DNA from: a virus
Taxonomy: Duplodnaviria > Caudoviricetes
Direction: 5' to 3' (one strand)
Virus record (IMG/VR): IMGVR_UViG_3300020049_010034
Coordinates: 32,914-96,913 of that record
Length of the DNA: 64,000 bases
The position numbers and the translations under genes were made by a program. The notes below the pieces were generated by a model, which worked only from the letters and a program-made list of their open reading frames with translations, was not told where the DNA came from and searched no databases. This document shows positions 1 to 64,000 of this stretch, one piece after another. Every line of letters starts with the position of its first letter. Position 1 is the stretch's first letter.

Positions 1-192
1 GCGTACCGCAAGGCGGTTAAAGGAGTTCTGGTTCCTATTACCGATCTTACAGGGAAGATTATCCCCCATGTAAACGGAGCCTCTCACAAACAGCTTGTCC
101 GAAAGACTGAATCCCAAATTCTAACCGAACTTCGAGCAATCAAAAAACAACGGTTTGAAAAAGAACTAAAGAAAGCGACTGGTCGCGTATGA
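1..192 (+). CDS. hypothetical protein, 3' end only (truncated by window)
   Basis: Open frame 1 from base 1 to TGA at 190-192, overlapping the primase ATG (ATGA). Confidence 0.6.
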   Translation, partial: AYRKAVKGVLVPITDLTGKIIPHVNGASHKQLVRKTESQILTELRAIKKQRFEKELKKATGRV

Positions 193-1070
193 CGGAAAAC
201 GCACAAAAGCTTTTCAAGCTTCTTTTCAAAGAGGGTGAAAGCGTTTGCGTTAGCCCTAGCCAGTACGGCTTCCATTCCGTACCGCAAGAAGCGTTATTAT
301 CCCCATGCGTTGAGCTTGTCTCGAACAAAAAAGGCTTTCACGTCCAAGTACCTATTGAGAACTTGGAGATGGTTTCCATCAACCCGATTAGCGGAGCCAG
401 AAACGACGAGAACTGTACGTCGTTTAGGAATTTTCTAGTCGAGATGGACGATATGCCATTAAAAGAGCAGGCAGCTTATATTGCCGATAGCGGACTTCCT
501 TTTTCAGGATTGGTTTTCAGCGGCGGCAAGAGCTACCACTTTTTAATTTGTTTAGATGAATCTCTACCAGATCTAGATATATATCGTTTCTATAGCAGCT
601 GGATATTGGAAGCCTTAGACAAGGCAGATCCGTCAACTAAAAATCCTTCTAGATCCACAAGGATTCCAGACCACTTGAGGGAAGGCGGGTCGAAACAAGA
701 GCTACTTTACTGCGGAGAGTCCGTAACCATCGGACGTTTGCAAGCGTGGCTGAACGGCTTTGAGCGAAAAAGACCTGTTCCGAAAGTAAACGATTGGGTT
801 CCAAACCCTGATTTTGATTTCAAATACCTTCACCCTAAAACGAGAGATCAGCTTTTTAATGGGGTTGACGCCTCAAATGGCCGAAATAACGCATGGTTTA
901 TGATTGGACGTGATTTTGGATTAAAAGGTTGTGATCTTGAAGCGGCCATGGTATTCTTAAGAGAGAAGTTCCATCCCGAGCACGATTTCACGTCTCAGGA
1001 GTGGCAGAACACGATAGAAAGCGGTTATAAATACGGGGCTCGTAAACGGATGGAAAGCTACGGAGTGTAA
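189..1070 (+). CDS. DNA primase, AEP/RepB-like with PriCT-like C-terminal domain
   Basis: FLVEMDD acidic motif, VFSGGKSYH motif, DPSTKNPSRSTRIP, C-terminal GRNNAWF helical domain. Confidence 0.8.
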   Translation: MTENAQKLFKLLFKEGESVCVSPSQYGFHSVPQEALLSPCVELVSNKKGFHVQVPIENLEMVSINPISGARNDENCTSFRNFLVEMDDMPLKEQAAYIADSGLPFSGLVFSGGKSYHFLICLDESLPDLDIYRFYSSWILEALDKADPSTKNPSRSTRIPDHLREGGSKQELLYCGESVTIGRLQAWLNGFERKRPVPKVNDWVPNPDFDFKYLHPKTRDQLFNGVDASNGRNNAWFMIGRDFGLKGCDLEAAMVFLREKFHPEHDFTSQEWQNTIESGYKYGARKRMESYGV

Positions 1071-1679
1071 ATGAAGATCCTTAAAAGAGAAGATATAGAG
1101 CTTTACCATGACTATAAAATATGGCCATCCAAACGAACGATTAGCCTGTTTTCCGAAGCTATTATTGAAAGCGATGGTTCGCACGAAGAAACGGGAACCG
1201 ATACTTTCATGGTTCAGAGGTTTTTAAAGAACATAGAGCTTTTAGAGTCGGTTAGCAAAAAGCCGATAACCATTATAATGGACAACTGCGGCGGAGATAT
1301 TCACTCAGGTATGGCTATCTATGATCGAATCAAGCTATCCCCATGCTATATAACCATTAAGGTTTTCGGGGAAGCGTCCTCTATGGGGTCTATCATCCTA
1401 CAGGCTGCCGACAAACGCCTTATGAGCCAAAACTCTATTCAGATCATTCATTACGGAGCTTTTAGTGTTGGCGGCGAAGCAAAATCAGCCTACAAGTTCG
1501 TGGACGAATTCAAGAGGATTGATAAGTTTATGGAAAAGCTTTACATGGAAAAGATTAAGAAAAAAGATCCTCTGTTTCGTCTCGGGCGTTTGCAGCGACT
1601 ACTTTCCCATGACACATACCTAACAGCTGAAAAATCAGTTGACTTAGGCTTGGCAGATGGTATTATTAAAGAGTTATGA
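1071..1679 (+). CDS. clpP: ClpP-like serine protease
   Basis: ITIIMDNCGGDIHSGMAIYD, GEASSMGSIILQA (catalytic Ser), IH (His), DTYLTAEKSVDLGLADGI. Confidence 0.9.
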   Translation: MKILKREDIELYHDYKIWPSKRTISLFSEAIIESDGSHEETGTDTFMVQRFLKNIELLESVSKKPITIIMDNCGGDIHSGMAIYDRIKLSPCYITIKVFGEASSMGSIILQAADKRLMSQNSIQIIHYGAFSVGGEAKSAYKFVDEFKRIDKFMEKLYMEKIKKKDPLFRLGRLQRLLSHDTYLTAEKSVDLGLADGIIKEL

Positions 1680-1942
1680 ACAAAAGAAAAATCAAAGATT
1701 TAGAGGATGAGGTGTATTTTGCTACCCGTGAGGCAGAGGAAGTACGATACTTTCTAGGTCATAAGATAAAGATTCTTGAAGAGCAGAACGCAATAATGCG
1801 TAGATATCTTAATTTGATCTTGATAGACCCAATTAATAAGCCTGAGAATGCGTATGGATGGGAAGCTATTCGAGAGCGAGATGTAAGGGATGCGAGACAG
1901 GCTTTGACAGAAGTAAAAGAATTGGAGTTGAAAAATGAGTAA
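1676..1942 (+). CDS. hypothetical protein
   Basis: ORF coupled to both neighbours by overlapping start and stop. Confidence 0.65.
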   Translation: MNKRKIKDLEDEVYFATREAEEVRYFLGHKIKILEEQNAIMRRYLNLILIDPINKPENAYGWEAIRERDVRDARQALTEVKELELKNE

Positions 1943-2333
1943 AGAACTATCAGTACAAGGTTTAGGCGACGCGGTTAGAGATAAGGTAAGGGGGGCTATT
2001 TTTAGTAGTATTCCTGACGAGGCTATCCAGTCGCTGATTGAAAAAGAGTTTAGCGATCTAAACACCGCCAAATACCATAGCGATAAATCGCCGCTAAAAC
2101 AAATTATATACGATGAAATCAGAAAACAAGCGGGCGAAAGAATAAGGTTAAAAGTTACTGATTATTTGGAAAAAACCTTTCAAGCCAACGAGAAAGAATT
2201 GGTCGACGCAGCGATTTCCGAGATTGCCAAGGTCTTTATGCAGTCCATGGCGAATGATTTTGCTAGGGCGGCTGTTCGCGATCTTACCCAAAATCTTAGA
2301 CAGTCTGGCTATAATTTTAATGGGAGCTACTAA
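1935..2333 (+). CDS. hypothetical protein
   Basis: 132 aa helical ORF, GGAG SD upstream. Confidence 0.7.
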   Translation: MSKELSVQGLGDAVRDKVRGAIFSSIPDEAIQSLIEKEFSDLNTAKYHSDKSPLKQIIYDEIRKQAGERIRLKVTDYLEKTFQANEKELVDAAISEIAKVFMQSMANDFARAAVRDLTQNLRQSGYNFNGSY

Positions 2334-2334
2334 C

Positions 2335-2598
2335 ATGGAGACGCCACAAGAAGAACTTTCTCTTAGAAAACGAAAGAGTTGGGAAAACGAAGAACTGATT
2401 AGTAAATTTACTAAGAAGTTATGGGAAGATTTATTTGAAGCCACGAAAGATTTTGAGGATCCTAGACGATACATTATCTTTAGCCGAGTAACTGGTTTTT
2501 TGGTTGCAAACGTATATCTACCAATCGTGTCAAAGGCCGTCGAGGACGCGTTGGGGTCAGCGCCCGATTCAGCTGGGGATTCGGAGGGTAAGAAATGA
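2335..2598 (+). CDS. hypothetical protein
   Basis: ATG just after the upstream stop with GGGAG SD; start moved from ORF-track 2224. Confidence 0.6.
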   Translation: METPQEELSLRKRKSWENEELISKFTKKLWEDLFEATKDFEDPRRYIIFSRVTGFLVANVYLPIVSKAVEDALGSAPDSAGDSEGKK

Positions 2599-2810
2599 AA
2601 ACTTTTGTATTCGAGTTTGATATTAACGGTCGGGCGACTGCCACAGTGAAGGCCGAAACTTTCGAAGAGGCTTGTAAGCTTTTTGACGACGGGAGCTTTG
2701 ATTCCAAGGTTCAAGAATGGGATTTTGACTTTCCATACGGTATGCGGTTTGACGAAGAACATTTGAAAGACTATCTGGTTTCGGAGGATGAAAACAATGA
2801 CAATACCTAA
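2595..2810 (+). CDS. small acidic hypothetical protein
   Basis: ATGA overlap, GGAGGG SD. Confidence 0.7.
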   Translation: MKTFVFEFDINGRATATVKAETFEEACKLFDDGSFDSKVQEWDFDFPYGMRFDEEHLKDYLVSEDENNDNT

Positions 2811-3213
2811 TGAAGAATCATTAGCAGCACCTATAAAGAAGCCGAAAAAATACGCATGGAGCACTGACGGGGAGCGTTTCCAAGGAGATTCCGATTCAAA
2901 AGAAGACTGCGTGGAGGAAGCTCGGGCAATGTGCGATACGGATGAAGATTTTTTCTATGTTGGAGAATGCGCTCCATTCATTCCTGAAATCAGCTCTATC
3001 GATATCCTTGATCAGCTTGGCTGTGACGCGGTTGATTTTGCAGGTGAGGCAGGCGAGGAGTGGCTATCCTACATCTCCAAACAGGAAAGAGAGCTTCTGG
3101 ATTCAAAACTAGAAACCGCGTTAAGTGAGTGGCTGTCTGAAACGGGAAATAAGCCGACTTTTTTTGGTATTAAGAACATGGAAAAATATGCGGTCGAAAG
3201 GGGTTTGGAATGA
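2788..3213 (+). CDS. conserved phage hypothetical protein (acidic)
   Basis: GGAGG SD; YAWSTDGERFQG...CVEEA...GEAGEEWL pattern typical of phage early proteins. Confidence 0.7.
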   Translation: MKTMTIPNEESLAAPIKKPKKYAWSTDGERFQGDSDSKEDCVEEARAMCDTDEDFFYVGECAPFIPEISSIDILDQLGCDAVDFAGEAGEEWLSYISKQERELLDSKLETALSEWLSETGNKPTFFGIKNMEKYAVERGLE

Positions 3214-3638
3214 CTGCTGAAAAATTCCTCAGCGATTGTGAGGCCAGATTGAGAAAAGCTACGCCTGCGCCTTGGTATGTGGATGGCACAGAAGTAAGAC
3301 ATGATTTCGACCCGTATTCTGAAGAAACAGACTGTTCGGTTCAAATTTGTGAAGTCCATAGAATAAGCGATGAGCTAGATCGTAAAAAAGACGACAGAGA
3401 GTTCATCGCCCATTCTCGTTCAGACATCGAACGCTTAATCCAAATTGTGCGCGAAAAGAATAAAGATACTGAACGGCTTGAATGGATAATAAAAAATAGA
3501 AAAACCGTGGAAAAAACAGTCGAAGGATTCTGCGTTTACCCGTGTGCATGGGATAAATTTAAGCCAACACCACGCGAAGCCATCGACGCAGCAATGCAAG
3601 AATCCCGCGCAGACGAAATATCAGGAGGACGGAAATGA
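3210..3638 (+). CDS. Ead/Ea22-like protein with C-terminal DTERLEW...TPREAIDAAM module
   Basis: RLRKATPAPWYV...DREFIAHSRSDIERL resembles the Ead/Ea22 family; C-terminal module shared with 4913..5209. Confidence 0.65.
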   Translation: MTAEKFLSDCEARLRKATPAPWYVDGTEVRHDFDPYSEETDCSVQICEVHRISDELDRKKDDREFIAHSRSDIERLIQIVREKNKDTERLEWIIKNRKTVEKTVEGFCVYPCAWDKFKPTPREAIDAAMQESRADEISGGRK

Positions 3639-3874
3639 GAAGAACTCTAATTGGAGTAGTGGCTCGAAATTTTACAGAGTTTAAAAGACTTTTCAATAGA
3701 CACGCAAAAGCTGACCCAGAAGTGAGATTTATATATTTGTGCGATGTAACACGAATGCGCGGTTTTCGAGGCGAAATTCAATTATGGGGTGATTGGATGA
3801 AGAGAAAGGATTTTGATGAAATTCACAAAGAAATACAGATACGGACATCCAGTCTGATCGAGGATTCAAAATGA
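3635..3874 (+). CDS. hypothetical protein
   Basis: ATGA overlap, AGGAGG SD. Confidence 0.65.
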   Translation: MRRTLIGVVARNFTEFKRLFNRHAKADPEVRFIYLCDVTRMRGFRGEIQLWGDWMKRKDFDEIHKEIQIRTSSLIEDSK

Positions 3875-4179
3875 ACCCCATCAACCAAATCATTGCGGAA
3901 GGGAAAAGGCTTTGTGAGGGGGCTATTGGTGTCACAAACGATTTAGTGAATCGACAGGTTCCAATTGAAGAAGCGGGTGAACCGGAAGAATATGAAAAAT
4001 TTCTTGTTTATCACAATCCCTACAAAATGAAACACCTGTACGAAACTCTTGAGAAGGCGGTGAAGTTAGCTGAGCACTTTAAAGATCATGGGCACTTTGA
4101 GTATAACGAAGAGGGTCAAGAAGTTGATGTTTATCCAGCTCGTGAATTTTTAGCATTAATAGAAAAGCGGGGTGGATAA
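3871..4179 (+). CDS. hypothetical protein
   Basis: ATGA overlap, GAGG SD. Confidence 0.65.
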   Translation: MNPINQIIAEGKRLCEGAIGVTNDLVNRQVPIEEAGEPEEYEKFLVYHNPYKMKHLYETLEKAVKLAEHFKDHGHFEYNEEGQEVDVYPAREFLALIEKRGG

Positions 4180-4388
4180 TGAGCAGTATAGAAATCAAAC
4201 CAGCAAATAAATTTAATGTTGAAACGCTACTTGTAACGGATAACAGGAATGGCGCAGGGTTCGAGGTTTGGGCTTACCCAGATTGTGTTTTAATTCAAGA
4301 CACGCAATCAATGAACGTAACCTCAATAACCCAAAATCAATTCGACAAGATTTATAAATTTGTTAAAAAGCACGGGAAATTAAAATGA
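4179..4388 (+). CDS. hypothetical protein
   Basis: TAATG overlap with the upstream stop. Confidence 0.6.
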   Translation: MSSIEIKPANKFNVETLLVTDNRNGAGFEVWAYPDCVLIQDTQSMNVTSITQNQFDKIYKFVKKHGKLK

Positions 4389-4422
4389 AACCCACCCGAC
4401 TTATTTGCGAGGAAGGAAGTTT

Positions 4423-4710
4423 ATGAGTGGCGGCAGTTACGACTATATTTGCTTTAAACTTGAGGAGCTATCGGAAAGCATTCGAAATCAAGATACCGAC
4501 CCTCGTCGCGCTTCGTTCTCAAAGCTTTTAAAGCTTATTTCCGTGGCCATGCACGATATTGAATGGGTGGATTCTTGTGATTATAGTCAGGGCGCTGACC
4601 ATAAGGCGATCGACGCCGTCTTTTCGTTTCTTGGAAGTGATCCAGAAACAATTAAAAAGGCTCGTTCATTTGACGAGCTTAAAATAAGACTACAGGAATA
4701 TTTAAAATGA
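4423..4710 (+). CDS. conserved phage hypothetical protein
   Basis: MSGGSYDYI...AMHDIEWVDSCDY pattern common in phage early regions; GAGGAAGG SD. Confidence 0.7.
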   Translation: MSGGSYDYICFKLEELSESIRNQDTDPRRASFSKLLKLISVAMHDIEWVDSCDYSQGADHKAIDAVFSFLGSDPETIKKARSFDELKIRLQEYLK

Positions 4711-4734
4711 CCGAACGCAAAATAAAAGGTACTT

Positions 4735-4881
4735 ATGAGCTTTAGAAGATCTCGATGGTATAGATTTTTTGCTTGGGTGGTTGGCAAGACAAGCGAGTGC
4801 CGAGTGTGTTATAGAATGCTATGGCCAAGCGATACAATTTGTAGCCATGAATGCGCCACGGAATTTTTAGAACGACTTTGA
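4735..4881 (+). CDS. small putative zinc-ribbon protein (48 aa)
   Basis: Below the ORF-track cutoff; CRVC...CSHEC; AAAGG upstream. Confidence 0.45.
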   Translation: MSFRRSRWYRFFAWVVGKTSECRVCYRMLWPSDTICSHECATEFLERL

Positions 4882-4912
4882 TCAGGTAAAGCTATCAAAA
4901 CCAGAGGAACAA

Positions 4913-5209
4913 ATGAAAACAGAAAATATTTCAGTTGCGGATTTTATCAGGTCGAACCTTGACACTCCCCTTATAGTTTTCGGTGGATTGACAGGTATTA
5001 AATTTGCGGAAAAGCATGGGTGGGATGAGGTATGGTGCTGCCTAGCTCGTATGTATGGAATGATGCCGTCTTTTAAAGATACTGAGCGACTGGAGTGGCT
5101 TCTAGATAAAAGATACAAAATTAAAGATGGTGAATACTATGTTGCTGGAGTTGGATATTCCAAAACACCGCGAGAAGCCATCGACGCAGCAATGAAAGAT
5201 GAAAATTAA
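4913..5209 (+). CDS. hypothetical protein with DTERLEW...TPREAIDAAM module
   Basis: GAGGA SD; C-terminus paralogous to 3210..3638. Confidence 0.7.
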   Translation: MKTENISVADFIRSNLDTPLIVFGGLTGIKFAEKHGWDEVWCCLARMYGMMPSFKDTERLEWLLDKRYKIKDGEYYVAGVGYSKTPREAIDAAMKDEN

Positions 5210-5519
5210 AATGAAAATTTATAGAGATTTTGATGACTATTGGCAAAATGGAGATCATGGCTGGTCAAGTGCTAGTATCGATATTGCAAAAGAGGAATGG
5301 GAGCGATTCGCCCCGACTATTAACGCATCGCGGGATGATTATAAAAACTTGTATTTAAGTTTGTGTAAAGAAATTGCAGATAGAAAATGTATGCACGTTG
5401 ACGCACTGTATAAATACATTAGTCTGTTTACAAAAGAAGATGCACCAACATTTCCTAGATGGTGGAGTAAAGACATTATGAAGGAACTTGATAGCGAAAC
5501 GCCAAAGGATAAGGAATGA
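5199..5519 (+). CDS. hypothetical protein
   Basis: Overlaps both neighbours. Confidence 0.65.
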   Translation: MKIKMKIYRDFDDYWQNGDHGWSSASIDIAKEEWERFAPTINASRDDYKNLYLSLCKEIADRKCMHVDALYKYISLFTKEDAPTFPRWWSKDIMKELDSETPKDKE

Positions 5520-6472
5520 CATCTAAATATAACTTTGCATGGGGAGATCCCGTCGGAATCAGGCAGGTACTGGTTTCCGTATATCCAGAGTTAAAGCTTC
5601 CTTGGTTTAATCCAGAAGATATGGGATACGGTCAGCATCAAGGGGACGACTCTCTGATTGCCGCCATACGCCAAGGCTTAAAGCAGGACTACGCTCACAT
5701 ACTTATCACGACAGGGTGCAGTCAGGCTATCCAAGCCGCCCTGTACGCGTTAAAAACAGACCTTCACAGCAAAGTTAGAACAAGATCTCTTTATTTCCCT
5801 TTTTACCCCAAGATGATTGAAGTGAGCGGCCTCAGTAGAAACACCAGAACGGAAGACCCTACAGATATCCTGCTATGGGACGTACCATCAAACCCCTTGG
5901 GTATGGTAAACTTTCCCTTGGTTCAAAACCCGACTATTTTAGATCTGTCTTATATGTCAGATACCTACCTAGCAAAACCCATAACCACGCCAAAAGCTAC
6001 CGTAGCGGTCGGGAGCCTTGGTAAGCTTACGGGCATGACTGGCTTGCGATTAGGCTTTCTTGCTACCGATAGCGACTCCTTATATTTAAAAGCTTACGAT
6101 CGGGTGTGCTTTGACAGTATCGGAGCGCCAGCGGTTGGTCAAAAAACAATCGCGAAAATCCTATCCGATCAGGATCGCTGGATGTTTTTCACAGCTAGAT
6201 CTAAAGCGATGGTTGACTCGAATCGCTATGAAATCAGTAGGTTAAGTTACCTATTTGACGGGCAAGAGATACCTGAGAACGGGATGTTTGCTTTTTTTAG
6301 CTCAAACCCAAGGGTTGGACGTATCTTCGAAAAAGCATCGGTTGCTTGGACTTCGGGCTTGGATTGCGGTGCGGATTACTACTCTATGCGCTTTAACCTG
6401 TCCAGAACTAATATAGAGACCCGCAACATGGTTAATCAGGTTTTAAAAATAGATAAGAATAGCGTTAAATAA
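5516..6472 (+). CDS. PLP-dependent aminotransferase class I/II-like enzyme
   Basis: ILITTGCSQA, PSNPLG, ILDLSY, GSLGKLTGMTGLRLG (PLP-binding Lys motif), C-terminal MRFN. Confidence 0.85.
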   Translation: MTSKYNFAWGDPVGIRQVLVSVYPELKLPWFNPEDMGYGQHQGDDSLIAAIRQGLKQDYAHILITTGCSQAIQAALYALKTDLHSKVRTRSLYFPFYPKMIEVSGLSRNTRTEDPTDILLWDVPSNPLGMVNFPLVQNPTILDLSYMSDTYLAKPITTPKATVAVGSLGKLTGMTGLRLGFLATDSDSLYLKAYDRVCFDSIGAPAVGQKTIAKILSDQDRWMFFTARSKAMVDSNRYEISRLSYLFDGQEIPENGMFAFFSSNPRVGRIFEKASVAWTSGLDCGADYYSMRFNLSRTNIETRNMVNQVLKIDKNSVK

Positions 6473-6475
6473 GTG

Positions 6476-6504
6476 TTGACGACTCCCTCGCGTTGCATTA
6501 GTCT
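6476..6504 (+). promoter_or_regulatory. sigma70-like early promoter
   Basis: TTGACG-17 nt-TAGTCT. Confidence 0.65.
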
Positions 6505-6548
6505 CTATTCATGGGCAGCAATTAAGCAGCTCTAAAGAAAATAACGAT

Positions 6549-6752
6549 ATGAACAACCATAAATTTGTTTTAGTGTTTAGAACCCATAATTATTTTGATG
6601 GTATAAAAAACAACAATCAGGATTCTTATGGCTGGGAGTTAGTAGATAATGTTGAGTATACTGACTACACTACAGCTAAAGCTATGATGGCTGAGTATCA
6701 ACAAGCTTTCACCAACTACTGCGTTCGTATTAGAGCAATTCGATTAACATAA
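6549..6752 (+). CDS. hypothetical protein
   Basis: First ORF downstream of the promoter and leader hairpin. Confidence 0.65.
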
Positions 6753-6759
6753 AAAGGAA

Positions 6760-6999
6760 ATGATTATGAAAAAAACACACGGTATCGTAAAATGGTTTAA
6801 CTCAACAAAAGGTTACGGATTCATCCAAGCCGAAAACAATGACGAAATATTCGTTCACTACAGCGCGATCGTATCGGACGGTTTCCAAGATCTAAAAGAG
6901 AGTCAGAATGTTAGTTTTGAACTGGTAAGCGGCCCCAAAGGCCCTCAAGCTTTCAACGTAGTCGTAACCGATATCCAGCCAAACTATATCGAAAGTTGA
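6760..6999 (+). CDS. cold-shock domain protein (CspA family)
   Basis: [15 protein letters not shown] (RNP1), EIFVHYSAI (RNP2), [10 protein letters not shown]. Confidence 0.95.
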
Positions 7000-7005
7000 T
7001 GGGAA

Positions 7006-7338
7006 ATGAGATTTCTAAGATTTTTAATTCGGATCGGTGATATCATTTGGAGTAGGCGTATGAACAAGCTCATGAAGAAAATCGAATACAAGGAAATGAT
7101 CTTAAACGAACTTGCGAGGCAAAAGGAAGAGCTTTACGGAAAACTTGCCAAGCATTGGAAGACTCTGGAGCAAAAAGATCAAGAACTTCAAGCACTTAAA
7201 GACGAAAACGAATCTCTAAAGCGGACGGTGGTCGAATACAAAAACAAACTCAAAAAAGAGAAGGGTCGTATTGATTGGATTAAAAAATCTTTCAACACCT
7301 ACTTCAAAGATCTTGCAAAAGATAAGAAATCAAAATAA
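7006..7338 (+). CDS. coiled-coil hypothetical protein
   Basis: Heptad-rich K/E/L sequence. Confidence 0.65.
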   Translation: MRFLRFLIRIGDIIWSRRMNKLMKKIEYKEMILNELARQKEELYGKLAKHWKTLEQKDQELQALKDENESLKRTVVEYKNKLKKEKGRIDWIKKSFNTYFKDLAKDKKSK

Positions 7339-7358
7339 ACTACAAATAAGGAGACTCT

Positions 7359-7835
7359 ATGTTTGGAAACAGTAAAGAATTAAAGAACCTACAGAATCAA
7401 ATGGACGCTTTGAAAGCAATGGTCACGACCACTAACACTAACCTAAGAGTGTGGACTGAGCATCACAGTAGCCGCATCCATGCCTTGGAGCAAGGCGAGC
7501 CTGCCAAAGAGCTAGAAGCTACGAGAAAAGAACTGGAAGCTACGAAAAAAGAGCTTTCTTATTTTAAAGAAGCGACAAAACAACTTGCCGCACAAGAAAA
7601 AAAGTCATTCGTATTAAAAGACAAGAAAATGGTACAGACCCTAAAAGCAAAGCAGTTAGGAGAACTGGAAGAGGCTTTAATGAACGTCCCGTCGCAGGCT
7701 CAGGGGTTTCAAGGTGTTGCAATCGTGTATGAAAAGAAAAGCAAAAAAATAACGGTTCAAAACTTCAATTCTAGAGAAGAGGGCTTAACATTGGTTGGGA
7801 AGGCTAAAAAAGGGGATATCAGCCTTGTTTTCTAA
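7359..7835 (+). CDS. coiled-coil hypothetical protein
   Basis: AAGGAG SD; internal KELEAT tandem repeat. Confidence 0.7.
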   Translation: MFGNSKELKNLQNQMDALKAMVTTTNTNLRVWTEHHSSRIHALEQGEPAKELEATRKELEATKKELSYFKEATKQLAAQEKKSFVLKDKKMVQTLKAKQLGELEEALMNVPSQAQGFQGVAIVYEKKSKKITVQNFNSREEGLTLVGKAKKGDISLVF

Positions 7836-7857
7836 ATCCATTGGTTCGGACGGTATA

Positions 7858-9774
7858 ATGGAGGCTACTTTTTCTAGACAAGACGACCGCGTGTGCGTCT
7901 TGTTCAGAAGGTATTTGAAGAGTCCTCCATCCCAACCCAAGCCAGTGGAATACAACCCAATATCTGGTCTAGCCTCTTCAATCTTACAAAACCACGCTCT
8001 GGGCGGCACTACTCAGAATAGCTCCTCAGTAACGCAAACATTTCTAGAAAGGCTTCCCCTTTTGCTAACATCCCCAATAGTGGGAGATCTCTCCTCAAAT
8101 CAGGTGATTACGGCGACATCTACTGGAGAAATTAAATGGGAAAATCAACCTACTCTGGAGGTCTACCTTTCAGACGGTCAGCTCTCAAGTTCTTGTGGTG
8201 AAGATGTTTTCGTGGAAAGGCTTGATTTTTCATTCAGCGAAAATGGCACCTTGGAGATTTGTTATTTTAAAAAGAATCAAGAAGAGTCCTACGATTCTTT
8301 TTATACGCCGTCGATAAAAGCTTTGTGGAGCGAAATAGACCACATCATAGCGTATTTGTTTTTAAATTTTAAAACCTCAATGCCTTTCTTTCTCCGAAAT
8401 CTATACAGTCTTGCGAAAGAAAAGGGTTCGTACTTTCGAGAATTTGAAGGCAAAGAAGATCTAGCGGTTTTAAACGAATTTAAAATATATTCCGATACCA
8501 TACGTTTTAAGTCGCCTTTTATCAAAGAAATTCTAAGTACGATTGACGAAGAGCAAGTTTCAAGAATTGCAAATAATCTACCTAACAGGTCTATACTGCC
8601 CCAAACCTTTTCAGAAATAATCACGGAAAGGTTCGGCAAAGTGTCAAGCACTCTGGCGAATGCCATTAGACAAACCGTTCTATTGAAAAATGAAATTACG
8701 ATGAATGTATCTTGCCTAGATACGTTACCGATCGTTTATAAAATGCTTGGGTACGATTATTTCTATCAATTTCTTGGTCGGTATAACTGGGATGTAAAAC
8801 AGGAAGATCGCGAAGGTATAAGTTTCATAAATTGGGAGTCGATAGCTTTCCAAGCACACGGTGACAAAATCGTCAAGCTGATAACTCCAAAAAAACTTGT
8901 CAACTGCCTTTTAAAAGGCTCACTCACCTCAAACTTAGAGTATCTAAGGGACGGCTTGAATATGTATTTGGCATATGATTCGGTAGAGAAGATACCTAAC
9001 ACGCTAAAAGATAGTTTTCCAAGCGGTATCTCTTTGGATTTTAACTTCGGGACGATAAAAGAGTGGCATGATAAGATTAGCGACCAGCATATCCTGATCA
9101 AAGCCGAGGAGAAATCTAGGCCGATTCCAATCCACCCAAGCTTACACGGTCTTACCGCCTATCAAGACAAAGGATACAGAGCTGAGTTTGCAAGCCACAC
9201 CAAAGACTTGATAGTTTGGGGTAAAAAACTCGATATCTGTATTGGTTCTTATGATGACAAGGCTATAAAAGGGGAAAGCGTTTTAGGCGCAATATACCAT
9301 AAAAATGAATTGGTTGCTTGCTTTGAAATGCGTGGCCAAAGAATGGCCTATGTAGACACAAGCGGTTTGCCTTGGGATCCTGCAATTCTAGAAGCTAAAA
9401 GTGACGGCGATATCTTTGACGTCCAAAGCAATAAGATGAAAGAAACTTTGTCTATTCTTCCTGTTGTAAGTGACTGGACTAAAGATGGCGTTGACCACGG
9501 CCTTTTAATTCGAAGCATCGTTCAAATCAAGGGGAAGAGAAATAAAGCCCCAGAATTGAAAGAGCAAGAATTTTTGATGGAGGCTTTATCCCACTGGATT
9601 GAGAACGGCGGGCAGGTTGCCAGAACGTCTTTGCGCTCTGATAATCGGGACAGAACGATAGACGGAATGGTTCTTGACGCTATTAATTACAATTACCAGA
9701 TAGGCGATTTAGTGACTCAGAACCCGCACGGGCTTTATACGACAACGTATTACCAAAACGCTGCTAATGAGTAG
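7858..9774 (+). CDS. PcfJ-like domain protein
   Basis: IKEWHDKIS...DLIVWGKKLDICIGSY...ACFEM...QIKGKRNK matches the PcfJ-like domain; start 7858 or 7795. Confidence 0.75.
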   Translation: MEATFSRQDDRVCVLFRRYLKSPPSQPKPVEYNPISGLASSILQNHALGGTTQNSSSVTQTFLERLPLLLTSPIVGDLSSNQVITATSTGEIKWENQPTLEVYLSDGQLSSSCGEDVFVERLDFSFSENGTLEICYFKKNQEESYDSFYTPSIKALWSEIDHIIAYLFLNFKTSMPFFLRNLYSLAKEKGSYFREFEGKEDLAVLNEFKIYSDTIRFKSPFIKEILSTIDEEQVSRIANNLPNRSILPQTFSEIITERFGKVSSTLANAIRQTVLLKNEITMNVSCLDTLPIVYKMLGYDYFYQFLGRYNWDVKQEDREGISFINWESIAFQAHGDKIVKLITPKKLVNCLLKGSLTSNLEYLRDGLNMYLAYDSVEKIPNTLKDSFPSGISLDFNFGTIKEWHDKISDQHILIKAEEKSRPIPIHPSLHGLTAYQDKGYRAEFASHTKDLIVWGKKLDICIGSYDDKAIKGESVLGAIYHKNELVACFEMRGQRMAYVDTSGLPWDPAILEAKSDGDIFDVQSNKMKETLSILPVVSDWTKDGVDHGLLIRSIVQIKGKRNKAPELKEQEFLMEALSHWIENGGQVARTSLRSDNRDRTIDGMVLDAINYNYQIGDLVTQNPHGLYTTTYYQNAANE

Positions 9775-9784
9775 TACGGGATGG

Positions 9785-10024
9785 TTACCAGTGGCCTTTA
9801 GGACAGACCATTCCAGCAAGCTTAGTCTTGACGGGCATCGCGCAGCCGCAGACTTCACACATCTTTAAAGCGCCGATCTTTTTTAGCAAAGGGCACGACT
9901 CACATATAGCCATTCTATTTTGAGCAACTTCGTCCGAAACGGACAGATCGCTTCCTTCCACCACGTTTGTCGCAATAGTTTTAGCGGATTCGGCTGCAAG
10001 CTTGATCTTTTCAAGTAAGCTCAT
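9785..10024 (-). CDS. small Cys-rich protein (DUF6171-like)
   Basis: RMAICESCP...CEVCGC...KTKL...CPKGHW. Confidence 0.7.
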   Translation of the reverse strand: MSLLEKIKLAAESAKTIATNVVEGSDLSVSDEVAQNRMAICESCPLLKKIGALKMCEVCGCAMPVKTKLAGMVCPKGHW

Positions 10025-10335
10025 TTTGCACCCAAGGCGTTAATCAGGTTTAATAAAGAGTTCTTATCGAAAGAATCGCCGCCAACAAAATTACCGTTAT
10101 CGAAAACAAAAGTGTAGGGAATGGTCTCATTTTGATACGCCTCGAAGAAAGCTTTGTTTTCTTCATTTACTTCAATGTGGTACATCGATATTCCCAAACT
10201 GTTGGCGTGAGCCTCAAGCTCTGGGAGGTGCTTTTTAAGCTCTTGGCAGTGCTGGCATAGATCGGCCAAGGCATTGACAAGAGTGATTTTGGGGGAGTAC
10301 GCTATATCGCTTGCTTTAATGAATTTAATATCCAT
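10021..10335 (-). CDS. thioredoxin-like protein
   Basis: CQHC active site, TIPYTFVF cis-Pro motif; extended -10 TGaTACTAT 6 nt before the ATG. Confidence 0.8.
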   Translation of the reverse strand: MDIKFIKASDIAYSPKITLVNALADLCQHCQELKKHLPELEAHANSLGISMYHIEVNEENKAFFEAYQNETIPYTFVFDNGNFVGGDSFDKNSLLNLINALGAK

Positions 10336-10485
10336 GCGATAATAGTATCAGCCTTTCCTATAGCTTTTCAACCAAAATGCAGTTTTGCAGGTTCGTACCC
10401 TTAAGTTCTTGACAGTCTTTTACTAAAACGCGTGATGAAGCGCACCCCGATAAAAACAATATAGCAACTACTATTAGATATTTCA

Positions 10486-12309
10486 TTATCGTTGACCCAT
10501 GCAAAGGACGTTAATTTTCTCTCCGTCAGCTGGAACGGCTACCGAGTTCTGAGTGAAAAATTTATAAACGGTCGTAGTTGGAACGTCGTTAGAAATACAC
10601 CCTGCCTGAGCACTTATACAGGTGCAGGTCGGAGGGGTGCTGAATATTCCTGCGGCTATATTTAGCTGATACTCGCCAGCGGCTGCTCTGGTGACCGAAG
10701 TTAGCCAAGATCCAGATTGCCTGTTAATAGTACAGGGTGAGGAAGAGCAAACACCGCCCTCCGCAATGGTAGCCCGCTCAATCCTCTCAAGCCCAGCACT
10801 GTTTGAAGTGACGGAGCCGACTAAAAGAGGAGCAGGAAACTGTTGGTTAATGCCTACTATTGAAAACGATGTAGCTTTTACAGTGGTAGTGCCTCCATTA
10901 GAGGATGACTGAACCTTGAATGTCGATACTGAAGATAGCGAAGTAATGTTAGTTGTGCCGCACCCACCTGAAGTTACTTGAGTAGCGCCGCCACCGCCAT
11001 CTCCTGACTGTGCCCCAACAATTACATTTCCTGATCCATCTACTAATCTTGAAGTAGGGGAATTTAATGTGGCAACCATAGTACCTGTATAACAAACTAA
11101 GTACGAACCTATTTTTGGCACAGTGCAATCAATACCAAGAAGAGATGACCCGTTTATAACACAGCTAACGCCCGTAGAGTTTGTCGTGGTAACAGCACCA
11201 GTAATGCCTGTTGGATCGGCAAAAGATGCGGATGAGGTAGATCCAGATAAAGTAGCTGTTCCGCTCCAAGAAGCAGCGGTGTTATCAACACTTACCGCTT
11301 GCTGAGAAGAAGTTGGAAATCTATAAAGCTTTAAAACACCCGGCCCACCAGTCGATCCATATATTCCGCAACCTAAAGCTCCGTTAGTAGTTCTAGCTCT
11401 AATCTGTAAAGTGATATTGCTTTGAGCGGTGTCGTACTTGAAAGAAGATGTGAAGGTGGATCCTCGAAACGCGTCAGGGCCTGTTAGTGCGGACTCCACC
11501 GTAACTCGTTCGCGCCACTCGTTAGTGCCGTCGTAAACTTCATATAGACAAGCGTAGGAGCCAGCATTGCTTTGACCGAAATTGCCGTCATAAGTTAAAA
11601 AATACTCTCCAGCAGGAAGGCTTGCAAAAGTCATTGCTGGAACATTGGTAGCAGGGGCTTGAGCGTTACCTTCTACCGCGTAGCTACAACCAGCTTCAGG
11701 GCCGAAAGTAGCAAAAGATGTTGAAGTGGTGTTCCAAAAAGAAGCACATCCACTGATTTTTACCAGACCAAACATTTGAGCCTGACTGACGTTCGTTAGG
11801 TTGGTAGCATTTCCGTAAGTAACATTTGCAACCCGTAGAGCCGAAGTCCCTGTGTTGCCCGTGGTATTTGCGATACGCACTGTAGTAGATGACGACAGAT
11901 CACCGCAAGGAGCGTTTAATTGAACCTGCACTGGAGTAGTAGAAGCCCCTAAAACTTGAGAGGTAGCGACAACGGATGCGCCTTGTAAAACCTGAGCAAC
12001 GACATTTGACCCCATCGAAGATGCGGTATAGACAAAGCTAAATAAACAATTTCCACCAGACAGGCCGCGATCTAAAGTAGCTAAAGTCCAAGTGACGGAT
12101 CCGTTTGTGTTGTTTGGCAAAGCGATTGCGAAATCGGATTCTTTTGTAAGAGGCGTTGTGGTGTTTCTTGAAACGGTTGCGGAGTTCGCAACTGAAACAT
12201 CGTTTACGTTATCGAAAGCCGAAGAGTTTAGAACGAAGGATGATCCTAAGTTTCCAGCTTGATTTCCTAGTAAGTATTGTGATAAAAGTTTACGATTTGT
12301 ACTGTTCAT
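10486..12309 (-). CDS. tail fibre / receptor-binding protein
   Basis: S/T/G/A-rich beta-strand protein with paired Cys in the fibre module; start at 12309 overlaps the HNH stop (ATGA). Confidence 0.7.
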   Translation of the reverse strand: MNSTNRKLLSQYLLGNQAGNLGSSFVLNSSAFDNVNDVSVANSATVSRNTTTPLTKESDFAIALPNNTNGSVTWTLATLDRGLSGGNCLFSFVYTASSMGSNVVAQVLQGASVVATSQVLGASTTPVQVQLNAPCGDLSSSTTVRIANTTGNTGTSALRVANVTYGNATNLTNVSQAQMFGLVKISGCASFWNTTSTSFATFGPEAGCSYAVEGNAQAPATNVPAMTFASLPAGEYFLTYDGNFGQSNAGSYACLYEVYDGTNEWRERVTVESALTGPDAFRGSTFTSSFKYDTAQSNITLQIRARTTNGALGCGIYGSTGGPGVLKLYRFPTSSQQAVSVDNTAASWSGTATLSGSTSSASFADPTGITGAVTTTNSTGVSCVINGSSLLGIDCTVPKIGSYLVCYTGTMVATLNSPTSRLVDGSGNVIVGAQSGDGGGGATQVTSGGCGTTNITSLSSVSTFKVQSSSNGGTTTVKATSFSIVGINQQFPAPLLVGSVTSNSAGLERIERATIAEGGVCSSSPCTINRQSGSWLTSVTRAAAGEYQLNIAAGIFSTPPTCTCISAQAGCISNDVPTTTVYKFFTQNSVAVPADGEKINVLCMGQR

Positions 12310-12998
12310 ATCTTGTTTCCTTTCCTCATATTCTCTATGTGCCAAAGGGGTCTTAAGTTTGTGTAATGGCTAACCTTTAAAAATTCCTCTCGCTTGCCGA
12401 GATCCACCTTTGAGAGCGGGACAATATGGTCTATAGACCATTCGCTCGGCTTGATTCCATAGTTATTCCAACTCATCCCTTCTTGAAAACCCGATTCCAA
12501 ATGGGCTCTTAACTCATCTATAGAGCAGCCCAGAGCTTCTATAGCCGAACCTGTTTTTTGATTGTTTTTGATAGCCTTCAAGAATCGACACCTCATATTG
12601 TGGGATAGCCTGTATCCAATGTCTTCCTTAAACCTTTCTCTGTGTCTTTTATTCCTAAGAGATCGGGCGTAGTCCGTCTCTCTTCTTTTTTTAGCCTGAA
12701 TATTGAGCTGCTCTTTGTTTTTTTGATAATACTCTCGTTTTTTTGCTGACAATTTTTCTTTGTTTTTTCTCTGGTATTCTTTGTCCGAGTCCGACTTTGA
12801 TTTCTTATTCTCAGTTCTCCATTTTTTTAAATAAGCCAATCTATCGTCTCGTTTAATCAAATAGTTTTTTTTCGCCTTTTTGGCACAGCAAAGTTTGCAA
12901 AAATTCAGATACCCATCTTTCATCCCTCCATGTCTTTGGAAGCAACCGATATCTTTTTCTACCGAGCAGGTTTTACATCTTTTTACCGTGTTAAGCAT
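12306..12998 (-). CDS. free-standing HNH homing endonuclease
   Basis: N-terminal CKTC...CKLC zinc motif, basic helix, GMSWNNYG..WSIDHIVPLS...HYTNLRPLW..N..K. Confidence 0.9.
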   Translation of the reverse strand: MLNTVKRCKTCSVEKDIGCFQRHGGMKDGYLNFCKLCCAKKAKKNYLIKRDDRLAYLKKWRTENKKSKSDSDKEYQRKNKEKLSAKKREYYQKNKEQLNIQAKKRRETDYARSLRNKRHRERFKEDIGYRLSHNMRCRFLKAIKNNQKTGSAIEALGCSIDELRAHLESGFQEGMSWNNYGIKPSEWSIDHIVPLSKVDLGKREEFLKVSHYTNLRPLWHIENMRKGNKI

Positions 12999-13368
12999 TA
13001 CGAAAAGTCTCGATATAGCGGTCTAGGGTTTGAAAATACTGTAATTCGATCACATCGTACAGAGCCAAAGTAATGTTACCGTTTAAGATTAATCCGCCTG
13101 CGGTATCGGAGTTGGTCAGGGTAACGGTATTAACTAGACTGCCGCCAACCAAGCGAATGACAGCTCCGTCAATAGCCGTTACTGAAAAAGGTGATAGAAC
13201 TGACGCCACGACAGGGCCGCCAGAACCAGTGATCGTAATAGCTTGACTACGATCCGCCGTGGACAAAGTGATAGAACCAGCATTACTAACTGTTTGGGTG
13301 TACAGATTCCAAGCTCCGCCGCTTGAACCACCACCAAGTGAATCTTGGTTGGTTCTCTGTTTTATCAT
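12991..13368 (-). CDS. tail fibre-associated structural protein
   Basis: Beta-rich, GGGSSGG linker, ends L.Y....RYIETFR like a fibre tip domain. Confidence 0.6.
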   Translation of the reverse strand: MIKQRTNQDSLGGGSSGGAWNLYTQTVSNAGSITLSTADRSQAITITGSGGPVVASVLSPFSVTAIDGAVIRLVGGSLVNTVTLTNSDTAGGLILNGNITLALYDVIELQYFQTLDRYIETFRNA

Positions 13369-13404
13369 GGCCTTAGAGGATATTTTTCTTGAAATTGCGA
13401 TAAC

Positions 13405-14268
13405 TCACCCCATCCTTTTAAAGGAATAATTGTTTCTTGTTTTTTTTGTTAATCCCGCCATATTATTTACAATAGCGTTTTTATGAACGCATAACTCTTT
13501 TGCAGCCTCTGCTGCGTGAGAGTAAACCTTGCCAGTCTCAATGCACATTATCGGAACTCTTCTTTTGGAAATAATCCCCTTTTTTGATCGACCAATAGCA
13601 TCACAATGATACTGCGGAAGTTTTTTGCCCAACATTCTATCCCTTTTGGCCTGACGTTGTTCGGGAGTTAAGTTTTGTTTTTTGCCCTTTTTCTGTAAAG
13701 ACATTTTTTCTCTTGTTTCAGGTGAGTGTTTTTTACCCAGCATCGCTATTCGACATTTAGCCTTATGGCTTTCGGACAGTTTCCTACCCTTTAAATAGCT
13801 CCAATCCCTAGTTTTTGCAGCGATTCTCATATTCAGCACAGCTGATTCTGGCATTTTTTTACCCTTAATCCATGACGGACGGCCTTTGTTTGCATCTGAA
13901 ACTTTCTTTCGCATTTGATCTGACACTACGTTTGTTCTATCTTTAGACCCTAAACAGGTGTAGCCTTTTGGAGCCAAAGCATCGTATTTTTCAATAAAAA
14001 AATCCTCTAGCTGGTTTAAAGATTGCTGCTCGGAGCAGTAAACCAGAACTTCAAAATCAAAGTTGTCGACCCCATATTTTCTTATAGCTTTTTGGATTAA
14101 ACTAGGATTTTTAGGGTAATATTTTATATGGTATCTCCATCTTAAAGATGGGTTTTTTTGTATTGTCTGCCCAATATACTTTTTACCGTTTATTTTATTG
14201 CGGATAAGATAAACACAGCCATGCGAGTATTTTCCAGTAGGGCGGATAAGTTCTGTCAAGATCGCCAT
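13405..14268 (-). CDS. free-standing GIY-YIG homing endonuclease with NUMOD3 repeats
   Basis: GCVYLIRNKINGKKYIGQT; repeats GKKHSPETREKMS, GRKLSESHKAK; C-terminal IMCIETGKVY...EAAKEL HTH. Confidence 0.92.
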   Translation of the reverse strand: MAILTELIRPTGKYSHGCVYLIRNKINGKKYIGQTIQKNPSLRWRYHIKYYPKNPSLIQKAIRKYGVDNFDFEVLVYCSEQQSLNQLEDFFIEKYDALAPKGYTCLGSKDRTNVVSDQMRKKVSDANKGRPSWIKGKKMPESAVLNMRIAAKTRDWSYLKGRKLSESHKAKCRIAMLGKKHSPETREKMSLQKKGKKQNLTPEQRQAKRDRMLGKKLPQYHCDAIGRSKKGIISKRRVPIMCIETGKVYSHAAEAAKELCVHKNAIVNNMAGLTKKTRNNYSFKRMG

Positions 14269-15063
14269 TTAAATCTCCTTGCCCGAATATTTTATAATTG
14301 GGTGACTCTTATCTAGATAGTATCGCCAATAGACATCTTTCATTCCGTTTGGATACTTTCGGTACAAAAGCTTAAGCCATAACTTATAAGCCAGACTCCA
14401 AAACTTCGACCTTTGTTTTAAAAAATGCCAAGTAATGAAGGGAAGAGTTCTTGCGTCCGTATCTTCGACCTTATTAAAAGCTCCCACGAACTGCCCCACC
14501 AAAACGCCAAGCCACAAGAAAGGGTTTACGCATTCTGAAGCCGCCATCTTGGATAACCCAAGTAAAGACGGGGATCTACCCCACCAAGCGTCGATATGGA
14601 AAAGGTTGGGTTTGCGACAGTTCCAAAAGTTCTTTGGCTGAAAGCCGAAATTTAGAATCCGAGCAAGCCAGTAAGTTTTCTTGGAAAGATCAACCTTGTC
14701 GTAAGGATCAATTCCTTCGCATTTAACTTCCTTGCCGTGGTCAATCATGTTTCTAGCGTATCTTCCTTTATCGTAAAGGGCTGAAAAGGTAAGAAGGGCG
14801 GCTTGATTATCCATGGAATCAATCTCGGTTGAGTCTGGGAACCTACGGGAAAGACCGAACTCTTCTTCTAGGGATTTGAAAACCCATCTTAAACGCTCAA
14901 TCTCGTTTTGTAAATTTTCATCATTGTTTTCCTCAAGGCAGATTAGGTACTGCATTGTGAAAAGTGCGCCGTTTTGCGTAGCTTGACCTTCACCGCCAAC
15001 TGAGTTCAGTTGGTTTAATCCGTAAGAATCGCGGTATTTTAGAAAGTCATTAAAAAGCGACAT
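14269..15063 (-). CDS. hypothetical protein
   Basis: 264 aa ORF, AGAGGA SD, aromatic-rich and helical. Confidence 0.75.
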   Translation of the reverse strand: MSLFNDFLKYRDSYGLNQLNSVGGEGQATQNGALFTMQYLICLEENNDENLQNEIERLRWVFKSLEEEFGLSRRFPDSTEIDSMDNQAALLTFSALYDKGRYARNMIDHGKEVKCEGIDPYDKVDLSKKTYWLARILNFGFQPKNFWNCRKPNLFHIDAWWGRSPSLLGLSKMAASECVNPFLWLGVLVGQFVGAFNKVEDTDARTLPFITWHFLKQRSKFWSLAYKLWLKLLYRKYPNGMKDVYWRYYLDKSHPIIKYSGKEI

Positions 15064-15075
15064 TTTATTCCTCTA

Positions 15076-15528
15076 TTAATTGCTAATCTTAGTGATGTCC
15101 ATGAAATTTAGTGTCGGGTCGCCAGACAAGGCCCCAGCGGTTCCGTTTGACTGAGCCCGAATAACTATCGTATCTCCTGCCACCAAGCGTAACTTCGTTC
15201 TTACCGTTGCTATATACGGAGTTACTGGAGCGTTTGTTCCGATTGTGCGGCTCGCGGCGACGGAAGCGCCGTTTTTATATATAAATATATTGAACCCCTG
15301 ATTTGTCGCTAGGGTATTAAAAATACCGTCTAATTGCGCACCGATATCGTAAATTCCATCAGAGGGAACCGTATATGTTGGTGACGAATATGAGCTTGTT
15401 GTGTCAAAATCCTGTGTTGCAAACGGGATGGGATCGATAGTAGCGGCAATCGCTGTAGTCACACTGGTTGTATAGCGGCATGATGGGATTTCTTCTGTTA
15501 GTTTTTGGTCTACTTTTGTTAATGCCAT
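15076..15528 (-). CDS. C1q/TNF-like domain tail fibre protein
   Basis: IPFATQDFDT..Y..PTYTVPSDGIYDI...IYKNG...LVAGDTIVI pattern of C1q-like domains. Confidence 0.7.
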   Translation of the reverse strand: MALTKVDQKLTEEIPSCRYTTSVTTAIAATIDPIPFATQDFDTTSSYSSPTYTVPSDGIYDIGAQLDGIFNTLATNQGFNIFIYKNGASVAASRTIGTNAPVTPYIATVRTKLRLVAGDTIVIRAQSNGTAGALSGDPTLNFMDITKISN

Positions 15529-15537
15529 AAATTATCC

Positions 15538-18500
15538 TTACGTTTTAATGATGTAGTTGACATAAGCGTTCAGTGGTCTGGTTTCACTGCCGCCAGCGGA
15601 AGTGCTGGTTTCAGAGCCTCTCAGAACAGCCCCGTCAGTACCCCCATTAAACAGTTGGGTTGCTAATCCTCCATTGAAAAAATCTACATCGTGGGTGTGA
15701 GCGGAAAATTCGTCTGATTGCACTGAGCCTACATTATTCCCAGCGTTACCGCCCGTATTCATCGCCGTTCTTGAAGCAGAATCGGGGTCTCGACCCGCAG
15801 CTCCGTCTACGCCGCGCATGAAACGACCTCTATAATCAGGTATATTGAAGGTGGTGGTTCCGTTTCCTTGCCCGTGAGTTATCCCGATTACACCAAAGAG
15901 GGTAGAGTAAGTAGCTCTGCTTACGGCACTTCCGTCACAAAGTAAGAAACCTGATGGGGAAGATGATCCAGCATAAGGTATTATTGAGGCGGTCGGAATC
16001 AAAAACTCTAAAACATCACTTGCCAATTTTGCAACCGTTACGCTTCCATCGCTTGGAATTCCAAACGGCAACGTGAACCCACTAACCACTTGGATATTAT
16101 CCGAACCCAAAGGAGGAGCCGCACTAAACGTAAGCACCGTTCCAACTACCGTATAAGAAGGCTTTTGCTGATAAACACCCGTAATGTAAACGAAGGTGTT
16201 GTTAATCGAGCCCGGTGCTTGTGTTAAGTTAAACACAGTTGTAACGCCGTCACCTGAGAAAGTGTCTACCACGAAATTGCCAGCGGTTGTAACCGAGGTA
16301 TCGCGCAAAGTATAAAAACGATAGTTCAATAAATTTACAGAGCCTGCGCCAGATGTTTCAGTAGAGAAGAACCGAATATTAGTTTGTGTAGACGCGCTTG
16401 GGAATACCGAGCTTTGTGCTGTTGAGAATTGGAACGTCGGACGCTCTCCAACTTCAGACCAAGTCGATCCGTCGCCAGAAGCAGACCAGCCGACAACTGG
16501 AGCTGAAGCAATATCAAAAATATTATCGCCAACGGCAGACGAGTCTTCGTAATCGATCAAGTAGTCTTCATAAGCAGACCCTAAGAAAGTGGTAGATAGC
16601 GATTCTCCGTCACCAGAGTAAGCGTACAGCTCTTTAGTCTCGACGACTTCAGATACCGTACAGGCGTCTGCGGCTGGGTCTACCGTAAAAGCGGCTTCGA
16701 TCACGAAAGTGGTGTTCGATGCAGCTGACACGATCTTGCGAGCTTCAGAGCCGAAAATCAACATCTGTCCAACTAAATCTGAGCCGTCAACTGCTGGGAA
16801 TACCGCCGATGAAGACGATAGAACCATATTTACGCCAGTACCAGTGACGGTTTTTGACGCGTCATAGTTCAATTGATAAATCTGAGTTCCACCCTGATAG
16901 GTAGCCGTAGTTTGTGTTGGGTCGATAGTGCTTAAAGCGTTTAAAGGAGATTCCGAAAGATCGTCGGTAATCTTACCTTGGAATAGTAAAGAAACTAGGT
17001 CGTCATTGTAGCTTGCGCCACTTGAACCGCCAGCGCCGCCACCAGAGTTGAAACGGTAGATGCCAGAGTTCTCGATGATCGGAGTAGCTGACCCAGAAGT
17101 TCTCCAGCCATCAGCTGTGAAGTATTGAAGTAAAGCGTATCCGATCGGTAGGTTTGAAGATGGGAATAATGCGCCAATCACCGAAGGGGTGTTTTGGGAA
17201 ACTAGAGATCCGCCCGCCGAAAAAGAAACCGCAATCAATCCATCTGGCTGCAAGCTAAAACCTGCAACATAGAAATTTGTATCCACTGGAACGATCGTGT
17301 CGATTGCAAAATCAGGAGCAGGAGTTCCAACTGGCTGTGGTACTGAGAAGTCGATTGACAATCCAGACAATCCAGTCCATACCGAGCTTGCCACAGGGGA
17401 AACCGTTTTGTTTGCACCGTCGCCTGCGGAAGTCGTGGAGTCTTCGAAATACAAGTTCTGATCAAACGAGCCCGTGTTTGCGCCGCGAGGCTTCAAAGGA
17501 ATGTTTGACTCAGTATCTAGAGCCTTGATGGCCGTGGTTAAATTGTCATCGTCGGCAACGGTCGCGTTTCCAGCGGTCGTTGCAGCTGGAGTTTTGGTAG
17601 AGTAAATCGGTGTTGAATCAGAGTCGTCAATCGCACCAATGAAAGCCAAGGTGTCATTTGATACGCCTTGAGAGATACGGGTTGATTCACCTTCGTGAAG
17701 CTGAGTTGCGTTCAAGCGAACATAAACTAACGCGTCCGCGCCGCCGTCATCAGCCCGAGCAAATAGCCACCACACATCCCCAGTAAAAGGAACATCTTCG
17801 CGAGCGTCAGTTAGGATATATCGATTCGCGGTCGGTGATACAGGAGGGTTAGTAAATACAGTGTTCGCTGTACCGTACACGCCGTAGCTTGCATAAGACT
17901 CATAGGTATTGCTCACACCAGTAAAAGCCTGAGTTAAAACTACGTTTGAATCATCTACAACTGTTGCGATTTGGTAAAAAGCTGTGTCGTCTTCTTCTGC
18001 TAGGCGAATGAAATCGCCTTCCATCAGCTCGTCAGTCCAAGGAGCGGCAGCGGAAACAGCGGTTGATCCGTTCGTCCAAACTAAAGGTTGCGCAAGCTCG
18101 ATGTTGCGTTGCATATTAAGGTACGCAACTTCGTTATCAGCCAAGGTAATATCCGCAGCTCCTGCCGATAAGGTATTATTTTCTAAAATTTGATAATTAA
18201 GAGGAGTTCCAACTACTTTGATAAAGATGTCGGAGTTCCAGTTCATTCTTCCAGCAATAGTCTGGCTATGGGTTATGATCCCGTCACCCGTCACGATCGC
18301 TTTGGTGGTATCTTCGGCTAAAGAGGTGATAGAGCCAGAAGCTGAAATAGGAGAGTACCAATATGTAGTCCCCTTGATTTCTTTGATAAGAGACATCGTA
18401 GCATCCATCCAGTCTTTCAAAGATAGAAGCTGTTTATCGCCGCCTAAGAATGGATCCGCCCCGCTGCCGTCCGTCTTCGTAGATGGGTTTTCATCCCTGC

Positions 18501-19137
18501 CTTGGCTCCATGGGTACACATAGGCTGGGTTGGGCGGATTATTCCCACCACGACCTAAACGCAAGAATAGGGGTCGTCGGTCTTCAAGCTGGGAAACGCC
18601 ATTTTGAGCGTTAGTTCTGATCCTTGCGATCGGAAGTCCATTTGAAGATGGTGGGGAATTTGATATCACGATTCGGTAATCGAGAACCAAAGCTAGGGGG
18701 ATTGACTTGCTAATTTCAGCTTGTGTAGATGGATCCCAAAGGTATACGGTATCTGTGGTAGAAGGATCTACGGCACGGATATACTCAATACTGACATAGT
18801 TATCAGCGTTTGCCGTGAAGCTGCCCACGACTTTTGAGTTGGTAACGGTGTTTAAAGCTTGAGGAGCCTCGGTGGACGGGATAACTAAGATAGTTCCAGA
18901 CGTTTGAGACTGAGAGTGCAAAAGAGCAGAGTCAGCTACTAAAAGCTGAGCTGAAGAGGCTTGGTTCCCAAAGGTTGCTGAAATGGTAAAACCTTTCACA
19001 ACATAGCTTATTCCGCCAGTCATGGATCCTGAAAAAAGATCGTCAAAATCAGATCTTACGGCTGATTCTACTGAACGAAGTTGGCTTAAATCAACGCGCT
19101 GGTTTGAGATCCAGTTTTGGGTTCTGCGAATACTCAT
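15538..19137 (-). CDS. long tail fibre / baseplate-fibre protein with phage tail-collar domain
   Basis: C-terminal PTASIIPYAG..PSGFLLCDGSAVSRATYSTLFGVIG...FNIPDYRGRF...ETRPLNAYVNYIIK; FSGDGVTTVF..VYITGVYQ module. Confidence 0.85.
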   Translation of the reverse strand: MSIRRTQNWISNQRVDLSQLRSVESAVRSDFDDLFSGSMTGGISYVVKGFTISATFGNQASSAQLLVADSALLHSQSQTSGTILVIPSTEAPQALNTVTNSKVVGSFTANADNYVSIEYIRAVDPSTTDTVYLWDPSTQAEISKSIPLALVLDYRIVISNSPPSSNGLPIARIRTNAQNGVSQLEDRRPLFLRLGRGGNNPPNPAYVYPWSQGRDENPSTKTDGSGADPFLGGDKQLLSLKDWMDATMSLIKEIKGTTYWYSPISASGSITSLAEDTTKAIVTGDGIITHSQTIAGRMNWNSDIFIKVVGTPLNYQILENNTLSAGAADITLADNEVAYLNMQRNIELAQPLVWTNGSTAVSAAAPWTDELMEGDFIRLAEEDDTAFYQIATVVDDSNVVLTQAFTGVSNTYESYASYGVYGTANTVFTNPPVSPTANRYILTDAREDVPFTGDVWWLFARADDGGADALVYVRLNATQLHEGESTRISQGVSNDTLAFIGAIDDSDSTPIYSTKTPAATTAGNATVADDDNLTTAIKALDTESNIPLKPRGANTGSFDQNLYFEDSTTSAGDGANKTVSPVASSVWTGLSGLSIDFSVPQPVGTPAPDFAIDTIVPVDTNFYVAGFSLQPDGLIAVSFSAGGSLVSQNTPSVIGALFPSSNLPIGYALLQYFTADGWRTSGSATPIIENSGIYRFNSGGGAGGSSGASYNDDLVSLLFQGKITDDLSESPLNALSTIDPTQTTATYQGGTQIYQLNYDASKTVTGTGVNMVLSSSSAVFPAVDGSDLVGQMLIFGSEARKIVSAASNTTFVIEAAFTVDPAADACTVSEVVETKELYAYSGDGESLSTTFLGSAYEDYLIDYEDSSAVGDNIFDIASAPVVGWSASGDGSTWSEVGERPTFQFSTAQSSVFPSASTQTNIRFFSTETSGAGSVNLLNYRFYTLRDTSVTTAGNFVVDTFSGDGVTTVFNLTQAPGSINNTFVYITGVYQQKPSYTVVGTVLTFSAAPPLGSDNIQVVSGFTLPFGIPSDGSVTVAKLASDVLEFLIPTASIIPYAGSSSPSGFLLCDGSAVSRATYSTLFGVIGITHGQGNGTTTFNIPDYRGRFMRGVDGAAGRDPDSASRTAMNTGGNAGNNVGSVQSDEFSAHTHDVDFFNGGLATQLFNGGTDGAVLRGSETSTSAGGSETRPLNAYVNYIIKT

Positions 19138-19214
19138 GTTTTACTATTCCTCTAGATGTAAAGATTCCTTTCCTATCGAAATAGTATCACATATAGAGTA
19201 AACGCAATCTGTTT

Positions 19215-19565
19215 ATGCAGGAGGGCTTCATGCAACACGCCAAAAAGCCGCCTCAGAAAGAGCAAGATAAGACCAAATTAAGGCAATTAGCTAATGAAAA
19301 CAAAGAGTTACGAAAAGAAATCAAACATTTAAGACGCGAGATCTTAAAATTCCACAACAAGAAAGAATTGGAACCAAAAGAGTCTGATATACCTTTGCCT
19401 GAAACCAAAAGTAGAGATGGTAAGGATTGGACTTGCCATAAATGCAATACGGGCGTACTAACCAAAGTTGAGTACACCCGTATCGGAGAAAACTGGTACT
19501 TTAGAAAATGCAACGGTAGTAATTGCACTTATCGTACCAGAGGCAAAAAATCTACTGACGAATAG
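19215..19565 (+). CDS. coiled-coil plus zinc-ribbon protein
   Basis: CHKC...C(NGSN)C; preceded by the GCAATCT motif; start may be 19230. Confidence 0.65.
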   Translation: MQEGFMQHAKKPPQKEQDKTKLRQLANENKELRKEIKHLRREILKFHNKKELEPKESDIPLPETKSRDGKDWTCHKCNTGVLTKVEYTRIGENWYFRKCNGSNCTYRTRGKKSTDE

Positions 19566-19968
19566 GTTTGTTCTGGGTAAATACGGCCTGAACTGGCTCA
19601 GCTCTTGATGATAAACCGTGCGCTTCCTTTTGTTTTGAATCTTGATCGATCAAGATCCCAAGAGTCAAAATAAAGACCCCAGCGATATATCCTGTAAACA
19701 CAGCCGCGATAATCGCTAAAATAAACACGATAGGGCTAATTCGCTTACCTTCTGTAAGAATGAAGCCCAAAAAAGCAAAATAGAAAAACGATACGAATCC
19801 GCTAAGAACAGTAAAAGCAGTCATATTGTAGTTATCTTCGCTTTTCAAAAAGGTGCTGATCAGCATCATGTTGATGCGTAGCAGGATTAGGTAATGGGTC
19901 GCCACAAAAATGGCGATGCCGCCAAAATCACGATCTTCGGTTGTATTGAATGGATTTAAAGTTTTCAT
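19552..19968 (-). CDS. membrane protein
   Basis: Three to four hydrophobic segments; ATG at 19968 after AGAAAG. Confidence 0.65.
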   Translation of the reverse strand: MKTLNPFNTTEDRDFGGIAIFVATHYLILLRINMMLISTFLKSEDNYNMTAFTVLSGFVSFFYFAFLGFILTEGKRISPIVFILAIIAAVFTGYIAGVFILTLGILIDQDSKQKEAHGLSSRAEPVQAVFTQNKPIRQ

Positions 19969-19978
19969 ATATTTCTTT

Positions 19979-20134
19979 CTATTGTAAAGGGTAACCAGTT
20001 TCTGCAATGGCTTTTTGTTCTTGCTCAAGCCACATTTCCATCAATTCCTCTTCGATAGCTTGGGCGAACCAGTTATCTCCGAAGTCGATTGCTTGCTCCA
20101 TCACTTGTTTCATTTCTTTTTCAGTTTTATACAT
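19979..20134 (-). CDS. small acidic protein (51 aa)
   Basis: Below the ORF-track cutoff: MYKTEKEMKQVMEQAIDFGDNWFAQAIEEELMEMWLEQEQ...; GAAAGG SD and own promoter. Confidence 0.6.
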   Translation of the reverse strand: MYKTEKEMKQVMEQAIDFGDNWFAQAIEEELMEMWLEQEQKAIAETGYPLQ

Positions 20135-20158
20135 TTGTTTTTTGCCTTTCTTTCCTAA

Positions 20159-20187
20159 AGAATAAACCCAAAAGAAAAGAAAGGCAA
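20159..20187 (-). promoter_or_regulatory. sigma70-like promoter overlapped by an inverted repeat
   Basis: Minus strand TTGCCT-17 nt-TATTCT. Confidence 0.55.
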
Positions 20188-20206
20188 GAACTTTTTTAAA
20201 TAAAAC

Positions 20207-20443
20207 TTAAGAAATATCAATCCCCTGTGATTGCAATGCCTTAGTTAGCTGCTGTACGCGAGCTTCTTTGCCGATCACTAGATAATCAAGCTCTAATTCG
20301 TTAGATGGCATGGCGATATGCCAGCCAAGATCCGAAATGGCTTTAGCCAAAGCGTCTACAGCCTGTAGTTCTTTGGTGATATCTTCCATTTTAACCGTGA
20401 TTTCATTGATTAATGACTCGTTTGTAGGGTTATCGTTATTCAT
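20207..20443 (-). CDS. hypothetical protein
   Basis: GAAAGG SD. Confidence 0.65.
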   Translation of the reverse strand: MNNDNPTNESLINEITVKMEDITKELQAVDALAKAISDLGWHIAMPSNELELDYLVIGKEARVQQLTKALQSQGIDIS

Positions 20444-20453
20444 GGGAGCCTTT

Positions 20454-20642
20454 CTACATTGACCTTGCGGTCAGGATTATGGTGGTTACACCGTTATTTT
20501 GTTTTTGGGTGATTCTAGGGTATCGGTAGCCAGTCTTAAGCAAAACCGCGATCTGGTTTGTAGCCTGAAGCTCTGCTTTTTCTCGGTTCCGATCTTTAAT
20601 CGTAACCGTGATTTGATCTGGATGTGACTCAACGGACATCAT
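20454..20642 (-). CDS. hypothetical protein
   Basis: Overlaps the upstream stop. Confidence 0.55.
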   Translation of the reverse strand: MMSVESHPDQITVTIKDRNREKAELQATNQIAVLLKTGYRYPRITQKQNNGVTTIILTARSM

Positions 20643-20824
20643 TTCTTGGCCTTTCGTTTGGGTTTAAGCTTAATGACGTTGCCTTTGGGCTCAATCTCTG
20701 GTTCTTTCTTCTCGGGACGGTCAGATCCATCGCCCGTATAGAACCCAGCATTCATAGCTAAAAACATCCCGATAATTAACGGGATAATAATAATCATGCT
20801 TAGTGGTAAAACTAAATCTTCCAT
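20639..20824 (-). CDS. small single-TM membrane protein
   Basis: Hydrophobic N-terminus, basic C-terminus. Confidence 0.6.
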   Translation of the reverse strand: MEDLVLPLSMIIIIPLIIGMFLAMNAGFYTGDGSDRPEKKEPEIEPKGNVIKLKPKRKAKK

Positions 20825-20825
20825 A

Positions 20826-21242
20826 TTACTTTCCTTTCGGTTTTTTAGCTACAGCTAACGAGCGGATATACTTCGCAATTGCGGTTTCGCAACGGTATAA
20901 GTTATAATAGCTTTTCTTTTTGAAAAAGTAACGAGTCTCGGTGTGTTCTGGGATAGTTGTCCAGATATCACCGCCAGCACTGCGCAAGATCTCTTTCTCA
21001 GGCACGGTGGTATTTTTCGCTTCGCATTTAAGCTGCTTTGCGTAGAAATCACAGAACCGAAGGATTTTACGAGCTTTCTCGAAGTCTTCCCCATAGCTCA
21101 TAGAGCTTTTCGAATCCCCGTCGACCAAAATATCAACATAGTGGTTCTGACTAATCAAAGGTAGGTTCTGCTGGCCTAATTTACAAGTTACTTCCGCATT
21201 GGCGGTCGTTAAAGTTAGCAATAACAAAAATAAAGCTTTCAT
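20826..21242 (-). CDS. secreted/periplasmic protein
   Basis: Signal peptide MKALFLLLLTLTTANA-E; four Cys; GGAGGAG SD. Confidence 0.7.
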   Translation of the reverse strand: MKALFLLLLTLTTANAEVTCKLGQQNLPLISQNHYVDILVDGDSKSSMSYGEDFEKARKILRFCDFYAKQLKCEAKNTTVPEKEILRSAGGDIWTTIPEHTETRYFFKKKSYYNLYRCETAIAKYIRSLAVAKKPKGK

Positions 21243-21243
21243 C

Positions 21244-22173
21244 TTACTCCTCCTGCTTTTTCAAATAAAGTTTTCCGCGTTTTGCCCAAGTATTTGACTC
21301 GGACAGCTTAGATGCAGAATACTGAAAGTTATCGTAATTATGGTTCTTGCTTTGAACGTAAGGGTGCATTCCCTTTAACATCTTTTTCCAAAACTTGAAA
21401 GACGCTTTGGACATATCTTCGTAATCATCCGCTTGAAGGTAGATGCCGTAAGGGTACTGGGTTCCAGTTTTTTTAGTAGCCTTCTTGTGAATAGCTAAGC
21501 CAAACTGAGTCCAAGGGGAAAGTTCTTCGCGAACGCTTCCCTTAAACTGGCTGATATCCACGTTGATTGTTCTAAAATCAGCTTTATCGCCTTCGATACC
21601 ATCATCCGAACGCTCGTATTTAAACTCGTTCTTTTCAACCGCATGAAGCGATCTCAAATCTACTCCGTAATATTCTTTAAGAGCTTCGCTCAAAGATGCA
21701 CCCTTTGGGGTAAAGGTCATGACATCTTCTTTGCCGCTTTCGTAGCGAACCGATAAAGTTGTGTTTAACTGGTTCGCAATGGCTGAAAGGATATCGGAAC
21801 TTTCAGTCAAATTAAGATCCCCTGACCATACCAAAATACCGCGTGAAAAAATCCGAGCGTTAAATACGACTAAATCATTAGGGTGTTCCCAACGATACAA
21901 GCCTTTTGATCCGAAGATAGGGCGAGATCCTAGCATCGAAGAGATAGCCGCGTTTTTAGCCTGCTTCCAAGTAATCATGCCGTATGTCGATAAAGCCAGT
22001 CGCTTTAGAAAACGGTAAGCTTTCTCTAGCTCGTATGCGATAGCGTTTAAGACTGGAGAGGCTGCCTGCCAGCCTTTTCCAATCAATTCGGCAGCTTTTT
22101 TAAAACCGCTTTTAATTCGGCGTACAACTTCGTACACCTTCTGTTCAATTTGCTCTAACTTATTCATTTTCAC
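21244..22173 (-). CDS. hypothetical protein
   Basis: 309 aa ORF, AGGAG SD. Confidence 0.75.
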   Translation of the reverse strand: MKMNKLEQIEQKVYEVVRRIKSGFKKAAELIGKGWQAASPVLNAIAYELEKAYRFLKRLALSTYGMITWKQAKNAAISSMLGSRPIFGSKGLYRWEHPNDLVVFNARIFSRGILVWSGDLNLTESSDILSAIANQLNTTLSVRYESGKEDVMTFTPKGASLSEALKEYYGVDLRSLHAVEKNEFKYERSDDGIEGDKADFRTINVDISQFKGSVREELSPWTQFGLAIHKKATKKTGTQYPYGIYLQADDYEDMSKASFKFWKKMLKGMHPYVQSKNHNYDNFQYSASKLSESNTWAKRGKLYLKKQEE

Positions 22174-22465
22174 TTTCTCCTTTTGTTTCTGTCGTTTCCG
22201 CAGATTCGACTGTAATACCTTCTTTTGTCATTTGAAATTTACGGCCAAGGTAAATAAAGGCCGAAACTCCATAAAACCATAAAACATCGCTATAGTCAAC
22301 TTCTAAATGCTTGGTAGCTTTCCCAGCTAAGCATACAATAGCCACATTAAACGATACCCAATACATTGTCAAGGTATAAGATCCTTGGCCGTTTGCTCTA
22401 AGTAGGGGTAAGGGGATACCTCTGTCATTGAGATCTAAAGCCCACTGTTTTAATTTTTCAATCAT
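22160..22465 (-). CDS. two-TM membrane protein (holin-like topology)
   Basis: Two hydrophobic segments and a charged C-terminal tail. Confidence 0.55.
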   Translation of the reverse strand: MIEKLKQWALDLNDRGIPLPLLRANGQGSYTLTMYWVSFNVAIVCLAGKATKHLEVDYSDVLWFYGVSAFIYLGRKFQMTKEGITVESAETTETKGESENE

Positions 22466-22905
22466 TTTCCTGTACTCCCAAACCCGCCAGCTCCGCGATC
22501 GGTTTTCTTTAGCTCTTGCACTTCCATAATTTCAGGCGTAACTACTGGTACGAACACCATCTGGGCTACTCGGTCACCTGCTGTATAGATATTAGGTTTT
22601 AACTGCTCGTTGCCAACAATCTTAAAACGAACCATAATTTCCCCCGTGTAACCCTGATCGATTAAACCAATCGAGTTGCATAGAATCAGATGCTTTTTCG
22701 AAATGCTAGAGCGAGGAAAAACCATTCCTGCGACGTTCGGCGGAAGCTGCACGGCCAACCCAGTTCGATATTCGATAAATTGAACTCCGTCCTCGGTGTA
22801 GGTTAAACCTTCGTCAACCGTAGTAAGATCCGCGCCGAAATCACCAATGTTTGCAAATTTTGGCATTACCGCTTTTTCATGTAGCTTCTTAAACCCAATA
22901 ATCAT
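22462..22905 (-). CDS. dut: dUTP diphosphatase (trimeric dUTPase)
   Basis: GADL, PRSS, GLIDQGYTGEI, GDRVAQ, RGAGGFGSTG motifs I-V. Confidence 0.97.
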   Translation of the reverse strand: MIIGFKKLHEKAVMPKFANIGDFGADLTTVDEGLTYTEDGVQFIEYRTGLAVQLPPNVAGMVFPRSSISKKHLILCNSIGLIDQGYTGEIMVRFKIVGNEQLKPNIYTAGDRVAQMVFVPVVTPEIMEVQELKKTDRGAGGFGSTGK

Positions 22906-23189
22906 AATTCATCCTTTGCCTGTTCAAGCTTTTTAACAGCCGATTCTATCAAAACTTTTTGACTAAGTAATCGTATCATTGTTTTTTCAATATCTTCCTT
23001 TTTTGCTAATTTTAATTCCCTTGGGTGCAAATAAAGCTCCACTGGATTGGCGGAATCATCCCAAACAACCACATGAACCTTTGAATGGCCGAATAAAGTT
23101 TCCGAAAAACCCTTAACCAAAGCGACACCGTACTCTTTGTAGATGGGGTTTTGTATAACAACGGGCGTTCCTAAATCAACTAAATTCAT
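22902..23189 (-). CDS. hypothetical protein
   Basis: AAGGA SD, coupled to dut. Confidence 0.65.
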   Translation of the reverse strand: MNLVDLGTPVVIQNPIYKEYGVALVKGFSETLFGHSKVHVVVWDDSANPVELYLHPRELKLAKKEDIEKTMIRLLSQKVLIESAVKKLEQAKDEL

Positions 23190-23327
23190 ATAAGTCCTTG
23201 AAACTATTTGGTTTTAACCAATTCGCACCTTTTAAAAGTGTTTCGGTCTTACTTTAAGGGTATCACGATTAGTTTTAAAAACAAGGCAATCTTTGAGAAA
23301 GACGATACTATATAGTAAGGAAGATCA

Positions 23328-25316
23328 ATGGATAATAGCGATATAAATATTAAGATTGGGATAGAGGATTCGAACGTCGATCAGGTGATTCAGAAAATCC
23401 GACAAAAACTATCCAATACTTCCTTTTCAATCAAGGTGGATCCAAGCGTTGGTAACGCTGCTCAGGCAGGCGGTAAGGGTGGTGCTGCGGGCGGTAACGC
23501 TTCAAATTTTGTAACGCAAGTTCGGGAAATGAACGTAAAAGCTACTACCGTTAATATCTGGGCGCAAAATGTAAACCAGAATACAGGCGGTGGTGGTAGC
23601 CCTCCAGTGCCAACAGGTTTGGGTGGCGCTCCTTCTGGCGGTCAAGGCGGTGGTGGCGCGGCTCCAGCAGGTGGAGGCGGATTCCGTGGATTACCTCTGA
23701 CTTCAATGCTTGCTACGGGCTTAGGTCTAGCGGCAGGGGCGACAACTCTATTCGGTCAGGCTGAACAACGAGAACTTGCCAAGCGCGTAACTGCGGAAAC
23801 CAGCAAAGAATTTTTTAGATTACAAAACCTTCGTGGTGATTTTACAAACCTTGCTTTTGAAAGAGAAAAAGAGGAAGGAAAAGAAAAAGCACAGGGTAAA
23901 GGTACGATGGCTACATCGGATATCTTGTCCGCGCTTTCGATTCCTTTGGCTTTACTTGGCGGCCCTGTGGGTGCTGGCTTAGGTTTAGGCGTTAGAGCCC
24001 TCGGGGTTGGGGCTGGAATTATGGGTGGGGTAAATGCTGCTCCAGCAATCCGTGATTTCGTCACAGGCCAATACAGCGAAGGCTTGGACGCAAGATATCA
24101 GTCAAATCTTCTAACGACACAGCAAAATGCCATGATGCAGGATCCTGTCAAGAGAGCTGTTATCGAGAGCTTAATGCGTAGTCGTGCCTCTACCACGGGC
24201 GTTTACGAATCTGCTCGTTTCGGATCCTTGCTTGGTAAAAGCGATTTTGAAAAATCTGGTGGGGTTCAAGCCACAGGAATGCTGCTTGGACAGATGGGGG
24301 CTGGAGACGCTCAAAGAACGGCTATCAAAAATCTGGCAGAAGGCGTTAAGCAGGGTATGGATCAAACCCAGAACGCCAAAGAGTTTCGGCAATTCGTACA
24401 GTTGCTAACTCAAGCGCAAGTTACATCGAAGCTTACTGGAGAGGCTCAAGGTGGAGCTACTCAATTTAACGAATTATTTTCGAGAACTTTTTCCGACACG
24501 AAAACCACTCGCGGCCTAGAGTCTGGAATGGAGGCTCGTGGTATATTTAATCAAATGGCTGGAGAGACAGCGTATCAAGCGGCAACTTTCGCAGCTTTTA
24601 ATTCATCCAGCCTTGGTCGAAATTTTAATAAGCAAATCAAAGATCCTACCAAACGACTTAAACTTTTAAACAACATGATGCTTTCCCGTGAAGAAGGCGA
24701 ACTTACAGCAACCAACCCTGCCGTTATGGAAGCCGCTCGCATGATGGGGGTTGACCCTACTTCAATCGTCCGCGATTTCGAGGAGTCTTTTATAAAGGGG
24801 TCTTCAGCTTTTAGTGTTGGCGGTTCTAATGTCCAAGATCTTGGTAAGTTTCGAGAGTCCATGGCTGGCGACAAAAAATTTCGCGAGTTTCTTGGGTCGT
24901 CTTCAATAGAGGGTATCGAATCAGGTATAAAAACTGACATAGCCATGGACGTATCTATGAAACGAGGAATAGGAGTTAAAGATTCCGCGCTCGTCAACTC
25001 ACTTACTGCCATGACCGATCCTTATACTAGGTCATCATCCAAAGCTTCTAGAGATGAGCAGCAGATAATTGAAATGATGAAAGGTCGCCAATTTACGGAC
25101 AAGATGGATACCGCTAAGAACTCGGTTCCAGAAAAACAGCGAGAGGACGAGCAAGGTACTGGCAAACAAGGGTTCGAAGCGACCGAAGAGGCGGCTTCTA
25201 GGTTCGCAAAAGCTCTAGACCTTCTTTCATCAAAAATAGAAGCGATGACTGGAGAGACCTATAATCGAATTCAATCTGAAGACCGCCAGTCCGCTAGGTT
25301 GGGAGCACCTAAATAA
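23328..25316 (+). CDS. putative tail tape measure protein
   Basis: Helical and Gly/Ala-rich with hydrophobic GLG segments, directly upstream of the hub and spike genes. Confidence 0.6.
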   Translation: MDNSDINIKIGIEDSNVDQVIQKIRQKLSNTSFSIKVDPSVGNAAQAGGKGGAAGGNASNFVTQVREMNVKATTVNIWAQNVNQNTGGGGSPPVPTGLGGAPSGGQGGGGAAPAGGGGFRGLPLTSMLATGLGLAAGATTLFGQAEQRELAKRVTAETSKEFFRLQNLRGDFTNLAFEREKEEGKEKAQGKGTMATSDILSALSIPLALLGGPVGAGLGLGVRALGVGAGIMGGVNAAPAIRDFVTGQYSEGLDARYQSNLLTTQQNAMMQDPVKRAVIESLMRSRASTTGVYESARFGSLLGKSDFEKSGGVQATGMLLGQMGAGDAQRTAIKNLAEGVKQGMDQTQNAKEFRQFVQLLTQAQVTSKLTGEAQGGATQFNELFSRTFSDTKTTRGLESGMEARGIFNQMAGETAYQAATFAAFNSSSLGRNFNKQIKDPTKRLKLLNNMMLSREEGELTATNPAVMEAARMMGVDPTSIVRDFEESFIKGSSAFSVGGSNVQDLGKFRESMAGDKKFREFLGSSSIEGIESGIKTDIAMDVSMKRGIGVKDSALVNSLTAMTDPYTRSSSKASRDEQQIIEMMKGRQFTDKMDTAKNSVPEKQREDEQGTGKQGFEATEEAASRFAKALDLLSSKIEAMTGETYNRIQSEDRQSARLGAPK

Positions 25317-27241
25317 TGGCTCTAACAAACAACAAACTCGGCAACGCAATCGAAATCAAACCCAACAGTGGAGATAGTCACCAAACCTCTCCTGCTTGGA
25401 TGCTGACAGTCTTATCTTTTCAAAACCCAGCCACAAACGAGCCTTTAGCGAGAGAAGTTGAGACCGCTCCCGTGGGGATCAAAAACGAAAAGCCAAGTTG
25501 GCCTAGTCAAAGTCTCACTAACGCTACTGAAACGAAAGATCCTTTAATCATTACCTCGGACTGTATATCTCTTTCGGTCGAGGGAGATAAAGGAAACCCT
25601 TTAGGCAGCTTTTCAGCCACTCTGGTTGGCGGTCGCTACAATTATATGGCTCGTATCAATAATGGCGATTACGTTATCGTAAATATCAAAGATTACGAAG
25701 ACGGTATTTTCAATCAAACCGATAATGACAGCCTGTACAACAGAGCTTCGAACGGACAGGCTATCAATCGAGCTGGGGATGGTTTTAAAGGAGTTTATAA
25801 AATCACAAGTGTTCGGGAGCAAGTGTCAAGCCTTCCAAATGGCGGCCAAAGAGTTATCTATCAGGTTCGGGGGCAAAGCTTCACGGAATTCAATAACGTG
25901 ATATATTTTAATCCCTATATCGCAAACAGTTTAAAAGTGGCCAGCACTCTTTTTTATATGTTTAACATATCCGAAACTTGGCAAAACAAAGTCGGAATCG
26001 CCCTAGATCTACAATCAATAGTATCCCAACTACTTGAGGTTATTTTAGGCAAAGGGCCTAGACTAAAAAACGCTCTCGAAGAACTAAAAAAAGCCAACAA
26101 AGGGGTCGCTAAAGAGGCTATACCAAGTCTGGCCGCCTCTCCAAACGGACAGTTTAAGATTCCGAAAGGGCTAGGCGCATTGCTTAACTTTCCAAGTGTT
26201 ACTAATTTTAACGAGCTGTATCGAATGATGCTTGGAATTCAAACGTACAGAACGCGAAATCTAAAGGCTGATGGTAAAATTGATCAGGGTAGTTATCAGC
26301 CAGAAAATTTGCAGCCTTCTGAAAACAACTACTACCAAACCGATAATCCAATTACTGGACGGACTACAATCAGGCCAGAGTATTGGAATCAATCTACTGG
26401 CTGGTCGATCTTAACTTCCTACGCAAACCCCCCTGTAAATGAAATGTTTACGACCTTTAGGCTCTCTCCAGAAGGTCACGTCATGCCGTTCTTCGTGTTT
26501 AGGCAGATACCGTTCAGTTCAAATGGTTTCGTTAAACGTAACGGTCGCGGAACCAGATTTCTATCGTTACCACGCTGGAAAGTTGACCCTTCGATGGTGT
26601 ATGACGCAAGCTTTGGGCGCGAAGACAACGCTCGTTTTAATTTTGTTCAAGTGTTTGGACTGCCCTTCGGCTGGGTTCCAAAATCACAACAATTAAACGT
26701 AGCCTATCAGACTGCTAATAACTCCAACTTAGCTTCCGATCCAGCAGATATTGCTCGTTCTGGACTTAGACCTTATGTATTGCATAACTCTCTAGATTTC
26801 CCAAACGAGAACGCTCAAGGCGGCTCTATCTTTAAAACGCCATACTGGGCTAAACTTTTAGGAGACGCTTTGATCGGCGGCCACATGAAGTTAAATGGAA
26901 TGATTGCCTGTGCTGGTTTGGAAGAGGATATTGCGGTTGGCGACAATTTAGAGTACAACGGTATTGTATTCCATATCGAAGGAATCCGTCACGAATGTAA
27001 AGTGGAGGCTAATGGTGGTAAAAGTTTTACAACCGTGCTAAAGCTTACTCATGGAGTGGACGCTACCGAAAACAACAATTTCACCGTTTACGGCCAGACT
27101 ATAAATAATCTGTATTCGGAAGAATCGAACGTAGACCCTTCTCTTCCAAAAATAACCTCTGAGGGAGATGTGTCCGAACTTCAACGAAGCTTAGATTCAA
27201 AGTCAGTTGAAGCGTTTAATATCAGTCGGGGTAGCGCATAA
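25316..27241 (+). CDS. baseplate hub protein (gp27/gpD-like)
   Basis: ISLSV..KG...GSFSATL N-terminal; C-terminal G...IAVGDNL...FHIEGIRH...FTTVLKLTHG. Confidence 0.75.
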   Translation: MALTNNKLGNAIEIKPNSGDSHQTSPAWMLTVLSFQNPATNEPLAREVETAPVGIKNEKPSWPSQSLTNATETKDPLIITSDCISLSVEGDKGNPLGSFSATLVGGRYNYMARINNGDYVIVNIKDYEDGIFNQTDNDSLYNRASNGQAINRAGDGFKGVYKITSVREQVSSLPNGGQRVIYQVRGQSFTEFNNVIYFNPYIANSLKVASTLFYMFNISETWQNKVGIALDLQSIVSQLLEVILGKGPRLKNALEELKKANKGVAKEAIPSLAASPNGQFKIPKGLGALLNFPSVTNFNELYRMMLGIQTYRTRNLKADGKIDQGSYQPENLQPSENNYYQTDNPITGRTTIRPEYWNQSTGWSILTSYANPPVNEMFTTFRLSPEGHVMPFFVFRQIPFSSNGFVKRNGRGTRFLSLPRWKVDPSMVYDASFGREDNARFNFVQVFGLPFGWVPKSQQLNVAYQTANNSNLASDPADIARSGLRPYVLHNSLDFPNENAQGGSIFKTPYWAKLLGDALIGGHMKLNGMIACAGLEEDIAVGDNLEYNGIVFHIEGIRHECKVEANGGKSFTTVLKLTHGVDATENNNFTVYGQTINNLYSEESNVDPSLPKITSEGDVSELQRSLDSKSVEAFNISRGSA

Positions 27242-28266
27242 TGATTATCAATAGCTCCCTTTATAAAATCGATACTCAGTCTTCTCAAACCGCTTTCAAT
27301 AAAACGTATGAGAACTATGCCTTGCGTGTCGGGATTATCACCAAATCTATCCCTCCCACAAGCGAGAGATCTATTTCAAAACTATATCAAGAATACGATG
27401 TTCTCGTATACGAACAAAATGGAAATACTGGCGGTGCGCCATCCGTTTACCGTAACTGCACTGGGGCTCAGAGCTTTGGATCAATCGCCGACTATCTTGA
27501 GTATACATACCGACCTCAGACCAAAGCTTTTGATGGCGGAAACAAGATCGACGCTTTGAATCAAGATGGAGCTTTGGTTCTAATGCTGTGTGTGAATGGA
27601 CAAGGCGATCGCGGTATCATTATCGCAGCTTTAAATCATCCAAACCGAGATCCCAAAGTAACCGACGAGATTGGTTTAGCTTTCGAATACAACGGGCTTG
27701 CTGCCGCAATTGACGCCGCTGGCGCATTTAAAATTACGTTCAAAGGCGCTACGGATTCGATGGGCTTGCCGATTGACAAAGAGCTTGGAGAGACCACCTT
27801 ATCAGTTGAAAAAGATGGCTCCGTTCAGTTTCAGCATAAAGGAATTACCTTTAGGCTCGATAAAACTGGGAAAGTTGTACTGGCCGCTGAGGGGCAAGTG
27901 GAGATCACTGGCTCAAAAGGGGCTACGATTAATTTTAAAGAAAGCGTTTCGCTTAAAACCGAGGGAAATCTTTCTTTGGATATCAAAGACTTGCTTGCAA
28001 AAGCCAGCGGATCTGCTACTCTTGAATTTCAGTCCCTGTCTATGAAAGGTCAGCAGGTTGAGTTAAAAGCTAATACGATAGACGTAAGAGGACAGCTTGT
28101 TAATATCAAGGGGTCTCAGATCACAACTGATGGACTTAATTTTTTAGGTGGTGTGGGTGGTTTTCCAGTATTGGTCGCGACAACAGTTATGATTGGAACT
28201 TGTGCGGTAGGGCCTGTGGTATCGTTTGCGGTCGGCCCTTACGCGACAAAAGTCTTTGCGAGGTGA
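27241..28266 (+). CDS. baseplate central spike / gpV-like protein
   Basis: OB-fold-like N-terminus (GALVLMLCVNGQGDRGIII) followed by short beta-helix repeats. Confidence 0.75.
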   Translation: MIINSSLYKIDTQSSQTAFNKTYENYALRVGIITKSIPPTSERSISKLYQEYDVLVYEQNGNTGGAPSVYRNCTGAQSFGSIADYLEYTYRPQTKAFDGGNKIDALNQDGALVLMLCVNGQGDRGIIIAALNHPNRDPKVTDEIGLAFEYNGLAAAIDAAGAFKITFKGATDSMGLPIDKELGETTLSVEKDGSVQFQHKGITFRLDKTGKVVLAAEGQVEITGSKGATINFKESVSLKTEGNLSLDIKDLLAKASGSATLEFQSLSMKGQQVELKANTIDVRGQLVNIKGSQITTDGLNFLGGVGGFPVLVATTVMIGTCAVGPVVSFAVGPYATKVFAR

Positions 28267-28268
28267 TT

Positions 28269-28487
28269 ATGCAAAAAGAAAAGAAAGCTTTTTACGTCTG
28301 CTCTGGTGGCATCATGTCGATTGTTAATGGTACTTACATTGTTGACGAAACAACAGCTAAGAGCCTGTATCAGCAAGCTATGCAGGCTGGCGCTGAAGTT
28401 TATCGAACGCCAAAGAATCTGCTTGAAATGTCAGACGCCATGGATTTCATGCACCATACACAAATCCTTCCCTATCAGGTACATTAA
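28269..28487 (+). CDS. hypothetical protein
   Basis: GAGGTG SD; fills the gap between structural genes. Confidence 0.55.
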   Translation: MQKEKKAFYVCSGGIMSIVNGTYIVDETTAKSLYQQAMQAGAEVYRTPKNLLEMSDAMDFMHHTQILPYQVH

Positions 28488-29915
28488 ATGCCATTAAACC
28501 CAACCGATCGCCGTATTATTTCAAAAACAATCGTTGAAGCCGAGCTTCGCAAAGCCGAGATTGATTTGGCGATTACGTCTCTTCAAGCGGCGCTAGTGGA
28601 TGCTCAGGCAAAAGACGACGCCAACAAAAACATTATTGACAACAATAACTTGCAAGGGTTGCTCGCCGAGTACGGATTGCTGTCGGGCAACTTGAAAGTT
28701 TCGCTTACACCTTCAGAGTTAGAGGATGCCATACAAGCTTCTGCCAGCCTATCCCAATCAACTGGATCGAATACCTCTGGAAATTTATTTTACCCAAACA
28801 ATCCACTGGTTAGTCCTCCGTCCGTGTGGACTAAGTTAGTCCCTTACGCTGCCGTTTTAAGTGGGAATCAATTCTCTGGATCCGCTGTCACTCCCGTGAC
28901 TGGCGAGATATCTCAATTAAATACATTGATATCAACTATTACGAGTTTGATCACCGACTATTTTCCAGTGGAGCGAGGAACTGGCGAGCGAGCAAGCGAG
29001 GGCGGAACCTGTTCTTTGATATCAAACCCTCCGATCTTGGGGTCTGGGATTCCTGTCGTTGGGGCTATCACAAACGCTACCTGTACTGCTGGCGGTGGTG
29101 TTTGGAGTGCTGGCTCTGACAGCGTATTCGCAGCTCCTGATATCGTTGCCCGTGAGACGATCATAACTAACGCCATTACGGCTTTAGATACCTACCTGAA
29201 TAACTATGCTGCACTAGATTACACGAACGCGCCTGAGCCTCCTACGGCTGCTAGTAACGTCGCTGCCGCCGCATCAGTCACCACTTTGAAAAACGCCATT
29301 GCGACTTGGCTTGCAGCACCTGTGCCAACACCAAGTTTGGCCGTGACAGCTGCGGCCTTTTATGCTTTGAACCCAAACAACCGTTTTACTGGTGACCTAT
29401 TCACTGGAACTCTTGGGACTTTGCTGGTAGCTTTACAGACAAGACTTGCGCTCATATCCCCAAGAGCGACCCAGCTTCTAAACGCTTTAGGAACCTTGAC
29501 GCAAAACTTAAGCACTGGGGCTGTCTCAGGGTCTGGCTATCTGCTCAGTCGATATCTTTACGTCAACCTTCGGGTCGGCTTAATGGGCGGATCGGTAATT
29601 GCTTTAAACGGAATTAATCGAGCTATCCAAGGTCAGAACGACTTAAAAGCTGCAATCGATTCTGAGAAATTAGTCTACCAAACCCTAATGGACTGCTCGG
29701 CATTGGTAGCTCCAGCAAACGGAACTCAATACCTAAGTGTCAGAGATGCCACGGGTTTTACCGCTGGCCAGACTGTAACCCTGATAGCCGATCAAATGCC
29801 AGAGGCTTTACTTACGATCGACCAGATCGTTGGTAATCGTATTCGGTTTACGACCGAAACTCCCAAATTCTACTTCACAGATCAGTTCGCAAGAATTTTT
29901 TTCGATAAAACATAG
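28488..29915 (+). CDS. virion structural protein (baseplate region)
   Basis: Ala/Thr-rich, follows the spike gene; C-terminal LSVRDATGFTAGQTV beta domain. Confidence 0.6.
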   Translation: MPLNPTDRRIISKTIVEAELRKAEIDLAITSLQAALVDAQAKDDANKNIIDNNNLQGLLAEYGLLSGNLKVSLTPSELEDAIQASASLSQSTGSNTSGNLFYPNNPLVSPPSVWTKLVPYAAVLSGNQFSGSAVTPVTGEISQLNTLISTITSLITDYFPVERGTGERASEGGTCSLISNPPILGSGIPVVGAITNATCTAGGGVWSAGSDSVFAAPDIVARETIITNAITALDTYLNNYAALDYTNAPEPPTAASNVAAAASVTTLKNAIATWLAAPVPTPSLAVTAAAFYALNPNNRFTGDLFTGTLGTLLVALQTRLALISPRATQLLNALGTLTQNLSTGAVSGSGYLLSRYLYVNLRVGLMGGSVIALNGINRAIQGQNDLKAAIDSEKLVYQTLMDCSALVAPANGTQYLSVRDATGFTAGQTVTLIADQMPEALLTIDQIVGNRIRFTTETPKFYFTDQFARIFFDKT

Positions 29916-29955
29916 ACTTCTCACATTTAATACGATAATCTAATCTTTAGAAGAG

Positions 29956-30216
29956 GTGCGTATGCCTGAACTCGAAAGACTGATCAACATCCGTGTAATG
30001 GCTCATTTCGATTATATGTATCCAAGAATTTCATCTGTCAAAAAACAGAAAGACTTTCTTCGTGCAGCACAAGATTACTGGGGTGGTAAAGAAACTCACG
30101 GTAGGCTTGGCGAAGGATATCTACTGTTTGAAGATATGGTGGATGAAGTTTATATGAAAACGATTCGTCGGTTTGGTGGCTTTGGCGGTGACATTCACTC
30201 GCTTTACGACACCTGA
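29956..30216 (+). CDS. hypothetical protein
   Basis: Start GTG 29956 or ATG 29962 (GAGG SD). Confidence 0.6.
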   Translation: MRMPELERLINIRVMAHFDYMYPRISSVKKQKDFLRAAQDYWGGKETHGRLGEGYLLFEDMVDEVYMKTIRRFGGFGGDIHSLYDT

Positions 30217-30223
30217 TCAAAGT

Positions 30224-30302
30224 GGCCTCGTAGCTCAGAGGTAGAGCGTTGCAAGCTAAGCTCTTGCAAAGGTCACTTGTTCGAATCAAGTCGAGGCTGC
30301 CA
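30224..30302 (+). tRNA. tRNA-like gene with extended (7 bp) anticodon stem, identity undetermined
   Basis: GGCCTCG/CGAGGCT acceptor, G73, encoded CCA; D arm GCTC-AGAGGTA-GAGC; T arm ACTTG-TTCGAAT-CAAGT; anticodon arm TTGCAAG-CTAAGCT-CTTGCAA. Confidence 0.8.
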
Positions 30303-30316
30303 ATTGAAAGGAAAAG

Positions 30317-31897
30317 ATGGTAAAACAGAGAATCGGACTAGCATATGCAAAATTTTGTTTCAAATACAAACGCTTCCCTAGCCGAGCAGATTTAAAAACT
30401 ATTGGCTTTAGCCGAGACCAAGTTCGGGGTCAGTTTGGTAACTACGAAAACCTACGCCTGTTTGCCAAAGAAAATTGGCCTGATATGCTTGACGGTCTGC
30501 TTGATCCATCTCTGTTTGAAGATAAAGCCCATCTGGACTTAGTTAGCCGCACTAAAAAGTTCAAGCGATTTGTAGTAACCTCCGCCGTAGCTGGGGCTCC
30601 AGCTCACAAAGGTTTCTTAAACTCTCTTAAAAATTACTGTCGGGTCAATAAAGCGATGCTTTTAGTTATCCCTGCTAACTACGCTCTTTACGATCTTGAC
30701 CACGACTTAGTAAACGACCCAGAGGTTAGTGTGCTTTTTAAGCCCCTGTCTTTAAACCAAAACATCGTGATCGATCCAATTAAGATTGACCCTAAGCAAG
30801 TGGATCCCGTGGTTGGTTTAGATATTATCGGCAAAAAAAGAGAAGGCACTATTATTGTAGGATCTCCAAAGCAAAGACGCGTTGCCATCGCAAACTCGAA
30901 CGAAAAGATGGCTCGTATGATTCAGTCCACGGGAGCTGTAACAAAGCCTCGCTATGTGCCGTCAGACGGCATCATGAAGCGTCGAGATCGTTTAGCTGAC
31001 GAGCAGCACGTTATGGGTGCGGTCGTGATCGAAATCGCCGACAAGAAACTATTCCACTTCCGCAATATCGAAATGGGTACTGGCGGACGTTTCATCGATC
31101 TTTTTAAAAGATACTCTGAGCAGGAGGTTGTAAATGTTGGGTGCGAAGCGGTAGTTCAAGGTGATTATCACGTCCTATCCACCGATCCAGTCGTTGACGC
31201 TGCGGTTGACGAGATGTGCAAGCTTGGACGACCGAAATACCGAGTTCTACATGATTTCTTCGATGGCCAGTCGATTAACCACCATAACCTTCATAATAAA
31301 ATTGAACGAGCCATTTTGGCAAAACAAAACCTAATCGATCTACGCTCGGAACTCCAAGCAAATAAAAACGCTTTGGAGGCTATGCGTAAAAAGAAGACCG
31401 CCGAACAGATCGTTCTTGTAAAATCAAACCACGACGAGTTTTTATACCGATACCTAAACAAAGGAGACTTTACTGAGCAAAACTACGAGATTGCAACCGA
31501 GCTTATGCTGATTGCAATGCGTGGCTTAGATCCCTTGAAAGATGGTCTTGAACAGCTTTTCGGTCTTAAGAAGGGTAAGGATCTTGTGTGGCTTAAACGG
31601 GATCAGGATTTCCGAGTTTGCGGAGTCGAGCTTGGAAGCCACGGCGATCTTGGGGCAAATGGTAAAAGAAACCCGGGCTCGAAGGGGATGTTCAAGGCTT
31701 ACGGCAAAAGTGTTTATGGACATTGCCATCACTCTGAAATTTGGCATCAAGCCATGTCAGTTGGAACCTCTACCTATATGCGCTTAGGCTACAACAAAGG
31801 GGCGTCTAGCTGGGATCATACTCAGTGTATTGTATACAAAGACGGTACGAGACAGCTTGTATCGGTGATTAACGGGGAGTGGCGTCTTGCTAAGTAA
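30317..31897 (+). CDS. T5 A1-like metallophosphoesterase/nuclease
   Basis: KRFVVTSA...HKGFLNSL, STGAVT, GDYH, PKYRVLHDFFD..SINHHN, SNHD, GSHG..GANG, GHCH, GYNKGASSW...Y.DG.R all align with my recollection of T5 A1. Confidence 0.85.
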   Translation: MVKQRIGLAYAKFCFKYKRFPSRADLKTIGFSRDQVRGQFGNYENLRLFAKENWPDMLDGLLDPSLFEDKAHLDLVSRTKKFKRFVVTSAVAGAPAHKGFLNSLKNYCRVNKAMLLVIPANYALYDLDHDLVNDPEVSVLFKPLSLNQNIVIDPIKIDPKQVDPVVGLDIIGKKREGTIIVGSPKQRRVAIANSNEKMARMIQSTGAVTKPRYVPSDGIMKRRDRLADEQHVMGAVVIEIADKKLFHFRNIEMGTGGRFIDLFKRYSEQEVVNVGCEAVVQGDYHVLSTDPVVDAAVDEMCKLGRPKYRVLHDFFDGQSINHHNLHNKIERAILAKQNLIDLRSELQANKNALEAMRKKKTAEQIVLVKSNHDEFLYRYLNKGDFTEQNYEIATELMLIAMRGLDPLKDGLEQLFGLKKGKDLVWLKRDQDFRVCGVELGSHGDLGANGKRNPGSKGMFKAYGKSVYGHCHHSEIWHQAMSVGTSTYMRLGYNKGASSWDHTQCIVYKDGTRQLVSVINGEWRLAK

Positions 31898-32081
31898 TTT
31901 TCTCGCAGTGTTGTTGGCAGTATTAGGTGTTATCGTTCTGTACGCTCAAATTAAGAGCGATATAGAAGCCAAAAAACGCAAAGCAATTAAGAAGCACTAC
32001 TATCAAGCTCCCAAGAAGGGCTTTATCTGTACTCAATGTGGGTATAACGCATACGAAAGGGATTTGCACGAATGGGTGTGA
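31887..32081 (+). CDS. small membrane-anchored protein
   Basis: N-terminal TM segment, CTQC; GGAG SD before TTG. Confidence 0.55.
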   Translation: MLSNFLAVLLAVLGVIVLYAQIKSDIEAKKRKAIKKHYYQAPKKGFICTQCGYNAYERDLHEWV

Positions 32082-32142
32082 TTTATTTTGTGATTTATTT
32101 TGCCATGGTTTTCACTATCTGGGCTGTAATTCGAGGTGGAAA

Positions 32143-32658
32143 ATGCTAGTGCGTATTTTGCTTTGGTATTGGGATACTTTTTTCTACCAAGAAATCCACA
32201 AACCTATCGGGCTATTTATCCACAGACTTAAAAAAGTGTGGCGCTGGTCTCGCGAAGTGCTTTGGGATAAACACTACGAGTTTGATAACCACGGATTGTA
32301 TATTTTAATACGTTACCATTTGGAACGGCTTCAAATATGTTTGCTTAAGGGATACGCTGTTCAAGAGGAAAAGGATTTAAAAGCCCTGCGAATCAGCATT
32401 AAAATCGCTCGAATGCTGGAGGAAGATCAGTTCGAGGATCGCGCTTGCGAACGGTTTTATAAAAAATGGGGTCAGCCAAACTGGCTATTGCGTAGCAATT
32501 CGCACAAATTCATGTTCCCAAAAGAAAACGAGAGCAACACAGAGCAGGTTCGCGCCGAATATATTGCGTATCTAACCAGATCTTGCGATAAGTATGTGGA
32601 AATGCAGAAAAAGTTATTCTCCATCATTGTAAAGCATGGTCGCACTTGGTTGTATTGA
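32143..32658 (+). CDS. conserved phage hypothetical protein
   Basis: GAGGTG SD before ATG 32143; W...LW.D..FD...L pattern. Confidence 0.65.
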   Translation: MLVRILLWYWDTFFYQEIHKPIGLFIHRLKKVWRWSREVLWDKHYEFDNHGLYILIRYHLERLQICLLKGYAVQEEKDLKALRISIKIARMLEEDQFEDRACERFYKKWGQPNWLLRSNSHKFMFPKENESNTEQVRAEYIAYLTRSCDKYVEMQKKLFSIIVKHGRTWLY

Positions 32659-32702
32659 GTAATCTTATCAACTATTTATTTCACTTTTAATTAAAAAAAG
32701 TT

Positions 32703-32731
32703 TTGACATTTTAAAAAAATGTACTTATATT
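32703..32731 (+). promoter_or_regulatory. sigma70-like early promoter
   Basis: TTGACA-17 nt-TATATT with an A/T-rich UP region. Confidence 0.75.
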
Positions 32732-32758
32732 GATCTCACGCCGTCACAAACAAAGGCA

Positions 32759-32947
32759 ATGAGGCCAAACAACAAAACGGCGAAGGTGGATAGGACAATG
32801 AATAACGAAGTTACATACAGCAAACTAATCAGCATGATGGATAACCCAGAAGGCGTTAAGCCAAGCGATCAGAAATGTTCTGAAAAGGACAAGTTCATCG
32901 AAGAGCTTCTTAAAAAAGAGCGATTGAAAGAGAAGGCTAAAAAATGA
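32759..32947 (+). CDS. hypothetical protein
   Basis: First ORF after the promoter; start may be internal. Confidence 0.5.
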   Translation: MRPNNKTAKVDRTMNNEVTYSKLISMMDNPEGVKPSDQKCSEKDKFIEELLKKERLKEKAKK

Positions 32948-33156
32948 GAATGACCGAGAACTTGGAGATCTTGAAATTATTAGGTTATTTGGCCAGTAGA
33001 CACCCAGACCTACGATTTCATCAACTTTTAGTTAAATCTGGAATAATAGAACATGACAGCGGCGGATATATATGCGATGATTTCTATACGGAATCAAAGG
33101 TGTTAAAAGAAAGAGTTGTTAGGAGTATGAAAAATGAGAATGGGCAAGTATTCTAA
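32944..33156 (+). CDS. hypothetical protein
   Basis: HPDLRFHQLL...FYTES pattern common in phages. Confidence 0.65.
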   Translation: MRMTENLEILKLLGYLASRHPDLRFHQLLVKSGIIEHDSGGYICDDFYTESKVLKERVVRSMKNENGQVF

Positions 33157-33661
33157 AAAAATTACAAGTGTCGATTGGCTAAAAAATCTTGAGACAAGCC
33201 ATTTCACACCCTACATCTTAAATAATGCGGCTGCTGGGTTTTCGTGTGGAGTTAACGCTCTGTCAACTCTTACTGGAGTTCACCCCCAAGAGATCCGCCA
33301 GATCACTGGTAAGTCGGATCATCTGGGCGATCGAAAAGCTATTAAGTATCTCAAAGATCGTGGCTACGGGGTTCATGAGATCACTCAGTCAAAGGTTACC
33401 GCCGATGACTGGCCTGAAGATCCAATTAGCCAGAAACACGTTCTTTTGGTTAGCCAGCTTCGGATTAGAAACGAGGGGACGTGGGCTGTTTGCTATAACA
33501 ACCTGTGGATCCATAATTTTGAGATTGAAGGTTTGACTCCGTTTAGGTTCGTTAACTCTCCAATAATGACTATGTATGCAATCACCCATTACAAATGGGG
33601 TAACAAAATTCAAAAGGAAGGTGAAAAATGCAAAAAACAAGACTACTATCTGAGTTTCTAA
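33134..33661 (+). CDS. hypothetical protein, possible papain/C39-like fold
   Basis: SCGVNALSTLTG resembles a C39 catalytic-Cys helix; no clear catalytic His. Confidence 0.55.
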   Translation: MRMGKYSKKITSVDWLKNLETSHFTPYILNNAAAGFSCGVNALSTLTGVHPQEIRQITGKSDHLGDRKAIKYLKDRGYGVHEITQSKVTADDWPEDPISQKHVLLVSQLRIRNEGTWAVCYNNLWIHNFEIEGLTPFRFVNSPIMTMYAITHYKWGNKIQKEGEKCKKQDYYLSF

Positions 33662-33763
33662 TCTCAGTTACTCAAATCGAAGAGGATGTCGTCAAAGAGG
33701 CGGATTCGTATCTGATCATCCAGCAATTAAAGCAACTTAAAAAAGAGTTGGAGAAAGCTTGCG

Positions 33764-34069
33764 ATGAATAAGGAACCTCACATCGTTTTTAAAACTAGCG
33801 GCGGTGACTACGCTCTACCTCTAAAAAGCGTGGTTACCAGACGAGCGTCAGCAATCTGCAATATCGATGACACGACGACTTTCTGCGAAGAGTTCAAGTT
33901 TGGTATGGCGGATATGGATGCGGCCATCGACTACTTTGCAAATAACATGAAAGTAATTGATTTCCCAGAAGAGGCTTACAAGCTTATCAAGCCAAGCGAC
34001 AAATCAGTTCACGAACTGGTTGCCGACTCTTTGGATGATATGCGTAACGTCTGGGTTCAGATGCTATGA
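33764..34069 (+). CDS. hypothetical protein
   Basis: GGAG SD. Confidence 0.65.
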   Translation: MNKEPHIVFKTSGGDYALPLKSVVTRRASAICNIDDTTTFCEEFKFGMADMDAAIDYFANNMKVIDFPEEAYKLIKPSDKSVHELVADSLDDMRNVWVQML

Positions 34070-34308
34070 TTGACGAAAGCTTTTACCTATCGGATGAAAG
34101 CAAACTATCCAGAGCAGCTCATCTGACTGGCCTATCCGTAGATGAAATCGAATATATCGTCGGACGTTTTAGGCCAGATCATCGTTTTGGCGGCTTGCTA
34201 AAAGGCGAGCTGATAAAAAGTATTGACTCCAAATCTGAATCGGGCTACTCTGTGTATGTTAGACATCATTTTACAAAAAAGAAGCTGTGGAGCGGAAAGG
34301 CTCAATGA
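34066..34308 (+). CDS. hypothetical protein
   Basis: ATGA overlap. Confidence 0.6.
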   Translation: MIDESFYLSDESKLSRAAHLTGLSVDEIEYIVGRFRPDHRFGGLLKGELIKSIDSKSESGYSVYVRHHFTKKKLWSGKAQ

Positions 34309-34634
34309 ATATGGAAGATAATTTTAGACACTGCGACGACTATATTAGAGACAAGACTCAGCCCAAGTGTTTGCGGAAGTTCTTGTTATTTACACGCATT
34401 CCTGCTTACTGGCAGTATACGCGGTGGAAACAATCTTGGGGTATCCCTACGCTATTCGCCACCGTTCCAGCCTACACTGGTATCGGCGGTGGAAAATATA
34501 AGGCCAAAAGAGTTCGCGTGGTTATGGCTTCTCGTTTTGGGGATGTTGGGATAACTACCGATCTGACCGCCGATCATGGGTATGACAAGCGAGTTTTCGT
34601 CGATGCCTTAACAGACTTTAGTGATCGGGCATAA
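34305..34634 (+). CDS. conserved phage hypothetical protein
   Basis: RVRVVMASRFGDVGITTDL...GYDKRV pattern; ATGA overlap. Confidence 0.7.
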   Translation: MNMEDNFRHCDDYIRDKTQPKCLRKFLLFTRIPAYWQYTRWKQSWGIPTLFATVPAYTGIGGGKYKAKRVRVVMASRFGDVGITTDLTADHGYDKRVFVDALTDFSDRA

Positions 34635-34854
34635 CATGAAGCCATATAAATTTCACGAAGCTTTGAATATGATGGTGTCAAAGGGATCTAAGTTTTGGAC
34701 GGATGGTCTGCACCCAGATTCTTTTTATGCTTACGATCCTTTTACAAATCTGATACTGTTTTATCAGGACGAGTCTAGGGCTCAGGAAACATCATCCACC
34801 ATATCCGAGCTTTTAAGATGGGATTGGTATTTAACGAAAGAAGGCGAAAAATGA
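34621..34854 (+). CDS. hypothetical protein
   Basis: Operon continuity; likely start at the internal ATG (MKPYKF). Confidence 0.55.
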   Translation: MIGHNMKPYKFHEALNMMVSKGSKFWTDGLHPDSFYAYDPFTNLILFYQDESRAQETSSTISELLRWDWYLTKEGEK

Positions 34855-35171
34855 AGGCTGAATTAGAATCAATTCTTGCGAAACTGAAGACGGACACCGA
34901 ACACGTCTTAAAAATGTGCCAAGACAAGGCGATCGAAAATACCAAGCTTAAGCTAGAGATCATGGCTTTGCAGCTTGAAAACGAGCGGCTAAAAAATATG
35001 CCGAGTATGTATCACGCCACAAAGGTTGTTGAGCTTCAACTGGAGATAGACAACTTAAAGGACGATATCGAAAACGCTTACAACTACTTAAAAGCAATCT
35101 ATGGCGATCTGGAAGGCTGCGAACCAGAGAAACAAATCATCGAGTCTTTTCGAAAGGTTTTGTATGCCTAA
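34851..35171 (+). CDS. coiled-coil hypothetical protein
   Basis: ATGA overlap, AAGG SD. Confidence 0.65.
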   Translation: MKAELESILAKLKTDTEHVLKMCQDKAIENTKLKLEIMALQLENERLKNMPSMYHATKVVELQLEIDNLKDDIENAYNYLKAIYGDLEGCEPEKQIIESFRKVLYA

Positions 35172-35349
35172 TGCTATCTTACTGGAAAAAGTTCTGACGA
35201 TTAAAGAAGACATTACCGCGTTCGGTAACCGCTTTTGGGTACAGATTGAGGACTCGTCAGGGGATTTAAACTTCGATCTTCGGAATCTGGTCGGGAAAAC
35301 ATTCAAAGCACAGGTAATGCTATTCACGGAGTCCACCCAAGATGAATAA
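35164..35349 (+). CDS. hypothetical protein
   Basis: GAAAGG SD, overlap coupling. Confidence 0.55.
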   Translation: MPNAILLEKVLTIKEDITAFGNRFWVQIEDSSGDLNFDLRNLVGKTFKAQVMLFTESTQDE

Positions 35350-35569
35350 GCTACTCATATCTTTTAGGATGTTTTTGATCAAGAAAATTGCTGGATCTAT
35401 GTCGGTCGCTATGAATCTGAAGATCAACGGTGCTGTGAAGTTTAACTCAAATAATATCTTTAGCCAAAACGCCACCTATTATGCGGACGTGTATGACCAT
35501 CTCTGGAACCAGCTTGAGGTCAAAGATGGGGTTTTAACAAGAAAGATTTTAAAGGTTTTCAATGAATAA
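35342..35569 (+). CDS. hypothetical protein
   Basis: GGAG SD, overlap coupling. Confidence 0.6.
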   Translation: MNKLLISFRMFLIKKIAGSMSVAMNLKINGAVKFNSNNIFSQNATYYADVYDHLWNQLEVKDGVLTRKILKVFNE

Positions 35570-35798
35570 CGCAACGATCGAAAGAAATTACAGAGTTTTT
35601 TACGATTTAGCTGATTCAGATGAGGCCGTAGAGGCTTTTGGTCAGTATTATCTGGACGATTATGGATATAAGCTTCCCGTGGATTTGATCGAACGGTACA
35701 AGGCCGCTCAGGAAACGTGGAAAGCTGTTCAGAGGGAGTTAAAAGCTATCTATGAGGATATGACTGGTCAGTACCGAAATGCGAAAGCTGACTGGTAG
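35562..35798 (+). CDS. hypothetical protein
   Basis: AAGG SD, overlap coupling. Confidence 0.6.
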   Translation: MNNATIERNYRVFYDLADSDEAVEAFGQYYLDDYGYKLPVDLIERYKAAQETWKAVQRELKAIYEDMTGQYRNAKADW

Positions 35799-35808
35799 AA
35801 ATAAAACT

Positions 35809-35838
35809 TTCCCATTTCCGAAAAAAAGATGATATATT
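35809..35838 (+). promoter_or_regulatory. extended -10 promoter for the tRNA-Gly/ncRNA unit
   Basis: TTCCCA (35809-14), TG-A-TATATT (35830-38); 6 nt separate the -10 from tRNA G1. Confidence 0.55.
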
Positions 35839-35844
35839 AATTAT

Positions 35845-35920
35845 GCGGTGGAGGTATCAAGACCTGATACGCTGGTCGTCCAGATCAGAGGGCAAGGTGC
35901 AATTCCTTGACACCGCTCCA
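35845..35920 (+). tRNA. atypical tRNA-Gly(TCC), predicted non-proteinogenic
   Basis: 76 nt cloverleaf: GCGGTG/CACCGC acceptor with G7.A66 mismatch, U73, CCA; 6-bp D stem GTATCA/TGATAC; anticodon arm CTGGT-CGTCCAG-ATCAG; T arm CAAGG-TGCAATT-CCTTG. Confidence 0.85.
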
Positions 35921-35925
35921 AAATT

Positions 35926-36112
35926 TTCCAGAAGCTTAGCGGCTTCAAGTACGCGTGACGGCGCGATGGGTAGGTAACCCCATTGAGAAAAGACTCGCCA
36001 AACTGTAGGCGTTAATTGTAGTAGAGAGTGAACGCATCTATAATGCGTTCAATGCTTGACTGCGGGCAATACTCGCAGCGGTTGGAACTAGCCTATTAGT
36101 TCGGTTTTGGAA
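35926..36112 (+). ncRNA. candidate multi-branched structured ncRNA
   Basis: No ORF; closing stem TTCCAGAA/TTTTGGAA, inner TCAAGTA/TGCTTGA, hairpins CGCG/CGCG, ATGGG/CCCAT, CGCC/GGCG, TGAACGCAT/ATGCGTTCA, CTGCGGG/CTCGCAG, GAACTA/TAGTTC. Confidence 0.6.
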
Positions 36113-36209
36113 CTAAAGTTTTCTTTAAAACGGTCTGATGTGAAACCGAGTCAGTTAGGTTGCGACGGCAGCTTCGGTTTATTTTAAAAACGCTATTAAA
36201 AAGGAAGCC

Positions 36210-36407
36210 GTGAAGAAAAGCGAAATGCTCGGAAAACTGTGGACTTTGTTATACAAGGAAACTGATTATTACGAAGAAGACCTAAAAGAGCTTTGTGAGC
36301 AGATCCTTGGCGTTTTAGAGCATGAAGGAATGCAGCCGCCAGCCCGCTTCATAGACGACGGAGACTTGGGATCCAAATATTCAAACGAATGGGAAAAAGA
36401 AGACTAA
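36210..36407 (+). CDS. hypothetical protein
   Basis: AAGGA SD; MKKSEM...LE.EGM.PP...WEKE pattern. Confidence 0.65.
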   Translation: MKKSEMLGKLWTLLYKETDYYEEDLKELCEQILGVLEHEGMQPPARFIDDGDLGSKYSNEWEKED

Positions 36408-36427
36408 GGTTTTGAAAAAGGTATAGT

Positions 36428-36742
36428 ATGCAGGATAAAGTGATAAGAGACGGAAAAGTGGCGGTTTTATATTCACCGGGTTTTGGGGCTGGGTGGTTTT
36501 CATCGAACAATGATGAGCGCCTTTTGTTTGATCCTATTTTGGTTAAATTAGTTGAGGAAGGTAAGGGTTCTACAGAAGAATTTGAGCAAAGATGTAAGGA
36601 ACTCAATCCAGCAGCTTATCTTGGTGCAGCGGACGATTTAGAAATCAAATGGGTGCCACAAGGGACTAGATTTGAAATTGATGAGTATGATGGTAGTGAG
36701 AATGTTAGATACTTATCGCCAGATGACGGGATTATTGCGTGA
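36428..36742 (+). CDS. conserved phage hypothetical protein
   Basis: GKVAVLYSPGFGAGW...L.I.WVP.GTRF.I.EYDGSE pattern. Confidence 0.75.
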   Translation: MQDKVIRDGKVAVLYSPGFGAGWFSSNNDERLLFDPILVKLVEEGKGSTEEFEQRCKELNPAAYLGAADDLEIKWVPQGTRFEIDEYDGSENVRYLSPDDGIIA

Positions 36743-36755
36743 ACACCGCGAAATT

Positions 36756-36802
36756 TATACGCAAACGCGTATAAACGCAAACCTATACGCAAACGCGTAT
36801 AA
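36756..36802. repeat. tandem palindromic direct repeat TATACGCAAACGCGTATAA x2
   Basis: Exact 19-nt copies at 36756-36774 and 36784-36802. Confidence 0.9.
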
Positions 36803-36872
36803 GATAGCTTGATGTCGCTACAAGCATTTGAATTAACATTATTGTTAATTCGAACGAATAATAAAGATCCTG

Positions 36873-36901
36873 TTGACTATCACGAAAAGCTGTTATATCT
36901 T
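36873..36901 (+). promoter_or_regulatory. sigma70-like early promoter
   Basis: TTGACT-17 nt-TATCTT. Confidence 0.65.
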
Positions 36902-36935
36902 GTTCTAAGGCATCGATAAATAGAAAGTAGGAAAG

Positions 36936-37148
36936 ATGAACAACTTAAAAGTCAACATTTTGCTAACGGCGATCAAAAACCACAGCTCTTATAATAACGT
37001 AAAAAATGAACGCGTCATGCGTACTTATTTTGCAGGTCTGTCTACTGACGGAAAAAAGCAATTCAATCAGTTTTTTATCGCACTCACAGGGAAGCCTTTT
37101 GAGCACTTCGCTGAATACAGCGAGGGCGGGGCGGAGAAACTAAAATGA
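36936..37148 (+). CDS. hypothetical protein
   Basis: AGGA SD after the promoter. Confidence 0.65.
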   Translation: MNNLKVNILLTAIKNHSSYNNVKNERVMRTYFAGLSTDGKKQFNQFFIALTGKPFEHFAEYSEGGAEKLK

Positions 37149-37483
37149 TTAGATGGCTTAAGGAACGATGGGTTACTTTCTGGCTTGGTAAACTTAAAGA
37201 AAAAGAGCTTCAGGTTGAAGATGCCGTTGCCCATATCGCGGTCGGCTCAAACCCAGAAAACTCATTCATAACGATTAGTCTCGACGGATATACCGATAGC
37301 TCTATTTTTGACCCCGAGCCCTATGCCGTGAACGGATCGGATCGTTTGATTAGGTATCTACAAAGCCATCAAACTGTGGTTGTGGACGATGACGGCAACC
37401 CTCATTTTGTCCACACCCTCTCACATATCTATATTGAGAAAAAGTACAGAACCGTAAAAGTATCTTGGCGACAGCAACGATAA
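37145..37483 (+). CDS. hypothetical protein
   Basis: GGAG SD, ATGA overlap. Confidence 0.65.
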   Translation: MIRWLKERWVTFWLGKLKEKELQVEDAVAHIAVGSNPENSFITISLDGYTDSSIFDPEPYAVNGSDRLIRYLQSHQTVVVDDDGNPHFVHTLSHIYIEKKYRTVKVSWRQQR

Positions 37484-37499
37484 ATGTAATATTATAAGT

Positions 37500-37591
37500 G
37501 TGTGGTTCCGTGATGTATGTCGATTAAAGCCCGACAGCAAACAAAGGCGGATTAAACGGTGGGGCGTATAGCTCCAAAAGAACGGCCATAT
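37500..37591 (+). ncRNA. candidate small structured RNA upstream of tRNA-Met
   Basis: Closing stem GTGTGGTT/GGCCATAT; hairpins TGTCG/CGACA and GGGGC/GCTCC; CCGT/ACGG; possible GCC/GGC pseudoknot. Confidence 0.45.
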
Positions 37592-37596
37592 TTTGA

Positions 37597-37671
37597 TGCG
37601 GAATGGTGGAGTGGTTACCATGCGAGCCTCATAAGCTTGAGACGCAGATTCGATTTCTGCTTCCGCTTCCA
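37597..37671 (+). tRNA. tRNA-Met(CAT), initiator-like acceptor stem
   Basis: TGCGGAA/TTCCGCT with a 1.72 mismatch; CGAGC-CTCATAA-GCTTG; GCAGA-TTCGATT-TCTGC; encoded CCA. Confidence 0.9.
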
Positions 37672-37688
37672 ATTTTTGAAAGGTATAA

Positions 37689-38486
37689 ATGAACGTCGGA
37701 AAAGCTCATCAGCGGATTGTTCGTGAAGAAAAGGCAAAAACTGAGCCTACACCAGACGTTGATCTATCACCATCTAACGCTGTCGTAAAACCAATCGATC
37801 GCGAAACAGCTAAAAAAGTTATCTTAGAATACGAATGGCTTGGCTGTATGCCCGCGATTGCAAAATATTATTATGGCCTATACTTTGGCGATCACTTGGC
37901 AGGTGTGGTTATCTATGGTGATGACTACTCCGAAAACTTGGGAACTTGGGATAAATACGGCTTCACTGGCAAGATGATCCTGCTTAATCGCGGCGCTTGC
38001 GTTCACTGGGCTCCGTCTTTTGCGGGCTCAATGCTGATCAGACGTAGTATGGATCTTCTACCCAAAAAATACGAGGTGATTACTTCAACGGTGGATGAGC
38101 TTGCGGGCGAGATCGGAACTATCTATCAAGCCTGTGGGTTTCACTATGTGGGGTGCATGAGGGCTAAGAACCCTAATATCAAGAATGGCGCTCGGGATCG
38201 TTTTGCCGTTTTGATTGATGGGAAGCTGTACGGATCGAGATCTATCCGCGCAAAGATCGGCTCCCAACGTAAAGCTGATATTTTACAACATTTTGCTGGT
38301 AGCAAGATTGAGTTTATTAAGCAAAAAGCTAAGTCTCGGTATTTTGCTTTTCGTGGTAGTCGTAAGATTTTAAAAGAACACTTGCAATCAATAGCCCATC
38401 TGATAGAAGCTTATCCTAAGAGGGTGTCGGATCACGCCCCAGAAACATTGAAAACCCATCGATTGGGTGAAAGGCACGGAATATGA
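37689..38486 (+). CDS. mom: Mom-family DNA adenine-modifying enzyme (GNAT fold)
   Basis: VKPIDRETAKKVILEYEWLG, YGLYFGDHLAGVVIYG, LNRG, APSFAGSMLIRRS, VDELAGEIGTIYQACGFHYVG (GTIYQA.xF.Y.G Mom signature), KSRY. Confidence 0.8.
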   Translation: MNVGKAHQRIVREEKAKTEPTPDVDLSPSNAVVKPIDRETAKKVILEYEWLGCMPAIAKYYYGLYFGDHLAGVVIYGDDYSENLGTWDKYGFTGKMILLNRGACVHWAPSFAGSMLIRRSMDLLPKKYEVITSTVDELAGEIGTIYQACGFHYVGCMRAKNPNIKNGARDRFAVLIDGKLYGSRSIRAKIGSQRKADILQHFAGSKIEFIKQKAKSRYFAFRGSRKILKEHLQSIAHLIEAYPKRVSDHAPETLKTHRLGERHGI

Positions 38487-38743
38487 GTAAGAAATCTAAG
38501 ATGTTTACATTCCCTATCGAGCAAGCTCGGTGTGGCGATATCCTTTTGCAAGATCTAAAAACAGGTTCGATAGACTGGTGGTCGCCAGACCCTAACGCTA
38601 TTAGAATCAAGAACAGTTTCTACAAGCTTCACCACAAGGATACGGTTGAAGCGCCGAATCCTGATGGCTTAAGCACGTTCTTCCCAGTCAAGGAATTTTT
38701 GGAGATAGCCAAGGATATCGAAAAGTTAGCGGGTAAAAAGTAA
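38483..38743 (+). CDS. hypothetical protein
   Basis: ATGA overlap with the mom-like gene. Confidence 0.6.
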   Translation: MSKKSKMFTFPIEQARCGDILLQDLKTGSIDWWSPDPNAIRIKNSFYKLHHKDTVEAPNPDGLSTFFPVKEFLEIAKDIEKLAGKK

Positions 38744-38869
38744 TGGAAGATCAAAAATGTGCTTGTGGTGAAGAATCTCAGGTCGGATGCCACGGAATCC
38801 GTGATAATAGTGTCTATGACGAATATTATTGCTACGACTGCTATAATAAAAAGAAAAGGAATAAAAACA

Positions 38870-39157
38870 ATGACGACTGAGCAAGTAGTAGGTAAAATGT
38901 TTGGGGGTTCAGAAAACCCTTACGAAGCTTTTAAAAACAGCACGGTTAATATGAAGATCAAGAATACCGCCGCAGGAGACATCATCTCTTTCGATGGCCA
39001 TCGTTGGCATCGCGTGGTTGAGATTCAAAAAACTATGTTAAGAGATCCGATCAAACAAATCCCGATCTTTTACATCGAGTTATCGAACGGCAAAAAGGTT
39101 CATCGCTCTGCCGAGGTTTCTGTCCAATCATTGGAAACTGACGAAGATCTGACTTAA
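38870..39157 (+). CDS. hypothetical protein
   Basis: AAAGGA SD before ATG 38870. Confidence 0.6.
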   Translation: MTTEQVVGKMFGGSENPYEAFKNSTVNMKIKNTAAGDIISFDGHRWHRVVEIQKTMLRDPIKQIPIFYIELSNGKKVHRSAEVSVQSLETDEDLT

Positions 39158-39220
39158 AATAACCTATAAGTGATTATAACGGGTCTTTAAAATAACCTTT
39201 AAGTTATCGTAACGGGTCTT
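39155..39220. repeat. 33-bp tandem direct repeat x2
   Basis: TAAAATAACCTATAAGTGATTATAACGGGTCTT then TAAAATAACCTTTAAGTTATCGTAACGGGTCTT (4 mismatches). Confidence 0.85.
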
Positions 39221-39240
39221 AAAGCAATCTTTGGGGTATC

Positions 39241-40164
39241 GTGATCAAGCTTCTGGTGTTTTTAATCGCGTCAGCAATGGCCGATACCTGCAAGGTGTTG
39301 GATGATCGAACGCAAGCTTTAATCACAGTTGCCTCCCAAGTCGAAAAATCTACGGAATATCAGGAGCTTGAATCACGTTTAGCCGCTCTTGAAAAAGAAA
39401 AAAGTGACGAAGATAAAAGAAACGTAATGAAAGCAATTGGTTACGCTTCATCGTCGGTAGGCTTGGTTACCTCGATCTGGGGTATCTACGAAAAACAACT
39501 AAGCTTGAAAAACAGCATGACCGAGCTTGCGATCCGCGAAAACACCCATCGGGTTCTAACCGCCGAGCTTGATATCTTGGAAGGCCAGATGGCTATGGCT
39601 CACACGGCTGATATAGAGGCCGCAGTATTGAAAAAGAAACAGCTTTTGGGTGAGGTTGAGGAGAAACTAGCCAACATCAAATTGCGCATCAGAATCAGCC
39701 GTCTAGGGCTTTATAGAGGGATGTTCAAGGGCGTGACCTCGATCGGCATCTTCACCTTAACGCTATTCATTGATGAGTTCTATGAGTTCTTTCGTGAATA
39801 TGTGGTGCCAAAACGATACCAAGCATACGTTTTCTTTCAAGAGTGGGATAAGACTTACGCCCTAGCTTCCTTCGCAGGGATAGCCGAGACTCTACCCCCA
39901 AGTGAAAAAGCGGCCTTAGTGTTCGCATCCGTATCCAAGCTTGGGATGCCCCAAGACGTTTTTGACGAGGAGCTTTGCAGGTACGGATCCTACAATCCAG
40001 ACGGTTATCGCAAGATTTTTACTATGGGTGCTGATACTATCAAAGAAGAGATTTTAAAACGGGTTCGATCTGATCTAAAACGACTTAAGCCCTTTAAGCT
40101 TCGATACGACTATCAGATCATGGAACCAGACGGGACAAAGGTGAAATTAAATGCAATTCATTAA
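39241..40164 (+). CDS. exported coiled-coil/membrane protein
   Basis: Signal peptide MIKLLVFLIASAMA-D, coiled coils, two moderately hydrophobic segments. Confidence 0.7.
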   Translation: MIKLLVFLIASAMADTCKVLDDRTQALITVASQVEKSTEYQELESRLAALEKEKSDEDKRNVMKAIGYASSSVGLVTSIWGIYEKQLSLKNSMTELAIRENTHRVLTAELDILEGQMAMAHTADIEAAVLKKKQLLGEVEEKLANIKLRIRISRLGLYRGMFKGVTSIGIFTLTLFIDEFYEFFREYVVPKRYQAYVFFQEWDKTYALASFAGIAETLPPSEKAALVFASVSKLGMPQDVFDEELCRYGSYNPDGYRKIFTMGADTIKEEILKRVRSDLKRLKPFKLRYDYQIMEPDGTKVKLNAIH

Positions 40165-40483
40165 AAAGCTAGTGGCTATAATGTTTATCGGATTGGCGGC
40201 CTGCTTGACAAGCTGTGGAGGGTTTGCGATCGACACTCAGCCAATGACGCGCCAAACGGTAGTGATCCCATCAATCCCAAACTTTTGGTACAACTCTGAC
40301 ACAATATGGAATAACGGCCAGTTTACCCAGCCTCAACCTATCTCTGGCTATCATCTAGCGTACTATTACAATGGAACTCGTTGTCATCGCGCTTTAGTAT
40401 ATAGTTTACACTATACCCTATACCAGTGCGAGAACGGCATGGTGTACCATAACGTAAGATTTTTTAATTGGGGCTACTGGTAA
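40151..40483 (+). CDS. putative lipoprotein
   Basis: MQFIKKLVAIMFIGLAACLTSC with lipobox candidates LAAC and LTSC. Confidence 0.7.
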   Translation: MQFIKKLVAIMFIGLAACLTSCGGFAIDTQPMTRQTVVIPSIPNFWYNSDTIWNNGQFTQPQPISGYHLAYYYNGTRCHRALVYSLHYTLYQCENGMVYHNVRFFNWGYW

Positions 40484-40490
40484 AAAACAT

Positions 40491-40519
40491 TTGACACAGC
40501 CCTTCAAAAGCTTTATTCT
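40491..40519 (+). promoter_or_regulatory. sigma70-like early promoter (leaderless transcript predicted)
   Basis: TTGACA-17 nt-TATTCT; ATG 6 nt downstream with no SD. Confidence 0.75.
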
Positions 40520-40525
40520 AGGTGC

Positions 40526-41251
40526 ATGGAAAACTTAGTTTTAGTCAAAGTAACCGAAACTGCTGAAAACTGGCAAGAAACGCTATGCACTCAATTTGGG
40601 TTCACATCCCCTAAAAATGGGTTTTTGATGGTTGGATCCGACTATCTACCATGGCTTCACGGTATCTCGGAAGTTGAGTCGACCGATTCCTTTGAGGATC
40701 TATATGCCGCAGAAGTTGCGTTTTTACGAAACTACTCTGGAACATTCGCGTTCATTCTAAGCTTGAAAAACCAATTTGAGCAACGAGGATCCCTGTCTGA
40801 AGCTCAGCTAACCTCTTTGCGAAAATGTATGGCTGCCGCCGAAAAGAACTCGCCCGCACAAAAGGAAGTCAAATACACGATAGCCGTTGGTGACGTTGTT
40901 CGTGTCGGCTCTCAGTATGGTCGGATCATTGCGAAAAACGCCATGGCCGTGACTCCCATCTTTAATATCGAAATAACCTCGGTCACAGGCGAGAGCCCGA
41001 ACGCTTGGCTTGTGACGGGCAGAGGGTCTGCGGTTGCAAACGGGTTTTGCTGCGTGTGCGGTCGCGAGCTTAAGAATTTAAACAGTATTAATATCCAGAT
41101 CGGGCCTGTCTGTGCTGGTAAAATTGGCGCATCTGGCGATTCTTTAACTAAAGCTGAGTTGACTGAAAAGCTGTCTCAGATCCTTTATACTAAACCTTTT
41201 TGGTTAAGTAAAAAGCACGTCAAAGAACATATTAAAAAGTTTAATGGGTAA
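40526..41251 (+). CDS. DUF6011-like zinc-ribbon protein
   Basis: CCVCGRELKNLNSINIQIGPVCAGK; FILSLKNQFEQRGSLSEAQ motif. Confidence 0.7.
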   Translation: MENLVLVKVTETAENWQETLCTQFGFTSPKNGFLMVGSDYLPWLHGISEVESTDSFEDLYAAEVAFLRNYSGTFAFILSLKNQFEQRGSLSEAQLTSLRKCMAAAEKNSPAQKEVKYTIAVGDVVRVGSQYGRIIAKNAMAVTPIFNIEITSVTGESPNAWLVTGRGSAVANGFCCVCGRELKNLNSINIQIGPVCAGKIGASGDSLTKAELTEKLSQILYTKPFWLSKKHVKEHIKKFNG

Positions 41252-41307
41252 TACAGTACCCAATAGCCCCTGTTTTTGGTTACTTTAATATCCATTAAAA
41301 AAAACGC

Positions 41308-41336
41308 TTGACTCTTACTTAGAGACAGTCTATTCT
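41308..41336 (+). promoter_or_regulatory. sigma70-like early promoter
   Basis: TTGACT-17 nt-TATTCT. Confidence 0.75.
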
Positions 41337-41355
41337 ATTCCCACAGGAGAAACAA

Positions 41356-41970
41356 ATGATTACAACACAAGATTTAGAACAGATTATGGAAACGGCGGTC
41401 AAAGTGCAGATCCCACAGCCTGAGCGTTACTATTACAAATGCCGTGACTGCCTAACGCCCGTGACGCTTTCTGAAACGATTTCAAAAAGCAAGATTTCGC
41501 TATCCTGCGAATGCGGAAGTTCACCCAAGTCCATGATTTATATGGGAAGAGTTAACGGTACTGGCTATGTTATTCAAACCGAAGTTCAGTGCAAATGTAA
41601 CGAAGTTTGTGCCAACGCGCAGGGGCCGAACTGTAACTGTGCCTGTGGCGGAACTAATCACGGTGACGGCCTAGCTGCCTACGTTGAAGTCGATGTCGTG
41701 ACTGGTAAGGTGTCCGCAAAAAGCACCCCGAAGGACAAAGCAAAAGCCCACGCCGAATGGTTCCGAGCGAAACTTGCTTGGATTGAGTCTGGCGACTACT
41801 TGGGATCCGACAAGGAAGCTTGGGAGCTACAACGCAAGGGCGGCTGGAATAACGATTATAAGCAGTGGATACGAATCACCAAGAAGCAGCAGATGGCCTT
41901 AAAATTCAAGGAATCAAAAAGTTACAAACACCGCGAAAAAGTGCTTGCGGAAATTGAAGGTATGGTCTAG
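41356..41970 (+). CDS. Cys-rich metal-binding protein
   Basis: CRDC, CECG, C.C..A.G..C.C.CGG.NHG; AGGAG SD. Confidence 0.75.
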   Translation: MITTQDLEQIMETAVKVQIPQPERYYYKCRDCLTPVTLSETISKSKISLSCECGSSPKSMIYMGRVNGTGYVIQTEVQCKCNEVCANAQGPNCNCACGGTNHGDGLAAYVEVDVVTGKVSAKSTPKDKAKAHAEWFRAKLAWIESGDYLGSDKEAWELQRKGGWNNDYKQWIRITKKQQMALKFKESKSYKHREKVLAEIEGMV

Positions 41971-42018
41971 TCTAGACTCATGAACGGCAATTGAGCCGCT
42001 CGGAAAGAAATAACTAAA

Positions 42019-42285
42019 ATGAAAAAGAGAACAACGATCACAGAGCAGGCTAGAGAACAAATCGCGGTAGCATATAAAAAAGTTCAGTCAAAAATCTCTA
42101 AACTAGCTCCACACCCATTCGGACACGCTTATCTTTGGGGTACGGTTGAAGTAACCTTAAAGAACGGTAACTCAAGGTACTACAAAGCCTGCTTGGGCGG
42201 TATTTGCACCGCCGATCTTGAAAAAGCGGTCGAGCTTGCAAATAGTGTTGACAAGGTTTCCAACGTATACTACAATCTGGACTAA
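42019..42285 (+). CDS. hypothetical protein
   Basis: Follows a leader similar to that of gene 6549. Confidence 0.65.
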   Translation: MKKRTTITEQAREQIAVAYKKVQSKISKLAPHPFGHAYLWGTVEVTLKNGNSRYYKACLGGICTADLEKAVELANSVDKVSNVYYNLD

Positions 42286-42295
42286 GGGAAAGCAA

Positions 42296-42481
42296 ATGTA
42301 TATTGAAAAAGGTCAATTGTATAAAGGCAAGAAGAACAGCTTATCGTTCCTTGTAATCGGCGTGACCGAAAAAAGCGTTCGCATTCAGTACCATGTACAG
42401 TATTACTGGATGGATTACCCACAGATTCGGCGAAATATCATTTCAAAACAACAGTTTATCGACACAATGGAGGCAACCTAA
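42296..42481 (+). CDS. hypothetical protein
   Basis: AAGGGA SD before ATG 42296. Confidence 0.6.
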   Translation: MYIEKGQLYKGKKNSLSFLVIGVTEKSVRIQYHVQYYWMDYPQIRRNIISKQQFIDTMEAT

Positions 42482-42699
42482 TGTTTATCCGAGTAACCCC
42501 GACATATTATGATCATACCTCTAAAACGACAAAGGTTAGAGACAGGAAGCAGCTTTTGAATATCTCCACGATTTATGAGATTACTCCTACCGAAAATGGC
42601 CAAACCCACCTCGTCCTAGATGGACGAACCCTTATCGCCAACGAAAGATATTCGGAAGTTTCTGGGTGGCTGGAAGAGAAGGGGTTGGTGCTAGGATGA
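42481..42699 (+). CDS. hypothetical protein
   Basis: GGAGG SD, TAATG overlap. Confidence 0.65.
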   Translation: MFIRVTPTYYDHTSKTTKVRDRKQLLNISTIYEITPTENGQTHLVLDGRTLIANERYSEVSGWLEEKGLVLG

Positions 42700-43331
42700 G
42701 CGGCCTAAACTCTAAAATATACCCTACGGTCTGGCTATTCGAAGGTTTCGAGTATCCCGTACTTAATTTTATAGAGATCGGCTCTGGCGACCAAAGCCAA
42801 GGTATGCCAGAAACGCTTATCAACGAACTAAAAGAGGGTGAGCAATTCCGCTACAAAGGATTATTAGTTGACTCAGAAAGGCAGGTTTCGTTTCTACAGC
42901 TAGAAAGAGTTCCTGCTCAGAAAACTATTGACTGCCCCCTAGACGCTGTGAGATCTTATTCTCAGATGTCCCTAAAAGAAGATGAAGGGAAGCGTATGCT
43001 TCCGAGCTTGGATGAGCGGACAGAGAAAATTGATATAGAATATTGTTTTAAAGATTTTGTTCGATGGGAACGGTCAGACAGAGCCCTCGCAAAAAAGAAA
43101 GAAGGAAAAATGACCACGAACTTAGACGAGTTGGCACGAATATACAGGAAAGAAAACGATTCATATCACGATACAGACGGTGTTGATGTAGAAGATGTTT
43201 TTCGTGACGGCTACACCCGCGCCATTACTGATGTGGTGGGGTGGTTAAGGTCACACCAAATGCTAGAAAGAACGCTTGATGACCATTACGCAGATGAAAT
43301 CGAAAACAAATTTCTGCGGGGTGAAAAATGA
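42696..43331 (+). CDS. hypothetical protein, apparent fusion of two genes
   Basis: ATGA overlap at the start; internal GAAGGA SD and ATG at 43110. Confidence 0.6.
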   Translation: MSGLNSKIYPTVWLFEGFEYPVLNFIEIGSGDQSQGMPETLINELKEGEQFRYKGLLVDSERQVSFLQLERVPAQKTIDCPLDAVRSYSQMSLKEDEGKRMLPSLDERTEKIDIEYCFKDFVRWERSDRALAKKKEGKMTTNLDELARIYRKENDSYHDTDGVDVEDVFRDGYTRAITDVVGWLRSHQMLERTLDDHYADEIENKFLRGEK

Positions 43332-43597
43332 ATATATGGATATGCAAATGCAACGCGATTAATCCTGTTTTAAACTGGGTATGCCACAACTGTGGGAAGG
43401 ATTGGGTAATCGAAAGCAAATTGCTCGTAAGCAATACGTCGCAAAAAGAAGAAAAAAGTAACACGTCGGAAAAACGTGTCGTCACCGATGACATTAGCGA
43501 CACTGAACGCCTAGACTAGCTTTTAAAAAACGATGCGACCGTGATAGTTGGAAACTCAAGAGAGGCAATTGATTTAATGATTCGAGGCGAGAAATGA
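43328..43597 (+). pseudogene. zinc-finger plus DTERL(W) module gene interrupted by in-frame TAG
   Basis: TAG at 43517-43519 where the paralogues have Trp; frame continues LLKN...SREAIDLMIRGEK to a TGA overlapping the next ATG. Confidence 0.7.
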
Positions 43598-43827
43598 AAA
43601 ATAAAGACTTAAAGTATTGGCAGGAGCGTGGTGGTCAGATCGAATGGCGATTGGAAGTGGCTAGACGTAAGGTTTCCGAACTAGAACAAGACTTGGACGA
43701 ATGTGATCGCTTTATTAAAGAATTAATGCCAGTCGAAAGAGCTAACGGCTACGAAGACGCAATGGTTGCGTTAGAAAAAGCAAAACAAGAATTAAAAGAA
43801 ATTGAGAATGAGAATGAAAAAAGCTAG
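43594..43827 (+). CDS. coiled-coil hypothetical protein
   Basis: GAGG SD. Confidence 0.65.
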   Translation: MKNKDLKYWQERGGQIEWRLEVARRKVSELEQDLDECDRFIKELMPVERANGYEDAMVALEKAKQELKEIENENEKS

Positions 43828-44053
43828 GGAGGTTTGGATTTCGGAGTTGCCGGAAGGATACACCGGATGGATTAGTTTGTCTAAGACGGGCGGCGCTCAT
43901 AAATTTAGGGAAGTATTGCCAGACGAGCAATCTAAGATTGAGGTGCTAGTAAGCGCAATTAAAGAAAGCATATCAAGATCGGACGATAGCGGTGACAGCT
44001 ACAACTCGCAGCCAATTCGTGAAGCACTAAAAGAAATCGAGGAATTAAAGTAA
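43814..44053 (+). CDS. hypothetical protein
   Basis: Operon continuity; MKKAREVWI start. Confidence 0.6.
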   Translation: MKKAREVWISELPEGYTGWISLSKTGGAHKFREVLPDEQSKIEVLVSAIKESISRSDDSGDSYNSQPIREALKEIEELK

Positions 44054-44286
44054 TGGATCCTTTTTTAAAAGCAGGATTTGACCACCCATGCAAGCAAACC
44101 TGTTCAGGCTGGGAGCAAGGCCGCGAACGCGGTATGCTGGAATCGGAAGAGAAGATTGATTTACTTAAGAAGCAGCTTAAAGACCTCGCAAGCACAACAA
44201 AGGCCATAATCGATATCAGCGATAGGAATCATGATTATTGGGATCGAGCGAAAGAAATGATCAGAGCGATAGAGAAAGCGGAATGA
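44053..44286 (+). CDS. hypothetical protein
   Basis: GAGGA SD, TAATG overlap. Confidence 0.65.
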   Translation: MDPFLKAGFDHPCKQTCSGWEQGRERGMLESEEKIDLLKKQLKDLASTTKAIIDISDRNHDYWDRAKEMIRAIEKAE

Positions 44287-44714
44287 ACAAGCCCAAAAAG
44301 GTCGCCGTGTACCGAAACCTTCATAGGATCGGGTACGTTTACTCGGTGCAGGACTTTAAAACCAAGCGCGTGACCGACCGTACTTCCGAGATCTTTTTAA
44401 AGGACTGCGAATTTAAAGTATCGGAATCTGGCCGTCAAAGGGTTCTGCGCGAAAAACGCAAGAACGTCCACGCCAAGATCGTAGGTACGAGACTTTCAAA
44501 AGAGGAATGGGATGAGACCCTGCTTAAGCTTGAGGTTCTGCTTAAGCTTGAGATTCTAGATCTGTACTATCTGGACGGGATTGGCGTCAGTTATAATCCG
44601 TATAAGTATCCAACTTTCGTCTGCTTGGATGGCACACCTGTTTTTAAAGCAAAGTATGTGGTTGTGTCTGGCGAATCCATCAGAGCTTTTAATATAACTC
44701 AGACAAAAGACTAA
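44283..44714 (+). CDS. conserved phage hypothetical protein
   Basis: VYRNLH...F.VSESGRQRVLREKRKNVHA...YNPYKY..F pattern; internal 18-nt duplication (LLKLEV/LLKLEI). Confidence 0.75.
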   Translation: MNKPKKVAVYRNLHRIGYVYSVQDFKTKRVTDRTSEIFLKDCEFKVSESGRQRVLREKRKNVHAKIVGTRLSKEEWDETLLKLEVLLKLEILDLYYLDGIGVSYNPYKYPTFVCLDGTPVFKAKYVVVSGESIRAFNITQTKD

Positions 44715-44771
44715 TCAAATCAGCTATTTACTGGTAATCAACACTTTATTCTGTTTTATCAGAATATTGTG

Positions 44772-44800
44772 TTGACTTGGTTTTAATCTGCTGGTACTCT
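44772..44800 (+). promoter_or_regulatory. sigma70-like early promoter
   Basis: TTGACT-17 nt-TACTCT. Confidence 0.7.
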
Positions 44801-44826
44801 AAAAGAGAGAAAAGAAAGGATATTTT

Positions 44827-45120
44827 ATGAAAATGAAGTTTAACTCTTATATGTTTTGGTACTCGATGGGGATCAACCCTGTTCTACCGATTGTCGCGAA
44901 GATCTTCGACCTTGCGGTTTATTTTATGTTCGCAACGGCGCTGTTTTCTATCGCTACATACCCGATAGTTCATTTTTTAACCCCAGCTCTACCGACCAAT
45001 AAGGCGGAGGCGGTTACAAACTTGATTCATATCTATGGGCTTGCCGCTATCCCTGCTTTAGTTTGGATTGTCGTAGGGATGTTGTTCGCCTTTAGAAAAG
45101 CGACTACCGAAAAGCTTTAA
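44827..45120 (+). CDS. membrane protein
   Basis: Two to three TM segments; GAAAGGA SD. Confidence 0.7.
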   Translation: MKMKFNSYMFWYSMGINPVLPIVAKIFDLAVYFMFATALFSIATYPIVHFLTPALPTNKAEAVTNLIHIYGLAAIPALVWIVVGMLFAFRKATTEKL

Positions 45121-45132
45121 AGGGGTGATAGT

Positions 45133-45225
45133 ATGATAATAAATAAGACTTTAACAATACTCGCGATAGCAATCGACATAGTTGTTGTATATTTCGTGGT
45201 ACAAATTTTGAACTCGTTAACTTAA
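45133..45225 (+). CDS. 30-aa hydrophobic peptide
   Basis: MIINKTLTILAIAIDIVVVYFVVQILNSLT; AGGGGTG SD; fills the gap exactly. Confidence 0.45.
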   Translation: MIINKTLTILAIAIDIVVVYFVVQILNSLT

Positions 45226-45239
45226 AAAGAAAGGCGAAA

Positions 45240-45560
45240 ATGGAAACCCAAGGAAATTTTGAAACAGAGAACCAAAAATTCTTAAGACTGGCTGGCAAAT
45301 ACGAAAGCCTAATCGAACAGCTTAAAAACGTAAAAGAAGAAATGAATACAGTTATGGCCGATATCGGTATTAATAACTTCGTTCAAGACATCGACGGAAC
45401 GGTCTATCAAGTGGTAGTTCCTCAAGGTCGCTTCGTACACTTCGATGCAATCTCTTATATCCGTACCCGTAAAGAGGGTGAGGAGCGTGGCGATCTTTCG
45501 TTAAAGAAAGCTGAAGAAGCTGGCTATGACGTGTCCCACTTGAAGAAAGCTAAGGGCTAA
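45240..45560 (+). CDS. conserved phage hypothetical protein
   Basis: QD.DGTVYQ...P.GRFV.F...Y.RTR..GE.RG.LS.KKAEEAGY pattern. Confidence 0.7.
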   Translation: METQGNFETENQKFLRLAGKYESLIEQLKNVKEEMNTVMADIGINNFVQDIDGTVYQVVVPQGRFVHFDAISYIRTRKEGEERGDLSLKKAEEAGYDVSHLKKAKG

Positions 45561-45769
45561 TGAGAAACGGATCAACTATTAAACATGAGCGCAATACGGA
45601 CGTTGCGTTTCATATTAAAAAGCTGTTTCGAGTCCCTGACGGAAGAGTCAAGGTAAAGGGTCAATGGGTTAACATTGTTAATCCTGAACGACCTTATATT
45701 ATCGGCTCTGACAATATCGTGATCCAACCTGAAAACCTAAAAGAATGGAAAATTTATGAACAAAACTAA
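45560..45769 (+). CDS. hypothetical protein
   Basis: TAATG overlap. Confidence 0.6.
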   Translation: MRNGSTIKHERNTDVAFHIKKLFRVPDGRVKVKGQWVNIVNPERPYIIGSDNIVIQPENLKEWKIYEQN

Positions 45770-46181
45770 ACCTACAGAGCAGAAGGTGGGATCTCCTAAC
45801 ATGATTTCTTTCGAAGAAGTTCACGCCATGATGTCTCATTTTACGCCGTCCGATTTTGAGAACGAGACTTCTGCCAAATCTGCCAAAAAGAGCTTTGAAG
45901 AAAAGTTTGGTTTTTTGGCTTTCGTGGCTTTGATGGCAACTTTGGAAGAAGCGTTTCGGCTGATCCTGCCTTTATCCCAGTTAAAGGTCGTGGCTGAAAA
46001 ACAAGGTATCCAAATGATCGGTAAGCACAAGAACACTAAAGCTGATTTTGAGGCAAGCTTGCGAGAATTCCAGATGCAGGTGTACGGCGAGATTATTGAC
46101 GATCGCTTTATGACCGTCCGTGATTCAGCCAAAGAAACCGAGCACATGGTTAATATGAAGACTGAAGGCGGTGTCCAGTGA
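45756..46181 (+). CDS. hypothetical protein
   Basis: Overlap coupling. Confidence 0.65.
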   Translation: MNKTKPTEQKVGSPNMISFEEVHAMMSHFTPSDFENETSAKSAKKSFEEKFGFLAFVALMATLEEAFRLILPLSQLKVVAEKQGIQMIGKHKNTKADFEASLREFQMQVYGEIIDDRFMTVRDSAKETEHMVNMKTEGGVQ

Positions 46182-46468
46182 GAAAAGTATACTTTCCGCT
46201 AGTCAGGTGGCTTGGCGCGGATGCTATTACCCTGTATCCTTTTGTTTTTTTCGCTGAGCGGAATCCCCCACCATTTCTGGTTAATCACGAACGCATTCAT
46301 ATCGACCAAATTAAAAAGCATGGAATCTTTACTTTTTACTACGGATACGTTCGCGAGTATATTCGAAACCGACTGGCTGGTATGGATCATTGGAACGCAT
46401 ATAACTCGATCAGCTACGAGCAAGAAGCTTATTTCAATATGTTTGACGTAAACTATCAGGTACAGTAA
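46178..46468 (+). CDS. HExxH metallopeptidase-like protein (DUF4157-like)
   Basis: AITLYPFVF...NHERIHIDQ...Y..ISYEQEAY. Confidence 0.7.
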   Translation: MRKVYFPLVRWLGADAITLYPFVFFAERNPPPFLVNHERIHIDQIKKHGIFTFYYGYVREYIRNRLAGMDHWNAYNSISYEQEAYFNMFDVNYQVQ

Positions 46469-46660
46469 ATGTGCAAGTGCGTGTACTGCGGAAGATTTAT
46501 CGCTGAAAAAGATTTTTCTTGTGGTCTTGCCGACGGAATGCTGATATATTGTAGTTATCCGCCCGAGCCAAGCCATGATGAGTTTTGGCATAACGCTTGT
46601 AAGGATAAGGTTTATAAAAAGTTTTCGGAGACATCCGAGAAGGGAAGTCACTCCCCATAG
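46469..46660 (+). CDS. small Cys-rich protein
   Basis: CVYCG...H..C. Confidence 0.5.
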   Translation: MCKCVYCGRFIAEKDFSCGLADGMLIYCSYPPEPSHDEFWHNACKDKVYKKFSETSEKGSHSP

Positions 46661-46834
46661 TTATTGTGACCCTGATTGGATCTGGCGACAGATTCCAGAG
46701 TTGATAGGAACGATCTTGTATAAGACGATTCTATCGGGAATGAAGGTGCCCCTTATATCCTTCTGGTAACGGGAGTTTTGCCAATTTGAAAGTGTCGATG
46801 GGCACATACTCCAAGTTTTTAAGAAAGGAACTAT

Positions 46835-47074
46835 ATGACAGACAAAGAATATTCAGAGATCGATAACACGCTACTGGAAATTAGCCAGCAGCTAAACAAG
46901 CTATCTGTACAGGTTTACGCTTTGCGGTGGAAGATCTCTGAGATGGATGGTGGTCAGATCAAGCCGAAGCATGAGTTATGGCTTCATTCAGAACCTGCTG
47001 ATCATGAAATTATCCGCTTAAAGGATCCGTACTTTCAAGAGGTCGGCGAAGATAAGTTTGGATCTCCAGAATGA
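46835..47074 (+). CDS. hypothetical protein
   Basis: GAAAGGA SD. Confidence 0.65.
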   Translation: MTDKEYSEIDNTLLEISQQLNKLSVQVYALRWKISEMDGGQIKPKHELWLHSEPADHEIIRLKDPYFQEVGEDKFGSPE

Positions 47075-47370
47075 ACAAGGAAAAACCTTCAGACGGCCTT
47101 GTTCATTGTGGTAAGTGCGGCTGGGTTCATTTTACCGTGTCTTTAAAATACGTCCGTGATTTGGAAGCGGAATGGCTTCACTATTTCAACACGAAAGATA
47201 AAGAGTGGTTAAGCCATTACGGCATTACTGACGCTCCTCCATCGTCGGATCAATACCTTGAATGTTTTAGATGTGGTGAAACCCATAAATCGATGCTAGA
47301 CGGCGTTGGCGGCAAGAATATTGACGGTCAAACTATCCAGCCTACACTGGATCCGAAAGAAGACTACTAA
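47071..47370 (+). CDS. zinc-ribbon hypothetical protein
   Basis: CGKCGWVHF...CFRCG...GQTIQP. Confidence 0.7.
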   Translation: MNKEKPSDGLVHCGKCGWVHFTVSLKYVRDLEAEWLHYFNTKDKEWLSHYGITDAPPSSDQYLECFRCGETHKSMLDGVGGKNIDGQTIQPTLDPKEDY

Positions 47371-47431
47371 TGCCTAAAATTCCCGATCGGCACATAATCG
47401 CCATGGATAGTAAATAAAAAGAGAAAAATCA

Positions 47432-47974
47432 ATGAAATATATTGTAAGCTTGGATCTTGAAATGTGCCAACCTTCAAACGCCATCTGTGAGATAGGTATC
47501 TGTATTGGTGATATACAAGAAAAAAGAATTGTGGAGACTAAGTCTTTTTTGATCAATCCTGACGAAGAAATCAGTCCTTTTATTACCACCTTGACAGGCA
47601 TTACCAATGAAATGGTCAAAGATTGTCCTGATTTAACAGGGGCGTTCAGGCAAATGTGCGATTACATCGCTCCTTTTAATTGTCATCGGCAGGTAATTCA
47701 GTGGGGAGGCGGAGATACTTACGAATTAAAAAATCAGTTATATGGCAAAATAGATCTTTCAAAAGAGTGGCCTTTTGGCAGGACAACGATGAATGTTAAA
47801 AATGTAGTTCAGGCCATAAGATGTGCTAAAAATCAACCAACACAAGGTGGACTTAAAAAAATGTGCAACGTATTTAATGTCAAGGTGGACGGACCAATGC
47901 ATAGAGCCCATAACGACGCTAGAGCTACCATGCAGTTGTATTTTAAATTGCTAGAGCTTTTAAAAGAAATTTAA
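47432..47974 (+). CDS. DEDDh 3'-5' exonuclease (DnaQ-like)
   Basis: SLDLEM (ExoI), ISPFITTLTGITNEMV, WGGGD, HRAHNDARAT (ExoIII). Confidence 0.92.
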   Translation: MKYIVSLDLEMCQPSNAICEIGICIGDIQEKRIVETKSFLINPDEEISPFITTLTGITNEMVKDCPDLTGAFRQMCDYIAPFNCHRQVIQWGGGDTYELKNQLYGKIDLSKEWPFGRTTMNVKNVVQAIRCAKNQPTQGGLKKMCNVFNVKVDGPMHRAHNDARATMQLYFKLLELLKEI

Positions 47975-47976
47975 AC

Positions 47977-48720
47977 ATGAAAGATATAGTTGGTAAAAAT
48001 TTCGGAAAGCTAAAGGTTTTAAGGCTAGATCCTAGCTATAAAACAAATCGAGGTAAAAAATGGGTGTGCGAATGTTCTTGTGGAAAACAAAGATCTTACT
48101 ATCTAACTTCGTTAGTCTTGGGCGATGCAAAAACTTGCGGGGATTATTTTTGCAGATATGGAAACCTAACGGGAAAAAGATTTGGGCGCTGGCTTGTTGT
48201 ACGGCATACGGGTAAGGGCAAGAAAAGGGCTCAGCATTATTGGGAGTGTTTGTGCGATTGTGGCACCGTTAGGGAGGTGAGAACCTCACAGCTATTAATA
48301 GGCCGCTCAACAAATTGTGGTTGTTTTGGACTACAGGCTATGAAAATAAAAAACTCCCTTCCTGTAGGGCAGTCCGCTTTAAATACCGTTTTGGGTAGAT
48401 ATAAAAGAGAGGCTAAAAAAAGAAATTATGAGTGGGATCTATCGAAAGAGGATTTTATTAAAATAACAGCTCTGAATTGTCATTATTGTGGAATTTCCCC
48501 GCTAAACAGAACAGAGTCTAGGAATGGGGCTTTTGTTTATAACGGAATAGATCGCGTAGAGAACTCTGTAGGATATACTATTAACAATACCGTGGCTTGC
48601 TGTAGGGATTGCAATCTAGCAAAATATAAAAAAACAGCAAAGGATTTTTTAGATTACATAAAAAGAGTTTTTGACTACCAGCAATCAAAAACACATATTG
48701 TAAAAACTGAAGGCGAATAA
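47977..48720 (+). CDS. free-standing HNH homing endonuclease
   Basis: Duplicated GK.FG.L.V...W.C.C.CG module; CHYCG...NGIDRVENSVGYTINNTVACCRDCNLAK. Confidence 0.9.
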   Translation: MKDIVGKNFGKLKVLRLDPSYKTNRGKKWVCECSCGKQRSYYLTSLVLGDAKTCGDYFCRYGNLTGKRFGRWLVVRHTGKGKKRAQHYWECLCDCGTVREVRTSQLLIGRSTNCGCFGLQAMKIKNSLPVGQSALNTVLGRYKREAKKRNYEWDLSKEDFIKITALNCHYCGISPLNRTESRNGAFVYNGIDRVENSVGYTINNTVACCRDCNLAKYKKTAKDFLDYIKRVFDYQQSKTHIVKTEGE

Positions 48721-48755
48721 AAACCGAGGTTGGGACAGCCGTTCACTCAATTGTT

Positions 48756-49211
48756 TTAAAGGCTAGGTATCGGCGGAAATGATACAGATCCAGTGTCAGA
48801 TCTGTCTAGCGGCTCAAGCCCAATCAAGCCCACAAAATTAAAGCTAAGTCTCAATAGCCCCGTGGAAGTTGCTGAAATGGATTGATTTGAAATTTTGGCC
48901 TGTGGGATAAAAAGCAAATCCTCTTCCGACCTTCGGTCTTGAATTCTGATTGAAACGTATGGCGCTCGTAGTATTTCATCGTACTTAGGTCTTGCACCAA
49001 CCGCTTGCAATCCGCCCGAGTTTGAAAGCCTAATCCCTTGAATCGATCCGTTAATTGAAGCCTGTGTGTTGTGGATCTCTTGCGGATACGGAATGTCAAT
49101 CCCGTATATAGGTCTCTCACCGTAGTCAAGCGAGTATGAGAAAGCCTCTGCTTGTGGATACAAACTCTCATTGATAAAAATCTTGATCGCAGCGCCCTGT
49201 AAGATGGCCAT
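48756..49211 (-). CDS. tail tube-like / baseplate tube-initiator protein
   Basis: FSYSLDYGERPIYGID...EI...INGSI...LSFNFVG tube-fold pattern. Confidence 0.65.
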   Translation of the reverse strand: MAILQGAAIKIFINESLYPQAEAFSYSLDYGERPIYGIDIPYPQEIHNTQASINGSIQGIRLSNSGGLQAVGARPKYDEILRAPYVSIRIQDRRSEEDLLFIPQAKISNQSISATSTGLLRLSFNFVGLIGLEPLDRSDTGSVSFPPIPSL

Positions 49212-50863
49212 TAGCTCTCCTCGTACACGTCGCGGTAATCACGACCCCAAACGTACTTCTTCTCGTTTCCAATATCTTCTTGCTGCCATGAACCAAGCCC
49301 AATTGGGTTTGGATAGATGATGGTGAACAAAACCTTAACACCAGCCGCCGCAATCGACCTGATTAGATCTTCGGCGTAAATTCGGCCAGCAGTGTTGTCC
49401 GTTAGGAAAAACTGGAAGTCATCTGCGTTGATATTTGGAATGTATGAGCCTTGATTTACCAAGGCTACGTCCGTTCCAGCGGATACGATTGAAACTTGAT
49501 CAGCTGCGCCAAGTACGATACCTGTCTCAGCTACCCCAGAATAATATTGAAAAGTAATCGCCGTCGGGGTAACATCCAAAATACCGTAAGGAAGCTGGTT
49601 GATTGGATCGAACTGGCTTCCAAGCGTGACGATATCGCCAGCTTGAACTCCGTTTGCTACGAAATCAAAAGGCGTTCCGCCAACCGATTCAAGCGTCATG
49701 ATGTCGTCCGTTTTGGTTAGGTCTACGACAGTTGTCCCGTCAGCTCCCGTCGTTCTTTGAACTCTTGCAGGATGGCTTTTTTGAACCACATATGCTGGCG
49801 ATAGAAGCAGGGTTGAGTCAGATGGGCGGGCAAGATACGGGATCGGCCCTTCCTGAACGTCTGAGCCTAATCCGAGCACCAAAAAACCTCTCGCGTCTGG
49901 AAAATCGACGGCTTCGCCAGTTTGCAGGGTAATAATGTTCCCTTGGTTCGGGCCGAAATCCTGATCAAGCACTGATTGAACTGCTGTGATGTTGAAAGTC
50001 GCCGTTGGGTCAAACGTGTAAGGGCCTCTTGTTTCGGGCGTTGAGAAACCTCGATCCTGAATATAAGCAGCACCTTTTCTTGAGCGTCTGACCACTCGCG
50101 TGGTGGCTGGGATGTAAATCTCAAGTAAGTTTTGCTCTTCTTGAAACTGAACCGCGTATCTAAACTGGTCGATTACGGTGATTCGTTTTGGTGTTAGATC
50201 TCTTTGCAGTGGAAACTCTAGAACATCTTGCGCACGACCGCCATAAACCTGCACCGACCCTCTCGGGCCGATCGTGTCTGAAATAAGGTAGACCTTAGCT
50301 CCATCGCCATTATCTTGCGCGAAAGCTCTCCCAGTTTTACCTTGTGACCGAATCTGCTTTGTGATCGAATCCGCAACCTCTTGGGCGGTAGCGTTTCCAA
50401 TGGATTGAAAGTCTTGCGTTCTGAAAGTGATGGTCAAAATATCGCCGTCATCATAACGAATTTTAAGCTCGTCATCGTTTTGTAAAAGATATGGTTCTGC
50501 GTTTTCGGAAACCATGTTTGCCTGAGCGACATCGTCGCCAAACAGGATCGATAATAGCTGATTGATCAAGTCTCTAACCTGTTTGCGATTAATTACCGCA
50601 ACACCGATGCGGCGGAAAATATCGTCAAGCATCCCGATCTCGGGCGGACGTGTCAGACCGTAGTCAGCCAAACGATTATCCAGATACTGCGCCGAAGCTT
50701 TGGCAATCGTGCATTGATCATTAATTGCTTGGGCGTTGTAATCAATCAAAGCAATGGCTTCCGACAAGGTCTCAAGCACCAGTTTAGTGTTCTTGCCTTC
50801 AATGTTCGGATTCAGATACTTTCTAAGCCTTTGATAGGCTGAATCTGTATCGATTACTGCCAT
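49211..50863 (-). CDS. baseplate wedge protein (gpI/gp7-like)
   Basis: ASAQYLDNRLADYGLTRP...DDIFRR; C-terminal IAAAGVKV; follows the J-like gene. Confidence 0.65.
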   Translation of the reverse strand: MAVIDTDSAYQRLRKYLNPNIEGKNTKLVLETLSEAIALIDYNAQAINDQCTIAKASAQYLDNRLADYGLTRPPEIGMLDDIFRRIGVAVINRKQVRDLINQLLSILFGDDVAQANMVSENAEPYLLQNDDELKIRYDDGDILTITFRTQDFQSIGNATAQEVADSITKQIRSQGKTGRAFAQDNGDGAKVYLISDTIGPRGSVQVYGGRAQDVLEFPLQRDLTPKRITVIDQFRYAVQFQEEQNLLEIYIPATTRVVRRSRKGAAYIQDRGFSTPETRGPYTFDPTATFNITAVQSVLDQDFGPNQGNIITLQTGEAVDFPDARGFLVLGLGSDVQEGPIPYLARPSDSTLLLSPAYVVQKSHPARVQRTTGADGTTVVDLTKTDDIMTLESVGGTPFDFVANGVQAGDIVTLGSQFDPINQLPYGILDVTPTAITFQYYSGVAETGIVLGAADQVSIVSAGTDVALVNQGSYIPNINADDFQFFLTDNTAGRIYAEDLIRSIAAAGVKVLFTIIYPNPIGLGSWQQEDIGNEKKYVWGRDYRDVYEES

Positions 50864-50864
50864 A

Positions 50865-53800
50865 TTAACTCACAATCTCGGAAACTAGAATGTCCGTAAC
50901 GGGGTTTAAGATCTTTGCTTTCTCAGCAGGGCCGATGTTAATGGTGTCGTTCAGCGGCGAATATAGCGGCGAACTGATCGCAACCGCTTTAACACCCGAG
51001 ATCACATCCACAACCGATACGATATTCGAGATCGCGATCGGCTGTCCGATTGGATTTGAGTTAATTAAAGCCGCGACATTCTGTCTGACCTGCTGTACGA
51101 TTTGCAAGAAAGGAACCCCTGTGGCGATCCTAACTTCGATTCCGACTTGGATTCTTCTGACTAGCGGTTCACGGATATAGATTTCGGCTCCAGCAGCAGC
51201 AACGCCGGGGTAGGTGGCTGGATCCTGTGCGGAGCCGTATACTATCCGATTGGACTCACCAATCAACCCTTCGTAGTACGAATAAGCATCTAGACCTACA
51301 TTGACCTGTGTTGAGAACTCAAGTTTGTTCATTGGGCTGATCGTGGTCTGAGCTTGCGAGCTGATCTTTTTGTACTGTTGGTAGCTGTCAAAAACGATGA
51401 TACCGTTTCCGTTTGAATTTGGATCTGTATACTTTTGACGAATCTTCTTGTATCCAACGTAAGGAGTTTGTTCCATTACCAGCACGTTTGGTTGATTTAA
51501 TCCTAATGGTACTGGGGCGACTGTATCGGTCATAACGCCCGATATGATAACTTGATTTTCAGATAAAACTTCTGATATAGTCCACTGAGCTTGGTTGGCT
51601 GACCCTAAGAAATTTGACGTGATCAAAAGCTTATCGTTTGGAACTGTCGCTTCGTAATCATAAAACACAAGGGACGGCCTGTGAACCTGAAGGTCTCCAC
51701 CAGCAACCCCTGTAACGCCCGTAGCGGTAGCACCCGTGCAGTTTACAAAAGTGATGATCTCGGTAGTAAGATCGATTCCTTTAACCATGAACGAACCTAC
51801 GTTGTTTCCTAAGAAAGGAAATCCTGCGAAGGTAATGATATCGCCTGCGCGAATATCTTCGAGAGAGCCTGCGCCTGACGCGATCTCCAAGGTCATCTCG
51901 CCATTTGCTTTGACAAGATCAAAAACCGTACTTCCGTTATAGCCGATCGCAATTGAGTTTAAAGAATCTTCGATCGTCTCATCAACTGACTGAGGATTAT
52001 CGATCCAGAATTCATTTTGAGTCGCCCTAATGACTCGGAAAGTTCCTTGATTTAAAATGTTGAAAGGTGATTTTAGGATGACCGTATCGCCTTCCTGAAC
52101 TTGGCCGTAAGCTTCGAAGAAACTTGATAAAGCTGCTCCAGCTTCGGCAACCACGTTCGAGTTAAGGTATTGAATCTGGGTTCCGTTTGGCGAAACCCCA
52201 GTAACCAAGAATCCTCCATCGTTATCCGAAGTCCCGTTCAGAACTAAAAGATCTCCGATGCTAACTTCTTTAAAGTTCGTATTGCCCGATAGAATCGTAA
52301 GCTGGGCAATTCCTCCGCCCGTGTCTACGATCGAGTAGTTGCCAGCAGCGGCATTGATCTCTAGCTGTTTTTGGAAGTCTGGTGGAGTTCCGACTTGGTT
52401 CCAAGAGATAGCCGTAAACAAACCTTGCTTTTCAACTTTAAAGATGCGACCCTCAGTTCGAGTGAAGTTCTTTGGAGTCCCAAAATAACGCTGTCCGATT
52501 AAGTTAGTATTAACGGTAAAGGTTGAGAGACCAGCTGAAGGCTGATTTGAATCGATCTCAACCGTTCCAGCTGAATCAAAGGTCGTTTCTTTTGCTTGAG
52601 CGGTAGCGGCTTGAACTTTCAAATACTGATCTGAAATCAAACCAACCAGTGATGGCTCTGATACGAAGATCTGAGAGTATCCATCGAAAGAAGCGGTAAG
52701 AGGAGTGTAGATCAGGGAGGCTGACGCATTTACGACGGCTTGTAGGGTATTGCCCGGGCCGCCTACGATCTGGATAGCTCCATCGGATCCAACCAGATTA
52801 GTGGCAAACTGCAACCTTCCAGCGCGATCTGCTACATCGATAGTACCCGCAAGTGAAAGTGAAGCTACGGCTGGGACGTTTAAAAAACGTACTAGCTGAG
52901 CAATGGTCGTCGGAACGATTCGGCACTCTTCGCCATCTTGGAATTCGTAGCCTGTATCGGAGGCAAGCTGTAGAGGAAGCTTTAGCGTAAAGTTCGGGCC
53001 TACAAACAACGGATCATAAGTCTGGATCCAGTTAATACCGTCCAAAAGATCGTCGTAATCAAAAGCAAAAGCGTTTAGTTGAGCGGTTGATAATTCGATC
53101 GTACCAGCCCCAGTCGTTCCGCCATCATCCACAAGAGTCGCCGTGATTAGGTTTGATAGGTTCGAAGAGGTAATAAATGTTTGAACATCCGCAGCGGTCG
53201 TGTTAGTATAGGCGTAGAATAGGATTCCGTTTACAACACCAGTAGGAGCCCCAAGCTCGGCCACGGCAACGCCAGTAGGGCGCTCAACGGTAAAGGATGT
53301 AGCGGTAAAAGATTTTACTTTAAACACACCTTGATTGGCTGGGTCAAAACCCGACTGAGTCGATACGTTAACATAATCGCCAATCACAAGAGTTGCTAAG
53401 GTTGGACTTGGGTCTGGTGAAATACCGTCCCAAGTATAAGTTACATCATCCACAACGCCAACTGAAACGGAAACATCCCAAAGCGTTGATGCTTGGATCG
53501 AAGGAGTTCTAGCTACGCCTGATTGTAAAAAGATTTTAACATTTGTTAGGTCGTTTTGTTCAACCGCAAAGGTTAACGCTTGGTTTGGAGCTTCTGGATA
53601 GAAATAGCCATATCTGACGCGCTCGCCCGATCGACCCCATTCATTTGATCTGATCAGTAGCGCGGTCTCGTTTCCAGCGACATCGCCTAAAACAGACTTC
53701 TTAGCCTGCATTAGAATCGCGAAGTTTTCAAAGTCAAAAGTGGTAAAGAAACCGTCGTCTTGAGGTAGAGCAGCAAAACCAAACGGCTTTGGAGGGCTGC

Positions 53801-56800
53801 CGTTGTCTTGGTCAAGTGCGTTGAATTGTGTGGTGTTTACGCCGAAAGTGGACGAGGTTAGTAAGCGTCTGAAAAGATTGAAAGAGAAAAGTTGATTCGC
53901 GCTATCTTTATTTAAAATTACGTTTAAGTTATCGTCAGCTGAAATGGATAAAGGTTCTCTCAAAGATACTCGGTCAATCGCGTTACGAATCCGACGGTAA
54001 AAACGATTTGGCTTCAAATCAAAGTCGGTTGGGTTAACCACGGTGATCTCGGCCACTTCGTCTTTCTGGGCTGAGTCCTGATCAGTGGTGTCCGCTGCAA
54101 GTGGCAAACTTTGCGTTAGCGGCTCGATTGATACGATCGTCTTGTTTGGGTCTTCTGTGGAAGGTATGGTCGCCGTGATGTTTGATAATGGGTTTAAAAT
54201 CGGCTCGGCGTAAGGATTTCCTTCGCTGTCGGCCTGAGCAATCAAATTGACAAAACTTGGGAATTGTCCTTCGATATATCCTGACTCGTAGAAAGCTACT
54301 TGGGAAGGTTTGGACTCATCGATCTGATAAAGTGGTAACTGTAAAATTAAAGCTTCGGCGGTAGCAACCGTGATTACAACCGAACCAGTTGAATCCCGAG
54401 TTCTGGTTTGCATGAAAAGTTGGTTGTTGTCGATCGTACCGAATACCAAACTTTCCGTTTGAAGGGTAAGCTCTGCTGCAATCTGGTTCAAAGTCTTAAC
54501 GCCAGCATCTACAAAAAGTTTCTGAGGTGTCTTGTCACAACCAAAGATATCTAGGCCGCCTGCGAACGGAACGGTCTCAGGCGTAATGTTTGACGCTTCG
54601 GTCGCTGTAACTAGAAGGGTGAAAGAATTGTTTGTCTTAGCTTGAATGCGTCCTTCTAAGAAGTTGCCTTGGTTTGATCCCGAGATACTCCCCGTGACGC
54701 TACCGTGGATTACAACGTAATCTCCAGCCTGAACTGAAGCGAATGCGTTTGCAACGGATGAGGTGTAAGTAACCTCATTACCGATTAAAGAAACTGTTAG
54801 GGTTGATCCAGAAGTAGTTCCAAGGTTCCGACGGACGTAGCTCTTATCATCGGCAAGCACCCATAAAAAAGTATCTGACAGAATGGTGACGTTTGGCGAA
54901 TTAAAAAGATCGCTTGCAAGCCTTGCCTCGGTTTCTTCCAACCCTGCGGAAAGCTCGTCTCCTGCAAGTAATGGGGAATCAAGTCTGATCTGCGCGGTGT
55001 TCGGTGAGAAAGTATAGTCTGAAGTTTGGCCTAAAGCCGATAACCCTTCAGCTTGCGTAAACATTGCCTTGACAACCAAGGTTGACGTGGTTGATATATC
55101 AAGACTCGCCTGATCAGAACGACCGCGATTGGAAACAAGTGAAATCTGGTCTCCGTCAACCTGCGCGGTAACTCCTGTAACCTTGGCGTTAATTACATTC
55201 ACCCATGATTGTAATGAGTTGGTGGAAGCTACTGTCGGGTAAGTTCCCTCTGCGATAAAATCTGCGTCCGTAAAAGTGTAGGTATTGAATCCAGTGTTAT
55301 CCACTGAAATAATCAAGGTATCGCCAGTTGCAATGGACGGATCCCACTGCGACTGATTTTGACTGCGGATTAGGGCTACTTCCCCGTCTTTTGACAAAAG
55401 CTGTTTATTCTTGTAAAGTCTTAAGGTCTGTTCTTTGGAACTTGGAAGCTGTAACTGTAAAGCCGCATCGCGTCCGCCTTGTGGCGTTGCTACCTGAATG
55501 TTTTCATTCACGTTTGTTTTAGCTTGAATGCGAACGAATGCTCCTCCGCCTTCGGTTGAAGCTTCCCAATTTAAAGTTGGGTTGTTGTTGATTGAAGCTG
55601 AGACCTCGTAGGCTGATACCGCGCCTTGGCTGATAAAATCTGAAGCTTGGAACTGATGCTGGGTTGTGGTATTCCCAACCGTGATGGCTAGAACATCGCC
55701 ACCAATCACATCAAGAGGAGTCTGATTAACTGAAAGCAAGAAAGCTTTTGCGACGTTTGCTTGATTTCCACCCGTCTGAAGCTGGAAGTTGGTTTCGCCA
55801 CCAAAAGCGTTGTCAACGATTGGTTCAACGCCGACACCTTGAGTTTTTGGTTCATAGCCAGACCCGTCGTCAACGTAAAGAATTGTGTCATTGTTTTGGT
55901 TTACACCCAAAGATGAAGACTGAACAGTTTTAGGCTCATCCTTTGGAGCGGCACCAATCACGGAAGCTGTGATTGCATTTGCTGTTCCTAAACCAGTTGA
56001 TAAACGCGCTCGTTTAATTCTAATGCGCAACTGCTCGTCCGTCTCTGGATCCTTTCCCGTTGTGAAAGGCAAGGGATTTGAAACGGTCGCCCCCGAGAAC
56101 GGCGGAACCGAAAGCTGCGAAATCGTACCAATCGATACATTCCCGATTGAGCCCACTTCAGCGCAAAGAACTGGCACGTTTTGAACTTCGGTTTCTCCAT
56201 CTAGGATTACTGCCGAAGTTGTGGTATTGAAATTAACTTGTGGGTTGATCCCTAAAGCTGGAACTGATACAACCGTGTTTACGGGAATTGATCTAGCGCC
56301 GCCTTGCGACAAAATAACCGTCTCATTGATATTGTGATACTGAGTGGTTGGTGAGGTTAAGTTTAAAGTAAAGTATGATCCGTTGTTGGTAATACTTGAG
56401 TAAGATAGCTGCTCAACATTTGGAGTGCCACGGCCAACGATAACTGAACCTGATACGGTAAAGCCCGTTGCCGTTGAAATGTTTAGTACGTTTGTACCGA
56501 TGACGGGGGCGTTTGTACCTGCGTAAATCTTGGCTGATACTTTTTCAAAAGTGGTATCTATGAAGGTTACGGTTCCGAAAGCCGCCTGTGCTGGGATGGG
56601 CTGCAAGCCTTGGTCAAATGCGATACGCTGTAAAGCTTCGCCAACCGCCCGATCAACGCTTAGGTCGCGCTCAATTTGAAAGATATCCCCAGAAGATCTG
56701 GCAACCGATAAAGCAACCGCTTCAAGCAGTGATAAGGAAATAGATCCAACGGTCAAATCATTGATATTTGTTTTTTGAACGTAGGCCGCTATCAATGCTC

Positions 56801-56864
56801 CTAAGATGTTTTCGTAGGAAGCTGCTTCGACATTTGGGATATTTGGAATCGACGGTGTAGCCAT
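50865..56864 (-). CDS. giant baseplate J/gp6-like wedge protein (1999 aa)
   Basis: AVGEALQRIAFDQGL..AQAAFGTVTF, VPVLCAEVGSIGNV..GTI, N...FTTGKDPETDEQLRIRI, GTANAI; C-terminal INSNPIGQPIAISNIV..V..ISGV. Confidence 0.9.
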   Translation of the reverse strand: MATPSIPNIPNVEAASYENILGALIAAYVQKTNINDLTVGSISLSLLEAVALSVARSSGDIFQIERDLSVDRAVGEALQRIAFDQGLQPIPAQAAFGTVTFIDTTFEKVSAKIYAGTNAPVIGTNVLNISTATGFTVSGSVIVGRGTPNVEQLSYSSITNNGSYFTLNLTSPTTQYHNINETVILSQGGARSIPVNTVVSVPALGINPQVNFNTTTSAVILDGETEVQNVPVLCAEVGSIGNVSIGTISQLSVPPFSGATVSNPLPFTTGKDPETDEQLRIRIKRARLSTGLGTANAITASVIGAAPKDEPKTVQSSSLGVNQNNDTILYVDDGSGYEPKTQGVGVEPIVDNAFGGETNFQLQTGGNQANVAKAFLLSVNQTPLDVIGGDVLAITVGNTTTQHQFQASDFISQGAVSAYEVSASINNNPTLNWEASTEGGGAFVRIQAKTNVNENIQVATPQGGRDAALQLQLPSSKEQTLRLYKNKQLLSKDGEVALIRSQNQSQWDPSIATGDTLIISVDNTGFNTYTFTDADFIAEGTYPTVASTNSLQSWVNVINAKVTGVTAQVDGDQISLVSNRGRSDQASLDISTTSTLVVKAMFTQAEGLSALGQTSDYTFSPNTAQIRLDSPLLAGDELSAGLEETEARLASDLFNSPNVTILSDTFLWVLADDKSYVRRNLGTTSGSTLTVSLIGNEVTYTSSVANAFASVQAGDYVVIHGSVTGSISGSNQGNFLEGRIQAKTNNSFTLLVTATEASNITPETVPFAGGLDIFGCDKTPQKLFVDAGVKTLNQIAAELTLQTESLVFGTIDNNQLFMQTRTRDSTGSVVITVATAEALILQLPLYQIDESKPSQVAFYESGYIEGQFPSFVNLIAQADSEGNPYAEPILNPLSNITATIPSTEDPNKTIVSIEPLTQSLPLAADTTDQDSAQKDEVAEITVVNPTDFDLKPNRFYRRIRNAIDRVSLREPLSISADDNLNVILNKDSANQLFSFNLFRRLLTSSTFGVNTTQFNALDQDNGSPPKPFGFAALPQDDGFFTTFDFENFAILMQAKKSVLGDVAGNETALLIRSNEWGRSGERVRYGYFYPEAPNQALTFAVEQNDLTNVKIFLQSGVARTPSIQASTLWDVSVSVGVVDDVTYTWDGISPDPSPTLATLVIGDYVNVSTQSGFDPANQGVFKVKSFTATSFTVERPTGVAVAELGAPTGVVNGILFYAYTNTTAADVQTFITSSNLSNLITATLVDDGGTTGAGTIELSTAQLNAFAFDYDDLLDGINWIQTYDPLFVGPNFTLKLPLQLASDTGYEFQDGEECRIVPTTIAQLVRFLNVPAVASLSLAGTIDVADRAGRLQFATNLVGSDGAIQIVGGPGNTLQAVVNASASLIYTPLTASFDGYSQIFVSEPSLVGLISDQYLKVQAATAQAKETTFDSAGTVEIDSNQPSAGLSTFTVNTNLIGQRYFGTPKNFTRTEGRIFKVEKQGLFTAISWNQVGTPPDFQKQLEINAAAGNYSIVDTGGGIAQLTILSGNTNFKEVSIGDLLVLNGTSDNDGGFLVTGVSPNGTQIQYLNSNVVAEAGAALSSFFEAYGQVQEGDTVILKSPFNILNQGTFRVIRATQNEFWIDNPQSVDETIEDSLNSIAIGYNGSTVFDLVKANGEMTLEIASGAGSLEDIRAGDIITFAGFPFLGNNVGSFMVKGIDLTTEIITFVNCTGATATGVTGVAGGDLQVHRPSLVFYDYEATVPNDKLLITSNFLGSANQAQWTISEVLSENQVIISGVMTDTVAPVPLGLNQPNVLVMEQTPYVGYKKIRQKYTDPNSNGNGIIVFDSYQQYKKISSQAQTTISPMNKLEFSTQVNVGLDAYSYYEGLIGESNRIVYGSAQDPATYPGVAAAGAEIYIREPLVRRIQVGIEVRIATGVPFLQIVQQVRQNVAALINSNPIGQPIAISNIVSVVDVISGVKAVAISSPLYSPLNDTINIGPAEKAKILNPVTDILVSEIVS

Positions 56865-56881
56865 GTTACCTCTAAAGATTG

Positions 56882-59515
56882 TCAGTTAAGCAAAAAACTA
56901 ATCGGGAAGACCCCTTGATTTCCTGCCAAGGTTACCGACATCGCTATAAATATAGTATTACCTCGGATGTCAACCTGTAATTTTGAAAGATCTTGGAACC
57001 TTGGATCCGCTAAAACCGTCGATCTGATCTGATTTGCGATCTCGGTGGCCGACACGTCGGCATTTGAGGTTCCAACTTGAACCCCTGCACCAAACGTCGG
57101 GTGTTTAATTAGAGAACCTTTTTGGGTGATCAGCTTGATCTTGAGTGTTTGAATCAGGTTCTGTAAGCCGAAAGCTAAACGGAAATCCCCCTGCGGATCG
57201 ATCACGATATCGTAAGCGTCATCCAGTAAAAGGTCTACACCAGACACCTTGGACAAAGGATCCGCCTCGGCGGCTGGGATTGGCCTGATCGCTAGATCGG
57301 GTGGGGATGGTAAATTTGACGGGATGAAAATAACATTCTGGGAGTTTACAGTCCCAGCCAGATATGCTTTAATGTAAGCCTGATTGGAAAGGCCGTAAGC
57401 GTCAAGATCCGCCGCACCATCCACGGTGATTAGATAGTTGTTGGCTGCGATCTGCTCGATATCTAGGATGGTTCTAACTTGTCTTGGCAAACCTGTGGCC
57501 AAAATGGTAATGCGCTGTCCGATATACAGGTTTTCGTTTGAGTCAATGTTAAACTGTCTGCCGATCGCTGATGAAAGGAAATCATACTCAAAGCCTGTTT
57601 CATCGATGTAGGGTGATTTTAAAGCGTTCAGAGTCACAATCTCATTGTAGCGATCGGGATCTCCCAAGTAACGGCCTGATATCTGCTCGATCGTAAGTCC
57701 GAACGGTACGGGGGCTCTGATCATCGAGATTTGGTTGTTGAACGGAACTCCATTCCTAATAGCTAAAGACTGGACAAAATCAACTGCCGATATCTGATTA
57801 TCTCGGTCAAGCTGATCAGTTGCCGTCAAAGCGTATAAAGACTGAATACTGTTATACAAACTTTGCAGAATTAAAAACTCATCGATAGTAGTTGCATAGC
57901 CGCGATTAAACTTCGGCGGCTTGTTAAAAGTGGTGTTGTATTGATCGTTCCCAGCGTTAAACAGATTCCCCAATTGAAAACGTAAGGTCTCGATTTGATT
58001 GATAATTTGTTGAATTTCGTCAACTGTAAGTAACGAAACCGAGTCAAAGTAATCGTTGATCTGCTGGCTATTGGACTGATTAAGTTGTAAATCCTCGACC
58101 GTAATCTGATCGAATATCTCTGGTGACTGGTTTGGATTTGAAAGGATCAGGTCAGCGCCACTGGTTTGGAAAGAGCTTGCGGCTTGGGTTCCGATCTGGC
58201 CGTCGACAACCGATAAGGCCGACAAGCCTTCGGTTTTTAAAGCAAAACTCTTAAGAGCGTTCGTTTTAACTTGATTCGACTGGCTTTGGACTAAAGGCGT
58301 GGTTGGTTGCTGACTAAGCCTTGCAAAAGCATCTGAAACTTGATATTTGTAGTTCTGGCTGATCGCTAGAGGTAGATCGGCGATAGCAACTGGCAAACCT
58401 TGTGCAAGTTTTAAGAATGTGGCCACCTCACCGATTGCGTTAAATATCGAGGTGACATCGGAATTGACCACCCTGATCACATTATAAACTGAAGCAAGCG
58501 TCCTGCGAGCTTCGGTGATAGCGTTCAAAGCTTGCCTGATGACATTCGTATTTGGGGATATCGAAAGCGGGAATATGTCTCCAGCTTGTTCATTGCTATT
58601 TAAAACGATCCGCTTCCAAGCCTTTAACTGTAAATTAAACTTATACTCATTTGGGGAATCAGCGCCTTGGAAATATGCAAACTGAATTGGCGAAACTAAA
58701 AAGGTCTGGTTTTGTTTCGGGATGTCTAAAGCAAGTCTTAGATCCTCGCCTTCAAAACGCTTCTTAAGCTCTGCATACTGTTCTAGGAACTGGTCTAGTA
58801 ATAAAGCCTGAGCGTAACCCGTTCCAGCCTGCTGCCCTTCTCCATCGTTTATGCTTGGGGCTGGGGTTGCTGATTCGGGGTGACTTGAAGTCGCCGCATT
58901 AACCGTTCTTCGAACTTGATTTAAAGTCTGATTAACCGCCGAGATCGTTCCACCAAACAACGTATTAACTGCGCTAGACAATCCTGAACTCTGTCCTAAG
59001 CTTGCGTTGGTGTTTGGTCTGAAAGGCCATACCCCAAAACTTCCCTGAGCAGAAATGATCTTGTATTTAATCCCGTTGTGTTCTTCGATGATTCCTGTCA
59101 TTGTCGGGATGTTGTTTGTGGTGAAAACGGTTGATATTGAAAGCTGTTGCGGTGTGATCGGTAATGTGTAAACCCATCTACGATCTGTAAAGTCGAAAGT
59201 CATCCGCCATGAGCCAAATAGTCCTGAGACCTTTGAATCGTTGTCGGTTGTAGTTATCGTAGTTTGTGGTGTTGTGGATCCGTTTGAGAAAATTGAATAG
59301 GAACCTGATTGACGGTCTCGTCTTAGAACCAGCAATCGATAAGGATAAACCCGATCGAATCTCTCGCCTTCTATTGTGATCGGTTTATAAAAGCTATTGA
59401 CATCAAAATTATCCTGCCAAGGGGTGGATACGCCTGTGGTAGCCGAACCTCCTCCAAAACTTGGAGTCTCCAGCACATTTCCAATCGAACCAAGGTCAGG
59501 TAATAAAGCACCCAT
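56882..59515 (-). CDS. multidomain baseplate protein (tube-initiator-like + gpX/LysM-like + gp25/gpW-like)
   Basis: YTLPITPQQLSI...I...GSFG; TIEQISGRYLGDPDRYNEIVTLNAL; GLQNLIQTL...T.KGSL..HPTFGAG...ADPRF. Confidence 0.75.
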   Translation of the reverse strand: MGALLPDLGSIGNVLETPSFGGGSATTGVSTPWQDNFDVNSFYKPITIEGERFDRVYPYRLLVLRRDRQSGSYSIFSNGSTTPQTTITTTDNDSKVSGLFGSWRMTFDFTDRRWVYTLPITPQQLSISTVFTTNNIPTMTGIIEEHNGIKYKIISAQGSFGVWPFRPNTNASLGQSSGLSSAVNTLFGGTISAVNQTLNQVRRTVNAATSSHPESATPAPSINDGEGQQAGTGYAQALLLDQFLEQYAELKKRFEGEDLRLALDIPKQNQTFLVSPIQFAYFQGADSPNEYKFNLQLKAWKRIVLNSNEQAGDIFPLSISPNTNVIRQALNAITEARRTLASVYNVIRVVNSDVTSIFNAIGEVATFLKLAQGLPVAIADLPLAISQNYKYQVSDAFARLSQQPTTPLVQSQSNQVKTNALKSFALKTEGLSALSVVDGQIGTQAASSFQTSGADLILSNPNQSPEIFDQITVEDLQLNQSNSQQINDYFDSVSLLTVDEIQQIINQIETLRFQLGNLFNAGNDQYNTTFNKPPKFNRGYATTIDEFLILQSLYNSIQSLYALTATDQLDRDNQISAVDFVQSLAIRNGVPFNNQISMIRAPVPFGLTIEQISGRYLGDPDRYNEIVTLNALKSPYIDETGFEYDFLSSAIGRQFNIDSNENLYIGQRITILATGLPRQVRTILDIEQIAANNYLITVDGAADLDAYGLSNQAYIKAYLAGTVNSQNVIFIPSNLPSPPDLAIRPIPAAEADPLSKVSGVDLLLDDAYDIVIDPQGDFRLAFGLQNLIQTLKIKLITQKGSLIKHPTFGAGVQVGTSNADVSATEIANQIRSTVLADPRFQDLSKLQVDIRGNTIFIAMSVTLAGNQGVFPISFLLN

Positions 59516-59546
59516 ATTCTAATAAGATTGCTTACCCTTTATAATG

Positions 59547-59960
59547 TCAAAGATCATCTAGGTCTGAAGGAGTTAAGGTCTCTAGCCCCTCACCTGCGTT
59601 ATCAATCGCCCCTTCGTCCTCAAATTTCGTAACCTTGGACTTAGGTAGCTTACTAGATTGCTTTTTAAGGTTATTTTGCTCCAAAGACTTGATCAGATCG
59701 TATAAAGCTTGCTCTCCCTGTCTAAATCCGTCTGGATCCGCTATACGGTACATAAGCTCGTCTAGCTTCTCTTCATCAGACCTGTTATACATATCCTCTA
59801 GGAAATGGAGTAGAACGTAATCTGGGGCGTATTCTTCAACTTGCTTAAGCGGCGTATTAAATCTTTGCGAGAACTCTCGACAGATATACCGATGGAAAGC
59901 TTCCATGTCGGGGTTTAAAACCCCTGCAACCGCTATGGCCTGAATCTTATCGAAGTTCAT
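59547..59960 (-). CDS. putative tail assembly chaperone (second subunit)
   Basis: Acidic, R.ICR.FS..F.TPL..V pattern; position after 59947..60399. Confidence 0.5.
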   Translation of the reverse strand: MNFDKIQAIAVAGVLNPDMEAFHRYICREFSQRFNTPLKQVEEYAPDYVLLHFLEDMYNRSDEEKLDELMYRIADPDGFRQGEQALYDLIKSLEQNNLKKQSSKLPKSKVTKFEDEGAIDNAGEGLETLTPSDLDDL

Positions 59961-60399
59961 CGTTTATCTTGTTCTCTTCCGAACGCTTCTCTAAAACGGT
60001 CTTTAAGCGTTTGGTAGCTTCTAGCTGTTTTTCGGTCAAGATGGTCATATATTTCTCTTGCGCTAGGATTGCTGCTTGGAAAACGGTCTCAAGTACGATC
60101 GAATCCTTGATGTGAGACCCATGGAACTGGGTGCTTTCATGATACCAAAACGGTGGGGCTTGTATAACTCTTTGTTTTAATTGGGTTATAATGTAAGCTA
60201 AGTTTTTAATCTTGGTTGGAGCATCGTTTGGATTGTCACCCAGTAACTGCCTATAATCCTTATCCGCTTGGATTTCCTGCATCGGCGTTAGGTTTAAGCG
60301 AAACTGGAAGGTTCCCTTGTAAGAACCTCCGATCTCTCCCAAAACATCTAATTCAAACGTAGCTTCATGATTTTTAATCGAAATATCCGCTTCAGTCAT
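59947..60399 (-). CDS. putative tail assembly chaperone
   Basis: Y.GTF.F..L...QEI..D...R.L.G...L..R.I.AP.FW pattern; extended -10 TGaTACAAT 6 nt before the ATG. Confidence 0.55.
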   Translation of the reverse strand: MTEADISIKNHEATFELDVLGEIGGSYKGTFQFRLNLTPMQEIQADKDYRQLLGDNPNDAPTKIKNLAYIITQLKQRVIQAPPFWYHESTQFHGSHIKDSIVLETVFQAAILAQEKYMTILTEKQLEATKRLKTVLEKRSEENKINDELR

Positions 60400-60444
60400 A
60401 AAGGTATTGTATCACGCTTTCTTGGATAGTAATCTTGAGTATGT

Positions 60445-60798
60445 ATGCCTGATATGTCTCCTCAAATGACTGCTGTTGTTGTTGGTTTAATCGGCTCCGT
60501 TTTGGGGATTGTCGTTGCGTCCTTTAAGATGCGTTCTGATTTTTTTAAAGAAGTGAAAGACTTTTATGACCGTGAACTTGGATCCGTTCGAAAAGACGTT
60601 CAGGATATGCACACCAACTTGATCATGACTGAGTCTCGTATGGAAAAGAAACTTGAACGAGACTTAGCCGCCGTGAAAGAAAGTCAAGAATCTGAAATGC
60701 GGAACTTACGCCGAACAATTGAAGAGCTGCGATCTGAGGTTCGGAACTCTCACTCTAAACTGATTGATCTTTTGTCAACTATTGTGCAGAAGAACTAA
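60445..60798 (+). CDS. single-TM coiled-coil protein (holin candidate)
   Basis: N-terminal TM then coiled coil; near the lysis genes; AATCTT motif upstream. Confidence 0.55.
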   Translation: MPDMSPQMTAVVVGLIGSVLGIVVASFKMRSDFFKEVKDFYDRELGSVRKDVQDMHTNLIMTESRMEKKLERDLAAVKESQESEMRNLRRTIEELRSEVRNSHSKLIDLLSTIVQKN

Positions 60799-60955
60799 CC
60801 CTAGCAAATCTTGCTGGAACTAACTTAAAAACATTCTTATCTTTTACCGTGTAAAAAATCTGATGCTCACCCTTGTAGTATCCATGGCTGATTCCTTCGA
60901 TCTTGTGAATTGATCCTTTGGGTAGATTCTTAAAAGTTTTTAACAATTCGATCAT
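60779..60955 (-). CDS. hypothetical protein (58 aa)
   Basis: Below the ORF-track cutoff: MIELLKTFKNLPKGSIHKIEGISHGYYKGE...; GCAATCTTT motif just upstream. Confidence 0.55.
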   Translation of the reverse strand: MIELLKTFKNLPKGSIHKIEGISHGYYKGEHQIFYTVKDKNVFKLVPARFARVSSSAQ

Positions 60956-61499
60956 GTTTTTAAAGATTGCTTCAAAAACGCGTTGTGTTTTTTCATATCA
61001 ACGACGCTCGTTTAAAAATAAATATTTGGGATATAGAGTATTGATTTTATTGATGTTTCTATACTTAAACTAAAATCGTTTAAAAAAGTGCTACTTATTA
61101 GTTCAGAGCTTGGTTGAAAATAATTTTTGAAAATATTGATTATTTTATTCTTTAATAATATTCGCTATTTAACTTCGTTTTCTTCCCCTTCCCCTAACCC
61201 CGTAAGGGGTTTCACTTTCGCGTAGCGAAAGAAGATATGATACAATCATTATTGTCCGGGCTTTGGAACTCTTTGATTTCTTTTTTAGGAAGCAAAGAGA
61301 GGAAAGCATGGCGAGCGTAGCGGTATTCAGTTAAAGCGGGCGAGTCATTAAAGGAACGAAAAATAAAAAAAGAGATCTGATCATAATCAGATTTCAAATG
61401 AATTAAGATTTTTTCCGTTTAAGGCATAGTCTAACCTTTTTTAATTGTTAAGGAGCTTTAACAATTGTTAGCAATCTCAAATTAGAATCTTTGTAACTT

Positions 61500-61757
61500 A
61501 TGAATAAATTATTTTGGCTTCCTGTCGTAATCTTAGCCCCTCTTTTTCTTCTTGCCCTTCTAAATTCTAACGCACGTTCAAGGGCGGTTAAACTAATGTC
61601 GTTGTTGATCGATAAAGCTAAAGGTCGTGATGTGGAACTTAAGCAAGAGATTTCAAACCTAGTTAACGAGGCTAAAGATCAAACCGATCTAGCCAAGGCT
61701 CTTGAGAAGAAACGTCTGGAGACCGAAATCGATGAAAACTGGCATAAAAAACTTTAA
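61500..61757 (+). CDS. membrane-anchored coiled-coil protein (spanin-like)
   Basis: N-terminal TM plus coiled coil; first gene of the lysis operon. Confidence 0.55.
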   Translation: MNKLFWLPVVILAPLFLLALLNSNARSRAVKLMSLLIDKAKGRDVELKQEISNLVNEAKDQTDLAKALEKKRLETEIDENWHKKL

Positions 61758-62136
61758 ATCCTTTGTAGCCTTCTTCCTAGCTATTAGCATCGGCCTCCAG
61801 TCAATCGCTATGGGGTGTAATTTCGATTCTATTCGAAAAGTTGATGGTGGCTACCTGTATCCCGTAGAATGCCATCTGGCGGCTGGTAAAGCGTTTTCAG
61901 ACGTGTCCTCAATGACCAAAGAGATCGAGGCCATGAAAAAAGCCATTACTTTACAGGATCTAGCCCTATCAACGGCAAATAAACGTGCCGATATGTGGAT
62001 GGAAACCTCCCTTAAAACCCAAGAAGCCCTTGCAAGCTATGAGAAGTACAGGGATTTTGACGGTTGGGTCAAGTTTGGTCTAGGCTTTGGAGTAGCTTTT
62101 TTGTCGGTTATAGCGGCCTCCCAACTTAAAAAATAA
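61732..62136 (+). CDS. exported coiled-coil protein with C-terminal TM (spanin candidate)
   Basis: Signal ending IAMG-C, coiled coil, C-terminal FGLGFGVAFLSVIAA-KK. Confidence 0.55.
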   Translation: MKTGIKNFKSFVAFFLAISIGLQSIAMGCNFDSIRKVDGGYLYPVECHLAAGKAFSDVSSMTKEIEAMKKAITLQDLALSTANKRADMWMETSLKTQEALASYEKYRDFDGWVKFGLGFGVAFLSVIAASQLKK

Positions 62137-62173
62137 CTTGTGGCTTGGCTCGAAGGATGATAATCTAAGAGAG

Positions 62174-62611
62174 ATGTCACCTTTAACGGCAATTATCTTT
62201 GCAGCCAAGAAGGTGGGTGTTAACGTAGCTGTTCTTTTATCGATCTGTTCGGTGGAGACTGGTTTAAAAAACATTCACAACTATAACGACGGTCATTCTC
62301 ACTCATTCGGGGTGTGTCAGGTTAAGGTATCTACTGCCCAATGGCTTGGAAGAACTACTAAGTATACCCAGCTAAAAGACTACAACTCAAAAGACCTCTC
62401 CCAGATCGACAAGAATGCCTTTGCAGCGGCTATTTACCTAAAGTACCAATACGACCGCTACGGTAGTTATCGCAAGGCTGTGTCGGCCTATAACGCGGGT
62501 AGGGCTATCGGCGGAAACAAAGGGTATGTTGGCAAAGTTTATACGGATATCAATAAAAGAAAAGGATCCGTTTCAGAATGTGATACTATTTGTTTAAAGG
62601 AGATTTTATGA
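62174..62611 (+). CDS. lytic transglycosylase (SLT) endolysin
   Basis: LLSICSVETG (catalytic Glu), SFGVCQV, AAAIYL...YG...AVSAYNAG. Confidence 0.9.
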   Translation: MSPLTAIIFAAKKVGVNVAVLLSICSVETGLKNIHNYNDGHSHSFGVCQVKVSTAQWLGRTTKYTQLKDYNSKDLSQIDKNAFAAAIYLKYQYDRYGSYRKAVSAYNAGRAIGGNKGYVGKVYTDINKRKGSVSECDTICLKEIL

Positions 62612-63018
62612 AAGCCAAGGTTAAATTATTTCAGCTGTTAAATCCAGCTATTGCAGATGCGGTAAACGAGCTTGCGAAAGCCGAGTTACCAGCACAGGTT
62701 TGGTATACAGCACACGATTTTTTATTGAAGTTCAATGAAGAGGGTGCTAAAAAGCAAAAGTTCCAAAAAGAGCTTTTGGAACGACACGCTAAGAAAAACG
62801 AAAAAGGCGAAGTCGAATACGAAATTGACGAGAAGAACCCTACCATTGCAAGCTACAAGTTTGAAAACACTGAAGCCCAAGGGAAATTCATGGGCGAGCT
62901 TAACGACTATCTATCTGTAGAGGCAGAAGTGGATCAAATCCCATCTGAAGTCTTGAAAGATGTTAAAATCAAAGGCGAAATCTTATTGCCATTGATGGGG
63001 ATTCTGATTTCTAAATAG
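62608..63018 (+). CDS. hypothetical protein (DUF1617-like)
   Basis: AAGGAG SD; LLERHAKKNEKGE...F..EL...L..E pattern. Confidence 0.65.
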   Translation: MKAKVKLFQLLNPAIADAVNELAKAELPAQVWYTAHDFLLKFNEEGAKKQKFQKELLERHAKKNEKGEVEYEIDEKNPTIASYKFENTEAQGKFMGELNDYLSVEAEVDQIPSEVLKDVKIKGEILLPLMGILISK

Positions 63019-63046
63019 ATTTTATAAGATTGGTCTTAATAATTTT

Positions 63047-63081
63047 AAAACCATCGTTCTTTTGTAGGAACGATGGTTTTT
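63047..63081. terminator. bidirectional rho-independent terminator
   Basis: AAAACCATCGTTCTT-TTGT-AGGAACGATGGTTTTT between convergent genes. Confidence 0.85.
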
Positions 63082-63085
63082 CTTT

Positions 63086-63361
63086 TTAAAGACCTTCGGT
63101 TATTTCGCAAGAGCACTGGCACTTATAAAGTCCATCCATGACTATGGCGCTTTTATAAGAGGAATTGGAAGTCGCACACCCACAATTAAATCCAAATGGA
63201 TACGGAAAGCAGTTAGCCATCATAGCGTTTGCGTCTCTCGGACAAACACCGATGTATTTCTCTTTGCAAACTCTGTCAGCCATGAGCCTTCTTTTGACAC
63301 TACAAAGGTCAAGAGCTAGGGACTCACTGTAGAGTAGAGTTAGCAGAGCTAAATATTTCAT
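63086..63361 (-). CDS. small exported Cys-rich protein
   Basis: Signal peptide MKYLALLTLLYSESLA; nine Cys in the mature part. Confidence 0.65.
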   Translation of the reverse strand: MKYLALLTLLYSESLALDLCSVKRRLMADRVCKEKYIGVCPRDANAMMANCFPYPFGFNCGCATSNSSYKSAIVMDGLYKCQCSCEITEGL

Positions 63362-63370
63362 TTTTTATAT

Positions 63371-63571
63371 CTAGTTACCAGAGCTGTTTGAAACAGAACC
63401 TTTTCTGGCTGCCATTAATGCCGCATCTAAAATGTCTAGCATTTTACCTTCCCAATCCTTAATATGTTTACCGTTTAGGTATTCGTGTGGATCACCCCAA
63501 TGTTCCACTTTATTTTTTAAGGCTTCAATTTCTAATTTCATCGCGTCAATTTGTAATTGCATCTCTTCCAT
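63371..63571 (-). CDS. hypothetical protein
   Basis: AAGGAG SD. Confidence 0.6.
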   Translation of the reverse strand: MEEMQLQIDAMKLEIEALKNKVEHWGDPHEYLNGKHIKDWEGKMLDILDAALMAARKGSVSNSSGN

Positions 63572-63586
63572 ATTTTTCTCCTTAGT

Positions 63587-64000
63587 TTAAATTAAATTAT
63601 AAAACGATCCATCAGATACAAGTATTGCAGAACTTCCAGCGGTAAGCGCGTAGGTGTTTACTGCTGAAGTTGTGTAAATCTCATTCGCTGCTGCAGTTGT
63701 ACTTACTGTAACAGTCCCAGACCCACGATTTTTTAAGAACCATTTCGTGTTACCTGTTCCAGATACCGCTGGGAGGGTCCAAGTTGAGGTGGTTCCTGTA
63801 AAGACATAATCTGATATTTCTGCGGATAGAGTTAAAGTACCCGCTGATGATGTGCTTACTCGTGTTTTTTCCATGACACCGCGAGTTGCACCCGCAGCCG
63901 TAGTGAAAAAGTTTGTTCCGTTATACTCGACAACACCTGCCTCGGGGGTTGATAAAAGTGTTCCAGATGAAAACTTTATTGGCCCAGTGTTTGCGCTTGC
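63587..64000 (-). CDS. tail fibre-like structural protein, C-terminal part (truncated by window)
   Basis: Frame open to the window end; TWTLPA...FLKNRGSGTVTV...L.SDGS fibre-type module. Confidence 0.65.
   Translation of the reverse strand, partial: ASANTGPIKFSSGTLLSTPEAGVVEYNGTNFFTTAAGATRGVMEKTRVSTSSAGTLTLSAEISDYVFTGTTSTWTLPAVSGTGNTKWFLKNRGSGTVTVSTTAAANEIYTTSAVNTYALTAGSSAILVSDGSFYNLI

Follow-up and report, generated by a model that had tools for sequence, protein, structure and literature searches.

The locus and its genes

Two features on the plus strand of the window, that is, of the whole 64,000-nucleotide stretch of viral DNA analysed here, are considered together. The first is a tRNA-Gly(UCC)-like RNA of 76 nucleotides with an encoded CCA (35845..35920), delineated by a cloverleaf parse, by a covariance model built from its relatives (R1) and by covariation. 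The second, located 1.77 kb further downstream, is the mom open reading frame (ORF; 37689..38486), which encodes a Mom-family GNAT protein of 265 amino acids recognized by Pfam PF25680 and by a profile match to Mu Mom. A promoter-like site (TTCCCA, 18 nucleotides, TG-n-TATATT; 35809..35838, plus strand) ends 6 nucleotides before G1 of the RNA. The promoter consensus scan alone is not significant, with 7 sites for 5.0 expected. In the RNA family described below, a TG-extended -10 element is located 6 nucleotides upstream of G1 in five members, including those of contigs L070, L072 and L098, and TAnnnT occurs 5-9 nucleotides upstream in nearly all of the 13 copies retrieved through Mom.

The RNA is separated from mom by a lineage-specific stretch (35922..37492, plus strand) made up of about 260 nucleotides of non-coding DNA followed by four small ORFs (36210-36407, 36428-36742, 36936-37148, and 37145-37483), the number of intervening ORFs agreeing with the initial annotation; a terminator-like hairpin lies within it (36157-36184). 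This stretch is absent from the sister contig L070. Indeed, window positions 35797-35921 align with 3690-3814 of L070 and positions 37493-38489 with 3871-4867, which means that 1.57 kb of the window, with all four ORFs, is replaced there by 56 nucleotides. The neighbouring ORFs were also tried as a route to relatives and abandoned, homologues of the 104-residue ORF being found only in non-syntenic phages devoid of Mom. Finally, a canonical tRNA-Met(CAU), which had escaped earlier mention, is found at 37597..37671 on the plus strand (ARAGORN; Rfam tRNA model, 57.2 bits) and ends 17 nucleotides before the mom ATG. It occupies the same place in L070 and is absent in L071 and L072; therefore, it stands outside the conserved module.

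The Mom protein

The product of ORF 37689..38486, in which the initial annotation had noticed a Mom GNAT signature, matches Pfam PF25680 ("Mom") with an E value of 1.3e-20 and 74.4 bits for a cut-off of 27.1. The match covers positions 3-202 of the 202 of the profile and hence corresponds to a full-length Mom, the only one encoded in the 96.9-kb record. The window protein resembles Mu Mom only weakly in sequence. A phmmer search of the PDB with it gave no match, and only a profile (A3) reached the Mu Mom structure 8bv8 (E 7.4e-17, residues 28-232). R111 and S124 of Mu Mom were shown to be essential. They align with R101 and S114 of the window protein, which are invariant across 35 homologues; in 8bv8, their counterparts are the LNRMW arginine and the alanine that replaces S124 in the S124A crystal construct, and this correspondence assumes an offset of 9 in the 8bv8 SEQRES numbering, which was inferred. 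Mom activity requires an HTH-like segment inserted into the GNAT fold, at about residues 175-209 of Mu Mom. The corresponding region of the window protein, a putative equivalent judged from sequence only, aligns with 8bv8 and has 12 additional residues in the window clade.

Mu Mom moves glycine from Gly-tRNAGly onto the N6 of adenine in double-stranded DNA (Silva et al., Nat Commun 2026, PMC13219725), the donor already named in the initial annotation. The enzyme is selective for tRNAGly and is served by all three E. coli tRNAGly isoacceptors (PMC13219725). By homology, the window protein is predicted to be a Gly-tRNA-dependent N6-adenine DNA modifier, its activity being inferred.

A deformed tRNA-Gly

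The RNA at 35845-35920 meets the tRNA criterion of a four-arm cloverleaf of about 76 nucleotides. Its acceptor stem (GCGGTGG/ACACCGC) has six pairs and a G7.A66 opposition; A8 and G9 follow, then a D stem of 5 bp (GTATC/GATAC) with the loop AAGACCT, an anticodon stem CTGGT/ATCAG with the loop CGTCCAG, a variable region AGGG, a T stem CAAGG/CCTTG with the loop TGCAATT and, at the 3' end, U73 and the encoded CCA. G3-C70 belongs to the identity set of E. coli tRNAGly. The GlyRS identity set G1-C72, C2-G71, G3-C70, U73, C35, and C36 is complete in the window RNA (for the bacterial GlyRS determinants in tRNAGly other than G3-C70, see PMC7826273). In contrast, the set of nucleotides canonical for elongators (U8, G18-G19, U33, T54-Psi55-C56) is not respected: the RNA has A8, G33, and U54-G55-C56 (a UGC T loop), and lacks G18G19. 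Its T stem includes the pairs C49-G65, A50-U64, and A51-U63. Both the identity elements and the deviations listed in the initial annotation are thus present.

Standard tRNA finders reject this RNA. With default settings, ARAGORN reports only a tRNA-Leu at 30224 and the tRNA-Met at 37597 in the window. The Rfam tRNA model (RF00005, gathering threshold 29 bits) gives no match, even at E<=10, in a 96-nucleotide query containing the RNA. For ARAGORN to recover it, as tRNA-Gly(tcc), thresholds must be set to 90%, a level at which spurious calls begin to appear (about 1.7 per 100 kb). Under R1, the window RNA scores 81 bits (E 6.5e-16), vs. 34-37 bits at most for ordinary tRNAs. R1 is a narrow model that misses the L234 type and other divergent forms, and the three matches at 29-31 bits (L002, L011, L037) were accepted solely on the grounds of their direct adjacency to mom, GCG...CGCU ends and NCC loops. 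Among tested family members, the Rfam tRNA model passes 1 of 21, at 38 bits, and some members, with U33 and a TTCGATT T loop, are tRNA-Gly for ARAGORN. If many phages do carry such a non-decoding tRNAGly, genome annotation would be overlooking an entire RNA family, owing to its rejection by tRNA finders.

Other searches delimit where the RNA occurs. No match emerged when the region and two family variants were compared by blastn with 50,697 GenBank phages, so that, at this sensitivity, no cultured phage carries the RNA. A pattern scan of 185,579 prokaryote genomes gave 11 matches, none a true copy; the family was found only in uncultured phage DNA. An origin as an attP site or a tRNA fragment was rejected in view of the full cloverleaf, its compensatory evolution and the lack of a true copy in these prokaryote genomes. 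On the flanks of Mom genes, ARAGORN with relaxed thresholds (85-90%), an insensitive approach, made no Gly call, and a strict custom cloverleaf scan found nothing. A relaxed cloverleaf scan detected the RNA in six flank regions, and its four "control" matches turned out to be further copies of this RNA, each next to a second Mom. No description of a deformed tRNA-Gly linked to Mom was found in the searchable literature, and the initial annotation likewise knew of none.

Covariation and conservation in the RNA family

We found 55 distinct relatives of the window RNA, in which 99.8% of the alignment cells are paired. Double changes occur at all 11 stem pairs left free by the search pattern, and the cells with double changes number 249, as compared with 66 after shuffling and 22-35 when the controls were slid alignments. 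RNAalifold, unaided, recovers the same cloverleaf, together with a covarying 32-38 pair (A-U in 25 members, C-G in 22, U-A in 4) closing a 5-nucleotide loop. The window RNA is thus a real, structured RNA under selection.

The 55-member set does not inform on every position, the invariance of G1-G4, G6, G7, A8, the D stem, and CCGC-U being imposed by the search pattern. The acceptor identity set is tested only by the 13 copies retrieved through Mom, without the RNA pattern. In these copies, GCG...CGC-U and the identity set G1-C72, C2-G71, G3-C70, U73, C35, and C36 are invariant, acceptor pairs 4-7 covary, and CCA is encoded in 11 of the 13. C35-C36 is present in all 50 anticodon loops of seven nucleotides and "CC" in every other loop, including loops of 5, 6, 8, and 22 nucleotides. 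While these elements are kept, others drift. A base other than U occupies position 33 in 9 of the 50 seven-nucleotide loops, position 34 is A in 16 of them, the anticodon ACC is frequent, the T loop is non-canonical in 40 of the 55 members, and D loops also vary. The tight G49-U65 pair is absent from every member. Overall, natural variants span near-normal tRNAs to D-armless forms of 66 nucleotides. This pattern, which agrees with the initial annotation's view of an RNA that retained its GlyRS elements and lost those needed for translation, fits an RNA that is chargeable but not decoding; charging, as well as escape from EF-Tu and the ribosome, is inferred.

The RNA accompanies Mom genes

The initial annotation linked the RNA to mom by proximity and chemistry only. 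This proved too cautious, since the association is strong and repeated. All seven contigs having a Mom at least 60% identical to that of the window, fetched solely through Mom similarity (60-94%; L070, L071, L072, L230, L233, L231/232, L234/235), carry the RNA at 7-254 nucleotides from mom, in unrelated contexts. Between L071 and L072, the only common DNA is the promoter, the RNA and mom. Conversely, a scan of IMG/VR with the RNA pattern, blind to Mom, retrieved 18 records, 16 of which encode Mom; the two others are fragments of 4.4 and 6.9 kb. None of 29 control pattern matches without a cloverleaf has Mom. One record (G011) carries two tandem RNA-mom units. No other conserved partner gene of the RNA was seen in the loci compared, and almost no other tRNAs accompany it. 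The RNA is therefore tied to Mom genes.

The association is less apparent at lower Mom identity. For the 63 IMG/VR Mom loci examined first, with identities of 49-59%, BLAST gave no match to the RNA, and of the 60 scanned with ARAGORN, 58 had no tRNA whatsoever. In the end, the RNA was found in 7 of these 63 loci (within 6 kb, with a model that misses divergent forms). The lack of matches initially seemed to refute the association, an impression reversed by the closer relatives of the window Mom.

A glycine carrier for Mom?

Since the same RNA accompanies Mom genes in many unrelated phages, it is probably Mom's own glycine carrier. The RNA of the window would be a phage derivative of tRNA-Gly, freed from the rules that bind decoding tRNAs. 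Host GlyRS would charge it with glycine, and the phage Mom would take the glycyl group from it to the N6 of adenine in phage DNA, where the modification would rearrange to carbamoylmethyl-adenine and block restriction. Together, the RNA and mom would make up a module of two parts, in most cases equipped with a promoter, that moves between phages as a unit. If EF-Tu and the ribosome use the RNA poorly, a pool of glycine may be kept for Mom free of competition from translation; this rationale of a reserved pool is an inference. We regard as probable that the window RNA is a tRNA-Gly derivative charged by host GlyRS and acting as glycine donor for Mom, charging and transfer being inferred without biochemical evidence.

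Several observations weigh against this proposal. A8, the missing G18G19/U55 elbow and the 5-nucleotide loop might hinder folding, end processing or recognition by GlyRS. The chemistry can do without a private donor, since each of the three host isoacceptors serves Mu Mom. In the majority of the Mom loci with 49-59% identity, no RNA could be detected within 6 kb. In the window itself, 1.77 kb separates the RNA from mom, and the RNA seems to possess a promoter and a terminator of its own.

The RNA may instead be a cis-acting element of the mom transcript, such as an RNase P/Z site, a maker of mRNA ends or a Mom-binding feedback site controlling a potentially toxic enzyme, and not carry glycine at all. 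Mu mom is under tight translational control by Com. The RNA is on the mom strand in all 35 RNA-Mom pairs of the fetched loci, in many of them at only 7-100 nucleotides, and in many relatives the conserved C-terminal PYPKR motif of Mom abuts G1, with the mom frame continuing through the RNA. These arrangements, equally compatible with action in cis, also count against the carrier proposal. However, the distance between the RNA and mom reaches 11-30 kb in the records G006, G009, G019, G020, and G024; moreover, the RNA is found on either side of mom across the family and, in the window, is 1.77 kb from mom, behind its promoter-like and terminator-like sites. In addition, a processing signal needs no C35-C36, U73, and encoded CCA kept amid drift. 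A role in cis is thus unlikely, without being negligible.

Large phages commonly carry tRNAs, as illustrated by the 18 beside mom in L015, and the cloverleaf with its Gly anticodon could belong to an ordinary translational tRNA-Gly, supplementing codon usage and hitch-hiking with mom. The members with U33 and a canonical T loop that ARAGORN calls, and the one at 38 bits with Rfam, agree with this; as some look fit for decoding, part of the family may still translate. Yet, the window copy, with A8, G33, U54-G55, and no G18G19, has no Rfam score at all, Rfam recognizes 1 of 21 members, the covarying 32-38 pair closes a 5-nucleotide loop, ACC anticodons are frequent, and loops range from 5 to 22 nucleotides. 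The association is with Mom and not with tRNA arrays, companion tRNAs being almost absent. We find this explanation improbable.

Little credence, at most, can be given to a decoy in the anti-defence island of mom, where a tRNA-Gly mimic would absorb or block a host factor, for instance a tRNA nuclease or a GNAT toxin acetylating Gly-tRNA. Some GNAT toxins do act on charged tRNA, certain ones being specific for tRNAGly (cited in PMC13219725), and relatives have neighbours of anti-defence type (Acb5 in L231, an AcrVA2-like gene near the P0009 locus). Nevertheless, the link is specific to Mom over unrelated contexts, including the tandem RNA-mom duplication, and no other conserved partner was seen. 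Finally, a decaying pseudogene or chance cloverleaf without function, suggested by scores below every default tRNA finder and an ARAGORN call emerging only among false ones, is refuted by 94% identity to the RNA of L070 (flanks, 76-85%), by compensatory changes at each free pair in 55 relatives and by the 81 bits with R1.

The glycine-carrier reading of the initial annotation is therefore supported genomically, glycine charging and transfer remaining inferred. Beyond this locus, the balance tips slightly toward a widespread, unannotated class of non-translational viral tRNA derivatives that carry glycine to a DNA-modifying enzyme, reshaped (an altered elbow, a 32-38 pair that leaves 5 nucleotides in the anticodon loop and, in some of them, loss of the D arm) for use by GlyRS and Mom but not by EF-Tu and the ribosome. 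Viral tRNAs devoted to genome hypermodification would be without precedent. The demonstration that Mom uses charged tRNA to modify DNA dates only from 2023-2026, and its authors take the phage to scavenge the tRNAGly of its host. If many phages bring a non-decoding tRNAGly, the Mom system would be two-component in much of the virosphere. It would also offer a natural example of aminoacyl-tRNA shared out between translation and a second pathway, for which staphylococcal cell-wall synthesis is the only case documented to date, and a compact RNA-enzyme pair for probing which parts of a tRNA are needed by GlyRS vs. a GNAT transferase. The published Mom assay makes the glycine-carrier idea directly testable.

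Relationships with known systems

Like Mu Mom (PMC13219725; 8bv8), the window protein is a PF25680 GNAT with the essential Arg and Ser conserved, and the same chemistry is expected by homology. Unlike the window phage and many other uncultured phages, where mom travels with a deformed tRNA-Gly-like gene, Mu uses host tRNAGly, and no phage tRNA is mentioned in the paper.

A functional parallel exists with the staphylococcal non-proteogenic tRNAGly species (NP1-3), which feed FmhB, FemA, and FemB (PMC7826273). In common with the role proposed for the phage RNA, they serve an aminoacyl-transferase outside the ribosome. Their T stem (A49-U65, U50-A64, A51-U63) binds EF-Tu weakly (PMC7826273), and the window RNA shares only the third weak pair, A51-U63 (no free-energy table was applied). 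The staphylococcal species are chromosomal, restricted to one bacterial genus, directed to peptidoglycan and recognizable as tRNAs, whereas the phage RNAs are viral, partnered with a DNA-modifying enzyme and far more degenerate (A8, 32-38 pair, loops of 5-22 nucleotides, D-armless forms of 66 nucleotides). The likeness is an analogy and not common descent, the phage RNA being outside this staphylococcus-only lineage.

As ordinary phage tRNA genes do, the RNA consists of a phage-borne cloverleaf of about 75 nucleotides with what appears to be its own promoter; unlike them, it falls below the Rfam threshold, lacks the universal nucleotides, and is tied to one enzyme gene rather than to arrays or codon usage. 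The tRNA-like structures at the 3' end of plant RNA viruses are viral tRNA mimics, charged by host synthetases and non-decoding, as is proposed for the phage RNA. However, they belong in cis to RNA genomes and have acceptor arms built on a pseudoknot, whereas the phage RNA is a separate gene of a DNA phage and forms a true cloverleaf.

The Mom Protein and Its Chemistry

The open reading frame at 37689-38486 (+) encodes a protein of 265 residues that matches the Pfam family PF25680 "Mom" (E 1.3e-20) over positions 3-202 of the 202 in the profile and is thus a full-length member. No second Mom is encoded in the 96.9-kb IMG/VR record containing the window (completeness estimated at about 60%). 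A phmmer search found no solved relative of this protein; a profile built from 35 homologues did find one, Mu Mom (PDB 8bv8, E 7.4e-17, residues 28-232). R101 and S114, invariant in 35/35 sequences, align with R111 and S124 of Mu Mom, presuming an offset of 9 in the 8bv8 crystal construct, where S124 is Ala. Both Mu residues are essential (Silva et al., PMC13219725). The profile comparison with Mu Mom put forward in the initial annotation thus gives a match in which the essential residues are retained.

In Mu, Mom moves the glycine of Gly-tRNAGly onto the N6-adenine of double-stranded DNA, after which a rearrangement occurs on the base; all three E. coli tRNAGly isoacceptors are donors and Gly-tRNAAla is not (PMC13219725). 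The initial annotation was therefore correct in naming Gly-tRNA-Gly as the donor. Silva et al. (bioRxiv 2023; Nat Commun 2026) recovered more than 8,000 contigs with Mom in two viromes; in their account the tRNA is supplied by the host, and phage tRNA is not mentioned (PMC13219725). No account of a Mom-linked phage tRNA turned up in full-text searches of a literature collection, and a jumbo-phage survey listing Mom enzymes mentions no Mom-linked tRNA.

A tRNA-Gly-Like RNA Missed by Standard Models

A 76-nt tRNA-Gly-like cloverleaf, hereafter the RNA, can be parsed at 35845-35920 (+). Its acceptor strands, GCGGTGG and ACACCGC, carry a G7.A66 mismatch and are followed on the 5' side by A8. The D stem has 5 bp and its loop, AAGACCT, lacks GG; the anticodon loop CGTCCAG places G33 before a UCC anticodon; the T loop is TGCAATT, and U73 precedes an encoded CCA. 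This parse and the PF25680 match bear out the earlier description of the two genes. ARAGORN made no call at default settings and the Rfam tRNA model gave no match to a 96-nt query, even at E<=10. A tRNA-Gly was called by ARAGORN only at 90% thresholds, which yield about 1.7 extra calls per 100 kb of real phage DNA. Judged from the window alone, a pseudogene was still possible.

In a first survey of 63 IMG/VR loci with Mom 49-59% identical, BLAST found no match to the RNA, a tRNA was absent from 58 of the 60 loci scanned, and none of the loci showed synteny with the window. This negative picture was reversed by closer Mom relatives from a search of 5.8 billion proteins. In the syntenic contig L070, both Mom and the RNA are 94% identical to those of the window. 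Two further contigs, L071 and L072, have Mom 78% identical in otherwise unrelated genomes, and the RNA lies 20 and 6 nt, respectively, upstream of the mom ATG. These three copies already show compensatory changes (T5-A68 to C5-G68, and others in the anticodon and T stems).

A pattern derived from these copies retrieved at least 120 stretches from metagenomes and 19 from IMG/VR. After parsing, the matches listed comprised 116 RNA instances, 55 of them distinct. In the alignment of these 55 listed sequences, 99.8% of stem cells pair, both sides change in 11/11 stem pairs not fixed by the pattern, and double-change cells number 249, vs. 66 in shuffles and 22-35 with slid partners. Unaided, RNAalifold returned the same cloverleaf with a covarying 32-38 pair (A-U 25, C-G 22, U-A 4), which makes the anticodon loop a pentaloop N-N-C-C-N. 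The family has remained unannotated because the Rfam tRNA model recognises only one of 21 members tested. The pattern gave 11 matches in 185,579 prokaryote genomes, all of them chance matches in coding DNA. A blastn search of GenBank phages found no copy. As sampled, the family is restricted to uncultured phages.

Association of the RNA With mom

The initial annotation had called for a survey of whether such RNAs accompany mom across phages. Such an association is found. All contigs obtained via a Mom with 60% or more identity to that of the window have the RNA adjoining mom. Besides L070, L071 and L072, these are L230, L233 and L234/235, where it lies 15, 13 and 7 nt before mom, respectively, and L231/232, where it lies 33 nt after; the neighbours differ (HNH gene, Acb5, Cpn60, tail tube, HAD phosphatase). 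A search blind to Mom yielded 18 IMG/VR records carrying the RNA; the Pfam model finds Mom in 16, and the remaining two are fragments of 4.4 and 6.9 kb. The Mom contigs of Silva et al., set against the sizes of the two virome collections, imply a base rate of about 1% or less. As a control, Mom was found at 0/29 loci where pattern matches form no cloverleaf. From the Mom side the association is partial: only 7 of 63 distant Mom loci, in four lineages (L002, L011, L037, L032-35), have the RNA, a count limited by a family covariance model that misses divergent forms and by RNAs that may sit beyond 6 kb. Presence of the RNA implies Mom, but not always the reverse, as expected of an accessory factor.

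Between the window and L072, Mom is 78% identical and other common proteins 27-41%, and the only DNA common to L071 and L072 is promoter, RNA and mom. These comparisons point to a putative transfer of RNA and mom as one unit. In one record (G011, L203 29048-30874) the whole unit occurs in tandem, with identical RNAs each 67-94 nt before their own Mom gene.

Several Mom modules hold more than one Mom gene. In L070, a divergent paralogue (2847-3725, 292 aa, about 32% identical) ends 16 nt before the RNA, which itself lies 254 nt before mom and so between two Mom genes; L098 is arranged likewise, and two to three Mom genes also occur in G016, G022, G006 and L032-35. Modules of relatives adjoin genes with anti-defence Pfam names, namely Acb5 (L231 2951-3754) and AcrVA2-like (locus P0009), as well as HNH endonucleases, so that a location in anti-defence islands is suggested. 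Finally, G1 of the RNA directly adjoins the conserved PYPKR motif at the Mom C terminus in many relatives (L075 10847-10921(-), L091, L134, L135, L170, L144), where the mom frame runs on through the entire RNA gene. Excision of the RNA would strip such a message of its stop codon, and the arrangement could be a regulatory feature.

Reading frames of this kind, and the adjacency on the same strand seen in 35/35 RNA-Mom pairs of fetched loci, would suit an RNA acting in cis on mom expression. We nevertheless regard this role as unlikely, since GlyRS determinants are conserved and position is not: the RNA may lie 62-94 nt upstream of mom (G011, G014, G016, G018, G022) or 7-34 nt downstream (G008, G013, G015, G021, G023), and also 11-14 kb (G019, G020, G024) or 26-30 kb (G006, G009) away.

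Local Layout in the Window

The initial annotation had qualified its proposal because about 1.8 kb and four unrelated small ORFs separate the RNA from mom. This spacing is real and loses its weight on comparison with L070, which lacks the 1.57-kb segment (35922-37492) that parts the RNA from the tRNA-Met/mom unit in the window; the spacing is thus a local rearrangement of a module compact elsewhere. The segment begins with a structured, GC-richer non-coding stretch (35926-36184) without any Rfam match, ending in a terminator-like hairpin (36157-36184), and continues with the four ORFs. A TG-extended -10 element ends 6 nt before G1 in the window and in four further members of the family, L070, L072 and L098 among them, and a hexamer resembling a -10 precedes most other copies by 5-9 nt, which suggests that the RNA may be transcribed from, or close to, its mature 5' end.

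The mom ATG lies 17 nt beyond the end of a canonical tRNA-Met(CAU) (37597-37671, Rfam 57 bits, first acceptor pair U1.U72), which may be an elongator, an initiator-like tRNA or a tRNA-Ile2. Common to the window and L070 only and absent from other Mom modules, this tRNA is not part of the RNA-mom module. The second tRNA of the window, a tRNA-Leu(AAG) of 79 nt at 30224-30302, scores normally with Rfam (54.5 bits).

Retained and Relaxed Positions

The search pattern itself imposed G1-G4, G6, G7, A8, the D stem and CCGC-U on the 55-sequence set. Beyond these, among the matches listed, C35-C36 is invariant in 50/50 seven-nt loops, with CC in every other loop; loops of 5, 6 or 8 nt occur; A66 faces G7 in 52/55, and G53-C61 and C56 are almost invariant. 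Thirteen copies found via Mom and not by pattern keep GCG...CGC-U invariant, with covarying acceptor pairs 4-7 and D stem, and 11 encode CCA. As judged from sequence, the retained positions are those of the GlyRS identity set (determinants listed in PMC7826273).

Among the same listed matches, position 33 is not U in 9/50 seven-nt loops, position 34 is A in 16/50, T loops are non-canonical in 40/55 (commonest GGCAGTT), and most D loops lack GG. Some forms go further: L032-35 have a 66-nt RNA without D arm, which in L034 (6172-6237) has a 7-bp anticodon stem and 5-nt loop and directly follows a second Mom gene, and an extreme variant (L231 4741-4829) has a 22-nt AU-rich anticodon loop and still ends in ACCA. 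The relaxed positions are those needed by the ribosome, for decoding and for the elbow of the tRNA. An ordinary decoding tRNA, which the few near-canonical members would allow, suits neither the window copy nor the covarying 32-38 pair, and we consider it very improbable. A decoy or anti-defence RNA is not excluded, and we give it the least credence of the readings still standing. The pseudogene reading is refuted.

The likeliest mechanism, which we favour with some reservation, is that host GlyRS would charge the RNA and Mom would take the glycine from it; both charging and transfer are inferred. Owing to its altered body, the RNA probably stays outside translation, and we have no evidence here of EF-Tu avoidance. 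The tight G49-U65 pair occurs in no family member. The T stem of the window RNA (affinities were not computed) carries A51-U63, a pair also present in the staphylococcal non-proteogenic tRNAGly, which are weak EF-Tu binders.

Follow-up and report, generated by a model that had tools for sequence, protein, structure and literature searches.

A tRNAGly-like RNA gene upstream of a phage mom gene

The stretch of DNA analysed here (the window, 64,000 nt) belongs to a 96.9 kb IMG/VR phage record that is judged about 60% complete. Within it, a 411-nt gap without called genes (35799-36209) holds a 76-nt RNA element that resembles tRNAGly(UCC) in an aberrant form, hereafter the window RNA (table 1; positions within RNAs follow standard tRNA numbering). 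The public gene calls of identical contigs also contain no ORF between 35799 and 36209. A promoter-like site lies upstream of the RNA, with its -10 element ending 6 nt ahead of G1. The region holds seven promoter-like sites against 4.2 in shuffled sequences, which makes such a site weak when taken alone; its position suggests a transcription start on G1 or an adjacent base. On the other side of the RNA, the 3′ trailer is probably co-transcribed with it. The trailer matched no Rfam family, and no homologue of it was found.

Table 1. Features of the locus, in window coordinates.
Feature	Position	Strand	Basis or sequence
78-codon ORF, upstream flank of the gap	ends 35798		ORF calls
Promoter-like site, TTCCCA-18 nt-TATATT with TG before the -10	35809..35838	+	consensus scan, 9/12 matches
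Aberrant tRNAGly(UCC)-like RNA, 76 nt	35845..35920	+	sequence, minimum-free-energy cloverleaf, model R2
Acceptor stem of the RNA	35845-35851 / 35910-35916	+	GCGGUGG/ACACCGC
D hairpin of the RNA	35854-35870	+	GUAUCA-AGACC-UGAUAC
Anticodon arm of the RNA (UCC at 35879-35881, G33 at 35878)	35872-35888	+	CUGGU-CGUCCAG-AUCAG
T arm of the RNA	35893-35909	+	CAAGG-UGCAAUU-CCUUG
U73 and encoded CCA of the RNA	35917; 35918-35920	+	sequence
ORF-free 3′ trailer, several hairpins	35921..36184	+	sequence
Terminator-like hairpin then T-rich tail, end of the trailer	36157-36174	+	site scan
Next ORF downstream of the gap	starts 36210		ORF calls
tRNAMet(CAU), canonical-looking, 17 nt upstream of mom	37597..37671	+	ARAGORN; Rfam tRNA 57.2 bits
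Mom-family GNAT gene, 265 aa	37689..38486	+	Pfam PF25680 74.4 bits (cut-off 27.1); PHROG 'Mom-like DNA modification protein'

The sole and nearest Mom gene starts 1769 nt downstream of the RNA on the same strand, with four small ORFs and the tRNAMet gene in between. One strain variant is without one of these small ORFs, so the spacer between the RNA and mom is plastic. Residues R101 and S114 of the encoded Mom protein are invariant in 75 Mom homologues and align (chain 8bv8, with an inferred offset in numbering) to R111 and S124 of Mu Mom, which have been named as its catalytic residues (PMC13219725). A search for FemAB (PF02388) found none in the 97-kb record, of which about 60% completeness is estimated.

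No close relatives by DNA were present in the phage GenBank collection, and the best identity recorded for the A1-like protein of the phage was 34%. Searching viral contigs with this protein or with the 78-aa protein encoded upstream of the gap returned no relatives either: the upstream protein is confined to six near-identical contigs, in which the intergenic region is 100% identical. Identical copies of the RNA are found in three further metagenome contigs, which come from other samples, and the exact 21-mer spanning the T arm and acceptor end had no other match in viral contigs. Since the intergenic region is unchanged among the near-identical contigs, orthologues could provide no covariation, and we searched for RNAs of the same design instead.

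Sequence and fold of the RNA

At minimum free energy the window RNA folds into a cloverleaf whose anticodon stem has 6 bp (-28.7 kcal/mol; z = -1.8, with 11 of 200 shuffled sequences reaching equal stability). Six of the seven acceptor pairs are formed, the sole mismatch being G7.A66. Single positions along the molecule include A8, G9, C14 and G26. The D arm consists of a 6-bp stem closing a 5-nt loop (AGACC) that is without GG, the anticodon loop is made up of C32, G33, UCC, A37 and G38, with C32-G38 pairing possible, and the variable region measures 4 nt (AGGG). The T stem is a plain 5-bp helix (including C49-G65, A50-U64, A51-U63 and G53-C61) below a UGCAAUU loop that has U54, G55, C56, A57 and A58. 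Canonical U8, A14, G18G19, U33 and U55 are thereby all replaced or absent, while U54, C56, A58 and G53-C61 are retained. The glycyl-tRNA synthetase (GlyRS) identity set is complete (G1-C72, C2-G71, U73, C35 and C36), and G3-C70 and G10 are additionally present. The elbows of the two other tRNAs of this phage are normal (GG and UUCGA), which shows that the deviation is specific to the aberrant tRNAGly. An earlier, sequence-only reading of this DNA had listed A8, the unusual D arm, G33 with a possible C32-G38 pair, the T loop and stem, G7.A66 and the encoded CCA, all of which are present in the sequence; its statement that all four helices pair agrees with the computed fold, in which G7.A66 is the lone mismatch.

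That reading had also foreseen low or failed scores from tRNA finders, and both programs used here miss the RNA. ARAGORN made no call of 35845-35920 at default settings and reported it solely at -ps90, a setting that gives seven calls in the 97-kb record. The Rfam tRNA model RF00005 left it unmatched at the gathering threshold and even at E ≤ 10, whether run on 3.5 kb or on a 126-nt stretch. Among 1110 relaxed ARAGORN calls (-ps75, about 0.7 Mb of phage DNA), a glycine anticodon together with GCG...CGC-U-CCA occurred in the window element and its identical copies only, and from this unique combination it follows that the RNA descends from tRNAGly. The window RNA is not a product of chance.

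Linkage of aberrant tRNAGly with Mom genes

Starting from the RNA side, we used a pattern for tRNAGly(UCC) with G55 (GCG..UCC..UGYRA..CGCUCCA), which is present at no fewer than 119 viral loci; acceptor and T stems are intact in most matches. Among the 119 matches listed, 17 loci contain a Mom gene, which is immediately adjacent and on the same strand in 16 of them, and the Mom ORFs are Pfam-confirmed (E values of 1e-30 to 1e-51). A control pattern with a canonical UUCRA T loop, for which 119 loci of equal total length were listed, had Mom at a single one of these, 2.3 kb off (p = 8e-5). Position 8 separates the G55 sequences further: counting distinct sequences among the listed matches, A8 occurs in 10 Mom-adjacent and 2 other sequences, whereas for U8 the corresponding numbers are 1 and 51 (p = 5e-9). 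In one of the two A8 cases that are not Mom-adjacent, 358 nt separate the RNA from the end of its contig.

From the protein side, alignment of the Mom proteins found beside such RNAs retrieved 80 further loci, for whose choice Mom protein similarity was the sole basis. R1, a covariance model of 14 Mom-linked RNAs, detected an RNA at 67 of these 80, and R2, a covariance model built from the RNAs of Mom-selected loci with the window sequence left out, added seven loci to give 74. Nearly all of these RNAs are encoded on the mom strand, at the 3′ end of the gene. The RNA of a sister clade is contained in the mom mRNA, where it occupies the final ~75-90 nt of the reading frame. The standard finders scored 1 of 20 Mom-linked RNAs at threshold (Rfam tRNA) and 5 of 68 (ARAGORN). 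We found no description of a Mom-linked tRNAGly-like RNA family in the accessible literature, and tRNA genes beside mom homologues are unmentioned in the study of Mu Mom and its preprint (PMC13219725).

Sixty-three loci carry Mom of the window's own subfamily and are not syntenic with the window. The RNA adjoins that Mom at three of them (L003, L012 and L038), and four more carry the RNA on a second Mom paralogue. Relaxed ARAGORN at the 63 loci had revealed no excess of odd tRNAGly, an early sign against the Mom link that was overturned by the ARAGORN-independent descriptor and the covariance models. Loci L033-L036 were considered as a precedent for a 2-kb gap between RNA and mom and were rejected, because a second Mom paralogue carries the RNA there.

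Outside the Mom loci, G55, GG-less tRNAGly(UCC) with U8 and U33 is common in phage tRNA arrays, and the same U8/U33 type is also common as a single tRNA between T4-type replication genes. Mom is absent from six phage records that are rated complete and carry U8/G55 tRNAGly. We therefore rejected the rule that a G55 tRNAGly always means Mom; the wider class must have other uses or still take part in translation. One G55 group lies near a DruA-family (PF14236) gene, and another, which has the CGUCCAG loop as well, is followed after 18 nt by an unannotated 362-aa ORF. Bacterial genomes with the G55 type include Staphylococcus and Macrococcus, where it corresponds to the known cell-wall species, Streptomyces and scattered others.

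What selection keeps in the Mom-linked family

We examined 62 distinct RNAs from the Mom-selected loci. G1-C72, C2-G71, U73, C35 and C36 are invariant in 62/62, an invariance that is partly ascertained because the pattern and the models favour sequences keeping those bases; G3-C70 is found in 53. The invariant set is the same as the bacterial glycine identity set determined by experiment (U73, G1-C72, C2-G71, C35 and C36; PMC9976931). The sequence-only reading had weighed its interpretation against decay with loss of the GlyRS bases in homologues, and the opposite was seen: all 62 RNAs keep them.

Other positions of the anticodon arm vary. Position 33 is U in 23 of the 62 RNAs, G in 19, A in 13 and C in 5, which differs from the 105 of 106 canonical phage tRNAGly that have U33 (p = 8e-21). 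At position 34, U, A and C all occur. Watson-Crick covariation links positions 32 and 38 (53/60 paired), so that 5 nt are left in the anticodon loop. Elsewhere in the molecule, A8 is present in 46 of 62, the largest clade is marked by an A bulged out of the T stem on its 3′ side, the D arm is wholly absent in some members, and CCA is encoded in most.

The stems themselves are maintained by compensatory change. Both sides have changed in 21 of 23 stem pairs in alignment A3 (the 62 RNAs) and in 17 of 22 in alignment A1. Paired cells amount to 94.5% in the 62 RNAs, compared with 35-42% when the partners are slid by 1-3 columns; taken over A1 and A3 the values are 88-95% and 35-47%. The ascertainment by pattern and models does not extend to the covariation of the stems or to the variability of positions 33 and 34. 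Fixed identity bases, drift at 33 and 34 and the 32-38 pair together form the signature of an RNA selected for glycylation and not for decoding. The proposal of the sequence-only reading that the changes were selected, rather than the result of decay, and converge on a non-proteinogenic design is supported by the recurrence of these deviations beside Mom genes in many independent contigs, the covarying stems, the invariant identity bases and the free decoding positions.

Placing the window RNA in the family

R2 matched the 64-kb window once, at 35845-35920 (52 bits, E = 7.6e-11). Canonical tRNAGly score as high with this model (40-60 bits), so the match shows tRNAGly kinship only, and R2 was rejected as a means of separating the Mom-linked family from canonical tRNAGly. 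Overall identity was rejected as well, as the nearest neighbours of the window RNA (71-78%) are a mixture of Mom-linked and other G55 tRNAGly. Given the R2 scores, the subclass assignment of the window RNA rests on few shared derived positions. It has A8/R9 and G55 in common with the Mom-linked subgroup. Its long D stem with a short, GG-less loop and its plain T stem without the bulged A are both found in L076, L149, L128 and L154, and its T loop UGCAAUU is identical in L149 and L038. The G7.A66 mismatch recurs in L076 and L149 (L128 has A7.G66), and C32-G38 with G33 recurs in L119 and L038.

A position inside mom or 0 to about 100 nt from it on the same strand was taken as characteristic of the family, and in most other cases the RNA abuts or overlaps mom; the window RNA does not share this placement and forms a separate unit. 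A 44-codon ORF that runs over the RNA (35843-35977) has no visible ribosome-binding site and was treated as a chance ORF. Its phase differs from that of the mom overlap in the sister clade.

Comparison with known users of glycyl-tRNA

In phage Mu, Mom takes glycine from Gly-tRNAGly and attaches it to adenine N6 of double-stranded DNA (Silva et al. 2026, PMC13219725), and the transferred group then rearranges to the carbamoylmethyl form (PMC13219725). The enzyme is selective for tRNAGly, of which the acceptor end is probably the part that is read, and it works with all three host isoacceptors, Mu being without a tRNA of its own (PMC13219725). This use of glycyl-tRNA was published in 2026, and its authors assumed that host tRNA is scavenged (PMC13219725). 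As Mu Mom accepts all host isoacceptors, a private carrier is not required. The Mom of the window belongs to the same family (PF25680) and has the invariant Arg and Ser, and the window RNA keeps the acceptor end. Mu, however, uses host tRNAGly, whereas mom is accompanied here, and in other phages in a much closer arrangement, by what appears to be a dedicated tRNAGly-like RNA.

A second point of comparison are NP1-NP3 of Staphylococcus aureus and Ia/Ib of S. epidermidis, which are glycine donors for FmhB/FemA/FemB (PMC7826273). The sequence-only reading had pointed out that such cell-wall tRNAGly are without the D-loop GG and have UGC in the T loop, as is confirmed both by the published species (PMC7826273) and by the staphylococcal genes recovered here. 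The NP tRNAGly(UCC) resemble the window RNA in GCG...CGC-U-CCA, in UGC or UGU instead of UUC, in the missing GG and in A51-U63; they are also alike in having as their user a GNAT-fold aminoacyl-transferase outside translation, which for the window RNA is a proposal. The reading had also named A51-U63 as a weak EF-Tu pair. The weak EF-Tu T stem of the staphylococcal species has A49-U65, U50-A64 and A51-U63 (PMC7826273), of which the window RNA has A51-U63, but C49-G65 and A50-U64 at the other two positions. The staphylococcal species further have U8 or s4U8 where the window RNA has A8, and G33, the 6-bp D stem with its 5-nt loop and G7.A66 also set the window RNA apart from them. There, the gene is bacterial and the partner a Fem protein; here, it is a phage gene with Mom as the proposed partner. 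We regard the analogy as functional and not one of descent, with no sign of shared descent beyond both being tRNAGly.

Canonical phage tRNAGly(UCC) are like the window RNA in their cloverleaf, UCC anticodon, glycine identity bases, CCA and R2 score. They keep, however, U8, G18G19, U33 and UUCRA, which the window RNA is without, and they are Mom-linked at 1 among the 119 control loci listed.

Proposed function and alternative explanations

We consider it rather likely, judging from sequence, that the window RNA is a phage-encoded, non-decoding tRNAGly derivative that acts as a glycine carrier feeding Mom. The RNA would be transcribed from its own promoter, probably beginning at or next to G1, and the 3′ trailer would be trimmed back to the encoded CCA. 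Because the glycine identity set is kept, host GlyRS is expected to charge the RNA. With U8, G18G19, U33 and U55 missing and the anticodon loop reduced to 5 nt by C32-G38, the glycyl-RNA should be a poor partner of EF-Tu and the ribosome and, by analogy with the staphylococcal species, may be kept out of translation. Phage Mom would then put the glycyl group on the N6-adenine of phage dsDNA, yielding N6-carbamoylmethyladenine, and this modification would protect the phage DNA from restriction. The phage may gain a source of activated glycine for the thousands of modifications in each genome, one that would not compete with protein synthesis or deplete it.

A broader proposal, which we put forward tentatively and at somewhat less than an even chance, is that many phages possess a two-part DNA disguise composed of Mom and their own non-decoding glycine-carrier RNA. 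The window would contain its free-standing form, with an own promoter, G1 as the first base and a 5-nt G33 loop; as G1 would be the first transcribed base, no RNase P step would be needed. In the sister clade the carrier would lie within the mom frame, and its release would deprive the mom message of the stop codon, thereby coupling the enzyme level to the supply of carrier.

We weighed the Mom-feeding carrier against four other explanations. The window RNA could, without decoding, be a glycyl-RNA or tRNA mimic with a purpose unrelated to Mom, for example as the substrate of another Gly-tRNA-dependent enzyme of the phage or as a decoy for tRNAGly-directed toxins or nucleases. G55, GG-less tRNAGly does occur in complete phage genomes without Mom and in the groups beside the DruA-family gene and the 362-aa ORF, the GNAT toxin TacT reads U73 and G71 of tRNAGly (PMC9976931), and the window RNA stands apart from mom, with a promoter-like and a terminator-like site of its own. 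We nevertheless find this role fairly unlikely, given that the A8 subtype is almost always Mom-adjacent among the matches listed, that the nearby Mom has intact catalytic residues with no FemAB in the record, and that the surroundings of the RNA yielded no other candidate enzyme. Alternatively, it could be an odd-looking translational tRNAGly(UCC) that supplements the reading of GGA and GGG in phage genes. GGA is the commonest glycine codon of the phage (29%, with GGR at 47%), and phages often carry tRNAs, sometimes unusual ones, two others being present in this phage. Against this stand G33, where all but one of the canonical phage tRNAGly have U33, and the C32-G38 pair that closes the loop to 5 nt, which together count strongly against a translational role, as well as the missing G18G19, U55 and U8, the lack of any Rfam tRNA score, the canonical elbows of the two other tRNAs and the family-wide drift at 33 and 34 with C35C36 fixed, a pattern of synthetase recognition. 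We judge decoding to be quite unlikely.

The structured, ORF-free trailer that extends to a terminator-like hairpin, and the fact that in other phages the mom mRNA includes the RNA, would also be compatible with a cis-acting structural, processing or stability module of a ~340-nt non-coding unit (35845-36184) that carries no amino acid. This explanation is improbable, as it leaves unexplained both the CCA encoded in most members and the invariance of U73, C35, C36 and the two outermost acceptor pairs. A decaying, functionless tRNAGly pseudogene would be rejected by standard finders and have many universally conserved nucleotides changed, as is the case here. Yet the four helices are intact, the lone mismatch recurs in relatives, dozens of divergent sequences show the same deviations together with compensatory stem changes and invariant identity bases, and the RNA is located in an ORF-free gap with a promoter-like site ahead, so that we hold decay to be highly improbable.

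If the window RNA does feed glycine to Mom, it would be the first tRNA encoded by a virus to be devoted to modifying nucleic acid and not to making protein. A private carrier would allow the glycyl transfers of late infection, thousands per genome, to run without starving the ribosome or being starved by it, and the staphylococcal principle of a 'non-proteogenic tRNA' would reach viral DNA modification. Standard tRNA finders would then overlook a whole class of functional tRNA derivatives. The family can further be read as a natural mutational map that sets the needs of GlyRS, and perhaps of Mom, against those of the ribosome only, and it may offer an orthogonal carrier-enzyme pair for enzymatic DNA labelling.

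Other RNAs of tRNA-like form

The 3′ tRNA-like structures of plant viruses are charged by host synthetases without decoding; they have pseudoknotted acceptor arms and serve other roles. They form the 3′ ends of RNA genomes, whereas the window RNA is a free-standing cloverleaf gene of a DNA phage. The sister-clade RNA, which lies within an mRNA, is like the plant-virus structures in this respect. One further RNA of the A8 type was found inside the Mom gene of a bacterial contig, presumably a prophage.

RNA within the mom reading frame

In the largest clade among the 80 loci chosen by Mom protein similarity (L306-L385), the tRNA-Gly-like RNA is read through by the mom frame, which meets its stop codon 0-40 nt past the CCA. 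Of 52 distinct cases, 43 keep the mom frame uninterrupted over the whole RNA, whereas the two alternative frames are open in 46 of 104 (p = 6e-6). Because the mom stop codon lies 3' of the CCA, excision of the RNA would leave a mom mRNA without a stop codon.

The alignment of RNAs from the Mom-selected loci also holds miniature members of 66-70 nt (L352, L334, L346, L359, L362, L342 and others), and a further one is found in phage locus L033. Their D arm is replaced by a linker of about 10 nt resembling AAGCAGGCGA, while the acceptor identity bases, C35C36 and the T arm are retained.

The 86-kb record L076 gives two Pfam matches to Mom (133-143 bits) and carries the whole module in tandem duplicate, in the order RNA, Mom, identical RNA, second Mom. 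In phages L033-L036, some 1.6 kb separates a pair of Mom paralogues; the paralogue of the window's Mom subtype is without an RNA, and the one of the L119 subtype has the RNA within its 3' end.

Coordinates and loci of the features described
Feature	Locus	Position (strand)
RNA within mom frame	L306	1368-1443
RNA within mom frame	L343	1342-1417
RNA within mom frame	L338	2168-2243
Miniature RNA	L033	3873-3941
Tandem module	L076	7077-8963
DruA-family gene	L095	1484-2623 (-)
G55 tRNA-Gly(UCC)	L095	261-335 (-)
U8, G55 tRNA-Gly	L086	7897-7971 (-)
U8, G55 tRNA-Gly	L131	1168-1242 (-)
T4-like RNA, 94-97 nt before gp32 gene	L078, L080, L096, L106, L110, L150 etc.	
T4-like RNA, 29 nt before gp45 clamp gene	L071, L084, L176 etc.	
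Actinomycete tRNA-Gly(UCC)	L391, L418, L419, L426, L442, L461 and others	
Substitution cluster	Window	34919-35004
Trailer 3' of RNA	Window	35921-36184 (+)
Segment missing from L067	Window	36414-36861
104-codon ORF	Window	36428-36742
tRNA labelled Leu(AAG)	Window	30224-30302 (+)
tRNA-Met(CAU)	Window	37597-37671 (+)

G55 tRNA-Gly in other settings

Glycine tRNAs with G55 (a T loop of UGY type instead of UUC) also occur near other genes. At L095, a DruA-family (PF14236) gene is followed about 1.1 kb downstream by a G55 tRNA-Gly(UCC), and an unannotated 339-aa ORF separates the two; L083, L126, L130, L159, L160 and L168 belong to the same group. The tRNA-Gly of L086 and L131 lies 18 nt upstream of an ORF of 362 aa that matches nothing in Pfam, in a locus from which Mom is absent, and shares the anticodon loop CGUCCAG (G33) with the window RNA. 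This ORF is possibly a further user of Gly-tRNA.

In uncultured T4-like phages, a tRNA-Gly(UCC) with U8, U33, G55 and a D loop lacking GG is the sole tRNA detected in the locus, surrounded by the replication genes gp59, gp32, gp45 and gp44. Mom was not found in the two long T4-type records searched, both of which are incomplete.

Chromosomes of Streptomyces and other actinomycetes carry tRNA-Gly(UCC) genes, some in tandem, whose D loop (CAGUAGUAG) lacks GG and whose T loop reads UGCGAUU or UGCAAUU. Since glycine is present in the peptidoglycan bridges of these actinomycetes, such tRNAs may be non-proteogenic species, as in staphylococci.

Surroundings of the RNA in the window

The trailer 3' of the window RNA is free of ORFs, contains a number of stable hairpins and has an end that resembles a terminator; it had no Rfam match, and no homologue was found in the loci examined. 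In the strain variant L067, 448 bp between the RNA and mom are missing, including a 104-codon ORF, and substitutions cluster in the flanks.

Two further tRNAs were noted. The one labelled Leu(AAG) by ARAGORN scores 54.5 bits with Rfam and is drawn by ARAGORN with a short variable region and G73, both of which differ from bacterial tRNA-Leu. The acceptor stem of the tRNA-Met(CAU) is topped by a U1.U72 mismatch, and the mom start codon follows 17 nt on.
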